IMG/VR virus record: IMGVR_UViG_3300029623_000287
Length of the DNA: 9,743 nt
Source of the DNA: a virus
Taxonomy: Duplodnaviria > Heunggongvirae > Uroviricota > Caudoviricetes
Reading direction: 5' to 3' (one strand)
Part shown: positions 1 through 9,743 of the stretch, in pieces
Position numbering within the stretch: the stretch's first letter is position 1
How the letters are laid out: the number at the start of each line of letters is the position of its first letter
Notes under the pieces: model-generated
What the model saw: the letters and a program-made list of their open reading frames with translations, nothing else
Databases searched by the model: none
What the model was told of the DNA's origin: nothing
Position numbers and translations under genes: made by a program

Positions 1-2375
1 GTAAAAATTTCTGGCGTGCTTAAAGATGGCACAGGAAAACCAGTACAGAACTGCACCATTGTGCTGAAGGCCAGACGAACCAGCAGCACGGTGGTGGTGA
101 ACACGGTGGCCTCTGAAAATCCGGATGAAGCCGGACGTTACAGCATGGATGTTGAGCATGGTCAGTACAGCGTCACCCTGCTGGTTGAAGGTTTTCCGCC
201 TTCACATGCCGGGACCATTACCGTCTATGAAGGTTCCAGACCAGGTACGCTGAATGATTTTCTCGGTGCCATGACGGAGGATGATGTCCGACCGGAGGCA
301 CTGCGCCGCTTTGAGCAGATGGTGGAAGAAGCGGCACGCAACGCTGAAGCCGCCTCTCAGAGCGCAGCGGCGGCAAAGAAATCCGAAACTGCAGCGGCAT
401 CATCGAAGAACGCGGCGAAAACCTCAGAAACGAATGCAGCTAACAGCGCACAGGCGGCAGCGGCCTCGCAGACTGCATCGGCAAACTCCGCAACAGCAGC
501 TAAAAAATCAGAAACCAACGCGAAAAATAGCGAGACAGCCGCAAAGACGAGCGAAACCAACGCAAAGTCCAGCCAGACGGCAGCGAAGACCAGCGAAACG
601 AATGCTAAAGCCAGTGAAACTGCGGCAAAAAACAGCCAGGTTGCAGCAGCCCAAAGCGAGAGCGCGGCAGCCGGTTCTGCGACTTCAGCAGCTGGATCAG
701 CAACTGCTGCGGCTAACAGCCAGAAAGCTGCGAAGACGAGTGAAACTAACGCAAAGTCCAGCCAGACGGCAGCGAAGACCAGCGAAACGAATGCCAAAGC
801 CAGTGAAACTGCGGCGAAAAGCAGTCAGGATGCAGCGGCCCAAAGCGAGAGTGCCGCAGCCAGTTCTGCAAGCGCGGCGGCTGCTTCTGCTACTGCATCA
901 GCTAACAGTCAAAAAGCAGCAAAAACCAGTGAAACCAACGCAAAGGTGAGCGAAACAGCGGCTGCGAACTCAGCGAAAGCATCGGCAGCAAGCCAGACGG
1001 CAGCTAAAGCAAGCGAAGATGCAGCCAGAGAGTACGCAAGCCAGGCTGCGGAGCCGTATAAATATGTCTTACAGCCGCTGCCTGATGTGTGGATACCATT
1101 TAACGATTCGCTGGATATGATTACGGGCTTTTCGCCATCATATAAAAAAATTGTTATTGGTGACGATGAAATAACGATGCCTGGCGACAAGATTGTTAAG
1201 TTTAAACGTGCATCGAAAGCAACCTATATTAACAAATCTGGTGTGCTGACAGAGGCTGCCATTGACGAGCCACGATTTGAACGTGATGGCCTGCTTATTG
1301 AGGGGCAAAGAACAAACTACATGCTCAATTCGGAAAGCCCTGCCAGTTGGGGGCGATCGTCAAATATGGATGTGCCCGAAACAGGGACGGATAATTTTGG
1401 TTTTACCTATGGAAAGTTTGTCTGCAACGATTCTCTGATTGGGCAAACCTCAGCCATTAATATGGCATCAATTGCTGCAACAAAGTCAGTTGATGTCTCA
1501 GGCGATAATAAACACGTGACAACCTCATGTCGTTTTAAAACAGAACTGCAGGTAAGGTTGCGTATCCGGTTTGATAAATATGACGGTAGCGCAACAACTT
1601 TTCTTGGTGATGCGTATATTGATACACAAACGCTTGAAATTAATATGACAGGCGGTGCTGCCTCAAGAATTACAGCGAGAGTCAGAAAGGACGAAGCTAC
1701 CGGATGGATTTTTGCAGAGGCAACAATTCAGGCAATTGATGGGGAGTTAAAAATAGGCTCTCAGATACAGTATTCTCCTAAGCAGAGCGGGGCAACCGTA
1801 TCTGGTGACTATATTTATCTGGCCACCCCACAAGTAGAAGATGGGCCTTGTGTATCATCTTTTATTATATCAGGAGCGACGGCGGCGACCCGCGCAAGCG
1901 ATATAGTTACAGTTCCAATTAAGAATAATCTTTATAATCTTCCTTTTACGGTTCTTTGTGAGGTACATAAGAACTGGTATAAAACGCCNNNNNNNNNNNN
2001 NNNNNNNNNNGTGTTTTTGATACCGGCGGTCATCAAACCGGAGCGGCTATTATTCTTGGCTTCGGTCGTTCAACAGATTACGACGGATTTCCTTATTGTG
2101 ATATAGGTTTGGCTAACAGACGGGTAAACGAAAACGCATCGCTTGAAAAAATGGTTATGGGGATGCGTGTAAAGTCAGATCAGTCTACGTGCTCAGTAAG
2201 TAACGGGCGTATATCCAGCGAAAAGAAAGCCACATGGTCCTATATTCAGAACTCCGCAATTATCCGTATTGGAGGCCAGACTACAGCCGGGTTGCGTCAT
2301 TTATTTGGTCATGTCAGGAATTTCAGAATATGGCACAAGGCATTGACTGATGCTCAGATGGGGGAGTCAATCTAA
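1..2375 (+). CDS. Lambdoid prophage side tail fiber protein (Stf-like N-terminus, Ala/Ser/Thr-rich repeat shaft, LamG-like distal domain); 5' end at or just beyond the window edge; interrupted by a 22-N gap
   Basis: Frame 1 is open from nt 1 (VKISGVLKDGTGKPVQNC..., recalled from memory as matching the N-terminus of lambda Stf-type side tail fibers; GTG at 16 is an alternative in-window start). Residues ~110-340 are a low-complexity shaft of AAKTSETNAK-type repeats. After the gap the open frame continues in frame 3 (from 2013) to TAA at 2373-2375. The C-terminus ...GHVRNFRIWHKALTDAQM resembles the closing strand motif of LamG/concanavalin-A-like jelly-roll domains, and FTVLCEVHKNW just before the gap resembles the opening of such a domain, so the domain appears to span the gap and both sides are most likely one gene. 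Confidence 0.8.
541..960 (+). repeat. In-frame tandem repeat, 189-nt period (63 aa), two near-identical full units (541-729, 730-918) plus a partial third, nested in a longer low-complexity Ala/Ser/Thr-rich coding tract (~330-1030)
   Basis: Direct reading: gcaaagacgagcgaaaccaacgcaaagtccagccagacggcagcgaagaccagcgaaacgaatgc... at 541 recurs at 730 with a few substitutions and partially again at 919. The protein units read AAKTSETNAKSSQTAAKTSETNAKASETAAK(N/S)SQ...ANSQKA. Confidence 0.8.
1989..2010. other. Run of 22 N (assembly gap or masked bases) inside the tail fiber coding region
   Basis: Literal n characters at 1989..2010. The flanking open frames differ (frame 1 before, frame 3 after), consistent with an arbitrary gap length. 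Confidence 0.95.
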
Positions 2376-2656
2376 TGAAAGATTTAACACTCAAATTTGC
2401 AGACAGGGCCGACTTTTCGGCCTTTATGGATAGCATTGGCTATTATGATGACGAGTCGATGCAGGATGATATTCTTATTGACGTGATAGGTAACGTGTAC
2501 AAAGAAACCGGAGAACTGACTGAAGATGGCGAACCGGTATGTGTTAAGGAAGATGGATATTTTGTAAACGTGCGCATCATTAATGATGCAAAAAAATCGT
2601 CAATATTCGATGAATACGCGGTTGTAGTTGAACATCAACTTCGTGGCTGGATGTGA
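2375..2656 (+). CDS. Hypothetical small acidic protein (93 aa), translationally coupled to the tail fiber gene; possible fiber accessory or assembly protein
   Basis: Its ATG overlaps the tail fiber stop by one base (TAATG at 2373-2377). A GGGGAG Shine-Dalgarno site lies 8 nt upstream. The protein is rich in Asp/Glu with no obvious transmembrane segment. No family is recognised from sequence alone. Confidence 0.55.
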   Translation: MKDLTLKFADRADFSAFMDSIGYYDDESMQDDILIDVIGNVYKETGELTEDGEPVCVKEDGYFVNVRIINDAKKSSIFDEYAVVVEHQLRGWM

Positions 2657-2665
2657 GGGAGACAA

Positions 2666-3370
2666 ATGGCTACATCGACAGTAATTCCAGGAGACATCAC
2701 CACGTTAAAGGGAGATGTCAGTAAAGCCAAGGAAGATATTTCCTCAATTAACGGAAAAGTATCAACGCTTCAGGCTGATATGACCAGTGCAAAGCAGGAT
2801 ATCAGCACCAGATACACAAAAACTGAAGTTGATAATAAGCTGAAAAACAAACTGGAAGTGAACGCTCTGGAAAGCGGTCGTTATGGTGGAGATTTTTACC
2901 CGTTGACTGGCCGTGAAGCGTTTTATTTGTGGGGATTGGGCACGACTACAGCGGCGGCAAACCTTTATCTTAATCCTGACCCTGCAATTTCGTCTGTGCT
3001 GCGGTCAACATCGTCTATCCGCTATAAACATTCAGTAGAGACGATAGATTCAGAGCACGCCGATCTCATTTTCAGGATGCGCCCTGTGTGGTACAGGTCG
3101 CAATGCGAAAATGACAGGCGCGATTGGGGATTCTATGGATTGATTGCCGAGGAAGTAGGAGAAATTGCCCCCCAGTTTGTACACTGGCGATCAGCTAACG
3201 AAGATGATGCACCGGAAGCTATTTCCAGCAATGGCCTTGTTGCCGAAGGTGTAATGTACGAACGTCTGGTTGTTCCACTGATTCACCATATCCAGAAACT
3301 GACTGAAAGATTTGATGAACTTGAGTCAGAATTGAAGTTGTTATCAACTTCCCGAAGCGATATCGGATAA
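2666..3370 (+). CDS. Tail-fiber-like protein (234 aa): N-terminal coiled-coil repeats plus C-terminal intramolecular chaperone / peptidase S74-like autoprocessing domain
   Basis: A GAGGGAGA Shine-Dalgarno site lies 4-5 nt upstream of the ATG. The N-terminus has heptad-like repeats (DITTLKGDVSKAKEDISSINGKVSTLQADMTSAKQDIS). The C-terminal half carries the motif series recalled for S74 chaperone domains of phage fibers and tailspikes: a Ser...Lys pair spaced i/i+5 (SSIRYK), RPVWY, GLIAEEVGEIAPQFV, and a terminal helix (LIHHIQKLTERFDELESELKLL). Confidence 0.65.
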   Translation: MATSTVIPGDITTLKGDVSKAKEDISSINGKVSTLQADMTSAKQDISTRYTKTEVDNKLKNKLEVNALESGRYGGDFYPLTGREAFYLWGLGTTTAAANLYLNPDPAISSVLRSTSSIRYKHSVETIDSEHADLIFRMRPVWYRSQCENDRRDWGFYGLIAEEVGEIAPQFVHWRSANEDDAPEAISSNGLVAEGVMYERLVVPLIHHIQKLTERFDELESELKLLSTSRSDIG

Positions 3371-3380
3371 AGGAGGAGTA

Positions 3381-3674
3381 ATGGATATAACACCTTTTCT
3401 TCATGCGCTTTGTGCTGTGGCTGCGCAGGTACTGATTGGTCTTTTTACCGGAAACTGGGTTTACGGGGCGATAGCCGGTTGTACGTTCTTCATTGCGCGT
3501 GAACACACCCAGGCAGAATATCGCTGGATTGAAATGTTCGGGCATGGCAAGCGAATGAATATGCCGTGGTGGGGCGGTTTTGATCCGCGCGCGTGGGATG
3601 TGGCAAGCCTGATGGATTTTGCTGTGCCGGTGGTGGCGTGTCTGCTGCTCTGGCTGTTGGTTAATCGTGGGTGA
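3381..3674 (+). CDS. Small integral membrane protein (97 aa), function unknown; last + strand gene before the convergent sit operon
   Basis: A strong AGGAGG Shine-Dalgarno site lies 4 nt upstream of the ATG. Hydrophobic segments at roughly residues 8-38 and 78-94 flank a Trp/Arg-rich loop (EYRWIEMFGHGKRMNMPWWGGFDPRAWD). Stop TGA at 3672-3674. Confidence 0.6.
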   Translation: MDITPFLHALCAVAAQVLIGLFTGNWVYGAIAGCTFFIAREHTQAEYRWIEMFGHGKRMNMPWWGGFDPRAWDVASLMDFAVPVVACLLLWLLVNRG

Positions 3675-3765
3675 AAAAAGGTGAGCTGTATATGCAACGG
3701 AGGAAGAACCCCCGTTGCTGGAAGCCAGGAAAAAGTATCGGGTGTTGCTGTCCTCGGATATTGTG

Positions 3766-4623
3766 CTAATTGGGTGATAACAGATCCTGTGTATGGGAGT
3801 TTCCCTTTTTGCGTGCGTTGATGCTGGTAACGGCAAACGTCATGATGAACAAAACCGCGAATAAGACGACAATCGTCGGAGCTGGTGCGCTGTCGATAAA
3901 AAAGGACAACCAGACACCAGTCATTGACACTATTACCGATATGCCAGTCGCCAGTAGGAGCGCAATGTGAAAGCGTTGTGTCAGGAGTACCGCAATGGCG
4001 CCAGGCGCAATGAGCAGAGAAATGGAGAGAATGATACCTACCGCTTTCAGCGTCGCCACAATGGTCAGAGAGACCATGCACAGCAGCCCATAATGCAGCC
4101 ATCTCGTATGCAAACCGCTTACCTGCGCCTGTTGATAATCAAAGCTGAACAGCAAAAAATCCCGCCATTTTACGCTAATAACAAGTGTAACCAGCCCGGC
4201 AATAATCATCGTCTGGATTATATCGCCGATGGTTATCCCGAGCATGTCGCCGAAAAGAATATGGTCAAGATGTACGTCTGGTTTGACTGCAATATACAAG
4301 ATCAGACCTGCGGCAAACATGCCAGAAAAAACAATCCCCATCACTGTATCTTGCTTGATTCGGCTGTTGTCTTTCAGGTATCCCGTCGCCACCGCGCAGA
4401 ATACTCCGGCGACGAATGCCCCTGTAGCCAAAGGTAACCCCAGAATCCAGGCAAGCACGATGCCAGGAAAAACCGCATGACTCATCGCGTCACCCATCAG
4501 TGCCCAACCTTTCAGGACCAGAAAGACCGACAGCAGCGCACAGGGTATGGAAACTAACAGTGAAATCAGCAGTGCGTGACTCATAAAGGTGAACTGCAGT
4601 GGCTCCAGTAATAATGCCATCAT
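3766..4623 (-). CDS. sitD: Mn2+/Fe2+ ABC transporter permease SitD
   Basis: 285-aa polytopic membrane protein, paralogous to the upstream permease. Its ATG overlaps the sitC stop by 4 nt (ATGA). It is the last gene of the four-gene operon. Confidence 0.92.
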   Translation of the reverse strand: MMALLLEPLQFTFMSHALLISLLVSIPCALLSVFLVLKGWALMGDAMSHAVFPGIVLAWILGLPLATGAFVAGVFCAVATGYLKDNSRIKQDTVMGIVFSGMFAAGLILYIAVKPDVHLDHILFGDMLGITIGDIIQTMIIAGLVTLVISVKWRDFLLFSFDYQQAQVSGLHTRWLHYGLLCMVSLTIVATLKAVGIILSISLLIAPGAIAVLLTQRFHIALLLATGISVIVSMTGVWLSFFIDSAPAPTIVVLFAVLFIMTFAVTSINARKKGNSHTQDLLSPN

Positions 4624-5477
4624 GAGCGATCCTCCAGCGCCTTATGTGCACGCCGACGATTTGCCAAAAGCCCATGGGTGGGCGCAAAGACAAATGCTAA
4701 AAGAAACAGCAGTGTCTGCGCCACCACGATGATTCCACCTGTCGCGCCGTCCAGAAAGTAACTGACCCACGCGCCGAGGAAACTGGTTACACTGCCAATA
4801 GTTACAGCAATCATGAGCAGGCGGGGAAAACGATCGGTTAACAACCATGCTGTTGCACCGGGAGTCACCACCAGACAGATCACCAGAAAGGCACCAACCG
4901 TTTGCAGCGCCGCAACGGTCGAAACCGACAGCAGGGTGAAGAAGAGGAGTTTTAATCTGCCCGGATGCAATCCAATAGCACGGGCGTGATTCTCGTCGAA
5001 AAAGGTCACCATAAGATCTTTCCATTTGAAAAAAAGCACGATGATCGAGAGAATGCCAATGATAGTGAGTTGCAGGATATCCGCCGGATCGATTGCCAGA
5101 ATATTGCCCAGGACGATGGTCTGAATGTTCACAGATGTCGGGTTCAATGACACCATAAACAGCCCCAGGCCAAAAAAGGACGAGAAGATCAGGCCGATGA
5201 TGGCATCTTCTTTTAAGCGGGTGCGTTGGTTAAGAAACAGCATGCTGCCCGCAGCCAGTCCGCCGGAAAAGAAGGCTCCCAGAGAAAACGGAAGCCCCAG
5301 CATATATGCCCCCGCAACACCCGGGACAATAGAGTGCGACAACGCATCGCCAATCAGCGACCAGCCTTTTAGCATCAGATAGCATGACAGGAAAGCGCAG
5401 AGACCGCCGACCATCGCCGAGACCCACATCGCATTGAGCATATATTCATAGCTGAAGGGTTCCAGTAGCACGTTCAT
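4620..5477 (-). CDS. sitC: Mn2+/Fe2+ ABC transporter permease SitC
   Basis: 285-aa polytopic membrane protein of the ABC-3 (metal-type) permease family. Its ATG overlaps the sitB stop by 4 nt. Confidence 0.92.
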
Positions 5478-6301
5478 CTTTCTTCCCTCTGCACCGCTGA
5501 CGGTCGATGAGCCACAAAAGGGCGTTCATCGTCAGTAATAATGCTTTCTTCCGAGCCGTTAAGTGTGACATGGCGCAGTACGCCGCTAAAAGCCAGCTCC
5601 AGGTTCTCGGCTGTAAAAGTGGTGTCTGTCGGCCCGCTTGCCAGGACGGTGCCTTTGACCATGACCGTATAATCGCAAAATGTCGTGACGGATCCGAGAT
5701 TGTGTGTTGAGACAAGCATCGTTTTGCCTTCCGCGCGTAACTCCCTCAACAGGCTGATGATTTTGGCTTCGGTTTTCACATCAACGCCAGTAAAAGGTTC
5801 ATCCAGCAGGATCACATCACCCTGCTGTGCAATCGCTCTCGCCAGAAAGACGCGTTTCTTTTGTCCACCGGAAAGCTCGCCGATTTGTCGATGGCGAAAA
5901 TTCACCATATCGACACGTTCCAGCGCATCGGTGACAATTTGACGATCCCTCTTTTTGGCGATACGCAACATACCCATATGCCCATAGCGGCCCATCATCA
6001 CCACATCTTCCACCAGTACAGGAAATGACCAGTCAACCTCTTCTGACTGAGGGACGTAGGCAACCAGGTTTTTCTGTAACGCCTGTCGCGTGGGAATACC
6101 CAGAACAGATATCTTTCCGCTGGTCAGACGCACAAATCCCATAATCGCTTTAAACAACGTCGATTTTCCGGAACCGTTTACCCCAACCAGAGCGGCAATA
6201 GATCCACTTGGTACTGTGAAGGATGCATCGCGCAGTGCTGTGTGCCCGTTACGCCAGGTGACAGTAACATCATTAACGACAATGCCTGCAGATTGCATCA
6301 T
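5474..6301 (-). CDS. sitB: Mn2+/Fe2+ ABC transporter ATP-binding protein SitB
   Basis: Walker A ([10 protein letters not shown]), ABC signature (LSGGQKKR) and Walker B (VILLDEPF) are all present. The start overlaps the sitA stop (TAATGATG). Confidence 0.95.
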
Positions 6302-7215
6302 TATTTCTCCCTTTTCCCGGCTTTAATTCCCTGTACCAGCGTACTGGTAGTAACCTTAAGAAGGTCGATATACGTCGGTACCGGGCCGTTTTCTGTGCTC
6401 AGTGAATCGACATAGAGCACACCGCCGTAGTGTGCGCCGGTTTCACGCGCAACCTGACGCGCTGGTTTATCGGAAATCGTACTCTCGCTAAAGACTGCCG
6501 GGATATGATTTTTCTTAACTATATCAACAACCTTACGTACCTGCTGCGGTGTTCCTTGTTGATCGGCATTAATCGGCCACAGATAAAGCTCTTTTAGCCC
6601 CAAATCGCGTGCGAGATAAGAAAAAGCCCCTTCACTGGTGACCATCCATCGCTGATTCTCAGGGAGTTCCGTAATCTGCTTACGCAGGGGGGCAAGGGTT
6701 TGGGTAATCTTGGCTTTATAAGTATCGGCATTGCGTTGGTAGGTTTGTGCATTTGCCGGATCGTATTTTATCAACGCATCACGAATATTATCGACGTAAA
6801 TCAGAGCATTATCTGGCGACATCCATGCATGGGGGTTAGGTTTGCCCTCATAGGGTCCTTCGGTGATCCCTACAGGCGTCACACCCGAAGAGACAATTAC
6901 TTCTGGAACCCCATTGAGATGCTGGTAAAAGCGTTGGAACCACAATTCCAGATTCATACCATTGGCGAGAATCAGTTGTGCCCCCTGCGCACGTTTAATA
7001 TCGCCAGGGGTAGGCTGATACTCATGAATTTCTGCACCAGGCTTGGTTATGGATGAGACTTCTGCAGCATCTCCTGCCACGTTTTTGGCCATATCCGCGA
7101 TGATGGTAAATGTTGTAATGACCTTGAATTTTTCAGTTGCACTTGCCTGAAATGCGATCGAGCAGGTGAGTGCGAGGCCCCCCAAGAGCATGGTTACTTT
7201 TTTTATTGAGTGCAT
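6301..7215 (-). CDS. sitA: Periplasmic Mn2+/Fe2+-binding protein SitA (cluster A-I substrate-binding protein)
   Basis: 304 aa with an N-terminal signal peptide ([26 protein letters not shown]). The sequence matches SitA as I recall it (EKFKVITTF..., [12 protein letters not shown]..., NPHAWMSP...). It is the first gene of the operon, directly downstream of the Fur and MntR boxes. Confidence 0.95.
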
Positions 7216-7247
7216 AATTTAGTACCTATAGTGAGCAAAATTAGAAC

Positions 7248-7269
7248 AAACATAGCAACGGCTATGTTT
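7248..7269 (-). promoter_or_regulatory. MntR-type operator (perfect 9-4-9 palindrome AAACATAGC-aacg-GCTATGTTT) in the sitA promoter region
   Basis: The perfect inverted repeat is read directly, 33-54 nt upstream of the sitA ATG. It matches the MntR box architecture recalled for enterobacterial mntH/sitA promoters. Confidence 0.7.
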
Positions 7270-7291
7270 TATAACATAACCTATACAAAAT

Positions 7292-7310
7292 GAAAATGAT
7301 TATCATTAAC
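7292..7310 (-). promoter_or_regulatory. Fur box in the sitA promoter region
   Basis: gaaaatgattatcattaac matches the 19-bp Fur consensus GATAATGATAATCATTATC at 16 of 19 positions, including the central AATGATxATCATT core. It lies 77-95 nt upstream of the sitA ATG. Confidence 0.7.
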
Positions 7311-7655
7311 AACTTTGGGGCCCAAAACAGGGATTAGGTTGTTTCCTACTGGCGACGTGTTATTGAGGAAAAAAGTAAGGCAGCTAGTAGGCTTTGAAAT
7401 AACGTTTTGCGGTTGGCTGATGCAATTTCGAGAGTGCATGTATTGAATAATTTTCGACCGTTATTGTTTTCACGCGTAACACCATGAAAAGACTACTTAT
7501 CTGTTGGGGTGTTTTTTGGGGCATATATGGGACAGAAATAGGCCACAGATAGATAGTAAGATCGAACTCAGGATGCTTTTGAAAAAATGTAACTATCTGA
7601 AAAAACCTAGAAAGTGCCAAGGAAACCACAGGATGAGAAAAAACACTTGTGAATT

Positions 7656-8939
7656 ATGGACTTCCAGTTATATTCGCTCGGCGCAGCGTTAGTGTTTCAT
7701 GAAATATTTTTTCCTGAATCATCAACGGCAATGGCGTTAATTCTGGCAATGGGAACCTATGGTGCAGGTTATGTGGCACGTATTGTCGGAGCATTTATTT
7801 TCGGCAAAATGGGCGACAGAATAGGGCGTAAAAAAGTGCTCTTTATTACCATCACCATGATGGGGATCTGTACCACCTTAATTGGTGTGTTACCGACTTA
7901 TGCACAAATTGGTGTTTTTGCCCCCATCTTGCTGGTGACGCTGCGTATTATTCAGGGGTTGGGTGCAGGTGCGGAAATTTCCGGTGCCGGTACGATGCTG
8001 GCGGAATATGCGCCAAAAGGTAAGCGCGGAATTATCTCCTCATTTGTGGCTATGGGAACTAACTGCGGAACCCTGAGCGCAACGGCAATCTGGGCCTTTA
8101 TGTTCTTCATTCTCAGTAAAGAGGAACTGCTGGCGTGGGGATGGCGTATACCTTTCCTGGCGAGCGTTGTCGTGATGGTCTTTGCTATCTGGTTGCGTAT
8201 GAATCTGAAAGAAAGCCCGGTCTTTGAGAAGGTTAACGACAGCAACCAACCGACAGCAAAACCTGCACCTGCTGGTAGCATGTTCCAGAGCAAATCCTTC
8301 TGGCTGGCAACAGGGCTGCGTTTTGGTCAGGCTGGTAACTCCGGTTTAATTCAGACTTTCCTTGCAGGCTATTTAGTGCAGACGTTATTGTTTAACAAAG
8401 CAATTCCAACAGATGCATTGATGATCAGTTCGATTCTCGGCTTTATGACCATTCCGTTCCTTGGTTGGTTATCCGATAAAATTGGTCGCCGGATCCCGTA
8501 TATTATTATGAATACCTCTGCGATTGTGCTGGCGTGGCCAATGCTTTCTATCATCGTAGATAAAAGCTATGCCCCGAGCACCATTATGGTTGCACTGATT
8601 GTGATTCATAACTGTGCGGTGCTGGGATTATTTGCTCTGGAAAACATTACCATGGCAGAAATGTTCGGCTGTAAAAACCGCTTTACCCGGATGGCCATTT
8701 CTAAAGAAATTGGTGGTCTTATCGCTTCCGGTTTTGGTCCTATCCTGGCGGGTATTTTCTGCACCATGACGGAATCCTGGTATCCGATCGCCATTATGAT
8801 CATGGCATATTCAGTGATTGGTTTAATCTCTGCGCTGAAAATGCCAGAAGTGAAAGACCGTGATTTAAGTGCGCTGGAAGACGCTGCGGAAGATCAACCG
8901 CGTGTTGTAACAGCTGCGCAACCTTCCAGAAGTCTTTAA
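7656..8939 (+). CDS. ydfJ: MFS transporter, metabolite:H+ symporter (MHS) family, YdfJ-like; N-terminally truncated relative to full-length family members (possible pseudogene)
   Basis: 427-aa 11-12 TM protein. The first ATG at 7656 is preceded in frame by TGA at 7650-7652 and has no Shine-Dalgarno site. The protein begins inside the conserved TM1 motif (MDFQLYSLGAALVFHEIFFP, compared with ProP ...EWFDFGVYGFVAYALGKVFFP), so about 25-30 N-terminal residues appear to be missing. The conserved GDRIGRKK loop 2-3 motif is present. Confidence 0.88.
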   Translation: MDFQLYSLGAALVFHEIFFPESSTAMALILAMGTYGAGYVARIVGAFIFGKMGDRIGRKKVLFITITMMGICTTLIGVLPTYAQIGVFAPILLVTLRIIQGLGAGAEISGAGTMLAEYAPKGKRGIISSFVAMGTNCGTLSATAIWAFMFFILSKEELLAWGWRIPFLASVVVMVFAIWLRMNLKESPVFEKVNDSNQPTAKPAPAGSMFQSKSFWLATGLRFGQAGNSGLIQTFLAGYLVQTLLFNKAIPTDALMISSILGFMTIPFLGWLSDKIGRRIPYIIMNTSAIVLAWPMLSIIVDKSYAPSTIMVALIVIHNCAVLGLFALENITMAEMFGCKNRFTRMAISKEIGGLIASGFGPILAGIFCTMTESWYPIAIMIMAYSVIGLISALKMPEVKDRDLSALEDAAEDQPRVVTAAQPSRSL

Positions 8940-8948
8940 ATCCTCAAT

Positions 8949-8979
8949 CCCTTCTCTTACCGGAGAGGGGATTTTTATT
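8949..8979 (+). terminator. Rho-independent terminator downstream of the ydfJ-like gene
   Basis: A 9-bp GC-rich stem (cccttctct / ggagagggg, two G-U wobbles) with a 4-nt loop is followed by atttttatt, starting 10 nt after the TAA stop. Confidence 0.6.
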
Positions 8980-9027
8980 CATATAACAAAACATGTAGCT
9001 TGCTATATTTAATTTTAAGGAATTGTT

Positions 9028-9743
9028 ATGGGAAATCATTTGTTATCAGCAAAAGCGACGCTCCCTGTTTATGATCGTAATAACCTGGCCCCAAGAATTG
9101 TTCATTTAGGCTTTGGTGCATTTCACCGTGCACATCAGGGCGTGTATGCCGATATTCTTGCTACGGAACATTTCAGTGACTGGGGATATTATGAGGTCAA
9201 CTTAATCGGCGGCGAACAGCAAATTGCCGATTTACAACAGCAAGATAATCTTTATACCGTTGCGGAAATGTCGGCTGATGCGTGGACGGCTCGCGTCGTT
9301 GGCGTCGTTAAAAAAGCCTTGCACGTACAAATAGATGGCTTAGAAACCGTGTTGGCTGCGATGTGTGAACCGCAAATCGCGATTGTCTCTCTGACAATCA
9401 CCGAAAAAGGGTATTTCCACTCTCCGGCGACCGGACAGTTAATGCTTGATCACCCGATGGTCGTTGCCGACGTGCAAAATCCCCATCAGCCGAAAACTGC
9501 AACAGGGGTGATTGTTGAGGCGCTGGCTCGCCGTAAAGCGGCAGGACTTCCCGCATTTACCGTCATGTCATGTGACAACATGCCAGAAAACGGTCATGTT
9601 ATGCGTGACGTTGTCACTTCCTATGCGCAAGCCATTGATGTAAAACTGGCACAATGGATCGAAGATAACGTGACTTTCCCATCAACAATGGTGGACCGTA
9701 TTGTGCCCGCAGTGACAGAGGATACGCTGGCGAAAATCGAACA
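9028..9743 (+). CDS. ydfI: Mannitol dehydrogenase family oxidoreductase (YdfI-like, UxuB-like mannonate/polyol dehydrogenase); 3' end beyond the window
   Basis: ATG at 9028 with an AAGG Shine-Dalgarno site 7 nt upstream. The N-terminal [14 protein letters not shown] motif is the dinucleotide-binding signature of long-chain mannitol dehydrogenase family enzymes. The frame is open to the window end. Confidence 0.88.

Follow-up and report, generated by a model that had tools for sequence, protein, structure and literature searches.

Gene content of the locus

The window, by which we mean the whole stretch of 9,743 nucleotides that was analysed, comes from a phage-21-like E. coli prophage, and the ORF list together with the sequence itself places three closely spaced plus-strand genes, ORF1, ORF2 and ORF3, downstream of stf, the gene for the side tail fibre (Table 1). 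The upstream tail fibre is encoded by one 790-aa gene, not two: the apparent split is due to a run of Ns at 1989-2010 that breaks the frame artificially, phrog_1419 spans both apparent ORFs, and an intact 790-aa copy is annotated at another locus (L008, 11995-14367). The ATG of ORF1 overlaps the TAA stop of stf by one base (TAATG), the spacers that follow ORF1 and ORF2 are 9 and 10 nt long, respectively, and the three genes have the Shine-Dalgarno-like sites GGGGGAG, GGGAGA and AGGAGG. All three are real genes rather than chance ORFs and all evolve under purifying selection. In the set of 80 related E. coli viral loci that we used for assessing intactness, dN/dS and slot occupancy, every copy present is intact (59/59 for ORF1, 41/41 for ORF2 and 80/80 for ORF3), with median pairwise dN/dS values of 0.34, 0.15 and 0.12. 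The preliminary description of this DNA, which had reported three packed small ORFs with Shine-Dalgarno sites and had characterised the products as an acidic protein, a coiled-coil S74 protein and a small membrane protein, is borne out in these respects, and so is its statement that none of them resembles Tfa, given that no match to Caudo_TAP or DUF4376 appears at E<=1.

Table 1. Features of the side tail fibre region and their positions in the window
Feature	Coordinates	Strand	Basis or remark
stf, side tail fibre gene	1..2375 (start 6 nt upstream of window)	+	Pfam, PHROG, intact copy, NCBIfam
ORF1, 93-aa acidic alpha/beta protein, phrog_1361	2375..2656	+	start overlaps stf stop
ORF2, 234-aa putative minimal distal tail-fibre subunit	2666..3370	+	S74 domain, PHROG match, homologues, dN/dS
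ORF2 residues 1-16, MATSTVIPGDITTLKG	2666..2713	+	conserved N-terminal motif, putative docking peptide onto proximal fibre
ORF2 residues 10-115, coiled-coil stalk (about 10-68) and small conserved tip (69-115)	2693..3010	+	
ORF2 residues 116-234, S74 intramolecular chaperone domain	3011..3367	+	Pfam S74 profile begins at residue 116
ORF3, 97-aa predicted small inner-membrane protein, phrog_1443	3381..3674	+	AF2, no family match, conservation, context
tfa relic, ATEEEPPLLEARKKYRVLLSSDIVLIG, ending at a stop	3694..3777	+	translation compared with Caudo_TAP remnant in locus L001

A simple scan of the plus strand from 1800 to 4000 found neither promoter-like nor terminator-like sites, which suggests that ORF1-ORF3 are probably transcribed together with stf in the late operon. 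In base composition, ORF3 (53.4% G+C) stands apart from ORF1, ORF2 and the distal part of stf (40-46%). Behind ORF3 lies what is left of a lambda-type tail fibre assembly gene (tfa), a piece of its C-terminal end, and in 31 of 52 loci ORF3 is followed by this same relic. The relic delimits a replaced fibre block on the right: a decayed tfa 3' end in this position indicates that a Tfa-type pair was replaced at this locus.

A two-part side tail fibre module

Stf combines an N-terminal virion-attachment domain of the lambdoid type (Pfam phage_tail_N, 1.2e-63) with an Ala/Ser/Thr-rich repeat shaft and a lectin-like C-terminal distal domain, LamG/ConA-like and of the 'GTA spike fibre' kind (NCBIfam GTA_spike_fiber, 3.3e-13). 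Stf is a proximal fibre homologous to gp22 from IrisVonRoten, a T5-like phage, with 53% identity that extends to the lectin-like C-terminal domain.

ORF1 is strongly acidic (pI 4.2; 21 D+E versus 9 K+R), and neither profile searches, including Pfam, NCBIfam and PADLOC, nor fold comparison yielded a characterised family or an informative match. An ORF1-family gene lies directly 3' of a lectin-type Stf in 79 of the 80 E. coli loci, and in all enterobacterial loci examined, whether of phages or prophages, ORF1 adjoins this type of fibre; the pairing recurs in phage 21, PhiR49_1, PhiR55_1, HannyBb, ESCO3, SECphi27 and IrisVonRoten, as well as in a Comamonas prophage and in relatives from metagenomes (31-35% identity). 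Among 40 phage records sampled from 183 matches, the ORF1 match touches a gene annotated as tail fibre or tail protein in 29. Moreover, ORF1 starts on the stop codon of the lectin-tipped fibre gene across lambdoid, T1-like, 9g-like and T5-like phages, an overlap that couples its translation to that of Stf. In Chelativorans, an ORF3 homologue lies directly 3' of a lectin-type fibre and ORF1 is missing, so that ORF1 is not universal for this fold. Most likely, ORF1 is a fibre-coupled accessory protein that, judging from homology and synteny, would act on or with the lectin-tipped fibre end, either as an assembly chaperone or as a small structural adaptor.

ORF2 can be dissected further. The Pfam Peptidase_S74 profile matches residues 116-172 with 27.4 bits (cut-off 22), the N-terminal half ahead of it is coiled-coil-like, and the entire protein aligns to the last 238 positions of a 1385-position tail-fibre PHROG. 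Cleavage is predicted before Ser116 (codon 3011-3013), with the catalytic Lys121 at codon 3026-3028; this dyad is intact, is invariant in both ORF2 alignments (A2 and A7) and is kept in standalone homologues of the same length from Drexlerviridae (57-60% identity). The S74 domain can also be aligned to chain 8hqz_d of the DT57C L-shaped fibre, a 1076-residue PDB chain labelled 'L-shaped tail fiber assembly' that we assume to be from a T5-like phage. In the remaining part of the protein, the N-terminal motif is common to short and long forms of ORF2, SECphi27 gp79, ESCO3 and IrisVonRoten gp24, the rest of these sequences being divergent; the stalk gives weak coiled-coil matches to the P22 gp26 needle, the LPP zipper and a DT57C fibre repeat; and the tip (SGRYGGxFYPLTG...VLRSTS) is conserved with SECphi27. 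On these grounds ORF2 appears to be a minimal distal fibre subunit. It would trimerise via the coiled coil, and the S74 chaperone domain would fold the small tip and then cleave itself off before Ser116, leaving residues 1-115 as the mature 12.4-kDa product. As homology and synteny suggest, the mature 115-residue trimer may dock on the end of Stf via the conserved N-terminal motif.

The position behind ORF1 is occupied by the short form of ORF2 in 41 of the 80 E. coli loci and by a long form in 29, and is empty in 10, with short, long and empty slots found in every combination with three ORF1 subtypes; phage 21, which forms plaques, has no ORF2. We propose that the slot works as a host-range cartridge, open to exchange and taking a short form, a long form or none. 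Outside the prophages, ORF1 and ORF2 accompany a lectin-tipped fibre gene in the virulent phages SECphi27 (T1-like), ESCO3 (9g-like) and IrisVonRoten (T5-like), all of which are devoid of ORF3, the virulent groups concerned being Drexlerviridae, Nonagvirus and Tequintavirus. This distribution implies that both proteins serve the virion, not the lysogen, and ORF1 and ORF2 are best read as part of an ordinary, widely exchanged two-part side-tail-fibre module. Hence the earlier suggestion of a fibre assembly module stands for ORF1 and ORF2, which travel with the fibre gene in virulent phages, but not for ORF3. The related idea that all three products might belong to known structural families tied to this fibre type fits the S74 domain of ORF2 and the association of ORF1 with the fibre, but ORF1 and ORF3 match no characterised family.

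Could the short ORF2 instead be a free S74-type chaperone that acts in trans on the trimerisation of the lectin-tipped Stf and never becomes part of the virion? The chaperone domain accounts for half of the protein, leaving a mature part of only 115 residues, the depositors of PeterMerian labelled the ORF2 homologue 'putative lateral tail fiber chaperone', and homologues in several phages are annotated as 'chaperone of endosialidase'. Nevertheless, we find this alternative doubtful, albeit worth keeping in view: related Stf proteins assemble where there is no ORF2 at all (phage 21 and the 10 of 80 loci with an empty slot), conservation of ORF2 outside the chaperone domain is highest in the tip and in the N-terminal motif, and this motif is common to bona fide distal fibres, namely the long forms and IrisVonRoten gp24. 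To our knowledge, the characterised S74 domains work in cis.

ORF3, a separate membrane protein gene

The ORF3 product is a hydrophobic protein in which two segments are strongly hydrophobic and three helices are predicted (4-23, 26-53 and 74-96 in the AF2 model, pLDDT 93.5), and it has a loop, AREHTQAEYRWI...MPWWGGFD, that is highly conserved. An inner-membrane protein with two or three helices and an invariant polar loop is thus predicted; profile searches including Pfam, NCBIfam and PADLOC gave no family match. Among six compared copies from lambdoid phages, ORF3 is 94-97% identical regardless of the upstream gene, and in Leclercia, Comamonas, Desulfovibrio and Halomonas its homologues come after receptor-binding genes of unrelated kinds. 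Directly upstream of these homologues are a P2-like S74 fibre (Leclercia), GpJ with a small ORF (Comamonas), tailspikes (Leclercia and Desulfovibrio) or Tfa/DUF4376 genes (Pantoea, Comamonas and Halomonas phiHAP-1), and one homologue follows a protein encoded just 5' of a DGR Avd gene, the presumed DGR target. It is mainly temperate phages and prophages that carry full-length copies; ORF3 is missing from the examined virulent carriers of the fibre module, and a decayed fragment persists in the virulent-type phage HC6. Chromosomal, non-phage homologues occur in Aeromonas and sphingomonads. Partial ORF3-like loops were also seen in jumbo Aeromonas phages.

On this evidence of sequence and context, ORF3 appears to be separate from ORF1 and ORF2 and independent of fibre type, and a role in assembling the fibre is improbable. 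A functional link with the fibre module may exist all the same, considering that ORF3 homologues recur behind lectin-type fibres in Comamonas and Chelativorans and that ORF3 ends on the right where the replaced fibre block, as delimited by the tfa relic, ends too. Tentatively, ORF3 may be a moron-like accessory gene of use to the lysogen or to the infected cell, perhaps by excluding superinfecting phages at the inner membrane or through a change to the envelope, even though, unusually for a moron, the simple scan assigned it no promoter of its own.

The recurrence behind lectin-type fibres would also suit a membrane factor of the fibre or late module, such as a holin-like protein timing lysis or a protein protecting the progeny from adsorption to dying cells, that brings no benefit to the lysogen. 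With its start 10 nt past ORF2 and no predicted promoter, ORF3 is probably transcribed late, in Desulfovibrio, Leclercia and phiHAP-1 its homologues are embedded among clustered tail genes, the small layout of two to three helices is holin-like, and one of 31 ORF3 members gives a weak Phage_holin_8 match. We consider this possibility improbable, however, because ORF3 is missing or decayed in virulent phages with the same fibre modules, does not end in the charged C-terminal tail that holins typically have, never adjoins lysis genes in E. coli, has the chromosomal non-phage copies mentioned above, and shows a conservation across bacterial classes (45-65% identity) that is atypical for holins.

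Two things at one locus

Taken together, these observations make it probable that the region consists of two things, namely the 3' end of the stf module (ORF1 and ORF2, with ORF2 docking on Stf as outlined above) followed by an unrelated membrane-protein gene, ORF3. The preliminary description had raised a different possibility, that the three genes form a single accessory system of the lysogen, for superinfection exclusion or receptor masking, with soluble, coiled-coil and membrane parts. The tight packing, common orientation and coupled starts of the genes are compatible with such a system, ORF1 and ORF3 are without known function, and the site 3' of the fibre gene is a known moron site. Yet this reading is very unlikely and is largely refuted by synteny. 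Across the 80 E. coli loci and other bacteria the three genes do not travel as a unit, the ORF2 slot being variable and ORF3, with its distinct G+C content, turning up elsewhere behind unrelated genes; virulent phages carry ORF1 and ORF2 without ORF3; ORF2 is a fibre protein bearing an S74 chaperone domain; and no significant PADLOC match was obtained (the best, CorA-like, for ORF2 at E 0.0094). A superinfection-exclusion or moron-like role is possible for ORF3 alone. That the short ORF2 is a decaying C-terminal remnant of an older S74-type fibre, left behind by insertion of the lectin-type block, is so unlikely as to be barely worth entertaining: the alignment with the end of the fibre PHROG, the recombinational rebuilding of the region evident from the tfa relic and the frameshifted ORF2 copies of some K-12-propagated Drexlerviridae are outweighed by the 41 intact copies of 41, the dN/dS of 0.15, ORF2's own Shine-Dalgarno site and start, the catalytic dyad kept in same-length Drexlerviridae homologues, and the fact that none of 61 database homologues (E<=1e-10) exceeds 409 aa.

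Comparison with known systems

The novelty of the locus is modest. Examples of exclusion genes or morons at the edge of tail fibre modules are Z/fun of P2, which lies between G and FI, Cor of phi80 and N15, and Llp of T5. The position of ORF3 is equivalent to theirs, and in phiHAP-1 its homologue is flanked by the sheath gene and a gene for tail fibre assembly; however, ORF3 has no lipobox, whereas Cor and Llp are lipoproteins, and it shows no sequence similarity to described exclusion proteins or PADLOC models and no promoter of its own in our scan. ORF1 is reminiscent of the small genes directly 3' of the fibre in lambda Stf-Tfa and the Mu/P2 pairs (Caudo_TAP, DUF4376), which presumably aid folding of the distal domain, but has neither sequence similarity to the lambda Tfa families nor an informative fold match.

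A closer parallel is provided by the T5-like phages DT57C and DT571/2. As far as the consulted portions of the reports go, their branched L-shaped fibres are made from a protein pair, LtfA and LtfB, the second of which attaches by its N-terminus to the first, much as we envisage for ORF2 and Stf, both kinds of subunit use C-terminal autocleaving S74 chaperone domains, and no small ORF1-like protein is described (PMC4728585, PMC10713586). Unlike these fibres, Stf has a lectin-like end in place of an S74 domain of its own.

The closest relative is IrisVonRoten (Bas32), in which gp22-gp23-gp24 are homologous to Stf-ORF1-ORF2, in the same order and with the same spacing, the small gene overlapping the fibre stop and the next gene following after about 10 nt (PMC11990801, PMC8594841). 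IrisVonRoten is virulent and has no ORF3, unlike the prophage studied here. Its gp23, for which the consulted part of the IrisVonRoten paper describes no role, is 37-38% identical to ORF1, and gp24 has in common with ORF2 both the S74 chaperone domain and, at the N-terminus, the MxTxTVIPxDITxLK motif. The gp24 protein is a T-shaped fibre of 574 aa with two receptor-binding domains, whereas ORF2 amounts to a coiled coil with a tip of ~47 residues; gp24 has been modelled as docked on gp22, with the galectin-like C-terminal domain of the latter protruding (PMC11990801). Assembly of Stf with ORF2 would thus yield a two-part fibre like those of IrisVonRoten gp22/gp24 or DT57C LtfA/LtfB.

Setting of the fibre block

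The window covers the right end of a lambdoid, phage-21-like prophage of E. coli inserted at ydfJ, in which J, lom and the side tail fibre gene stf are followed by three small genes, by sitDCBA on the opposite strand and by a truncated ydfJ; the layout from stf to sitDCBA is also found in phage 21 and in many 'Lambda_ev' phages. The three ORFs are present exactly as the preliminary description had them, with a one-base overlap between the stf stop and ORF1, spacers of 9 and 10 nt, and a Shine-Dalgarno-like site at all three starts. Wherever they occur among 80 related E. coli viral contigs, the copies of ORF1, ORF2 and ORF3 are all intact, with median pairwise dN/dS values of 0.34, 0.15 and 0.12, respectively. 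A simple consensus scan of the plus strand between 1800 and 4000 found neither a sigma-70-like promoter nor an intrinsic terminator, so that the simplest reading places the three genes at the end of the late operon.

Coordinates of the genes and relics in the window
Feature	Position	Strand	Remarks
stf	<1..2375		one 790-aa gene; true start 6 nt upstream of the window; intact copy in a compared locus, L008:11995-14367
ORF1	2375-2656	+	93 aa
ORF2	2666-3370	+	234 aa
ORF3	3381-3674	+	97 aa
tfa relic	3694-3777	+	C-terminal ~27 codons, ATEEEPPLLEARKKYRVLLSSDIVLIG and stop; 20 nt after ORF3, between ORF3 and sitD
sitDCBA	3766-7215	-	iron/manganese ABC transporter; prophage cargo just as in phage 21
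ydfJ without N-terminus	7656-8939	+	prophage-chromosome junction

Two peculiarities of the window sequence should be mentioned: a run of N at 1989-2010 makes stf look like two ORFs (16-2106 and 2109-2375), and the gap between sitA and ydfJ is 440 nt long and AT-rich (36.6% G+C).

Do the three genes form one unit?

In annotated phages, six arrangements of stf, ORF1, ORF2 and ORF3 are seen.

Arrangements of the fibre block in annotated phages
Phages	Type	Arrangement
phage 21, Lambda_ev087	lambdoid	stf, ORF1-like (51-53% identity), ORF3
PhiR49_1, window	lambdoid	stf, ORF1, short ORF2, ORF3
PhiR55_1	lambdoid	stf, ORF1 at 30% identity, short ORF2, ORF3
HannyBb	lambdoid	stf, ORF1, 343-aa ORF2, ORF3
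ESCO3	virulent Nonagvirus	fibre, ORF1, 351-aa ORF2; ORF3 absent
SECphi27, other Warwickvirus	virulent Drexlerviridae	fibre, ORF1, short ORF2 (59% identity); ORF3 absent

Among 80 IMG/VR loci, which were chosen by ORF3 for the co-occurrence counts, a lectin-type Stf is directly followed by an ORF1-family gene in 79, and the slot after ORF1 holds a short ORF2 in 41, a long form in 29 and is empty in 10. The states of this slot combine freely with three ORF1 subtypes, every combination being observed, and the Stf tips across these loci are 38-100% identical to the tip encoded in the window. Thus, the three genes do not travel together, and the three-part accessory system that had been envisaged at this position finds no support in synteny; the G+C content, which is 43.6% in distal stf, 40.4% in ORF1, 45.5% in ORF2 and 53.4% in ORF3, points the same way. 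Nor does PADLOC yield a significant superinfection exclusion or defence match for the trio, the best being a CorA-like one to ORF2 at E=0.0094. The analysis as a whole removes the idea of a new three-component defence-like system at this locus. The alternative offered in the same description, a fibre assembly module, applies to ORF1 and ORF2, both parts of an already known kind, the two-part lateral or side tail fibre, and probably does not extend to ORF3.

ORF2, a probable minimal distal fibre subunit

The Peptidase_S74 domain (PF13884) is detected by Pfam in residues 116-172 of ORF2, with a score of 27.4 bits against a gathering cut-off of 22, and is followed by a C-terminal helix that extends up to residue 227; the domain also aligns with an L-shaped tail fibre chain (8hqz_d). 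In S74 domains, which act as intramolecular chaperones, a Ser-Lys dyad is expected, with the serine at the cleavage site and the lysine five residues on. The corresponding S116, which is position 1 of the Pfam profile, and K121 are invariant in the short forms, the long forms and gp79 of SECphi27. After the predicted self-cleavage, the mature ORF2 chain would have a mass of 12.4 kDa. Upstream of the S74 domain, residues 10-68 resemble a coiled coil and weakly match the P22 needle and the LPP zipper, and a small tip with good conservation spans residues 69-115. The N-terminal 16 residues, MATSTVIPGDITTLKG, are kept even where everything downstream differs, and an N-terminus of this type is common to the 343-351-aa forms of ORF2, the Drexlerviridae proteins and gp24 of IrisVonRoten, a T5-like phage. 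According to Pfam, a virion-attachment domain is absent from ORF2, and phage_tail_N is present in Stf. The homologues of ORF2 in the databases are all short proteins that stand alone, none of them longer than 409 aa; on these lengths and the selection on the gene, the view of ORF2 as the leftover of a long fibre was rejected.

In the phage JLBYU07 (L097:2359-3054) and in some other Drexlerviridae propagated on K-12, the ORF2 homologue is frameshifted into two annotated pieces. The recurrence of such copies in several phages whose isolation host was E. coli K-12 suggests that the ORF2-type part of the lateral fibre is dispensable on rough laboratory hosts.

ORF1, a small protein coupled to lectin-tipped fibres

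ORF1 encodes a 10.7 kDa protein with a pI of 4.2 that belongs to phrog_1361, a PHROG annotated as function-unknown, and that has no Pfam or NCBIfam match at E<=1, none in PADLOC and, in a profile search against PDB sequences, nothing better than E 0.1. The family is small, with ~50 representatives at 50% identity among 1.84 billion proteins. A tblastn search reveals relatives in 183 phage records, from lambdoids, Drexlerviridae, Queuovirinae, T5-like and rV5-like phages, and of 40 rows sampled from these records, 29 have a match that touches a gene annotated as tail fibre or tail protein.

In the window, and in all phage and metagenomic loci for which coordinates were read, the start of ORF1 overlaps the stop of the fibre gene; these loci include the compared loci L012, L013 and L014/15 as well as SECphi27, ESCO3 and IrisVonRoten. 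In 79 IMG/VR loci the gene lies directly after the Stf alignment. Relatives with identity as low as 31% likewise begin at the stop of a fibre gene that ends in a lectin-like module (EPRFE.DGLLIEGQ ... IRIGGQT..G.RHLFGH.RN.R.W), and in a Comamonas prophage a lectin-type tail protein (phrog_5939) is followed by an ORF1-like gene that overlaps it equally. Among the enterobacterial phages examined, phrog_1361 is always coupled to the lectin-tipped fibre type.

So what could the function of such a gene be? The ORF1 proteins of the window and PhiR49_1 are 91% identical and the last 150 residues of Stf are 44% identical. A chaperone matched to the individual fibre tip can be dismissed because Stf tip identity is not tracked by ORF1 identity; hence whatever ORF1 works with must be conserved, in the lectin domain or at the fibre end, and not part of the variable surface. 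A mere connector for ORF2 is insufficient as well, given that ORF1 is present in the absence of a distal fibre gene in phage 21 and L012. We infer that ORF1 is either an assembly chaperone or a small structural adaptor coupled to the fibre. Like Tfa, the tail fibre assembly protein of the lambda type, it is a coupled gene directly 3' of the fibre gene that it would serve; unlike Tfa, it shows no sequence match to PF02413 (Caudo_TAP) or PF14301 (DUF4376) at E<=1 in Pfam and NCBIfam, as the preliminary description had anticipated, so that the resemblance is one of working position and not of membership.

ORF3, a membrane protein at the edge of receptor-binding modules

The ORF3 protein contains two strongly hydrophobic segments, and its AF2 model (pLDDT 93.5) consists of three helices, at 4-23, 26-53 and 74-96. 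The loop AREHTQAEYRWI..FG.GKR.NMPWWGGFD.R.W is nearly invariant, as are H8, Q16 and D79 within the helices, and the protein is 94-97% identical among six compared phage copies. ORF3 is assigned to phrog_1443, also function-unknown in PHROG, and has no family in Pfam, NCBIfam or PADLOC; a profile search against PDB sequences gave nothing better than E 0.1, and a scan of 31 aligned members at E<=10 returned scattered weak matches only, among them the N-terminal region of PhoR (5 of 31 members, best E 0.075), which were judged compositional.

Homologues with 45-65% identity are found in Aeromonas, Comamonas, Leclercia, Pantoea, Silvania, Halomonas, sphingomonads, Chelativorans and Desulfovibrio. 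In phage contexts, they immediately follow the gene that closes the receptor-binding module, regardless of the type of that module: a P2-like fibre with an S74 domain (Leclercia), GpJ plus a small ORF (Comamonas testosteroni), a lectin-type fibre with an ORF1-like gene (Comamonas kerstersii) or by itself (Chelativorans), tailspikes (Leclercia, Desulfovibrio), or DUF4376, Tfa-type genes (Pantoea, Comamonas terrae). In Halomonas phage phiHAP-1 the homologue is located between a tail fibre assembly gene and the sheath gene, and in Comamonas nitrativorans (L126:4947-5691) between a function-unknown phrog_2889 protein, the presumed target of a diversity-generating retroelement (DGR), and the Avd gene of that DGR. 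ORF3 is absent from virulent carriers of the same fibre module; in Escherichia phage HC6, which has a virulent-type genome layout, a decayed fragment that lacks the first two helices and ends in ANIPWWGGFDWRAWDLPSLLD and a stop (L169:3965-4120) lies directly 3' of an 859-aa fibre gene with an S74 domain. Taken together, these contexts and the absence or decay in virulent phages lead us to favour an accessory gene of temperate phages over an assembly factor. Our best guess at its role, offered with low confidence, is exclusion at the inner membrane or modification of the envelope.

Several more specific identities were weighed. A moron is compatible with the G+C content of ORF3, 53% against 40-46% for its neighbours, and with its independence of these neighbours in other taxa; the promoter of its own that a classical moron should have was, however, not detected in the simple consensus scan. 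Comparison with known defence and exclusion proteins produced no significant PADLOC match. A holin would share the presence of helices, but the C-terminus is just NRG, the neighbours are fibre genes and sitD, and Phage_holin_8 is matched once, weakly (E 0.042), among the 31 family members. A receptor-blocking lipoprotein of the Cor/Llp kind is contradicted by the lack of a lipobox, the sole N-terminal cysteine, C11, being preceded by H-A-L and not conserved.

In Aeromonas and sphingomonads, ORF3-family genes are embedded among housekeeping genes (pirin/RIO1, ligA, AMP nucleosidase), and the copies in Aeromonas rivipollensis (L010:6001-6309) and in two sphingomonad loci (L161 and L152), with pirin/RIO1 or DNA ligase as neighbours, appear to be chromosomal. 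A cellular membrane protein may therefore have given rise to the copies in phages.

A broader scenario, which we consider rather improbable, makes ORF3 the founding member of a widespread family of small inner-membrane proteins that has gone unrecognised. The ORF3 family would then occupy the downstream edge of receptor-binding modules in temperate phages of Gamma-, Beta- and Alphaproteobacteria and Desulfovibrio, and might act on a conserved envelope component via the invariant polar network of H8, Q16, REH, E46, D68 and D79, with the effect that superinfecting phages would be excluded or the cell surface remodelled. A second and lesser novelty would be a new class of tail-fibre chaperones or adaptors dedicated to lectin-tipped fibres, with ORF1 as its defining member.

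The right edge of the fibre block

The tfa relic downstream of ORF3 was identified by its likeness to the Caudo_TAP remnant of strain PCN033, and the same relic follows ORF3 in 31 of the 52 loci with enough downstream sequence. Its position indicates that in these lambdoid phages most of an ancestral stf-tfa pair gave way to the lectin-type block, at whose right end ORF3 lies. About 30 of the 80 IMG/VR viral contigs (L016-L095) stop exactly 3 nt past the ORF3 stop; prophage-boundary callers seem to take ORF3 as the last phage gene, a practice that may cut off cargo such as sitABCD.

Implications

ORF1 and ORF2 are parts of a portable side-fibre module in which the proximal fibre is lectin-tipped, a small protein is coupled to it and the distal cartridge (short, long or empty) can be exchanged. 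This is relevant to host-range prediction and to the engineering of lambda-type delivery particles: a chimeric Stf of the lectin-tipped type is likely to require ORF1, and with an ORF2-type gene a second specificity can be introduced or altered. Two families without assigned function, phrog_1361 and phrog_1443, emerge as candidates for experiment. The latter comprises very conserved membrane proteins whose genes lie behind those for receptor binding in many prophages, with temperate phages as the main carriers, an association observed in a few dozen loci.

Comparison with described two-part fibres

Literature searches on the sit genes and side tail fibre of phage 21, PhiR49_1, Ybl63 and Laminin_G_3 tail fibres gave nothing on ORF1-ORF3. 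Neither the phage 21 genome announcement nor the NC-SV sRNA paper discusses them, and the lectin-tipped fibre type lies outside the in-situ mutagenesis preprint on engineered lambda Stf particles. In small siphoviruses and T5-like phages, lateral fibres consist of one or several proteins of which only the N-terminal attachment ends are conserved (first BASEL paper, PMC8594841).

The closest described system is the lateral fibre locus of IrisVonRoten, gp22-gp23-gp24, the counterpart of Stf-ORF1-ORF2. The window Stf is 53% identical to the 796-aa gp22 over 744 residues; gp23 (92 aa) overlaps the gp22 stop and shares 37-38% identity with ORF1; gp24 starts ~10 nt after gp23, with the N-terminus MVTKTVIPTDITKLK and a C-terminal S74 domain, its likeness to ORF2 being limited to the N-terminal motif and the intramolecular chaperone. 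In the BASEL follow-up paper (PMC11990801), gp22 carries a protruding galectin-like domain at its C-terminus and gp24 is modelled on this proximal fibre; by analogy with that published model, ORF2 would dock on Stf. Genetic work on DT57C (PMC4728585, PMC10713586) showed that a second fibre protein is attached by way of the first. Like gp22/gp24 of IrisVonRoten and LtfA/LtfB of DT57C, the window combines an attachment-bearing proximal fibre with a separate downstream gene that lacks an attachment domain. By homology, the window would encode a side fibre in two parts, the distal one being the gp24-type cartridge in its smallest form.

Follow-up and report, generated by a model that had tools for sequence, protein, structure and literature searches.

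The gene that opens the window, that is, the whole 9,743-nucleotide stretch of viral DNA analysed here, is probably a three-module side tail fibre (Stf) gene of a lambda-like E. coli prophage, the distal part of which was imported with a cassette, binds polysaccharide and gives rise to a branched fibre (Table 1). An stf gene whose outer end, of a sugar-binding type, comes from other phages, together with two to three small downstream genes, is an ordinary, catalogued E. coli prophage type, and the fibre protein is already known, with entries in RefSeq, PHROGs and NCBIfam, and a T5-like phage with this architecture has been reported. New here is the extent of the swapped unit, which is a cassette of ~2.6 kb that runs from 1072 to ~3690 and includes the downstream genes.

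Table 1. Features of the fibre gene and the imported cassette (window coordinates)
Feature	Position	Strand	Evidence or remark
stf-type side tail fibre gene	1–2375	+	Stop TAA 2373–2375; phrog_1419 matched end to end
Lambdoid Stf N-terminal (tail-attachment) domain	1–387	+	PF08400
Ala/Ser/Thr-rich repetitive shaft	388–1071	+	TRF repeats
Left recombination junction, Gln codon of QPLPDVW	1072–1074	+	Homology to fibres with other N-termini begins
Conserved first block of the module (QPLPDVW...EPRFERDGLLIEGQRTN)	1072–1319	+	Alignments 1074–1319; conservation profile
First part of the module: NCBIfam 'phage head spike fiber' domain, RcGTA Rcc01080-like	1294–1896	+	NF048003
C-terminal part of the module, LamG/pentraxin-like, with RHLFGHVRNFRIWHKALTDAQ	1912–2372	+	Boundary approximate
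22-N mask over 14 real bases	1989–2010	.	Comparison with a near-identical genome
93-aa partner gene	2375–2656	+	phrog_1361; start overlaps the fibre stop (TAATG)
234-aa short second fibre	2666–3370	+	N-terminal MATSTVIPGDITTLK peptide, coiled coil, S74 chaperone 3011–3181
97-aa hydrophobic protein, usual cassette end in lambdoid prophages	3381–3674	+	phrog_1443
tfa (tail fibre assembly) 3' remnant	3694–3750	+	Right edge of the replaced block; prophage homology ends

The initial annotation had placed a single fibre gene at 1–2375, with an Stf-like N-terminus, a repetitive shaft, an AT-rich distal part and a LamG-like tip, and all four features were found at about these coordinates. The stretch indeed holds one gene, but the window start clips its 5' end by 6 nt, by which Met-Thr is lost, and the low-GC block outruns 2375. 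In the collinear E. coli genome L001, which matches all 9743 bases with 99.75% identity, the counterpart (11995–14367, WP_021537978.1) is a single intact ORF of 790 aa, and residues 1–790 align to positions 1–793 of the phrog_1419 'tail protein' profile (E 0, 1485 bits). The list of open reading frames cuts the gene in two (16–2106 and 2109–2375), because the mask of 22 N stands for 14 bases, which read AAATGCAGCACCGC in NZ_CP070162. A real or programmed frameshift at ~2106 was thus ruled out, the two segments being an artefact of the mask.

It is accordingly highly improbable that a frameshift in a decaying prophage has made the fibre gene a pseudogene, as the two ORFs in different frames, the reduction of tfa to a mere remnant and the position of the prophage next to sitABCD might suggest, since the change of frame falls on the mask, a near-identical genome carries the intact ORF, and the same architecture is found in the isolated phages 2G7b, Tritos, HannyBb and PhiR63_1.

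The N-terminal domain and the shaft are both of the lambda Stf type. PF08400 ('Prophage tail fibre N-terminal') matched residues 1–129 of the window translation (E 1.5e-67) and residues 1–131 of the full-length L001 protein (E 1.5e-68, 229 bits versus a cutoff of 26.6), and the gene order in L001 is a lambda-like tail set, followed by gpJ, Ail/Lom and, directly after these, the fibre gene, which bears out the proposed attachment function of the N-terminus. In the shaft, TRF detected a 189-bp unit repeated 2.2 times at 529–945 (84% matches, score 603, sub-periods of 21 and 42 bp), corresponding to 63-aa copies at residues 177–239 and 240–302 of the window translation and a partial third copy. 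The 790-aa form and homologues of 727 or 728 aa are about one 63-aa unit apart in length. Together with a GC content of 0.56–0.58 in the windows from 300 to 1050, these repeats agree with the GC-rich repetitive Ala/Ser/Thr shaft described from the sequence at the outset. Lambda Stf (orf401/orf314), which is accompanied by Tfa, shares the PF08400 N-terminus, the Ala/Ser/Thr-rich repetitive shaft and the place after J and lom. In contrast, its distal part is lambda-Stf/T4-gp37-like, whereas here it is a ConA/LamG-type module, and no functional tfa follows here, but the 93-aa gene and a short fibre with an S74 chaperone.

The GC content falls from 0.56 to 0.43 at ~1070 and stays at 0.40–0.45 from 1050 to ~2900, which places the AT-rich part close to the ~1080 initially estimated. 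The low-GC block continues past 2375 through the next two genes to ~3370. The GC content at third codon positions (GC3) also drops, from 0.54 in the N-terminal domain and 0.48 in the shaft to 0.37–0.43 in the module, and the drop holds across 1066–3367, whereas the 97-aa gene (GC3 0.55) is unlike the remainder of the replaced block. High GC at second positions (GC2 0.68), due to the Ala/Ser/Thr codons, makes up about half of the surplus GC of the shaft. Because GC3 falls too, the composition break is not an effect of amino-acid composition alone.

The break in composition coincides with a break in homology. Many alignments to E. coli genomes begin at query positions 373–375, corresponding to 1072–1074 in the window, and scaffolds with different N-termini all converge at (I/L)QPLPDVWIPFNDSL. 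The breakpoint obtained from this comparison of fibres lies 6–8 nt from the position claimed before. A second class of breakpoints was seen at ~1317–1331, where alignments either span 1074–1319 only or end at 1317–1331; the first block of the module is common to many distal modules that otherwise differ. The module is borne by at least six unrelated N-terminal scaffolds, among them fibres of P2/Mu-like and T5-like phages, Seuratvirus, Drexlerviridae, Dhillonvirus and Vequintavirus, and 29% of the complete genomes of E. coli contain DNA that matches it. Uniform composition and homology to one known fibre, named in advance as the observation that would speak against mosaicism, is not the case, and the proposed horizontal swapping of a receptor-binding module is supported both by the range of scaffolds and by the common start of the matches.

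The alternative that the break reflects amino-acid composition only, and that the gene is one vertically inherited unit, could draw on the GC2 of the shaft and on the fact that the whole architecture forms one PHROG (phrog_1419) kept in 352 E. coli genomes. It is barely credible, since GC3 changes as well, the alignments begin exactly at the junction, the same module is carried by P2/Mu-like, T5-like and other fibres, and a remnant of tfa lies at the far end of the replaced block.

The imported module comprises 435 aa and begins with QPLPDVW. Its first part matched NF048003 (aa 434–634 on profile positions 1–181 of 182; E 3.3e-13, 50.5 bits versus a cutoff of 36), and a phmmer search of the PDB sequences retrieved 6tb9_F3, the Rcc01080 protein (GhsB) of RcGTA, with E 1.1e-7 over ~245 residues, and no other relative of the module. 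In contrast, Pfam Laminin_G_3 (clan CL0004) stayed below its threshold (13.8–15.6 bits versus 27.6, E 0.019–0.065) and aligned to the last 48 residues only (profile positions 102–149 of 151), a stretch that includes FRIWHKALTDAQM. Judged by sequence, the curated family of the module is therefore NF048003, which is RcGTA head-spike-fibre-like, and not Pfam LamG. The predicted structure of the monomer is all-beta, with a curved two-sheet beta-sandwich (jelly-roll) fold, and the module apparently adopts a ConA/LamG/pentraxin-type fold with two sandwiches in this model. Since Pfam LamG is sub-threshold, the claim of the fold rests on the structure model, and there is no experimental template, because the fibre domain of Rcc01080 is unresolved in the PDB entry, the head fibre structure of RcGTA having been modelled for residues 2–10 alone (PMC7296036). 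The LamG/ConA-like tip of the initial annotation thus holds at the level of the predicted jelly-roll fold, but not at that of the Pfam gathering score, and in place of a single LamG-like tip there is an all-beta module of 435 aa with, apparently, two sandwiches. The module also resembles gp46, 'baseplate wedge 2', of the Pseudomonas phages Pa193 and E217 (PDB 9b45, 8env), with 15% identity and thus as a relation of fold only; gp46 is a component of a myovirus baseplate, whereas the module is a fibre end.

Both the homology and the conservation profile point to a binding role. The capsular polysaccharide is bound by the Rcc01080 protein of RcGTA (PMC10218006; PMC7296036). The alignment to this protein, which accompanies the match to NF048003 over its cutoff, ends near query residue 294 of 435, leaving the last ~140 residues of the module outside. 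In addition, Rcc01080 sits as a single subunit on the pentameric head-spike base via an (I/L)-G repeat peptide (PMC7296036), whereas here the domain forms the end of a tail fibre. With a PF08400 N-terminus and a place among the tail genes, the fibre has the Rcc01080 domain in common with that protein without being a head spike itself. In the conservation profile, the framework strands are kept and the regions between them are variable, the most conserved parts being the first ~80 residues and the last strands. Taken together, the fold, the homology and the variation pattern make a surface polysaccharide, either O-antigen or capsule, the most likely ligand of the module, bound in reversible primary adsorption. 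The literature searched yielded no report on the receptor, binding or assembly of the module in E. coli.

Hydrolase and lyase families exist among the ConA-like sandwiches, so that the module might instead be an enzyme, a glycanase or lyase that degrades the surface polysaccharide. This is improbable, because the best structural matches of the model are non-catalytic (LamG, pentraxin, CBM40, BoNT HcN and AbnA domain 4), the Pfam and NCBIfam searches of the fibre returned no hydrolase or lyase family, and the BASEL authors rank such fibres as non-enzymatic (PMC11990801).

For the small gene directly downstream, the encoded protein is 38–40% identical to gp23 of the phages IrisVonRoten and VogelGryff, and its predicted structure gave no informative structural relative. 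The gene lies behind the module in 7 of 7 phage loci and in all 71 viral loci with room downstream for it, and its product is probably an assembly factor or adaptor of the module.

For the 234-aa protein, the S74 intramolecular chaperone domain scored over the cutoff (PF13884, E 4.3e-6). Its chaperone region (E 3e-7; SSIRYK aligned to SDSRLK) and its N-terminus (12 of 28 residues identical, E 0.002) both match IrisVonRoten gp24. By phmmer matches, the second-fibre gene is present in 30 of the 47 viral loci with room for it, 3 of these 30 sharing residues 1–31 or 1–32 only. The remaining 17, as well as mEp460_4F5 and JeffSchatz, lack this third gene but still carry the module together with the small gene, and branching would be optional, since about a third of the cassettes are without it. 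Synteny and the 28-residue similarity suggest that the 234-aa protein attaches to the fibre. The gene for a second short fibre lies two genes downstream, so that the fibre may extend beyond the module, and the 'tip' may also be a branch point.

At the right edge of the cassette, a homologue of the 97-aa protein was found in most viral loci, and in mEp460_4F5 it directly follows the small gene. The tfa remnant spans ~19 codons and matched PF02413 (Tfa, Caudo_TAP) alone with E 0.033, whereas the PCN033 counterpart gave E 8.5e-17; none of the three downstream proteins matched PF02413. The prophage adjoins sitABCD.

A homologous set of three genes is known from the T5-like phage IrisVonRoten (Bas32), in which Gp22 has been described as a proximal fibre that ends in a 'galectin-like' C-terminal domain, and Gp24 as the T-shaped distal fibre attached to it (Humolli et al. 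2025, PMC11990801). The C-terminal 430-aa module of Gp22 is homologous to the module described here (phmmer E 3e-187), the ~92-aa Gp23 to the small protein encoded here (38% identity, E 8e-21), and Gp24 and the third protein here have in common the MxTxTVIPxDITxLK N-terminus and an intramolecular chaperone at the C-terminus. The two systems differ in the anchor, which is T5-type in IrisVonRoten and lambda Stf-type here, and in the second fibre, since Gp24 has 574 aa and two receptor-binding domains, whereas the protein here has 234 aa and a mature part of ~115 aa. In both, attachment and binding are predictions. The likeness to the branched lateral tail fibres LtfA/LtfB of DT57C and DT571/2 is one of concept: according to the published accounts, a tail-anchored proximal fibre with its own receptor-binding region holds a second fibre via a conserved short N-terminus in these T5-like phages, and the docking region is related to gp14/gp15 of phiEco32 (Golomidova 2016, PMC4728585; PMC10713586).

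This arrangement raises the alternative that the module serves chiefly as a structural hub for the second fibre, the receptor binder being the 234-aa protein or its longer counterparts elsewhere. The conserved order of three genes, the third with a fixed N-terminal peptide and a variable remainder, the term 'proximal fiber' for Gp22 as the bearer of the T-shaped receptor-binding protein Gp24 (PMC11990801), and the strong conservation of the first ~80 residues and the last strands of the module are in line with such a role. We consider it unlikely, though credible, because the module and the small gene are retained in the 17 of 47 cassettes and the two phages without a third gene, much of the module's interior varies strongly and recombines on its own, as expected of a receptor-binding surface, and the RcGTA homologue itself binds the capsule (PMC10218006). 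Structural and binding roles are, in addition, compatible with each other.

Under the reading of an imported, polysaccharide-binding module, the 131-aa N-terminal domain anchors the fibre, presumably a trimer, to the tip of the tail, as family membership and the position after J and lom show, and the repetitive shaft of ~225 aa would set the reach of the fibre. The 435-aa module would provide the reversible primary adsorption to the surface polysaccharide. Recombination brought this module in as part of the ~2.6-kb cassette, displacing the original 3' part of stf and most of tfa. The 93-aa protein, always found with the module, would serve as its assembly factor or adaptor, and the 234-aa self-processing short fibre probably docks via its conserved N-terminal peptide of ~30 residues to yield a branched fibre, by analogy with the predicted pair Gp22/Gp24 of IrisVonRoten.

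Host range in phages depends above all on mosaic tail fibres, and well-defined swap points serve the engineering of phages and phage-derived delivery particles. Whereas the picture of fibre evolution is unchanged by these results, they define precisely the junctions of a module that is very common in E. coli, at 1072–1074, at ~1320 and inside tfa, and the portable unit takes in a small partner gene now annotated as 'hypothetical'. More tentatively, and with more doubt than confidence on our part, the module and the ~92-aa gene could be an obligate receptor-binding cassette of two genes that works without Tfa, with an undescribed assembly factor or adaptor, and offers a universal socket for second fibres via the ~30-residue peptide. 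If so, it would be a plug-and-play branched adhesin, related to the GTA head fibre, that is used across lambdoid, T5-like, Seuratvirus, Drexlerviridae, Dhillonvirus, Vequintavirus and P2/Mu-like phages.

An ORF scan of the window placed the side tail fibre in two ORFs in different frames, 16–2106 and 2109–2375. Alignment with L001, a near-identical locus in E. coli NZ_CP070162 (99.75% identity, collinear across all 9743 bases), revealed that the 22 N at 1989–2010 stand in place of 14 real bases, and the frame is therefore restored once these are in. The mask, by which the frame looks broken, also alters the length, and coordinates past 2010 carry a +8 offset relative to the true sequence. The L001 counterpart is a single 2373-nt gene (WP_021537978.1, 'prophage tail fiber N-terminal domain-containing protein') encoding a 790-aa protein that begins MTVKISG, indicating that the window lacks only the first two codons. 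The collinearity makes the upstream context of L001 usable for the window: the gene follows a full lambda-like tail module comprising tube, G/T, tape measure, M, L, a C40 peptidase, I, J, and Lom. In a megablast search of complete E. coli genomes, 13 records matched at 99% identity or more, and at least 80% of window 1–3700 was covered in 352 genomes.

The initial annotation, which described a Stf-like attachment domain, a repetitive shaft, an AT-rich distal part from about 1080, and a LamG-like end, was right on all points. Fibre residues 1–131 match PF08400 (E = 1.5e-68). The shaft repeat corresponds at the protein level to 63-aa copies, two complete and a partial third, and close homologues of the fibre are mostly 727–728 aa, about one repeat unit less. 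The GC content is 0.56–0.58 up to about 1050 and 0.40–0.45 thereafter. In a codon-position analysis, GC3 also falls, from 0.54 in the N-terminus and 0.48 in the shaft to 0.37–0.43 in the distal module (the last 435 aa, from 1072), indicating that the break is genuine at synonymous sites, although the Ala-rich shaft (GC2 = 0.68) amplifies it. The low-GC stretch outruns the fibre gene, which ends at 2375, and continues to about 3370; GC3 is 0.40 in the next gene, 0.43 in the third, and 0.55 in the fourth, unlike the low-GC genes preceding it.

Homologues of the distal module carry N-termini of the lambdoid Stf type (PF08400), of the P2/Mu-type fibre (PF03406/PF12571; P0047, P0050, and P0105), of Seuratvirus VogelGryff and phage ESCO3, of tinuso and tunus, and of T5-like IrisVonRoten, and all these scaffolds converge at (I/L)QPLPDVWIPFNDSL. 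The P0105 gene adjoins Baseplate_J and Tail_P2_I genes. Across the family (2128 clusters at 50% identity, E ≤0.001), the module is almost always C-terminal, in proteins of widely differing length. When window 700–1500 was compared with E. coli genomes by megablast, a large class of matches started at query 373–375 (window 1072–1074), and further classes ended at about 1317–1331 or covered 1074–1319 only. The module thus opens with a conserved block of ~245 nt that has a recombination hot spot on either side. The module DNA was matched in 1579 of 5426 E. coli genomes, of which 505 reached 80% coverage or more. The multiple scaffolds and the boundary at 1072–1074 bear out the proposed horizontal swap of the receptor-binding module.

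The tfa remnant at the right edge is 92% identical to a tfa pseudogene remnant in E. coli PCN033, which matches PF02413 (E = 8.5e-17), and homology with the PCN033 prophage ends at about 3750, 16 nt short of sitD. Together with the left junction at 1072, the remnant shows that the replaced block extends from 1072 to about 3690, so that the distal portion of the original stf was lost along with the greater part of tfa. PCN033 also has the four-gene cassette, 98% identical (NZ_CP006632 1431771–1435445), within a prophage other than that of the window and at another chromosomal site (yciE/trp side); several pseudogene fragments of tfa and DUF4376 lie after it. The sit operon directly abuts the prophage right end and is followed by truncated ydfJ, so that the prophage and sit appear to be inserted in ydfJ, presumably the site of the Qin prophage in K-12.

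Features of the fibre locus and its right flank (window coordinates)
Feature	Position	Remarks
stf-type fibre gene	1–2375	one gene, cf. WP_021537978.1 in L001
Shaft repeat	529–945	189-bp unit x 2.2, sub-periods 21/42 bp
93-aa gene	2375–2656	start on fibre stop codon (TAATG)
234-aa third gene	2666–3370	MATSTVIPGDITTLK N-terminus, coiled coil, S74 intramolecular chaperone domain
97-aa ORF	3381–3674	phrog_1443; three hydrophobic stretches
tfa (Caudo_TAP) 3'-end remnant	3694–3750	~19 codons, after 97-aa gene
sitDCBA	3766–7215	minus strand; iron/manganese transporter operon
ydfJ	7656–8939	5'-truncated; in L001 annotated pseudogene without N-terminus

The 93-aa protein is 38–40% identical to the products of genes after homologous fibres in IrisVonRoten and VogelGryff. 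The pair of module and small gene was present in 7/7 phage loci from six groups and, among 80 viral contigs found by the module profile, in every one of the 71 that offered 300 nt or more of space; in 67 of these, the small gene begins at offset 0 or −3 relative to the fibre stop. The modelled protein is a small alpha/beta sandwich (pLDDT 84.6), for which no informative structural relative was found. It would help or bridge fibre assembly, acting in Tfa's stead. In phage JeffSchatz (Vequintavirus, 62–4833), a lateral tail fibre of 1479 aa ends in the module. The small gene there is longer, at 110 aa; it contains an internal insertion, differs in its C-terminal tail, and is not followed by a docking-peptide third gene. 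The E. coli-type module and small gene also occur in MG065692, MG065676, MG065635, and MG065655, labelled 'Campylobacter phage' (C13, A116, C12, and C2); these host labels look doubtful, since genomes of such sizes are characteristic of coliphages of the T5-like, Seuratvirus-like, and rV5-like kinds.

Of the 47 contigs with enough room, 30 contained the third gene; in three of the 30 only residues 1–31/32 are common, a pattern consistent with exchangeable fibres that share a conserved docking peptide. The same N-terminal motif stands at the start of the third gene in VogelGryff, tuinn, and KarlBarth, and IrisVonRoten Gp24 matches the 234-aa protein at this peptide and the chaperone region. In IrisVonRoten (Bas32), Gp22 is predicted to serve as the proximal fibre, from which a 'galectin-like' C-terminal domain protrudes and to which the T-shaped Gp24 attaches (Humolli et al., PMC11990801); branched fibres of like logic were deduced from genetics for DT57C (PMC4728585). 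The present locus resembles that of IrisVonRoten in its homologous fibre module, its related small gene, and the Gp24-like peptide and chaperone of its third gene, and the 234-aa protein would form a branch of the fibre. Most lambdoid versions of the cassette close with the 97-aa gene, which in mEp460_4F5 lies directly after the small gene.

Pfam Laminin_G_3 matched the fibre below threshold (E = 0.019–0.065), aligning the last 48 residues only; the curated family match is NCBIfam NF048003 ('phage head spike fiber domain'; residues 434–634, E = 3.3e-13, above cutoff). The sole sequence relative in the PDB is the RcGTA head fibre Rcc01080 (E = 1.1e-7), whose structure is resolved at residues 2–10 only (PMC7296036). 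The distal 416 residues, modelled via the 98% identical homologue P0054 together with 57 homologues whose identity was as low as 24%, formed an all-beta structure (pLDDT 90.6, pTM 0.87), both halves of which were spanned by the laminin LG4-5 tandem in a Foldseek alignment. This model confirms, at the level of prediction, the ConA/LamG-type fold; the module appears to comprise two such sandwiches, not one. The RcGTA homologue binds capsule (PMC10218006), and the module interior is variable between conserved framework strands. From these properties and the fold, the module would bind surface polysaccharide; literature searches turned up no receptor for it in E. coli.

Overall, the fibre is of an already known, ordinary kind: it matches phrog_1419 over its full length, its architecture has been described in the literature, and the annotated RefSeq protein is found in hundreds of genomes as well as in the isolated phages 2G7b, Tritos, HannyBb, and PhiR63_1. 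The present analysis contributes the exact junctions, shows how far the swapped block really extends, and identifies a small partner gene that is invariably present.

Follow-up and report, generated by a model that had tools for sequence, protein, structure and literature searches.

Introduction

Peptidase_S74 domains are intramolecular chaperones (IMCs) that act on the polypeptide that carries them, as in the S74 proteins of K1F, GA-1 and T5.

According to a structure atlas, proteins with a coiled-coil N-terminus and a C-terminal S74 domain constitute a recognized class of tail fiber, and in a cryo-EM structure an S74 domain was absent from the mature virion (bioRxiv 10.1101/2024.10.28.620165). 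In the T5-like phage IrisVonRoten (Bas32), Gp24 was modelled as a distal, 'T-shaped' receptor-binding protein on the proximal fiber Gp22, and the C-terminus of Gp22 bears a galectin-like domain (PMC11990801). Phage DT57C possesses branched, L-shaped fibers composed of LtfA and LtfB (PMC4728585, PMC10713586; PDB 8hqz).

The present study concerns a gene for a 234-residue protein in a stretch of viral DNA of 9,743 nucleotides, hereafter the window (IMG/VR record IMGVR_UViG_3300029623_000287). A preliminary description, made from the sequence by itself, had depicted the gene product as a free-standing mini fiber in which an S74-like domain follows a coiled coil. Three roles had been considered for it: a trans-acting trimerization chaperone, a short accessory fiber, and a recombination remnant of a replaced fiber 3′ end.

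The window has the same three-gene order as IrisVonRoten (Gp22, Gp23, Gp24). The C-terminal region of Gp22 is homologous to the side tail fiber (Stf) of the window, with 52% over the aligned 766 residues, and Gp23 is a homolog (38% identity) of the 93-residue protein encoded next. Gp24 opens with MVTKTVIPTDITKLK, the same anchor motif as in the 234-residue protein, and ends in an S74 IMC. However, Gp24 has 574 residues and two receptor-binding domains, one Gp12-like and one T5-like, which are replaced in the window protein by a coiled coil and only some 50 residues of tip. The relationship between the two proteins is confined to the anchor and the IMC, and their S74 domains are distant. Salmonella phage L6jm has a three-gene arrangement similar to that of IrisVonRoten.

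In DT57C one fiber protein is also carried by another, and the IMC end of LtfA matches the window protein. The matching IMC nevertheless sits on LtfA, which is the virion-attached fiber and, with 1076 residues, is far longer. Gp36 of JakobBernoulli, which combines a coiled coil, a T5-like tip and an IMC, was considered as an orthologue and rejected; it is a first-position fiber of 741 residues with 21% over the IMC.

Results

Prophage setting and the genes at the fiber end

At 99.5% identity to E. coli SCU-125, the window contains the right-hand end of a lambdoid prophage that is integrated in ydfJ. The order in SCU-125 is J, lom, the gene for a 790-residue Stf, the 93-residue gene, the 234-residue gene and a gene for a 97-residue membrane protein, followed by sitDCBA on the opposite strand. 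SCU-125 harbors the closest complete relative of this prophage, in which gpJ is interrupted by IS903B. The copy in BL21(DE3) carries an IS3 inside Stf. The prophage in the window looks defective; therefore, the function proposed below applies to its intact relatives. Scans of the window with Rfam and for tRNA genes found nothing.

The gene of the proximal fiber, Stf, lies at nt 1–2375 of the plus strand and is cut by the window start, with 6 nt missing. In the intact relative SCU-125 it is a single CDS of 790 residues. The window Stf reads as two open reading frames solely because of a run of Ns at nt 1989–2010, which is 22 nt long and corresponds to 14 nt in SCU-125. The protein consists of a phage_tail_N N-terminus (Pfam, 213.6 bits), a repeat shaft rich in Ala and Ser, and about 430 C-terminal residues comprising GTA_spike_fiber (NCBIfam, 50.9 bits) and a ConA/galectin-like end; Laminin_G_3 matched weakly. 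The C-terminal region exhibits 48–67% identity with the fibers of SECphi27, KurtStettler and IrisVonRoten. The phage_tail_N attachment domain on the upstream fiber and the genomic place after J and lom are shared with Stf of lambda. Lambda, however, has a separate Tfa chaperone and a single-polypeptide fiber, whereas the window cassette has no Tfa homolog. Neither the 234-residue nor the 93-residue protein matched a Tfa, gp38 or gp57A family in Pfam, PHROGs or NCBIfam.

The second gene (nt 2375–2656, plus strand) starts within the Stf stop codon (TAATG) and encodes an acidic alpha/beta protein of 93 residues. It belongs to phrog_1361 (158 bits), which carries the PHROG label 'unknown function'. 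Its AlphaFold2 (AF2) model has a pLDDT of 82.7, and no informative structural neighbor of the model was found. The last gene of the operon (nt 3381–3674, plus strand) encodes the predicted membrane protein of 97 residues, a member of phrog_1443 (195.7 bits) with the same PHROG label. The four fiber-end genes are tightly packed, and no promoter-like or terminator-like site is predicted between them.

The 234-residue gene occupies nt 2666–3370 of the plus strand, starts with ATG, and encodes a product of 26.1 kDa. A Shine-Dalgarno sequence, GAGGGAG, is located at nt 2655–2661 of the plus strand and overlaps the stop codon of the 93-residue gene. The start lies 9 nt past that stop, and 80 of 82 related loci have this same 9-nt gap. 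The gene is thus a separate one with its own ribosome-binding site, as the preliminary description had stated, and it is not the out-of-frame 3′ end of a longer fiber gene, which had been named there as the reading to be excluded. An open reading frame on the minus strand, nt 3219–3836, overlaps the 234-residue gene. Seeing that conservation on the plus strand is strong and that the dN/dS result (below) agrees, the region is explained by the 234-residue gene.

The S74 domain and the Ser/Lys pair

Residues 116–234 (nt 3011–3367, plus strand) constitute a Peptidase_S74 IMC domain according to Pfam, the AF2 model and Foldseek, and the domain ends in a long C-terminal helix (residues 198–233). The Pfam profile (PF13884) matches residues 116–172 with 27.4 bits (E 4.3e-6), above the curated cut-off of 22 bits. 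The match covers profile positions 1–57 of 58, and position 1 coincides with Ser116. Profile and alignment place the putative nucleophile Ser116 and the putative general base Lys121 in the motif SSIRYK, residues 116–121 (nt 3011–3028, plus strand). Both the S74-like domain and this Ser/Lys pair had been read from the sequence in the preliminary description, and both are upheld here. S116, Y120 and K121 do not vary in an alignment of 33 homologs, the most distant of them about 30% identical, and neither do N99, R113, E125 and the PVWYRS block. The scissile bond is predicted directly before Ser116, and autocleavage there would yield products of 12.4 kDa (residues 1–115) and 13.8 kDa (residues 116–234).

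The sole sequence match among solved structures is the IMC end of LtfA from phage DT57C (8hqz_d, E 6.5e-7), in which TSGIEYK is aligned with TSSIRYK of the 234-residue protein. A profile search of the PDB gave no match besides DT57C LtfA. The AF2 monomer has a mean pLDDT of 67.7, with values of about 80–90 for residues 125–233, including the helix at 198–233. When the model was compared with the PDB by Foldseek, the best matches were IMC domains, led by MyRF ICA (7dc3, E 4e-5, probability 1.0) and followed by GA-1 (3gud, E 0.1) and K1F (3gw6, E 0.7–1). T5 pb1 (Ltf), the K1F endosialidase (3gw6), the GA-1 neck appendage (3gud) and MyRF ICA (7dc3) all have the S74-type domain with Ser and Lys at i and i+5 and the C-terminal helix, as does the window protein. 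Sequence similarity to this group is too low for phmmer, and the matches found are at the level of the fold. The domain terminates a long fiber, a spike or a transcription factor in that group, whereas here half of a 234-residue protein consists of it.

Anchor, shaft and tip

The N-terminal anchor motif, MATSTVIPGDITTLKG (nt 2666–2713, plus strand), conforms to the consensus M-A/V-T-x-T-x-IP-x-DI-x-x-LK and also fits the first 32 positions of phrog_4563 and phrog_19752. We infer that the motif is a docking peptide and, from co-occurrence, that it docks on Stf or on the 93-residue protein.

A helical, coiled-coil-type shaft spans residues 11–62 (nt 2696–2851, plus strand), with AF2 helices at 11–47 and 52–62. 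Its repeats are about 11–22 residues long, and their number differs between aligned homologs. Weak matches to the needle coiled coil of P22 gp26 and to the Lpp zipper were found in this region. The shaft is followed by a short non-helical fiber tip, residues 66–115 (nt 2861–3010, plus strand), homologous to the last 45 or so residues before the IMC in long fibers (TTTxxAN...RSTS). The AF2 monomer gives a pLDDT below 50 at residues 65–120, where this single-chain model is unreliable; the same residues are homologous to the pre-IMC tip of long fibers. The coiled coil of about 100 residues that had been proposed ahead of the chaperone domain is therefore to be replaced by a helix of about 52 residues (11–62) and some 50 non-helical residues of low model confidence (65–120).

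Neither Pfam nor the AF2 model gave a domain match between the anchor and the IMC, which leaves this part with only a coiled coil and a conserved tip of some 50 residues. Because the stretch of about 45 residues before the cleavage site (TTTxxAN...RSTSS) is common to long fibers, it appears to be a structural tip element and not a variable binding domain. A receptor-binding role is doubtful, since the coiled coil is separated from the predicted cleavage site by a mere 50 or so residues, and these are conserved, not variable.

Relation to full-length fibers

A HMMER search of 1.84 billion representative proteins returned 3558 clusters at E ≤ 1e-3. Among the 150 matches listed of these 3558, nearly all are located at the C-terminal end of a longer protein (about 240–1284 residues). 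The closest long fibers among the matches listed are P0183 (735 residues), P0184 (958 residues) and P0189 (1243 residues). Their C-terminal ends match the 234-residue protein from residues 25–49 on, with 51–59% identity. Two of them, P0183 and P0184, belong to the lambdoid Stf type and have a phage_tail_N-type N-terminus; P0189 is a longer fiber with the same kind of Ala/Ser-rich shaft and another N-terminus. Over its last 21 residues, P0184 differs from the window protein by one substitution. The C-terminal fusions to full-length fibers that the preliminary description had proposed to look for in related prophages are thus present. Judged by these alignments, the 234-residue protein resembles a fusion of the anchor motif with the distal 200 or so residues of a long Stf-type fiber.

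A three-gene cassette with a variable third slot

The side tail fiber with its lectin-like C-terminus, the 93-residue protein and a variable third gene make up a cassette that is found in lambdoid, T1-like, Seuratvirus and T5-like phages, and partly in Dhillonvirus. In the T1-like phage SECphi27 (gp81-gp80-gp79), identity with the window is 48% for the C-terminal part of the fiber, 47% for the small protein and 59% for the third protein. For the Seuratvirus KurtStettler the values are 67% for the fiber C-terminus and 43% for the small protein; its third protein has 510 residues, of which only the first 56 or so are common to the window protein. The comparisons indicate that the cassette is mobile across unrelated phage backbones.

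Homologs of the 93-residue protein occur in 183 phage records, from lambdoid phages, Drexlerviridae, Dhillonvirus, Queuovirinae, Markadamsvirinae and Vequintavirinae. The first search for them gave at least 86% identity among the matches listed, and the SECphi27 protein, used as a second query, added diversity. The homologs that occupy this position in phages of the T1-like, Seuratvirus and T5-like groups are 38–47% identical to the window protein. The 93-residue gene accompanies the fiber even in genomes without the third gene. Because it is always present with the fiber, its product is a better candidate than the third gene for a fiber-specific assembly factor or adaptor.

The third slot was surveyed in 80 IMG/VR loci with the 93-residue gene and in phage and E. 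coli records, and the following open reading frame was found in 82 cases. The anchor motif opens all 82 of these frames. About 15 residues long, it also opens alleles of 510, 574, 576 and 98 residues in other phage groups. Past about 20 residues the alleles diverge into forms of 234, 346 and 510 residues, and of 574 and 576 residues in two T5-like phages. Two alleles are common in E. coli: the survey counted the 234-residue form in 38 loci, besides length variants of 227–235 residues, and the 346-residue form in 24 loci.

The 346-residue allele (phrog_4563, 'tail fiber protein') has the same Stf, 93-residue gene, anchor motif and downstream 97-residue gene as the 234-residue allele. Its anchor is followed by a variable, beta-rich domain of about 200 residues, which occurs in two subtypes, and then by a canonical S74 domain with SDRDLK (52.8 bits). 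That domain belongs to another subfamily than the RSTSSxRYK...PVWYRS type of the window protein. The anchor variant typical of the 346-residue allele is present in some 234-residue alleles.

The slot is flanked by conserved genes on both sides, the 93-residue gene and the 97-residue gene. The latter comes after the 234-residue allele in 45 of 47 loci and after the 346-residue allele in 21 of 22, and represents the conserved 3′ flank of this exchangeable cassette position in lambdoid prophages. In phages without the third gene, the membrane protein gene directly follows the 93-residue gene. Such an arrangement is the usual signature of alleles exchanged by recombination at conserved flanks, and in this respect the third slot behaves like a receptor-binding cassette.

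Distribution and selection

The 234-residue gene was found in 740 of 5426 complete E. coli genomes (about 14%), including BL21(DE3), counting copies that cover at least 80% of the gene at 90–100% identity. The E. coli copies among the matches listed bear the annotation 'tail fiber domain-containing protein'. At 92–95% identity the gene also occurs in PhiR49_1, IdasGreatGrand and PhiR55_1, isolates of plaque-forming temperate phages, and about 45 virulent T1-like phages, with genomes of about 50 kb, carry homologs at 56–60% identity.

By the method of Nei and Gojobori, dN/dS over 20 distinct full-length prophage alleles is 0.16. The regional values are 0.27 for residues 1–65, 0.13 for the tip (residues 66–115) and 0.13 for the IMC. 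Both halves of the protein are thus under purifying selection.

In the virion proteome of swan01, which carries a homolog, five proteins were detected in all, and none was a product of the three fiber-locus genes. A proteomic study is also available for the AHP24 group, whose phages are not shown to carry the 234-residue gene. A literature search on the annotation phrase and on S74 in Drexlerviridae found no experimental study of the protein. The labels in use for the gene are 'hypothetical', 'chaperone of endosialidase', 'tail fiber domain-containing protein' and 'lateral tail fiber chaperone'. In GenBank, homologs from T1-like phages and Seuratvirus in the first BASEL collection (PeterMerian, KarlJaspers, KurtStettler, VogelGryff) go under the name 'putative lateral tail fiber chaperone'.

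Discussion

We propose, with a probability of about 0.6, that the 234-residue gene is the smallest allele of an exchangeable distal (or branch) subunit of a two-part side or lateral tail fiber. Of the roles considered in the preliminary description, the short accessory fiber is the one favored, seeing that the same slot elsewhere holds receptor-binding proteins of 346–576 residues with the same N-terminal motif. In the proposed path, three chains of the protein would associate, and the C-terminal IMC would template trimerization of the short tip and the N-terminal coiled coil. Ser116, activated by Lys121, would then cut before residue 116 and release the chaperone of 13.8 kDa. The mature stub of 3 × 12.4 kDa would remain on the virion, with its N-terminal motif attached to the distal portion of the Stf trimer. 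The docking site may be the conserved lectin-like C-terminal region of Stf or the 93-residue protein, and the docked stub could serve as a short accessory fiber tip.

An assembly chaperone acting in trans would be absent from the virion; either the S74 domain or the trimer as a whole would help the upstream Stf to trimerize and then be discarded. This agrees with the BASEL label on the homologs, with a gene that is always co-transcribed with the fiber, no promoter or terminator being predicted between the genes, and with a protein that has no obvious receptor-binding domain. Yet three phage genomes have a fiber and a 93-residue gene without the third gene. The temperate isolate PhiR40_1 encodes an Stf with 65% identity to that of the window over the whole alignment, close in its C-terminal region, and a 93-residue homolog, followed by a gene for a 95-residue membrane protein. 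Lambda_2E9 has the same arrangement, with a fiber 42% identical over the C-terminal part, and so does mEp460_4F5, judged by gene order only. If the fibers of these three phages are functional, the third gene would be optional for fiber assembly, and their existence argues against an obligate trans-acting chaperone. Moreover, S74 domains are known to work on their own carrier, as mentioned above, and the slot is filled elsewhere by proteins of 346–576 residues with receptor-binding-type domains. Purifying selection also acts on the non-chaperone half of the protein, whose repeat number is variable as in a shaft, and the protein matches none of the Tfa, gp38 and gp57A families. The trans-acting role entertained in the preliminary description therefore seems unlikely to us. 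Similarly, there is a small chance that the stub does dock on Stf, but recognizes no host structure and only occupies or stabilizes the docking site or masks the lectin-like domain. In keeping with such a cap or spacer, the tip has only about 50 residues, is conserved, the lambdoid and T1-like versions being about 60% identical, and corresponds by homology to the structural last turn that long fibers have ahead of the IMC; this allele lacks the variable domains of the larger ones. On the other hand, the allele is kept in many virulent T1-like phages, which suggests some benefit. Garcia-Doval et al. (2015) are also said to have located the receptor site of T5 pb1 in the tip that is uncovered by release of the IMC, and a short tip may bind as well.

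The idea that the gene is a decaying leftover, the 3′ end of a replaced full-length fiber gene, draws on the same alignments as the modular relation described above: residues from about 25–50 to 234 are 51–59% identical to the C-termini of Stf-type fibers of 735–1243 residues, and the last 21 residues of P0184 are nearly identical to those of the window protein. Also in its favor are the IS903B in gpJ of the closest complete relative and the IS3 in Stf of BL21(DE3). A dN/dS of 0.16, with each region below 0.3, is however at odds with a dead fragment. So are the full-length reading frame in 740 genomes, the gene's own conserved start, ribosome-binding site and anchor motif, and its presence in virulent T1-like phages with compact genomes of about 50 kb. 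We regard decay as very improbable. The recombination remnant suggested in the preliminary description thus survives as an account of modular origin, but not as a dead fragment.

A related and more speculative idea, which we consider improbable, is that the 234-residue allele acts as a regulatory cap. The stub, or an IMC that is released or retained, would occupy the docking site by the lectin-like domain of Stf and thereby switch or delay host recognition. For fibers of Alteromonas phages, 'transient chaperone caps' have reportedly been proposed. If this were true, phages would toggle between capped fibers (234-residue allele), armed fibers (346–576-residue alleles) and bare fibers (no third gene) by cassette exchange.

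An IMC-bearing distal subunit on a proximal fiber is known already, and the 234-residue gene, widespread and annotated as tail-fiber-related, is a small version of that design. It does not overturn the current understanding. This reading, as the smallest allele of an exchangeable distal subunit, is of use chiefly for annotation and engineering. Many T1-like phages and about 14% of complete E. coli genomes carry the gene under inconsistent labels, which the analysis clarifies. A portable fiber cassette of three genes is defined as well, with a fixed putative docking motif of about 15 residues. The cassette is a natural plug-in point for the exchange of receptor-binding modules, and its minimal allele is a handy small model for IMC-driven trimerization and docking.

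The side tail fibre gene

Stf, 790 residues long in the intact relative, is broken in the window sequence as given into two open reading frames, 16–2106 and 2109–2375, because a run of 22 N occupies nt 1989–2010. The complete genome of E. coli SCU-125, which is 99.5% identical, has 14 nt at that place. The 8-nt difference, if real in the source genome, would frameshift Stf.

Long internal direct repeats were observed in the Ala/Ser-rich shaft of Stf (window about 526–945). Window nt 526–756 match the counterpart of window nt 715–945 in comparison locus L001 at 84%, and the reverse pairing matches too. The repeat units are of the KTSETNAKSSQTAA type. Stf is 790, 686 or 673 residues long among the relatives and its shaft varies in length, a variation that we attribute to gain or loss of KTSETNAKSSQTAA-type units.

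Alleles in other phages

The 510-residue third-position allele of the Seuratvirus KurtStettler (bas22_0024, L005 5001–6533) has its S74 domain in mid-protein, at residues 208–259; the roughly 250 residues after it are Gly-rich, Gln-rich and Cys-rich. Such an arrangement is atypical for the S74 domain, which is normally C-terminal and discarded. In the Dhillonvirus KarlBarth (bas17_0030/0031, L091 3770–4649), the gene with the anchor motif encodes only 98 residues and overlaps a gene for a 196-residue "putative tail fiber protein"; inspection by eye revealed no S74 motif in either protein. The distal subunit of KarlBarth has no intramolecular chaperone and is possibly split, or else frameshifted.

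The end of the fibre operon and the adjoining genes

The last gene of the fibre operon (window 3381–3674) encodes a predicted membrane protein of 97 residues, which belongs to phrog_1443, a family of unknown function. The gene lies 3′ of both third-gene alleles, and it comes straight after the 93-residue gene in those phages that lack a third gene. It was not found in the T1-like, Seuratvirus and T5-like loci inspected.

The prophage is located at a truncated ydfJ, the Qin-type site (window 7656–8939). The laboratory strain E. coli BL21(DE3) displays the same arrangement (L097, 1579033–1589737); its Stf is truncated beside IS3, and the mini-fibre gene (B21_RS08005), the 93-residue gene and the 97-residue gene are intact.

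Immediately adjoining the tail-fibre operon, on the minus strand, is the sitABCD iron/manganese transporter operon (window 3766–7215). In Lambda_2E9 (LR595860), sitDCBA is situated within the phage genome immediately 3′ of the 97-residue gene (L096 4177–7273), and the sit operon is therefore phage-borne cargo in Lambda_2E9.

Follow-up and report, generated by a model that had tools for sequence, protein, structure and literature searches.

A conserved small inner-membrane protein encoded behind the tail-fibre genes of lambdoid prophages and shared with bacterial chromosomes

Phages have a general hot spot for recombination and for cargo behind their receptor-binding-protein (RBP) genes. Known residents include the exclusion or conversion genes cor, llp, P2 Z/fun and gtr; the conversion genes of P22, Sf6 and epsilon15 sit there as well, and the T7 holin gene lies directly behind the fibre gene. 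HK97 gp15, T4 Imm and P22 SieA are small phage inner-membrane accessory proteins encoded in, or at the end of, the tail region. Cor (phi80, N15, T1) and Llp (T5) are RBP-adjacent lipoproteins. Morons, of which lom, bor and gp15 of HK97 and lambda are examples, are accessory genes with their own promoter and terminator, present or absent among related phages and inserted between conserved modules. Class I holins carry a charged cytoplasmic C-terminal tail and adopt an N-out/C-in topology. Here we compare with these systems a 97-aa protein, referred to below as X, which the first-pass annotation had proposed to be a superinfection-exclusion or membrane-targeting moron.

The window, i.e. the whole 9,743-nt stretch of DNA analysed, is the right end of a lambdoid prophage. 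A search with 1.9 kb of it (positions 2300–4200) returned a 100% match to E. coli AR_0017. The genes run from J and lom through those of a 791-aa side tail fibre, a 93-aa protein and a 234-aa S74 fibre to X, sitDCBA and ydfJ. Those from the side tail fibre up to the tfa remnant described below are on the plus strand. The side-tail-fibre (stf-like) gene (16..2375) is split by an N run at 1989–2010. It is followed by the gene of the 93-aa protein (2375..2656), a member of PHROG 1361, which has no assigned function, and by the gene (2666..3370) of the 234-aa tail-fibre protein, which carries a Peptidase_S74 chaperone domain at its C-terminus; this gene is in the same operon as X. These tail-fibre genes matched Pfam phage_tail_N and Peptidase_S74 and tail PHROGs. 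The stop codon of the fibre gene (3368–3370) is separated by 10 nt from X, which occupies 3381..3674 including the stop codon. Its ATG start, extent and length of 97 aa are exactly as first annotated, and direct reading places the perfect Shine-Dalgarno AGGAGG that had been pointed out at 3371..3376 (plus strand), with a 4-nt spacer to the ATG. Downstream of X lie what remains of the 3' end of a lambda-type tfa (tail-fibre-assembly) gene (3685..3750, plus strand; translation AVYATEEEPPLLEARKKYRVLL), sitDCBA on the other strand and convergent with X, and a 5'-truncated ydfJ. X had been placed at a prophage cargo boundary, and with tail-fibre genes upstream and sitDCBA downstream it does lie at one, behind RBP genes, a common place for accessory genes in temperate phages. 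In inducible lambda-like phages of infant faeces, the fibre-X-sitDCBA arrangement lies within the phage genome, with int and xis farther along; sitABCD is reported to be carried by 70% of these phages (PMC6969025). Since sitDCBA is inside the phage genome in inducible relatives, 'cargo boundary' is a fair name for the site.

X is a real gene that encodes a membrane protein under strong constraint. Its reading frame is also annotated by RefSeq (WP_021537976.1, 'hypothetical protein'), and residues 1–96 match positions 1–96 of the 97-position profile of PHROG 1443 (E-value 1.8e–58), a family that is already catalogued and whose function is uncharacterised. We found 570 homologues in a set of 5.8 billion proteins, and a profile search of 1.84 billion representatives (clusters defined at 50% identity, E-value ≤ 1e–3) yielded 449 clusters, all single-domain and mostly of ∼90–140 aa. 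Pairs with dS > 0.07 have dN/dS of 0.07–0.3; the copy of the P22-like phage Gally compared with that of the window gives dN 0.115, dS 0.717 and dN/dS 0.16. We found no comparable support for the two antisense ORFs, 3219..3836 and 3461..4102 (minus strand), both longer than X. The hexamer AGGAGG occurs once in the 9.7-kb window, and shuffled sequences contain 2.6 on average, hence it is not significant alone; its weight comes from its position 4 nt ahead of the ATG of a conserved ORF. Where the 234-aa fibre precedes X, the surrounding sequence AAAGGAGG(A/C)GTA is kept. The homology searches placed X in the uncharacterised PHROG 1443 family and in no characterised housekeeping or structural family. 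Other labels of the family are PHROG 34165 (a C-terminal fragment family), WP_000355360.1 and UniProt 'Ybl63', and a literature search under the WP numbers, the PHROG, the FIG number, Ybl63 or the topic returned no paper on it.

Hydropathy, structure prediction and conservation all indicate that X is a genuine small membrane protein. It has two hydrophobic stretches (residues ∼5–39 and 74–96), in line with the two segments first reported, but the number of helices is probably three. The first stretch is 34 residues long with a break at G24-N25, and the AlphaFold2 model (37 homologues, mean pLDDT 92.5) contains helices at residues 5–23, 26–53 and 74–96; on these grounds three membrane helices are more likely than two. 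Helix 1 (residues 5–23, 3393..3449), identified by hydropathy, conservation and AlphaFold2, bears a conserved stripe H8-A12-Q16-G20-G24. The hydrophobic part of helix 2 spans residues 26–39 (3456..3497), and the helix continues to residue 53 in the model. Helix 3 (residues 77–94, 3609..3662), supported by hydropathy, AlphaFold2 and the family alignment, contains the conserved D79 and P83. Between the last two is the Trp/Arg-rich loop (residues 40–76, 3498..3608; all four segments on the plus strand), REHTQAEYRWI ... GKR.NMPWWGGFDPR.W, which by prediction faces the cytoplasm. The Trp/Arg richness noted at first reading is borne out by 4 Trp, 4 Arg and 1 Lys in residues 39–76. Across the family the transmembrane segments are variable and the loop is near-invariant (A-R-E-H-T-Q-A-E-Y-R-W-I ... 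G-K-R-x-N-M-P-W-W-G-G-F-D-x-R-x-W). R40, E41 and W72 are invariant in 61 diverse members (down to 30% identity), and H8, Q44, A45, E46 and P83 are kept in at least 90% of them. GxxxG-type motifs are present at G20xxxG24 and G29xxxG33.

Among 226 members, the loop has on average 5.6 K+R, the N-terminus and loop together 6.3, and the helix 1–2 turn and C-terminus together 0.96, and in 97% of members the charge is biased toward the side of the N-terminus and loop. By the positive-inside rule, this bias places the N-terminus and loop in the cytoplasm and the short C-terminus in the periplasm. The predicted topology is thus N-in/C-out with a cytoplasmic loop, charge bias being its basis. The polar cluster H8, R40, E41, Q44, E46 and D79 is predicted to face the cytoplasm, and H8, R40/E41 and D79 would sit at equal depth near the inner leaflet. 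We found no structural or sequence relative of X in PDB, Pfam, NCBIfam, PADLOC or BFVD. Pfam, NCBIfam and PADLOC searches with X and the 61 diverse members gave nothing above noise, and a sequence-profile search of the PDB with the family gave 0 matches at E ≤ 10. WWGGFD as a K+-channel filter and REHTQAE as a REXXE iron motif were both dropped on residue order and spacing. One Aeromonas member is labelled Lgt (prolipoprotein diacylglyceryl transferase). Lgt structures are present in the PDB, yet the family profile matched no PDB sequence at E ≤ 10 and Pfam gave no match for the diverse members; judged by these searches we take the name to be a mis-annotation.

Among the RBP-adjacent proteins, Cor and Llp resemble X in gene position, and an X remnant, frameshifted and behind an S74 fibre, lies at the corresponding place in the T1-like phage 6947. 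Unlike these lipoproteins, X has neither a basic n-region nor a conserved lipobox; its sole lipobox-like string, IAGC (residues 31–34), is inside helix 2, and the cysteine is not conserved across the family. X is also the same whatever the type of RBP, which distinguishes it from receptor-specific blockers. X resembles the lambda and HK97 morons in being an accessory gene, present or absent among related phages, between conserved modules; it is absent from the corresponding place in lambda and HK97 themselves. In this window, however, X does not fit the strict definition of a moron. X is packed 10 nt behind the fibre gene, and we detected no promoter-like or terminator-like plus-strand site around it in 2300–4000. 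The hairpin downstream of X (3695–3717) has an 11-nt loop and no T run.

The 10-nt gap and the lack of a flanking promoter or terminator suggest that in this prophage the late tail-fibre operon ends with X as its final intact cistron, and the gap together with the strong Shine-Dalgarno indicates translation from the late tail-fibre transcript. This assignment to late expression draws on the spacing of the genes and on a crude scan for promoters, and a weak promoter inside the fibre gene could possibly drive X. X is followed by the final ∼36 codons of lambda-type tfa (the HannyBb version, which is longer, shares 89% identity with residues 156–191 of lambda Tfa), so that X occupies the spot where tfa normally ends the late operon. 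In HannyBb-type loci a GC hairpin with a T run, i.e. a terminator, ends 21 nt 5' of the X start, which leaves no room for a promoter. X of this type would be reachable only by terminator-resistant late transcription. In lambda biology, Q-modified polymerase passes terminators. Only the Gally copy, judged by its flanking DNA, looks like a separate transcription unit: it is preceded by a terminator-like hairpin (5789–5809) and then a promoter-like site (5826–5855).

X is linked to RBP genes across independent phage types: in phages with tails of several types, whose hosts are alpha-, beta-, gamma- and delta-proteobacteria, members of the family stand directly behind a fibre or spike gene. A scan at one genome per species found the family in Gammaproteobacteria (Escherichia, Aeromonas, Leclercia, Silvania, Pantoea, Halomonas), Betaproteobacteria (Comamonas, Acidovorax, Pigmentiphaga), Alphaproteobacteria (Chelativorans, Devosia, many sphingomonads) and the deltaproteobacterium Desulfovibrio. 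When IMG/VR was scanned once more from a Comamonas seed, nearly all loci recovered were again enterobacterial. In at least 80 E. coli loci X is preceded by a fibre module made of stf, the 93-aa gene and, optionally, a 234- or 346-aa S74 fibre; a homologue of the 93-aa PHROG 1361 protein also precedes X in Comamonas prophages. The 5' neighbour of X in E. coli is of at least four kinds, and the 3' neighbour varies as well (sitD, a DNA invertase and others). In Gally, X lies between the tailspike gene and int, and the DNA 5' of it is non-coding and represents the decayed 3' end of an S74 fibre gene; X is intact. The Chelativorans prophage has the order tape measure, Dit, stf-like fibre, X and tail protein, with X within the tail operon. 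Halomonas has two small genes between the fibre gene and X, which precedes the gene of an internal virion protein; in Desulfovibrio X follows the spike gene with a 0-nt gap and precedes a tail-protein gene. X directly follows the terminase gene in the Aeromonas jumbo phage AVP1 (234 kb), and at two beta-proteobacterial loci it lies between a gene for a 370–383-aa protein and a diversity-generating-retroelement Avd gene. Because the region downstream of RBP genes is such a hot spot, the linkage may tell little about function.

The arrangement in E. coli, where X and ∼80 nt (including the tfa remnant) form a constant block amid variable flanks, raises the idea that X is a fibre-maturation helper that replaces the Tfa chaperone, or a sequence anchor for recombination of fibre cassettes. 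X does stand at the usual site of tfa, ahead of its last ∼36 codons. However, X is a membrane protein, S74 fibres have their own chaperone domain, and X is kept without a fibre in Gally and in bacterial chromosomes. Purifying selection on X also acts on the protein sequence, beyond the DNA. We therefore regard this idea as very improbable. Tai tail-assembly-interference proteins were considered as relatives of X and rejected as unrelated and soluble.

The variety of RBPs bears also on lysogenic conversion, in which X would, as an enzyme or a cofactor, modify LPS/O-antigen or another surface receptor and so prevent binding by the fibre of the very phage that encodes it. Conversion genes occupy this very position in P22, Sf6 and epsilon15, the invariant His/Glu/Asp/Arg cluster could be catalytic or metal-binding, and the Trp-rich loop could bind sugars. 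Yet the same X is found behind S74 fibres, lectin-type stf, P22-type tailspike and others, its loop is predicted to be cytoplasmic, and 97 aa is very small for an enzyme. X shows no similarity to the O-antigen/LPS conversion families GtrA and Oac or to any other Pfam or NCBIfam family. Nor are its members restricted to LPS-bearing hosts: the family is common in sphingomonads, which to our knowledge lack LPS. Conversion is hence hardly probable, and surface conversion and fibre assembly are both unlikely roles for X.

The first-pass annotation had considered X too far from any lysis cassette to be an obvious holin. The distance holds for E. coli lambdoids, with no lysis gene in either the window or the 32 kb of the AR_0017 locus, and for Gally, but not for the family. 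In Comamonas, Acidovorax and 'Pantoea' prophages ('Pantoea' being the label of that locus in its record), X is located between fibre genes and the lysis cassette, and the cassettes are of three types. In C. testosteroni and at the 'Pantoea' locus X is followed by a 125-aa multi-TM protein, a 99-aa three-TM protein, a 183-aa protein and Rz/Rz1; the 183-aa protein, homologous to the SLT-like protein of the Aeromonas phage cluster named below, is read as a putative endolysin. X of C. thiooxydans precedes a 105-aa TM protein, a SAR endolysin and Rz/Rz1. X of the Aeromonas phage 62AhydR11PP comes after genes for an SLT-like enzyme and for a 173-aa Gly-zipper protein and overlaps the end of this lysis-like cluster. 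X might accordingly be a late lysis-associated membrane protein, i.e. a holin, an antiholin or a lysis-timing factor. It resembles lambda S105 and T7 gp17.5 in size (∼100 aa), predicted three helices, probable late expression and, in these relatives, adjacency to lysis cassettes (three different ones); it also has GxxxG-type motifs and a place in the late operon, and the T7 holin is likewise encoded directly behind the fibre gene.

Several features nevertheless speak against lysis. Every adjoining cassette has its own holin-like proteins, and X does not co-vary with cassette type, which would be unexpected for a specific antiholin. X lacks the charged C-terminal tail of class I holins (it ends in ...LLVNRG, and the family mean there is 0.88 K+R in 226 members), its predicted N-in/C-out topology is the opposite of theirs, and its 38-residue invariant loop and family-wide conservation are not holin-like. 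Alignment with hhalign gave probabilities of 0.5% against lambda S and 0.1% against a neighbouring holin-like protein. X has no holin match in PHROGs or Pfam; 1 of 61 members touches Phage_holin_8 at an E-value of 0.0036, which is not a confident match. Homologues also exist in chromosomes outside phages. The judgement that X is not an obvious holin thus withstands the search for relatives, and a lysis role appears rather improbable.

Superinfection exclusion, the first proposal for X, supposes that it is expressed in the lysogen and blocks DNA entry at the inner membrane in the manner of HK97 gp15, T4 Imm and P22 SieA. X is likewise small and located in the inner membrane, and shares its site behind RBP genes with cor, llp, P2 Z/fun and gtr. 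The Gally copy, between tailspike and int and behind its terminator-like and promoter-like sites, would suit such a role, and X is kept intact by purifying selection though the adjoining fibre gene decays. Against this, X has no promoter of its own in the window, and in HannyBb-type loci a terminator lies directly upstream; HK97 gp15 is annotated with its own terminator, and X has none in the window. PHROGs returned only PHROG 1443, PHROG 34165 and a chance-level match, with no exclusion PHROG. PADLOC returned no match for X, and hhalign of X against HK97 gp15 gave a probability of 0.6%. The conserved domain is predicted to be cytoplasmic.

Copy number is a further argument. Identical or near-identical X is present in 1906 of 5426 complete E. 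coli genomes (35%), always as 'hypothetical protein'. At megablast-level identity it is found at a median of 2 and a maximum of 7 places per genome, including 3 in the genome that matches the window, and one E. ruysiae contig bears two copies with 97% and 94% protein identity to X of the window. Such co-resident, near-identical copies argue against the exclusion of kindred phages. Together with the chromosomal homologues, they set X apart from gp15, Imm and SieA. The exclusion interpretation is also weakened by the occurrence of the family in a 234-kb jumbo Aeromonas phage and at prophage-free chromosomal sites. Overall, the observation of the X ORF is confirmed and the interpretation first attached to it is partly supported; we consider exclusion itself unlikely.

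The family has host homologues in non-phage neighbourhoods. At five Aeromonas loci, from four species, X is located between pirin and RIO1 genes, and at the one locus with annotated neighbours no phage gene lies within 6 kb. Sphingomonad copies follow ligA (with prmA next), pnp or a PPIase gene, or diverge from a PhyH-like gene; these variable contexts could reflect mobility. The chromosomal copies are thus among housekeeping genes and outside defence islands, which further disfavours exclusion. None of the chromosomal neighbours (pirin, RIO1, ligA, prmA, pnp, PPIase, PhyH-like, cyclopropane-fatty-acid synthase) hinted at a function, and we recognised no regulatory box upstream of the Aeromonas X genes.

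Our preferred explanation, which we put forward tentatively, is that X is a host-derived auxiliary inner-membrane protein, made late, that conditions the membrane of the producing cell. The observations fit best with a protein that is not a virion component, and that travels with RBP cassettes and works independently of RBP type. As the last cistron of the late operon, X would be made mainly alongside virions; its synthesis, from a late message with its own strong ribosome-binding site, would fall chiefly in the period of virion production. The polar cluster (H8, R40, E41, Q44, E46, D79) and the amphipathic Trp/Arg loop would bind a conserved ligand or partner at the inner leaflet, and this binding would condition the membrane, e.g. 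keep it intact or closed until lysis. Topology, timing of expression and any target or effect of X are what we infer from sequence comparison and modelling. A broader and doubtful suggestion is that the family represents a new type of phage-host membrane effector: a protein of ∼100 residues and three helices with a fold that resembles no solved structure, used by bacteria for a conserved task at the inner membrane, repeatedly captured by phages of many types and kept by them next to RBP genes. Its members might act as minimal enzymes or ion-binding modules, or might regulate a universal membrane machine.

The case of X also shows that position alone is insufficient to call a small membrane ORF behind a tail-fibre gene a superinfection-exclusion moron. 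X is tiny, highly conserved and confidently predicted in structure, yet has no name, domain or literature. About one-third of the complete genomes of E. coli carry it, frequently as several copies; among them are the UTI89 and ST131 lineages, in which it lies beside sitABCD virulence cargo. Its family spans four classes of Proteobacteria. Being common to chromosomes, temperate phages and a jumbo phage, X is an easy experimental target that could reveal a membrane function borrowed by phages. If the broader suggestion is true, X would represent a new, receptor-independent way in which phages control the membrane of the producing cell, be it the timing of lysis, closure to DNA entry or membrane energisation.

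Directly behind the gene for the 97-aa inner-membrane protein X, the window carries a remnant (3685–3750, plus strand) of the 3' end of a lambda-type tail-fibre-assembly gene, tfa. Its counterpart in HannyBb (locus L001) occupies positions 6305–6421 and is 89% identical to residues 156–191 of lambda Tfa. The location of this remnant immediately behind X indicates that X sits where tfa would normally close the late operon. Ahead of X, between it and a 346-aa fibre gene, HannyBb carries the hairpin GGGGCCGAGCGCCCC (L001 5965–5979), which has T runs and resembles a bidirectional terminator. The hairpin ends 21 nt ahead of the X start codon in HannyBb and about 30 related loci.

Farther upstream in the window, the side-tail-fibre gene is broken into two ORFs (16–2106 and 2109–2375) by a run of 22 Ns at 1989–2010; in E. 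coli AR_0017 the gene is a single unbroken ORF of 791 aa. Extended Ala/Ser/Thr-rich repeats (AAKTSETNAK...) are present in the stf-like fibre at 300–1000, and because of this repeat region numerous spurious overlapping ORFs appear there on both strands. The tape-measure gene of the AR_0017 prophage (L003, the AR_0017 locus, 3504–6003) is annotated as frameshifted. Hence, despite its intact X and fibre genes, this prophage may be defective.

At the other side of X, a Fur-box-like sequence, GTTAATGATAATCATTTTC, is found upstream of sitA on the minus strand (about 7292–7310), with 2 mismatches versus the 19-mer consensus. This putative site is in line with PMC6969025, in which a Fur box is reported for sit operons carried by phages. 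Beyond it, ydfJ (7656–8939) is missing its 5' end, and RefSeq annotates it as partial, without the N-terminus. The truncation places the prophage–chromosome junction between sitA and ydfJ and identifies ydfJ as the integration site.

Members of the X family also occur in other phages and prophages. In Chelativorans (L111, 1560–7590), an stf-like fibre gene and X separate the Dit gene from the tail gene that comes next in a siphovirus tail operon; the pair resembles a two-gene cassette that was inserted within the structural module. The T1-like Escherichia phage 6947 harbors an unannotated, frameshifted X remnant (…ANIPWWGGFDWRAWDLPSLLD) behind an 859-aa fibre (L156 3965–4162), and a 42-aa fragment homologue from phage anhysbys is present in BFVD. 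Partial members are found on two 877-nt Desulfovibrio piger scaffolds (L123 and L125). A 2836-nt MAG contig labelled 'Collinsella sp.' (L089) shares 96–99% protein identity with the E. coli prophage region of the window (X, the 93-aa protein and the 234-aa fibre), which suggests binning contamination. In Comamonas nitrativorans (L115) and Pigmentiphaga humi (L116), at about 4800–6700 and 8080–8400, X has a 370–383-aa protein on one side and, on the other, a gene that matches Avd of diversity-generating retroelements, with a second Avd-like copy about 1.8 kb downstream. Judging from this gene neighbourhood, both loci may represent diversity-generating retroelements whose target is the gene preceding X.

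Follow-up and report, generated by a model that had tools for sequence, protein, structure and literature searches.

Introduction

The Sit orthologues of APEC, Shigella and Salmonella are known to transport Mn2+ and/or Fe2+, and their repression by MntR and Fur, their transport affinities and their roles in virulence have been reviewed (PMC3852070). That sit can be cargo of lambdoid prophages is also already known (Chaudhuri, 2010; Mathieu, 2020; Misson, 2023). For a prophage of EAEC 042, sitABCD was listed as cargo 'at the tail end' (PMC2808357). According to passages of a study of lambda phages from infant-gut E. coli, 70% of these phages carry sitABCD, a Fur box lies upstream of sit in all of the sit-bearing phages and the operon is called a moron (PMC6969025). 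Passages of a study of phage Perceval report that its sit genes are transcribed in the lysogen at 4-13 times the prophage background and that the phage forms plaques (PMC9928086). The phenomenon, the Fur box, expression in the lysogen and presence in plaque-forming phages have thus all been published.

Here we analysed a window of 9,743 nucleotides of phage-like DNA carrying a sitABCD operon. Its transporter architecture is the same as that of Yersinia pestis YfeABCD and Salmonella SitABCD; however, these are orthologues from other genera that are not phage-borne, whereas the window's operon lies in a prophage. Salmonella SitABCD is located at the edge of SPI-1, and Fisher et al. in 2009 are said to have described the Shigella sit island within prophage-like DNA. 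We conclude that positions 3766-7215 are almost certainly an intact sitABCD operon that occupies the b-region slot of a lambda-like temperate phage as a 'moron', or non-essential cargo. The locus is a clean, well-delimited example of a host-regulated metal-uptake operon on a temperate phage, which bears on the lysogenic spread of ExPEC, AIEC and Shigella-type fitness traits, and it makes small additions to the published picture: cassette limits (3751-7394), a perfect predicted MntR operator, an att core in ydfJ and a probable recombination joint.

Results

An intact sitABCD operon

The four genes lie on the minus strand and are all intact: sitA (6301-7215) encodes a periplasmic metal-binding protein of 304 aa (PF01297 ZnuA, 8.9e-86), sitB (5474-6301) an ATPase of 275 aa (NF011630 equivalog), and sitC (4620-5477) and sitD (3766-4623) inner-membrane permeases of 285 aa each (PF00950 ABC-3, 5.6e-83 and 1.1e-76, respectively). 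The original prediction of a complete sitABCD with translationally coupled genes was borne out, as the operon spans exactly the sitD stop to the sitA start (3766-7215) and the overlaps are real, judging from the junction sequences TAATG at sitA/sitB (1 nt) and ATGA at both sitB/sitC and sitC/sitD (4 nt each). RefSeq gives the names sitA, sitB, sitC and sitD to identical DNA.

SitB scored 593.6 bits against NF011630, 'manganese/iron ABC transporter ATP-binding protein' (cut-off 393), and its translation has a Walker A motif, the signature LSGGQ and the Walker B motif ILLDEP. The nearest solved structure to SitA is Y. pestis YfeA (5uxs, E = 4e-125), and in this alignment, which is without gaps, SitA keeps the metal-site sequence motifs, including YVDSLS. 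Together, the PF01297 match and the YfeA alignment identify SitA as a substrate-binding protein of the ZnuA/TroA-fold family. We take the His/His/Glu/Asp metal ligands of the SitA class to lie in YVDSLS and a second conserved motif. The gene order A-B-C-D in a single operon with two ABC-3 permeases is the layout of a SitABCD/YfeABCD-type importer. Because the window's sit shares >97% nucleotide identity with E. coli sit alleles, we infer that its product is an ABC importer of Mn2+ and Fe2+ that depends on a periplasmic binding protein. In such a system SitA would take up the metal in the periplasm, SitC and SitD would form the channel and SitB would power transport; going by the literature on the orthologues, the host might gain metal acquisition and peroxide resistance in the gut or during intracellular growth.

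Phage tail-fibre genes converge on sitD

To the left of sitD, the window holds four plus-strand phage genes. The first is the side tail fibre gene (1-2375; PF08400, 1.2e-63), the first 6 nt of which precede the window; it matches phrog_1419 (E = 0, residues 1-657), the C-terminus of which matches a separate ORF at 2109-2375. It is followed by a small phage gene of the tail-fibre module with no assigned function (2375-2656; phrog_1361, 8.3e-47), at the position of which Escherichia phage 21 has a 279-nt CDS and phage HannyBb a 282-nt CDS of the same size as in the window, and by a gene for a tail fibre domain protein with a C-terminal intramolecular chaperone domain (2666-3370; PF13884 Peptidase_S74, 4.3e-06; phrog_3299, 1.5e-139). 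The last late-operon gene, orf97 (3381-3674; phrog_1443, 1.8e-58), encodes a 97-aa putative membrane protein, as its counterpart in phage 21 is also annotated. HannyBb, a phage without sit, matches window 3380-3750 at 97.3% identity, which makes orf97 part of the phage backbone. Since the plus-strand genes upstream are tail-fibre genes (PF08400, phrog_1419, Peptidase_S74), sit is convergent to the phage genes, and the predicted orientation opposite to the late genes is correct.

The break in the side tail fibre gene at ~2106 was considered as a real frameshift and rejected as an artefact of a masked run at 1989-2010, where 22 N stand in place of 14 bases and split the gene into two ORFs; in E. 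coli GmF052 the gene is a single 2373-nt CDS.

A hairpin with a 10-bp stem (3694-3716), a candidate bidirectional terminator, separates sitD from the late operon that converges on it. The minus strand of 3676-3770 folds at -24.2 kcal/mol (z = -2.67). Because the hairpin is without a clean U-tract, we treat its terminator function as putative; late transcription, which arrives at sit from the opposite direction, would be expected to stop there. The hairpin belongs to the phage backbone and not to the sit cassette, as it falls within a segment (3693-3750) common to phages mEp460_ev081 and HannyBb.

The operon lies inside an att-bounded lambdoid prophage

The window is identical to the genome of E. 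coli GmF052 except for one SNP and the masked N-run. In GmF052 it forms the right end of a ~47-kb prophage that extends from int next to rspB to attR in ydfJ, in the continuous order int-xis-exo-kil-sieB-repressor-O-Q-lysis-terminase-head-tail-J-lom-tail fibres-sitDCBA. This prophage is lambdoid, with lambda gene order, int/xis at one end, the tail fibres/b region at the other and flanking att repeats. The contiguity of sit with the phage genes, on which its predicted status as prophage cargo depended, is thereby confirmed.

The attR core at the right prophage boundary (7649-7667; window 7648-7667 reads GTGAATTATGGACTTCCAG) lies 434 bp beyond sitA, and sit is therefore inside the att-bounded element. 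The attL partner reads TGAATTTATGGATTTCAAG (17745-17763 of locus L003); the two form an imperfect repeat (18/19 bp) that splits ydfJ. Between sitA and the core lies the attR P arm of a ydfJ-integrating phage group (7395-7648), which is 86% identical to a segment of HannyBb and mEp460_ev081 that in those phages directly precedes the att core and int. Homology to free phages ends at 7667, and the split ydfJ junctions of other genomes start at the same point as the attR core. Beyond it, ydfJ' (7656-8939, plus strand; TIGR00883, 6.5e-136) is a host MFS transporter gene with its 5' end cut off by the prophage; it is chromosomal and outside the element, RefSeq flags it as 'incomplete; missing N-terminus', and the 29 codons that it is missing are found at attL next to rspB. 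Of the predicted neighbours of sit, the tail fibres were thus correct, but the chromosomal junction does not directly adjoin the operon, since it lies at attR in ydfJ, 434 bp past sitA.

The rspB|ydfJ junction is uninterrupted in 2011 of 5426 complete E. coli genomes. Five of these empty sites were listed in full, and only rspB and ydfJ are annotated there. A comparison of the locus between strains had been proposed as a check, and these prophage-free strains favour the reading of sit as prophage cargo.

sit is present in 2384 of the 5426 complete genomes, in chromosomal copies, mostly at prophage ends, and in plasmid copies (1060 plasmid places). The orf97|sitD junction is common to 1190 genomes. 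The ColV/ColBM plasmid operon (pAPEC-O2-ColV, NC_007675.1) has the same four genes and promoter region and is 97.5% identical over 3761-7412, but it belongs to a separate group of alleles and lies outside any phage context, with an eno fragment, crcB and aerobactin genes as neighbours; it is spread by conjugation, whereas the window's operon would spread by lysogeny.

The place of sit at the extreme edge of the element, beside host DNA and transcribed against the phage genes, would also suit a chromosomal island that merely adjoins the prophage, is not part of the phage genome and does not move with the phage, and certain chromosomal copies indeed lack the orf97|sitD junction. However, the one such copy that was inspected, beside uspF-ompN, is likewise at the end of a degraded prophage. 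Moreover, 27 phage records, phage 21 and Perceval among them, have the operon in the same slot, with the tail fibres on one side and attP on the other; in 26 of them it is >=99% identical. With the att core beyond sitA, the empty sites and these phage records, the island reading is already refuted, and we give it practically no credence. The phage records further agree with the proposal that sit is transducible in principle.

Phages with and without sit in the same slot

A closely similar known arrangement is that of phage 21 (OL657228.1), a classical lambdoid phage that is 98.98% identical to window 3369-7470 over 4.1 kb. As in the window, a tail fibre gene, a small ORF and the gene for the 97-aa membrane protein are followed by convergent sitDCBA and its promoter region. 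In phage 21, however, an extra ~2 kb of small genes precedes attP, and the phage has a different integrase and integrates in icd, whereas in the window's prophage the sit module is joined directly to the ydfJ-type attP arm and the integrase is of the mEp460/HannyBb type. The gut lambda-like coliphages (Mathieu et al., 2020) and Perceval of AIEC LF82 (Misson et al., 2023) carry an operon that is 99.6-99.7% identical (99.7% for Perceval) in the same slot, but their attachment regions differ from the window's, since homology stops at 7471. Among phage records with sit that match the window just right of sitA, none runs on into the ydfJ-type attP arm. Prophages in 9 complete genomes are thus the only places where sit and a ydfJ-type attP were found in exactly this combination.

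HannyBb (PP925841.1) and mEp460_ev081 (LR597641.1) have the attP arm, att core, integrase, excisionase and exonuclease module in common with the window's prophage, and HannyBb additionally shares the tail-fibre end and the 97-aa gene. Both are without sit; its slot is taken by 1.8 kb of DNA that contains a serine DNA invertase gene and small ORFs. HannyBb matches the window on both flanks of sit (3380-3750, 97%; 7395-7667, 86.5%). As the same backbone on both sides thus encloses another 1.8-kb insert, sit is dispensable to the phage.

The cargo slot reaches from the end of the tail-fibre genes and late operon to the attachment site of the phage. As integration proceeds through attP, this slot comes to lie at the extreme right of the prophage, here ~430 bp from attR within the host gene ydfJ.

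Limits and proposed movement of the sit cassette

The sit cargo cassette comprises 3,644 bp (3751-7394, minus strand), sitABCD plus ~180 bp of promoter region; these limits follow from HannyBb, where homology stops at 3750 and resumes at 7395, with the DNA-invertase segment in place of sit between the two points. Its left end is 15 nt past the sitD stop, and there is no terminator inside it. Near-identical limits were found in the degraded prophage (trkG, lom') beside uspF-ompN (3746-7403) and in pAPEC-O2-ColV (3761-7412).

This agreement within about 15 bp per end in three unrelated contexts (the ydfJ prophage, uspF-ompN and ColV) gives the look of a discrete unit and might suggest that sit arrived as a transposon, an integron-like cassette or another mobile element that is autonomous and inserted by its own machinery. 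The ~80-bp linker that follows sitA's promoter region in the window (7395-7474) is found on the other side of sit in strain TA8571, which would also fit such an element. However, the four sit genes occupy the cassette, and no transposase, integrase or recombinase is encoded in 3751-7394. When 3300-7700 was searched for repeats, direct or inverted, that might flank the cassette, short chance-level matches came up, none of them at the boundaries, and the neighbours on the ColV plasmid are not IS ends. The limits coincide with a functional unit, from promoter to stop codon, that selection alone could preserve, and the window contains a homologous-recombination joint in a shared flank. Self-insertion is therefore very unlikely. 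We favour instead a cassette with no mobility genes of its own, which would travel with whichever phage bears it and could pass between phages by recombination in conserved flanks.

The mosaic joint falls inside the ~80-bp segment 7395-7474, which is common to both phage groups: it is beside sit in phage 21 and is present in HannyBb and mEp460, where sit is absent. The joint appears to link a phage-21-type sit module to an mEp460-type integration module, probably by homologous recombination, as judged from sequence comparison.

Two candidate features in this region were rejected. The linker was considered as a structured RNA (a hairpin downstream of int like that of lambda sib retroregulation), but it folds no better than shuffled sequences, with z values on either strand of +1.47, +0.93 and +0.16 for the window and phage 21 copies and -1.45 for HannyBb. 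An 81-aa ORF upstream of sitA (7384-7629, minus strand) has no PHROG match, lies in the attP arm and was treated as spurious. Rfam had no match anywhere in the window.

More tentatively, the slot may be a defined exchange site with the late-operon hairpin segment (3693-3750) and the linker (7395-7474) as its edges, a proposal that we regard as possible but doubtful. The right-edge linker is common to phages with unrelated integrases, and lambdoid prophages with sit occupy ydfJ, icd, a site beside uspF-ompN and a site next to a Bcr/CflA transporter gene. If the edges were dedicated recombination 'boundary sequences', this would explain how one 3.64-kb cassette reached several attachment sites.

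Present state of the GmF052 prophage

As a matter of present status, not of origin, the element could be a defective, immobilised prophage in which sit has been domesticated and is no longer transduced by its own phage. The annotation of the GmF052 prophage includes three small pseudogenes (DUF1737, DUF1327 and a fragment of dicB), so this individual prophage might not be inducible. In DH5a and some 3,360 further genomes, ydfJ is broken at the identical point, and we take the K-12 occupant of the site to be the defective prophage Qin. Qin shares with the window's prophage the integration point in ydfJ next to rspB, and the gene names dicB, dicC, ydfA, ydfB, hokD, rem and rrrQ recur in the GmF052 annotation; Qin itself is a remnant of ~20 kb that is not known to contain a structural module or sit. 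Immobilisation would also fit two further observations: the sit and ydfJ-attP combination occurs exclusively in prophages, and the phage record closest to the early and head region covers no more than 65% of it. In contrast, the pseudogenes fall in accessory genes, both att halves are present and ~47 kb is a normal lambdoid size. The core is annotated as intact, with int, xis, exo, a repressor-like HTH gene, O, Q, holin, lysozyme, Rz and both terminase subunits, and so are the portal, protease, capsid, full tail, J and tail fibres. On balance we consider a defective state unlikely.

Predicted Fur and MntR operators upstream of sitA

For the sit cassette as phage cargo, a regulated promoter of its own had been proposed, and two predicted operators just upstream of sitA, both on the minus strand, support this. 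The predicted MntR operator (7248-7269) is a perfect palindrome, AAACATAGC-N4-GCTATGTTT, with 0 mismatches, located 33-54 nt upstream of the sitA ATG, and the predicted Fur box (7292-7310; GTTAATGATAATCATTTTC) has 2 mismatches to the 19-bp consensus; for each of them, 0 of 200 shuffled sequences gave a match. Passages of PMC6969025 and PMC9928086 contain no mention of an MntR operator of sit.

With a putative promoter of its own that carries a Fur box and an MntR operator, the cassette should be silent in the lysogen when iron and manganese are plentiful, and metal starvation would be expected to turn sit on. Such control would be independent of phage late transcription.

A consensus promoter scan upstream of sitA gave nothing convincing. 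Reading by eye, we found a candidate sigma-70 promoter on the minus strand (7268-7296; TTTTCA-17 nt-TATAAA), the hexamers of which were missed because the scanner demands T at position 6 of the -10. The hexamers and the start site position are thus predictions; in this arrangement, the -35 overlaps the Fur box and the -10 abuts the MntR box.

The sitABCD operon and its products

Four ORFs on the minus strand make up a sitABCD operon at 3766-7215, namely sitA (6301-7215, 304 aa), sitB (5474-6301, 275 aa), sitC (4620-5477, 285 aa) and sitD (3766-4623, 285 aa). The genes overlap by 1, 4 and 4 nt at the successive junctions TAATG, ATGA and ATGA. SitA belongs to the ZnuA family of periplasmic binding proteins (PF01297, 8.9e-86) and aligned without gaps to the solved YfeA of Yersinia pestis (E = 4e-125), and what we take to be the metal ligands of its class (His/His/Glu/Asp) lie within motifs conserved in this alignment. 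SitB passed the NCBIfam equivalog NF011630 for manganese/iron ABC ATPases (593.6 bits, cut-off 393), with Walker A, LSGGQ and Walker B motifs seen in its translation, while SitC and SitD are ABC-3 permeases (5.6e-83 and 1.1e-76). The plus-strand genes left of sit encode phage tail fibres, with matches to PF08400 and phrog_1419 and a Peptidase_S74 chaperone domain. These results confirm the original prediction of a complete operon with coupled overlaps that is opposed to the phage genes.

The operon lies in a prophage integrated at ydfJ

A full-length match to the window was found in E. coli GmF052 (NZ_CM183655.1), the sole differences being T/C at 7647 and a masked run of 22 N at 1989-2010, which stands for 14 bases (AAATGCAGCACCGC in GmF052). 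In this strain, the window forms the right-hand end of one continuous lambdoid prophage. The prophage begins with integrase, excisionase, exonuclease, kil, sieB, an HTH repressor-like gene, a dicC-like gene, O and RusA, continues with the Q antiterminator, two tRNAs, holin, lysozyme, Rz and both terminase subunits (small and large), and ends with portal, protease, decoration and major capsid proteins, a complete tail set, J, lom, the tail fibres and sitDCBA. The integrase adjoins rspB, and a 5'-truncated ydfJ lies beyond the far side of sit. Outside the window, this prophage is a mosaic, with PhiR42_1 and mEp460-type phages as its closest relatives. An apparent frameshift in the tail-fibre gene was rejected: masking by the N run shifts the frame and turns one 790-aa gene into ORFs 16-2106 and 2109-2375. 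The same gene holds internal direct repeats of 231 bp (526-756 and 715-945, 84% identity) encoding Ala/Ser/Thr-rich 'KTSETNAK'-type repeats, and it is these repeats (526-945) that give the first kilobase its high GC and AT skew.

Between rspB and int lie the initial 29 codons of ydfJ (MTIEKHERSTKDLVKAAVSGWLGTALEFM...), and the remainder of the gene begins at 7656. The att core is imperfectly repeated, as TGAATTTATGGATTTCAAG at attL (17745-17763 of L003, the GmF052 stretch with attL) and TGAATTATGGACTTCCAG at 7649-7667. When the flanks were joined in silico, a 622-nt empty site with a single continuous ydfJ reading frame was obtained, and 2011 of the 5426 complete E. coli genomes carry this rspB/ydfJ site uninterrupted, some at 99.8% identity. 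Had sit been a resident of this locus in strains with no prophage, it should appear there; under the empty-site junction, only rspB and ydfJ are annotated in the five fully listed matches of the 2011. Likewise, the phage-like genes could have belonged to a separate element, but in GmF052 they are contiguous with sit between the att repeats. The operon therefore lies between the att sites of the element, with roughly 430 bp separating it from attR. Most other complete E. coli genomes, DH5a among them, have the ydfJ site split at exactly the same point; the K-12 occupant is presumably the cryptic prophage Qin. The site is very heavily used for integration, and Stx2a-converting phage records also have ydfJ flanks. 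At 7647, 2 nt to the left of the attR core, the window has T where GmF052 has C.

sitABCD occupies a cargo slot shared among phages

The 3,450-bp operon is present in 27 phage genome records, at ≥ 99% identity in 26, and all 27, including phage 21 (OL657228.1) and phage Perceval, carry it in the same slot and orientation. Phage 21 is 98.98% identical to 3369-7470; its order is central tail fibre, side tail fibre, a small ORF, a 97-aa membrane protein and convergent sitDCBA, followed by a few small genes, attP and int. HannyBb (PP925841.1) and mEp460_ev081 (LR597641.1) share the attP arm, att core, integrase, excisionase and exonuclease with the prophage of the window but are without sit, and homology to them breaks at 3750 and returns at 7395. 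The cassette is therefore delimited to 3,644 bp (3751-7394), with 15 nt following the stop codon of sitD at one end and about 180 bp preceding the start codon of sitA at the other. In these relatives, the slot (L005, L004 2690-4505) instead holds a 1.8-kb segment that adjoins the tail-fibre genes and encodes a Pin/Hin-like serine DNA invertase. This segment is presumably a tail-fibre switching module, and the slot would therefore alternate between host-range and host-fitness cargo.

Similar limits were seen elsewhere. In a degraded prophage of E. coli TA8571, the sit segment has limits of 3746-7403, nearly those of the cassette, and on plasmid pAPEC-O2-ColV it has limits of 3761-7412 at 97.5% identity. 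The TA8571 prophage (order trkG, a ParB-like gene, a lom fragment, sitDCBA, uspF, ompN) has lost the entire structural module and carries sitABCD (L006 5263-8861) at its end, showing that sit is retained as the phage decays. Among the 5426 complete E. coli genomes, sit was found in 2384 (1683 chromosomal and 1060 plasmid places) and the junction between backbone and sitD in 1190; only nine have the full arrangement, with a sit phage at ydfJ; strains with it include GmF052, FDAARGOS_1283 and AR_0017.

No recombinase was found among the ORFs of the cassette, and a repeat search found no repeats bounding it. Several contexts share a conserved segment of ~80 bp (7395-7474): phages with sit (phage 21, for example), sit-less ydfJ-type phages and TA8571. 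It lies beside sit and 2 kb from the phage's own attP in phage 21 (L002 ~11630-11705), next to the attP arm without sit in HannyBb/mEp460_ev081 (L005 ~4505-4585), and at the opposite flank of sit in TA8571 (L006 8855-8918, 81% identity). The window's copy is phage-21-like in its left half and HannyBb-like in its right half. Judged from this pattern, which is the trace expected of homologous recombination in a shared linker, 7395-7474 looks like the place where a phage-21-type sit module was joined by recombination to an mEp460-type integration module. Neither significant RNA structure nor an Rfam match was found for the segment.

The arrangement of sit on a prophage was already described by Chaudhuri et al., who list sitABCD as cargo at the tail end of a prophage in EAEC 042 (PMC2808357). 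Mathieu et al. (2020) found that 70% of the lambda phages which infant-gut E. coli released carry sitABCD, with a Fur box in each sit phage, and termed the operon a moron (PMC6969025). Misson et al. (2023) report sit expression in an AIEC lysogen, with the operon of prophage Perceval (99.7% identical) transcribed 4-13-fold over the prophage background, and plaque formation by Perceval (PMC9928086). Since these papers describe it and the GenBank record of phage 21 explicitly annotates sit, the prophage-borne sitABCD is a documented arrangement, correctly read and already known. The prediction that sit is prophage cargo is supported.

Candidate regulatory sites around the operon

Orthologues of sit transport Mn2+/Fe2+ at sub- to low-micromolar levels, are repressed by Mn-MntR and Fe-Fur, and aid peroxide resistance, intracellular growth and virulence (PMC3852070). 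A 19-bp candidate Fur box with 2 mismatches lies just upstream of sitA at 7292-7310, and a candidate MntR operator at 7248-7269 is a perfect palindrome (AAACATAGC-N4-GCTATGTTT); both scored 0/200 in shuffles. By eye, TTTTCA-17 nt-TATAAA (7296-7268) is a putative sitA promoter, whose -35 would overlap the Fur box and whose -10 would adjoin the MntR box; a promoter scan upstream of sitA did not return this pair. Between the convergent operons, a hairpin at 3694-3716 (10-bp stem, z = -2.67) belongs to the phage backbone, not to the cassette, and because it is without a U-tract, we only infer that it may serve as a terminator. An 81-aa minus-strand ORF (7384-7629), upstream of sitA in the same orientation and in the attP arm, is probably not a gene; a PHROG search with it gave no match, and at the homologous end of phage 21 a 41-aa hypothetical protein is annotated.

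Follow-up and report, generated by a model that had tools for sequence, protein, structure and literature searches.

The region between positions 7216 and 7320 of the analyzed DNA (the window, 9,743 nucleotides in full) is very probably the native promoter-operator of sitABCD, at which Fur and MntR repress a Mn2+/Fe2+ ABC importer carried by a prophage. The motifs, their conservation, the arrangement resembling that of mntH and the phage context were established in this analysis, and regulation by Fur and MntR is taken from the literature. A Fur box and a perfect MntR palindrome were found upstream of sitA. A second, weaker MntR core lies between them in a fixed register.

The sit operon and its prophage setting

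Since sitA is the minus-strand open reading frame at 6301-7215, positions 7216-7320 form the sitA upstream region. The other genes of the operon follow on the same strand (Table 1). E. coli chromosomes with RefSeq annotation match the region at 99.8% identity. Their gene order is gpJ, lom, a gene for the side tail fibre, three small genes and, on the opposite strand, sitD-C-B-A. Beyond sitA, the RefSeq counterpart contains a ydfJ pseudogene without its N-terminus and then ydfI. The order J-lom-stf-sitDCBA-truncated ydfJ shows that the window covers the attR side of a lambdoid prophage in ydfJ, at its tail-fibre end.

The stf-sit module including its promoter is also present in infectious phages, among them phage 21, Perceval and ev017. 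Phage matches to the window run up to position 7471 or 7352, depending on the phage group. In phage 21 the module is located between the side tail fibre gene and attP/int. It has the properties of a phage moron: host-type genes lie between the late genes and att, they have a promoter of their own and they occur in infectious phages. The operon had been read before as phage-borne cargo, and both the prophage gene order and the same module with its promoter in infectious phages bear this out. The known phage-borne sit morons (phage 21, OL657228; prophage 042p3 of EAEC 042, PMC2808357) have the same operon and promoter. As in the window, sit of lambda-like coliphages follows the side-tail-fibre genes in opposite orientation. 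The integration sites differ, with the prophage of the window in ydfJ and phage 21 using icd. Mathieu et al. (2020, PMC6969025) found sitABCD in 70% of the lambda-type coliphages that came from infant stools, and noted a fur box in front of each phage-borne sit operon that they examined. The passages considered here name the fur box only, whereas the window shows MntR boxes too.

A stretch of 115 bp from the sitA promoter was found in 27 phage records (phage 21 and 26 others), and none of the 27 has an operator annotated at this promoter. Among 5426 complete E. coli genomes, 2356 contain the stretch, with 1681 copies located on chromosomes and 1009 on plasmids; ColV-type plasmids carry it at approximately 89% identity. 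On the other side of the promoter, homology to the ydfJ side of other E. coli records begins near position 7392, with an identity of approximately 89%. By these alignments, both a mosaic joint and the junction of prophage and host fall within approximately 300 bp of the sit promoter (window 7352-7655). A small candidate open reading frame of 52 amino acids (7281-7439, minus strand) was noticed upstream of sitA on the sitA strand. As placed in the window, it would extend into the Fur box and the -35 element. Phage 21 has an annotated hypothetical protein of 41 amino acids, CPT_21_29, in the matching region (positions 9346-9471 of the phage 21 locus, L002).

Fur and MntR operators upstream of sitA

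The upstream region was compared with the Fur consensus GATAATGATAATCATTATC. The matching box, GTTAATGATAATCATTTTC on the sitA strand, has two mismatches in this sense and three on the plus strand, and the number of such boxes expected from 200 shuffles was 0.00. Thus the box put forward in the preliminary description with 16 of 19 matching positions was recovered at that score on the plus strand, and it matches better when read with sitA.

Next to sitA lies the palindrome AAACATAGC-CGTT-GCTATGTTT (sitA strand), which reads AAACATAGCAACGGCTATGTTT on the plus strand, i.e. AAACATAGC-AACG-GCTATGTTT. A scan with the 9-4-9 pattern gave no mismatch (18/18) at exactly the coordinates claimed previously. 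This was the sole match in the window, even when up to three mismatches were allowed, and the expected number was 0.01. The palindrome was also compared with the consensus AACATAGCnnnnGCTATGTT (PMC1698941), which was published independently for enterobacterial MntR sites; PMC1698941 cites Ikeda 2005. All 16 specified positions were matched, and the consensus half-sites AACATAGC-N4-GCTATGTT were found here as an inverted repeat with a 4-bp spacer. Relative to the sitA ATG, the Fur box covers -95 to -77 and the MntR box -54 to -33, so that both are located within 100 nt of the gene, as had been stated.

Table 1. Features of the sit locus in the window, and perfect MntR-type palindromes in three further IMG/VR contigs
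Feature	Position	Strand	Basis or remark
sitD	3766-4623	-	stop/start codons overlap with sitC
sitC	4620-5477	-	stop/start codons overlap with neighbours
sitB	5474-6301	-	stop/start codons overlap along sitBCD
sitA, periplasmic Mn/Fe-binding protein	6301-7215	-	open reading frame and RefSeq annotation of 99.8% identical locus
sitA ribosome-binding site AGGT	7224-7227	-	annotated at homologous position of phage 21; sequence identical
Proximal MntR operator, perfect 9-4-9 palindrome	7248-7269	both	pattern scan
Predicted transcription start	7259-7263, near 7261	-	inferred, about 7 nt after predicted -10
Predicted extended -10, TGtTATAAA (5/6)	7268-7276	-	read by eye; MntR box junction
Distal degenerate MntR core	7271-7284	both	2 of 10 core positions mismatched
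Predicted -35, TTTTCA (4/6)	7291-7296	-	read by eye; overlaps 3' end of Fur box
Fur box	7292-7310	-	17/19 to consensus; 16/19 on plus strand
Perfect AAACATAGC-N4-GCTATGTTT palindrome, contig L090	1238-1259		
Perfect AAACATAGC-N4-GCTATGTTT palindrome, contig L094	9375-9396		
Perfect AAACATAGC-N4-GCTATGTTT palindrome, contig L101	1075-1096		

The MntR site had been called unusually perfect. This does not hold when the promoter of mntH in E. coli K-12 is considered. This promoter reads GAATTTGATAATCATTCTC-15 nt-AAACATAGCAAAGGCTATGTTT-12 nt-ATG, in which a perfect 9-4-9 MntR palindrome comes after a Fur box. The window has exactly the half-sites of mntH, AAACATAGC/GCTATGTTT, and the mntH Fur box is located just upstream of them, over the likely -35. 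Read in the same way as the sitA promoter, mntH has its -35, TTGATA, within the Fur box, and its MntR box lies at the start. The two genes differ in that mntH encodes a different transporter (NRAMP) and has the spacer AAAG in place of CGTT in the window. Judged by its bases, the proximal MntR site of sitA is thus a canonical one, like that of mntH.

The predicted promoter

A scan of 7216-7320 with the sigma-70 consensus did not call a promoter. The scan missed the extended -10 because it required T at position 6 (-7). We infer the hexamers, the start site and the use of the distal MntR box from their position and sequence. The spacer between the predicted -35 and TATAAA is 17 nt. The Fur box overlaps the predicted -35 over 5 nt (the start site being a prediction as well). 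Two pieces make up the predicted -10, the right half-site from the distal MntR core and the AAA that flanks the proximal box. The proximal MntR box abuts the putative -10 of a manganese homeostasis gene, and the predicted start is placed inside the left arm or the spacer of this operator. In the orthologous promoters the -35 is kept as TTTTCA or TTTGCA, and TGnTATAxx is kept in most of them. Conservation thus backs the prediction of a sigma-70 promoter at sitA.

Conservation of the operators in Enterobacterales

The 160 nt upstream of sitA were aligned for 19 promoters: seven copies came from E. coli, phages and plasmids, and the remainder represent 12 other genera of Enterobacterales. The SitA loci were taken from one genome per species, with representative E. 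coli alleles added, and conservation was expressed as the majority-base fraction over the 13 genera. The half-sites of the proximal MntR box had a conservation of 0.99 versus 0.60 for their spacer. The distal MntR half-sites reached 0.95 and the predicted -35 0.88. The Fur box had a mean of 0.78 compared with 0.45 for the flank upstream of it. The spacers, the linker, the outer flank of the proximal box and the 5' UTR all fell between 0.60 and 0.65. Fixed half-sites with free spacers point to an operator for a protein and not to the stem of an RNA.

The alphaproteobacterial SitA loci (L023-L081) have no MntR box upstream. They carry Mur/MRS-type palindromes similar to TGCAAATCATTTGCA instead, in agreement with PMC1698941, and were left out of the footprint.

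A second MntR core in a 19-bp register

A distal, degenerate MntR core (ATAGGTTATGTTAT) is located upstream of the proximal one, the two beginning at -69 and -50, with starts exactly 19 bp apart. The inventory of boxes in the preliminary description has to be extended accordingly: the two sites that it listed stand, and this weaker core had been missed. On its own the core does not exceed chance, as the window contains eight matches with up to two mismatches where 3.65 are expected. It counts nevertheless, because it is found at a fixed homologous position. Two ATAGC-N4-GCTAT cores, with their starts exactly 19 bp apart, were present in 19 of 19 aligned sitA promoters. In the 18 promoters other than that of the window, the distal core had no or one mismatch in 17 and two in Citrobacter. 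We then compared 20 E. coli and phage copies. Two plasmid alleles had no mismatch in the distal core, 16 copies had one, and two mismatches were seen only in the window and in its 99.8% identical counterpart. The viral contigs among these 20 copies were chosen by a perfect proximal box, so that the near-universal perfection of this box is partly by construction.

The alleles differ in several details. At position 7274 the window has GTTAT in its distal core; GCTAT is found in each of the 18 other copies examined from E. coli, phages and plasmids. The altered base corresponds to the n in the extended -10 TGnTATAAA. It should thus weaken MntR binding and leave the promoter consensus untouched. 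In the ColV-type plasmid alleles (L087 and L089) the distance from the Fur box to the distal MntR core is shortened by a 2-bp deletion. These alleles have a weaker Fur box (four mismatches) and a perfect distal core, and the prophage alleles show the opposite. In L089 the left half-site of the proximal box is ATAGT.

A weak core of this kind may be idle. Only the proximal palindrome would then bind MntR, the distal core would be a decayed relic serving as promoter spacer and extended -10, and repression by manganese would be non-cooperative. We regard such a single operator as a serious possibility without holding it to be probable. The window allele, which together with its counterpart has the weakest distal core of the 20 copies, and the chance-level score of this core fit the idea, and in this allele the distal box may be inactive. 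A relic is harder to reconcile with the exact register in all 19 promoters and with distal half-sites that are nearly as conserved as the proximal ones. Furthermore, the same spacing is used elsewhere in E. coli. The MntR sites of K-12 mntS (rybA), TTAGCAATAGCTAT and ATAGCCTGTGCTAT, were confirmed to lie 19 bp apart. At mntH, a lone half-site is found 12 bp away on the upstream side, and there is no second core in the 19-bp register.

Paired sites of this geometry are known from Bacillus subtilis, where the cooperative MntR arrays of mneP and mneS consist of 18-bp sites with 1 bp between them (Shi et al. 2024, bioRxiv 10.1101/2024.06.28.601288). The same preprint describes the paired sites of E. 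coli mntS as having this geometry, and reports that weak sites beside strong ones get filled in cooperative arrays, which speaks against an idle distal core. The sitA cores have the corresponding register, and mntS, mneP/mneS and sitA are alike in having two MntR sites in a 19-bp register over the promoter. They differ in outcome: the mneP array activates an exporter, and repression of an importer would be the result at sitA. In the cryo-EM study, Y22, D27, E55, G59 and V61 of B. subtilis MntR were named as residues of the dimer-dimer interface, which gives cooperativity (bioRxiv 10.1101/2024.06.28.601288). When E. coli MntR was aligned with the B. subtilis protein, two of the five were kept (D27/D59 and G59/G91), and three were changed (Y22 to E54, E55 to I87 and V61 to F93). 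This low retention is in favor of a single operator. With the key tyrosine lost and two of five residues kept, we did not class the sitA pair as a cooperative array of the B. subtilis type. Since Tyr22 is replaced by Glu in E. coli MntR, cooperativity at sitA would have to use other contacts. Thus the paired geometry is present at sitA, the aligned residues lend no support to cooperativity via the B. subtilis interface, and the pair may still act like a cooperative array through other contacts.

We tentatively propose, as a possible but rather doubtful model, that the enterobacterial sit operator is a fixed MntR pair in the 19-bp register, that the junction of the two sites holds the extended -10, that the pair is filled cooperatively, and that mobile alleles tune the manganese response by eroding one site. 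If this is true, the plasmid alleles would keep both cores perfect along with a weaker Fur box, the prophage alleles would have a weakened distal core, and the window would represent the allele in which the distal core is weakened most. The design of the pair would then be common to sitA and mntS. A preprint (10.1101/2023.06.02.543501) proposes that mntS descends from the signal peptide of sitA and has inherited its control by MntR, and this descent fits the shared layout of paired operators.

RNA structure and chance resemblance

The proximal palindrome could in principle act as an RNA hairpin, either as an intrinsic terminator or attenuator of upstream transcription or as a structure of the 5' UTR, and would then not be a protein operator. 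A terminator scan flagged it as a 9-bp stem with a 4-nt loop, followed by GTTCTAATTT, and its fold has a free energy of -9.8 kcal/mol. This fold is no better than that of shuffled sequences (z -1.41; 19 of 200 shuffles fold as well). The stem has only three G-C pairs and the T-run is interrupted, which is not the composition of an intrinsic terminator. No Rfam family matched. The orthologs keep the sequence of the half-sites itself, without covariation, and identical half-sites are found at mntH. A transcript beginning at the predicted start, within the left arm, would lack half of the stem. The hairpin is thus very improbable, and we rejected an RNA element on account of the z value, the lack of an Rfam match and the sequence-specific conservation. 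That the boxes are functionless resemblances in an AT-rich intergenic region, where Fur-like sequences are common, can practically be dismissed, given the expected counts of 0.01 (MntR) and 0.00 (Fur), the fixed positions conserved across genera and the published regulation of homologous promoters.

Other MntR-like sites

The window contains a second exact MntR-type core, ATAGCATTGGCTAT, at 2430-2443 on the plus strand, within a tail-fibre accessory reading frame (2375-2656). Two exact MntR cores in 9.7 kb never occurred in 200 shuffles. The outer flanks of this core (ATGG and TATG) mismatch the operator consensus, and it is part of coding sequence. It is probably due to chance; by its core bases it could be a weak MntR site.

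IMG/VR contigs were also scanned for phage genes behind a perfect MntR palindrome. This gave 15 contigs, 11 of which were sitA promoters. Three of the 15 (L090, L094 and L101; Table 1) share one unrelated context that does not look enterobacterial. Their palindromes are located beside repeated motifs similar to TTGACACTTATA, with no sit gene nearby and no recognisable link to a gene. A second class of MntR-controlled phage cargo was thus not found among the 15 contigs, one of which was judged by its flanking sequence alone.

Comparison with known sit promoters

In enterobacteria, Mn-MntR represses mntH and sitABCD, with Fur as co-repressor (reviews PMC3852070, PMC8264917 and PMC8432900). For sit of Salmonella and Shigella, repression by MntR and Fur is described by Ikeda 2005 and Runyen-Janecky 2006, as cited in PMC3852070 and PMC8264917. 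For mntH of E. coli K-12, dual repression by Fe-Fur and Mn-MntR was described by Patzer and Hantke 2001, cited in PMC3852070. The sitABCD operons of Salmonella Typhimurium (SPI-1) and Shigella flexneri are orthologous to that of the window. The order of Fur box, MntR box or boxes and ATG is the same, at nearly equal distances. In S. enterica subsp. arizonae the Fur box begins at -99 and the MntR cores at -72 and -53, compared with -95, -69 and -50 in the window. The E. coli/phage allele differs from Salmonella by a stronger Fur box (two versus six mismatches) and a perfect proximal MntR box. The setting is different as well, since sit of the window lies on a lambdoid prophage and that of Salmonella Typhimurium on SPI-1.

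Closer to the window is the uropathogenic E. coli strain CFT073, in which sitABCD belongs to the direct Fur regulon (PMC7157518). A pan-regulon study by ChIP-exo found sitABCD to be regulated by Fur in two of three pathogenic strains (PMC10164565). CFT073 and phage 21 both have essentially the same sitA promoter as the window. Compared with the window, CFT073 differs within the boxes at one of the 19 Fur-box positions and at two bases of the distal MntR site (one in the core and one in the spacer), and its proximal operator and 5' UTR are identical. RefSeq lists sitA of CFT073 as a frameshifted pseudogene (L105, 9215-10151). A 2026 study reports sit-dependent phenotypes in this strain (PMC13463694), and the frameshift may come from a mistake in the old reference sequence.

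Discussion

A scheme that combines these sites with the published regulation would work as follows. Fe2+-Fur would bind the 19-bp Fur box and cover the -35. Mn2+-MntR would bind the perfect palindrome and cover the start point, and the weaker MntR core would cover the spacer and the -10. With iron or manganese in ample supply, the repressors would shut out RNA polymerase; with both metals scarce, sitABCD would be expressed. In this scheme the phage would supply DNA sites only, and the sensors Fur and MntR would come from the host chromosome. The mntR gene is present in E. coli K-12, and we assume from the species that the host strain of the window has both fur and mntR.

The repression by both manganese and iron that had been predicted for this operon would, by analogy, match the published sit regulation at the homologous promoters. 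The wider claim, that the cargo of a phage is placed under the metal control of its host, is supported by the motifs and the assignment of the genes, both of which hold, and by the footprints across 13 genera. The dual Fur/MntR switch of sitABCD is already known, and the Fur box of phage-borne copies was noted in 2020. The second MntR core is a small refinement of this known design. What the window adds is a clear instance of it and an allele whose second MntR site has one more mismatch.

In summary, the sitA promoter of the window shows a fitness or virulence operon that is carried by a phage and wired into the metal sensing of the host. This bears on the question of when lysogens gain from such cargo, for instance during metal starvation in the gut or the urinary tract.

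Follow-up and report, generated by a model that had tools for sequence, protein, structure and literature searches.

ydfJ is a standard locus for prophage integration in Escherichia coli, and the prophages found there have a defined att sequence of 18/19 bp, established by sequencing attP (PMC8112680). The gene is the insertion site of Qin in E. coli W, K-12, B and Crooks (PMC3032704), and in K-12 the presence of Qin costs ydfJ 28 codons and its promoter (PMC6379469). Rac in ttcA, and e14 and phage 21 in icd, likewise have their attachment sites inside a coding sequence and alter one end of the gene (PMC6379469). However, e14 and phage 21 carry a replacement for the 3' end of icd, which stays functional (PMC6379469; phage 21 annotation), whereas the phage studied here brings no replacement for the 5' end of ydfJ, but only a stop codon.

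Here, we analyzed a window of 9,743 nt (the whole stretch of DNA presented) that runs from the tail fibre genes of a prophage into ydfJ and its downstream neighbour. K-12 Qin and the window are alike in their attachment site, their breakpoint, the 1284-nt remnant of ydfJ (hereafter, ydfJ') and the phage-derived TGA ATT ATG junction that precedes it, and positions 7392-9000 of the window are matched by K-12 at about 96% identity. Beyond 7392, however, K-12 has ynfT, ydfK, pinQ, tfaQ and a partial tail gene, and its prophage is defective, whereas the window continues with sitABCD and another tail-fibre module, and the equivalent prophage of AR_0017 (see below) is complete, about 47 kb long, with int and xis. 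The first-pass annotation had compared the locus to Qin and ydfJ in K-12; this holds for the site and for the split, but not for the identity of the element, as only 7392-7655 is common to K-12 Qin. Qin was rejected as the identity of the element on these grounds: the homology to K-12 ends at about 7392 and gives way to sitABCD and other tail-fibre genes, not to ynfT, ydfK and pinQ.

Two other groups of phages resemble the window, each in a different part. The STEC/EPEC prophages known as PPydfJ and the free phages HannyBb, Tritos and mEp460_ev081 have the same att core and a homologous P arm; these three free phages, together with PhiR42_1, match positions 7392-7660 at 86-87% identity, directly beside their integrase genes. 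Their attR-side cargo differs, however, being a DinI-like gene and DUF1076 (NleG-type) genes in the O157/O111 prophages and a DNA invertase with small ORFs in HannyBb, whereas the window has sitABCD. The second group, formed by phage 21, Perceval (of LF82) and ev207, likewise has a sit module between the side tail fibre genes and attP, but uses other attachment sites; phage 21 has a different attP and a different integrase, and its annotation shows an icd-like fragment at attP. In Perceval, sitABCD has been described as a moron (PMC9928086).

Results and Discussion

Organization of the window and proposed origin of ydfJ'

The features of the window are as follows (one per line; positions are those of the window).

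1-3674, plus strand: late-region end of the prophage, formed by the side tail fibre gene, which runs off the start of the window and ends at 2375, and the three ORFs below (Pfam; AR_0017 annotation)
2375-2656, plus strand: ORF that follows the side tail fibre gene
2666-3370, plus strand: ORF for a tail-fibre domain protein
3381-3674, plus strand: last ORF of the late region
3766-7215, minus strand: sitDCBA, iron/manganese ABC transporter operon, prophage cargo (ORFs; PGAP names in AR_0017; same position in phage 21)
7216-7391, minus strand: control region upstream of sitA, boundary of the sit cargo module (sequence; match to sit phages)
7392-7649, plus strand: right end of the prophage, the P arm of attP (match to K-12 Qin, most occupied genomes and free phages)
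7650-7664, no strand assigned: attR core, TGAATT-ATGGACTTC (four-way attP/attB/attL/attR alignment)
7656-8939, plus strand: ydfJ', the 3' part of the MHS-family MFS transporter gene ydfJ (ORF call)
8946-8973, plus strand: terminator-like hairpin and T run directly 3' of the ydfJ stop codon (consensus match only)
9029-9743, plus strand: ydfI, 5' part (mannitol dehydrogenase family), natively the next gene downstream of ydfJ (sequence; synteny and annotation in genomes L001, L002 and L003)

The side tail fibre gene is interrupted by a run of N at 1989-2010, and the region matches the Pfam family phage_tail_N with E = 1.2e-63. A scan of the whole window against Rfam gave no family at threshold.

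We consider it highly probable that a lambdoid phage integrated into ydfJ and left a pseudogene that no longer functions but could revert. The data below establish the split, the anatomy of the att sites and the frequency in the population; the state of the remnant is inferred. In this reading, a temperate phage recombined, through the site-specific reaction of a tyrosine integrase, with an attB located within codons 26-32 of ydfJ. Integration split the gene, and the window shows attR, with the P arm at 7392-7649, the core at 7650-7664 and, from codon 29 on, ydfJ. Codons 1-28, together with the native ribosome-binding region and the rspAB transcription unit, presumably now lie at the opposite end of the prophage, as they do in AR_0017. 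The ORF that remains starts at the native Met29, preceded by an in-frame TGA derived from the phage. Nothing in the data contradicts the integration event, and only the term "non-functional" carries uncertainty (see below).

The junction is an attR site

Four sequences were aligned: attP from the free phage HannyBb, attB from NCTC9113, attL from AR_0017 and attR from the window. In HannyBb, attP lies beside the integrase gene and reads ...ACACCTGTGAATT-ATGGATTTC|AAGAGTCAT. The bacterial site, attB, reads ...GCGCTTGAATTTATGGATTTCCAGTTAT, and the sequence across the unsplit site is ...CTTGAATTTATGGATTTCCAG... The attL of AR_0017, ...GCGCTTGAATTTATGGATTTC|AAGAGTCATTGA..., joins a bacterial left side to a phage right side, and the attR of the window joins a phage left side to a bacterial right side; the left half of the window junction together with the right half of the AR_0017 attL gives the attP of HannyBb exactly. 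Common to attP and attB is TGAATT(T)ATGGATTTC, with TT in attP and attR versus TTT in attB and attL. The crossover therefore occurred to the right of that run, within ATGGAYTTC (7656-7664). It follows that the ATG of the window ORF is the native Met29, inside the recombination core, and that the in-frame TGA (7650-7652) is phage DNA.

The bases leading into the ORF are ...CAC TTG TGA ATT ATG GAC TTC CAG..., so that the stop codon placed two codons upstream of the start by the first-pass annotation is indeed found, as the TGA at 7650-7652 (codons TTG TGA ATT ATG). That annotation had its ORF begin at 7640, a coordinate that takes in the junction; the ORF proper runs from 7656. The junction thus shows the P arm, the shared core and the bacterial B' of an attR, has a complementary attL and matches the attP of a free phage. 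The core also agrees with the published 18/19-bp att sequence (PMC8112680).

Leftward of the core, the sequence of the window is common to K-12 Qin and most of the occupied genomes from about 7392, and to the O157/O111 prophages from 7502/7517. A repeat search for arm-type integrase sites in the P arm returned nothing beyond short, A-rich repeats (GAAAAAAC) and a single imperfect inverted repeat, which are too weak to be called as such sites.

Intact ydfJ has 28 additional, conserved codons

In the prophage-free genome of NCTC9113 the gene order is rspA-rspB-ydfJ-ydfI, and ydfJ has 455 codons and starts 57 nt after rspB. A ydfJ gene of 455 codons, again 57 nt after rspB, is also found in an O104:H4 strain, in an ST131 strain and in BLK16, an engineered, prophage-deleted derivative of BL21(DE3). 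The ydfJ' ORF of the window, with an ATG start, 427 codons and a stop (1284 nt), corresponds to codons 29-455 plus the stop of the intact gene, and its product is separated by a single residue from residues 29-455 of the NCTC9113 YdfJ. This near-identity and the presence of ydfI downstream place the window ORF in the YdfJ orthologue group, but the ORF is neither full-length nor adjacent to rspB: it has 427 codons, and what lies upstream is phage DNA and sitA. The idea that the element to the left had inserted into ydfJ is borne out by this comparison, since the intact, prophage-free gene follows rspB and the window diverges from it at the phage att core; the breakpoint falls at that core, with 28 codons absent.

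The equivalent 1284-nt stretch is labelled by PGAP as "ydfJ, incomplete, missing N-terminus" (a pseudogene) in AR_0017, K-12 and O157:H7; because the same stretch is annotated in all three, the feature is not a product of chance. The ydfJ' product scores 453.5 bits against TIGR00883 (cut-off, 443.45; intact YdfJ, 462.2) and so passes the threshold for the MHS family (metabolite:H+ symporters, TC 2.A.1.6), and it matches Pfam MFS_1 with E = 2.3e-37. Motif A of the MFS, G-x-x-x-D-R-x-G-R-K/R, lies in the loop between TM2 and TM3; the ydfJ' translation has it as GKMGDRIGRKK, at residues 78-88 in the numbering of the intact protein. As for the substrate of YdfJ, K+ is given (with an asterisk) in a table of one paper, which cites a TCDB entry (PMC10971958); a literature search on the L-gulonate/RspA/RspB pathway as a clue to the substrate returned nothing relevant from the collection of papers searched.

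Gene callers give a 427-residue protein in many assemblies (cluster P0002, with 3723 sequences), as would be the case if ydfJ natively started at this Met and the longer annotation were an over-extension. We give next to no credence to this reading. A search of 5.8 billion proteins found orthologues with 82-85% identity in Citrobacter, Enterobacter, Leclercia, Lelliottia and Superficieibacter, whose lengths range over 454-470 residues and in most cases over 455-460. Instead of starting at the same Met, they keep the 28 extra residues, of which residues 8-28 (R..T.DLV.AA.SGWLGTALEF) are nearly invariant. Moreover, the TIGR00883 alignment begins at residue 23 of the long form, and the sequence upstream of the Met in the window matches phage attP and not the chromosome. 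A native short N-terminus is refuted by the orthologue conservation, the attP match and the TIGR00883 alignment taken together.

The cut falls within the first conserved helix

The first-pass annotation had the ORF begin inside the first transmembrane helix, and the coordinates of the TIGR00883 and MFS_1 profiles agree with this. TIGR00883, a model of 400 positions, spans residues 23-418 of intact YdfJ over its full length (profile positions 1-400), and aligns with the window protein only from profile position 7. For Pfam MFS_1 the alignment starts at profile position 2 with intact YdfJ versus position 33 with the window protein, and alignments to the ShiA and ProP models begin at about positions 37 and 40 of those models. 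The sequence across the cut is ...SGWLGTALEF|MDFQLYSLGAALVF, and its left side is almost invariant in the enterobacterial orthologues. From the profile coordinates, therefore, the family's first conserved helix is interrupted by the cut, ...GWLGTALEF|MDFQLYSLGAALVF. With these profile starts and with 28 conserved residues gone, the window ORF does not code for a complete 12-helix core including TM1. The remnant is predicted to lack about the first half of transmembrane helix 1, together with the cytoplasmic N-terminus that precedes it.

Structure prediction gives a hint only: an AlphaFold2 model of intact YdfJ, built on an alignment of 12 sequences and used for its secondary structure alone, has a helix at residues 10-45, with a mean pLDDT of 39.7 that is low because such an alignment is too shallow. 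A sequence search of the PDB for a solved relative in the MHS family gave none at E <= 1e-5. Kyte-Doolittle hydropathy (19-residue window) is moderate, 0.5-1.1, over residues 17-47 and does not delimit TM1.

In AR_0017, the missing 5' end is kept at the other end of the prophage

The window holds the attR side only, attL and the integrase gene being outside it, and the far side was examined in AR_0017, which is 99.9% identical to the window over positions 7200-9000. Between rspB and ydfJ', AR_0017 carries a lambdoid prophage that is complete and measures about 47 kb; int and xis are on its rspB side, and the tail fibre genes and sitABCD on its ydfJ' side. Its attL keeps all 84 nt of the ydfJ 5' end, as part of a 34-codon ORF, MTIEK...EFMDFKSH-stop, that follows rspB, and its int and xis are full-length, the 431-residue integrase being 97% identical to that of HannyBb. 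In the genome from which the window derives, attL, int and xis are presumably arranged as in AR_0017, and the element is apparently a complete lambdoid prophage carrying sitABCD.

The first-pass annotation had proposed that the element inserted into and replaced the 5' end of ydfJ. Insertion is what we find, but replacement is not: in AR_0017 the 5' piece is displaced by about 47 kb, to attL. Because the 5' end survives there, precise excision would rebuild the 455-codon gene; indirect evidence for such a restoration comes from the engineered BLK16, whose ydfJ is intact.

Many of the prophages at ydfJ are defective, and K-12 Qin itself has a partial tail gene and frameshifted genes; as attL is not in the window, the 5' end could in principle have been lost through deletion or illegitimate recombination of a decaying prophage and not through clean site-specific integration. 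We regard such a history as very improbable. The junction coincides precisely with the attP core of the free phage HannyBb; AR_0017 keeps the complementary attL with its 84 nt and full-length int and xis, which refutes the deletion for that genome; and removal of the prophage in the BL21 derivative BLK16 leaves a ydfJ gene that encodes a protein identical to the YdfJ of wild prophage-free strains. Site-specific integration into ydfJ thus remains the preferred reading.

Expression and possible function of the remnant

Is the remnant, which may have lost its function through the integration, nevertheless expressed? The absence of a Shine-Dalgarno sequence, as claimed in the first-pass annotation, was confirmed: within the 25 nt preceding the ydfJ' start, the strongest anti-SD pairing has -3.1 kcal/mol, at an unusable spacing of 21 nt. 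However, the native ydfJ start of intact genomes is no better (-2.9 kcal/mol), and because it is equally poor the missing Shine-Dalgarno sequence is weak evidence and argues little against translation. Upstream of the ORF, a consensus promoter scan from sitA to the ATG gave no plus-strand promoter-like site. Over positions 7150-9050 the promoter and terminator scan found three promoter-like sites versus a mean of 4.0 in shuffled sequences; the sole plus-strand site, at 7647-7674, overlaps the start codon and is uninformative.

Several observations favor a 427-residue protein, of about eleven and a half helices, that is still translated from the ATG at 7656 and retains a function open to selection. 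The reading frame is undisrupted in all 14 occupied genomes examined (the window, AR_0017, K-12, O157 and ten further Qin-type genomes), and pairwise dN/dS is at most 0.064, including pairs in which both genomes are occupied. Among 11 Qin-type genomes there are 55 synonymous versus six non-synonymous segregating sites, five of the latter in the C-terminal tail, and K-12 and BL21, both natively occupied by Qin, differ by 11 synonymous changes and no non-synonymous one. In K-12, ydfJ RNA is detected by RNA-seq and is differentially expressed (PMC11430063), and a ydfJ deletion was azithromycin-resistant in one high-throughput screen (PMC9405208).

The RNA-seq and screen results are, however, indirect, and could reflect polar or read-through effects. 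Moreover, half of TM1 and the cytoplasmic N-terminus are gone, and the near invariance of the N-terminal 28 residues across genera implies that they are needed. As for the pattern of substitutions, the divergence of the prophage end and that of ydfJ' are uncoupled in Qin-type genomes (4 versus 35 differences in L018; 20 versus 0 in L014), which shows recombination. Recombination with intact alleles, present in 37% of the genomes (see below) and able to supply variants already filtered by selection, or repeated independent insertions can therefore explain the synonymous excess without selection on the remnant, and recombination with intact alleles is the simpler explanation of variation dominated by synonymous changes. 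The dN/dS and polymorphism data, although a strong signal, are confounded by recombination and were not counted as evidence of function.

A functional 427-residue protein is thus, in our judgement, unlikely. It is similarly unlikely that the remnant is kept by selection, be it as a shortened transporter or, in the case of excision-competent prophages, as one state of a reversible switch on the rspAB-ydfJ-ydfI sugar-acid locus. We infer instead that the remnant is a non-functional pseudogene that can be restored by excision. For annotation, this means that the ORF should be described as what is left, at the 3' end, of a ydfJ gene split by a prophage, a pseudogene that excision could restore, and not as a shorter transporter.

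Occurrence of the split in E. coli

A megablast search with positions 7200-9000 of the window matched 5,394 of 5,426 complete E. coli genomes, and the left ends of the matches fall into discrete classes at about 7392, 7502/7517 and 7650, NCTC9113 belonging to the 7650 class. When a 301-bp probe spanning rspB-ydfJ was used, the unsplit junction was recovered in one piece from 2,009 of the 5,426 genomes (37%); in most of the others the probe matched in two segments, 1-160 and 142-301, whose overlap is the core. With the window, 3,174 genomes share at least 100 nt at the end of the phage P arm, and 1,987 have the K-12 Qin-type end (ydfK-ynfT-ydfJ'). Few sites in E. coli receive prophages as often as ydfJ. 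Since the site is unsplit in only about 37% of the genomes, the event is hardly informative about this strain in particular; the observation holds but is unremarkable, a prophage-split ydfJ being already known and very common.

The sit operon as cargo at the prophage end

Less common is the pairing of the sit virulence/fitness operon with an integration module specific for ydfJ: sit abuts ydfJ' directly in only 18 of the 5,426 genomes. Positions 7216-7471 are common to phage 21, Perceval and ev207, all carriers of sitABCD, at 94-95% identity. Because this segment matches the sit phages and 7392-7660 matches the phages that use the ydfJ att site, the prophage end is a mosaic that joins a module of sit cargo to an att module for ydfJ. 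The junction at 7650-7664 is the exact right-hand boundary of the prophage, and marks sitABCD here as phage cargo.

The control region upstream of sitA has two motifs discernible in its sequence, a palindrome (7248-7269) and an AT-rich box (7291-7309), which we take to be putative sites for MntR and Fur. A "terminator" called by the scan at 7269-7248 is this same palindrome and was discarded as such.

Modular structure of the prophage right end

The segment 7392-7471 is common to two groups of elements: the sit-carrying phages, which match the window over 7216-7471, and the phages with a ydfJ-type att site together with Qin, which match it from 7392 onwards. In sequence, this shared segment looks like a recombination joint between two mosaic modules. 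Eleven genomes with a K-12 Qin-type end were also compared; across them, how far the Qin right end (from ydfK through the P arm, i.e., the right end of the prophage) has diverged is uncoupled from the divergence of the adjacent ydfJ', the 3' part of the split ydfJ gene. One of these genomes (L018) has four differences in the Qin right end versus 35 in ydfJ', and another (L014) has 20 in the Qin right end versus none in ydfJ'. Because the two segments diverge independently, the comparison indicates recombination breakpoints close to the prophage/ydfJ' junction.

The sitABCD cargo and the att junction

The features of the right end considered here are as follows:

Features between the tail-fibre genes and ydfJ' (window coordinates)
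3381-3674, ORF of 97 residues, flanked by the tail-fibre genes on one side and by sitD on the other
3766-7215, sitABCD on the minus strand, encoding an ABC transporter for iron/manganese, cargo of the prophage right end
7248-7269, perfect palindrome AAACATAGC-AACG-GCTATGTTT, upstream of sitA
7291-7309, motif GAAAATGATTATCATTAAC, upstream of sitA
7504-7692, ORF of 62 codons with a TTG start, in a different frame, spanning the att junction and ending within ydfJ'
7599 and 7637, repeat GAAAAAAC, P arm (region 7546-7644)
within 7546-7644, inverted repeat CAGATAGATA / TAACTATCTG, P arm

The same sitABCD module is found in the lambdoid phages 21, Perceval and ev207, but these use other attachment sites, and sit directly adjoins ydfJ' in only 18 of the 5426 complete E. 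coli genomes surveyed. The palindrome upstream of sitA was called a 'terminator' by the scan; in view of how sit and mntH are regulated, it is a candidate MntR-box-like element, and the neighbouring motif is presumably, on the same grounds, a Fur-box-like candidate. The small ORF preceding sitD matched no Pfam or NCBIfam family. ORFs equal to it in size are found at the corresponding place in AR_0017, a near-identical E. coli genome with the complete prophage, where the product is a hypothetical protein, and in phage 21, whose annotation gives a putative membrane protein with two TM segments.

In the P arm, the direct repeats, of which the free phage HannyBb has a third copy, and the inverted repeat may possibly represent integrase arm-type or IHF sites, the motifs being too short to call. 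The ORF across the att junction is probably spurious; a hypothetical CDS is likewise annotated across the attP of HannyBb. At the opposite end of the AR_0017 prophage (attL; L004 47150-47290), the displaced 5' end of ydfJ persists as a 34-codon ORF (MTIEKHERSTKDLVKAAVSGWLGTALEFMDFKSH*), which starts 57 nt after rspB and continues into phage DNA.

The side tail fibre gene

Within this gene, 22 consecutive N occupy positions 1989-2010 and give it a split, frameshifted appearance (ORFs 16-2106 and 2109-2375). Since the counterpart of this run in AR_0017 is 14 nt long and the gene there is uninterrupted, with 790 codons in one ORF, the N run probably creates the split artificially. Long tandem repeats of low complexity, with abundant Ala, Ser, Thr, Glu and Lys (...AAKTSETNAKSSQTAAKTSETNAKASETAAK...), are present in the N-terminal half of the protein (about 350-1050), and these repeats produce spurious long ORFs in other frames and on the opposite strand.
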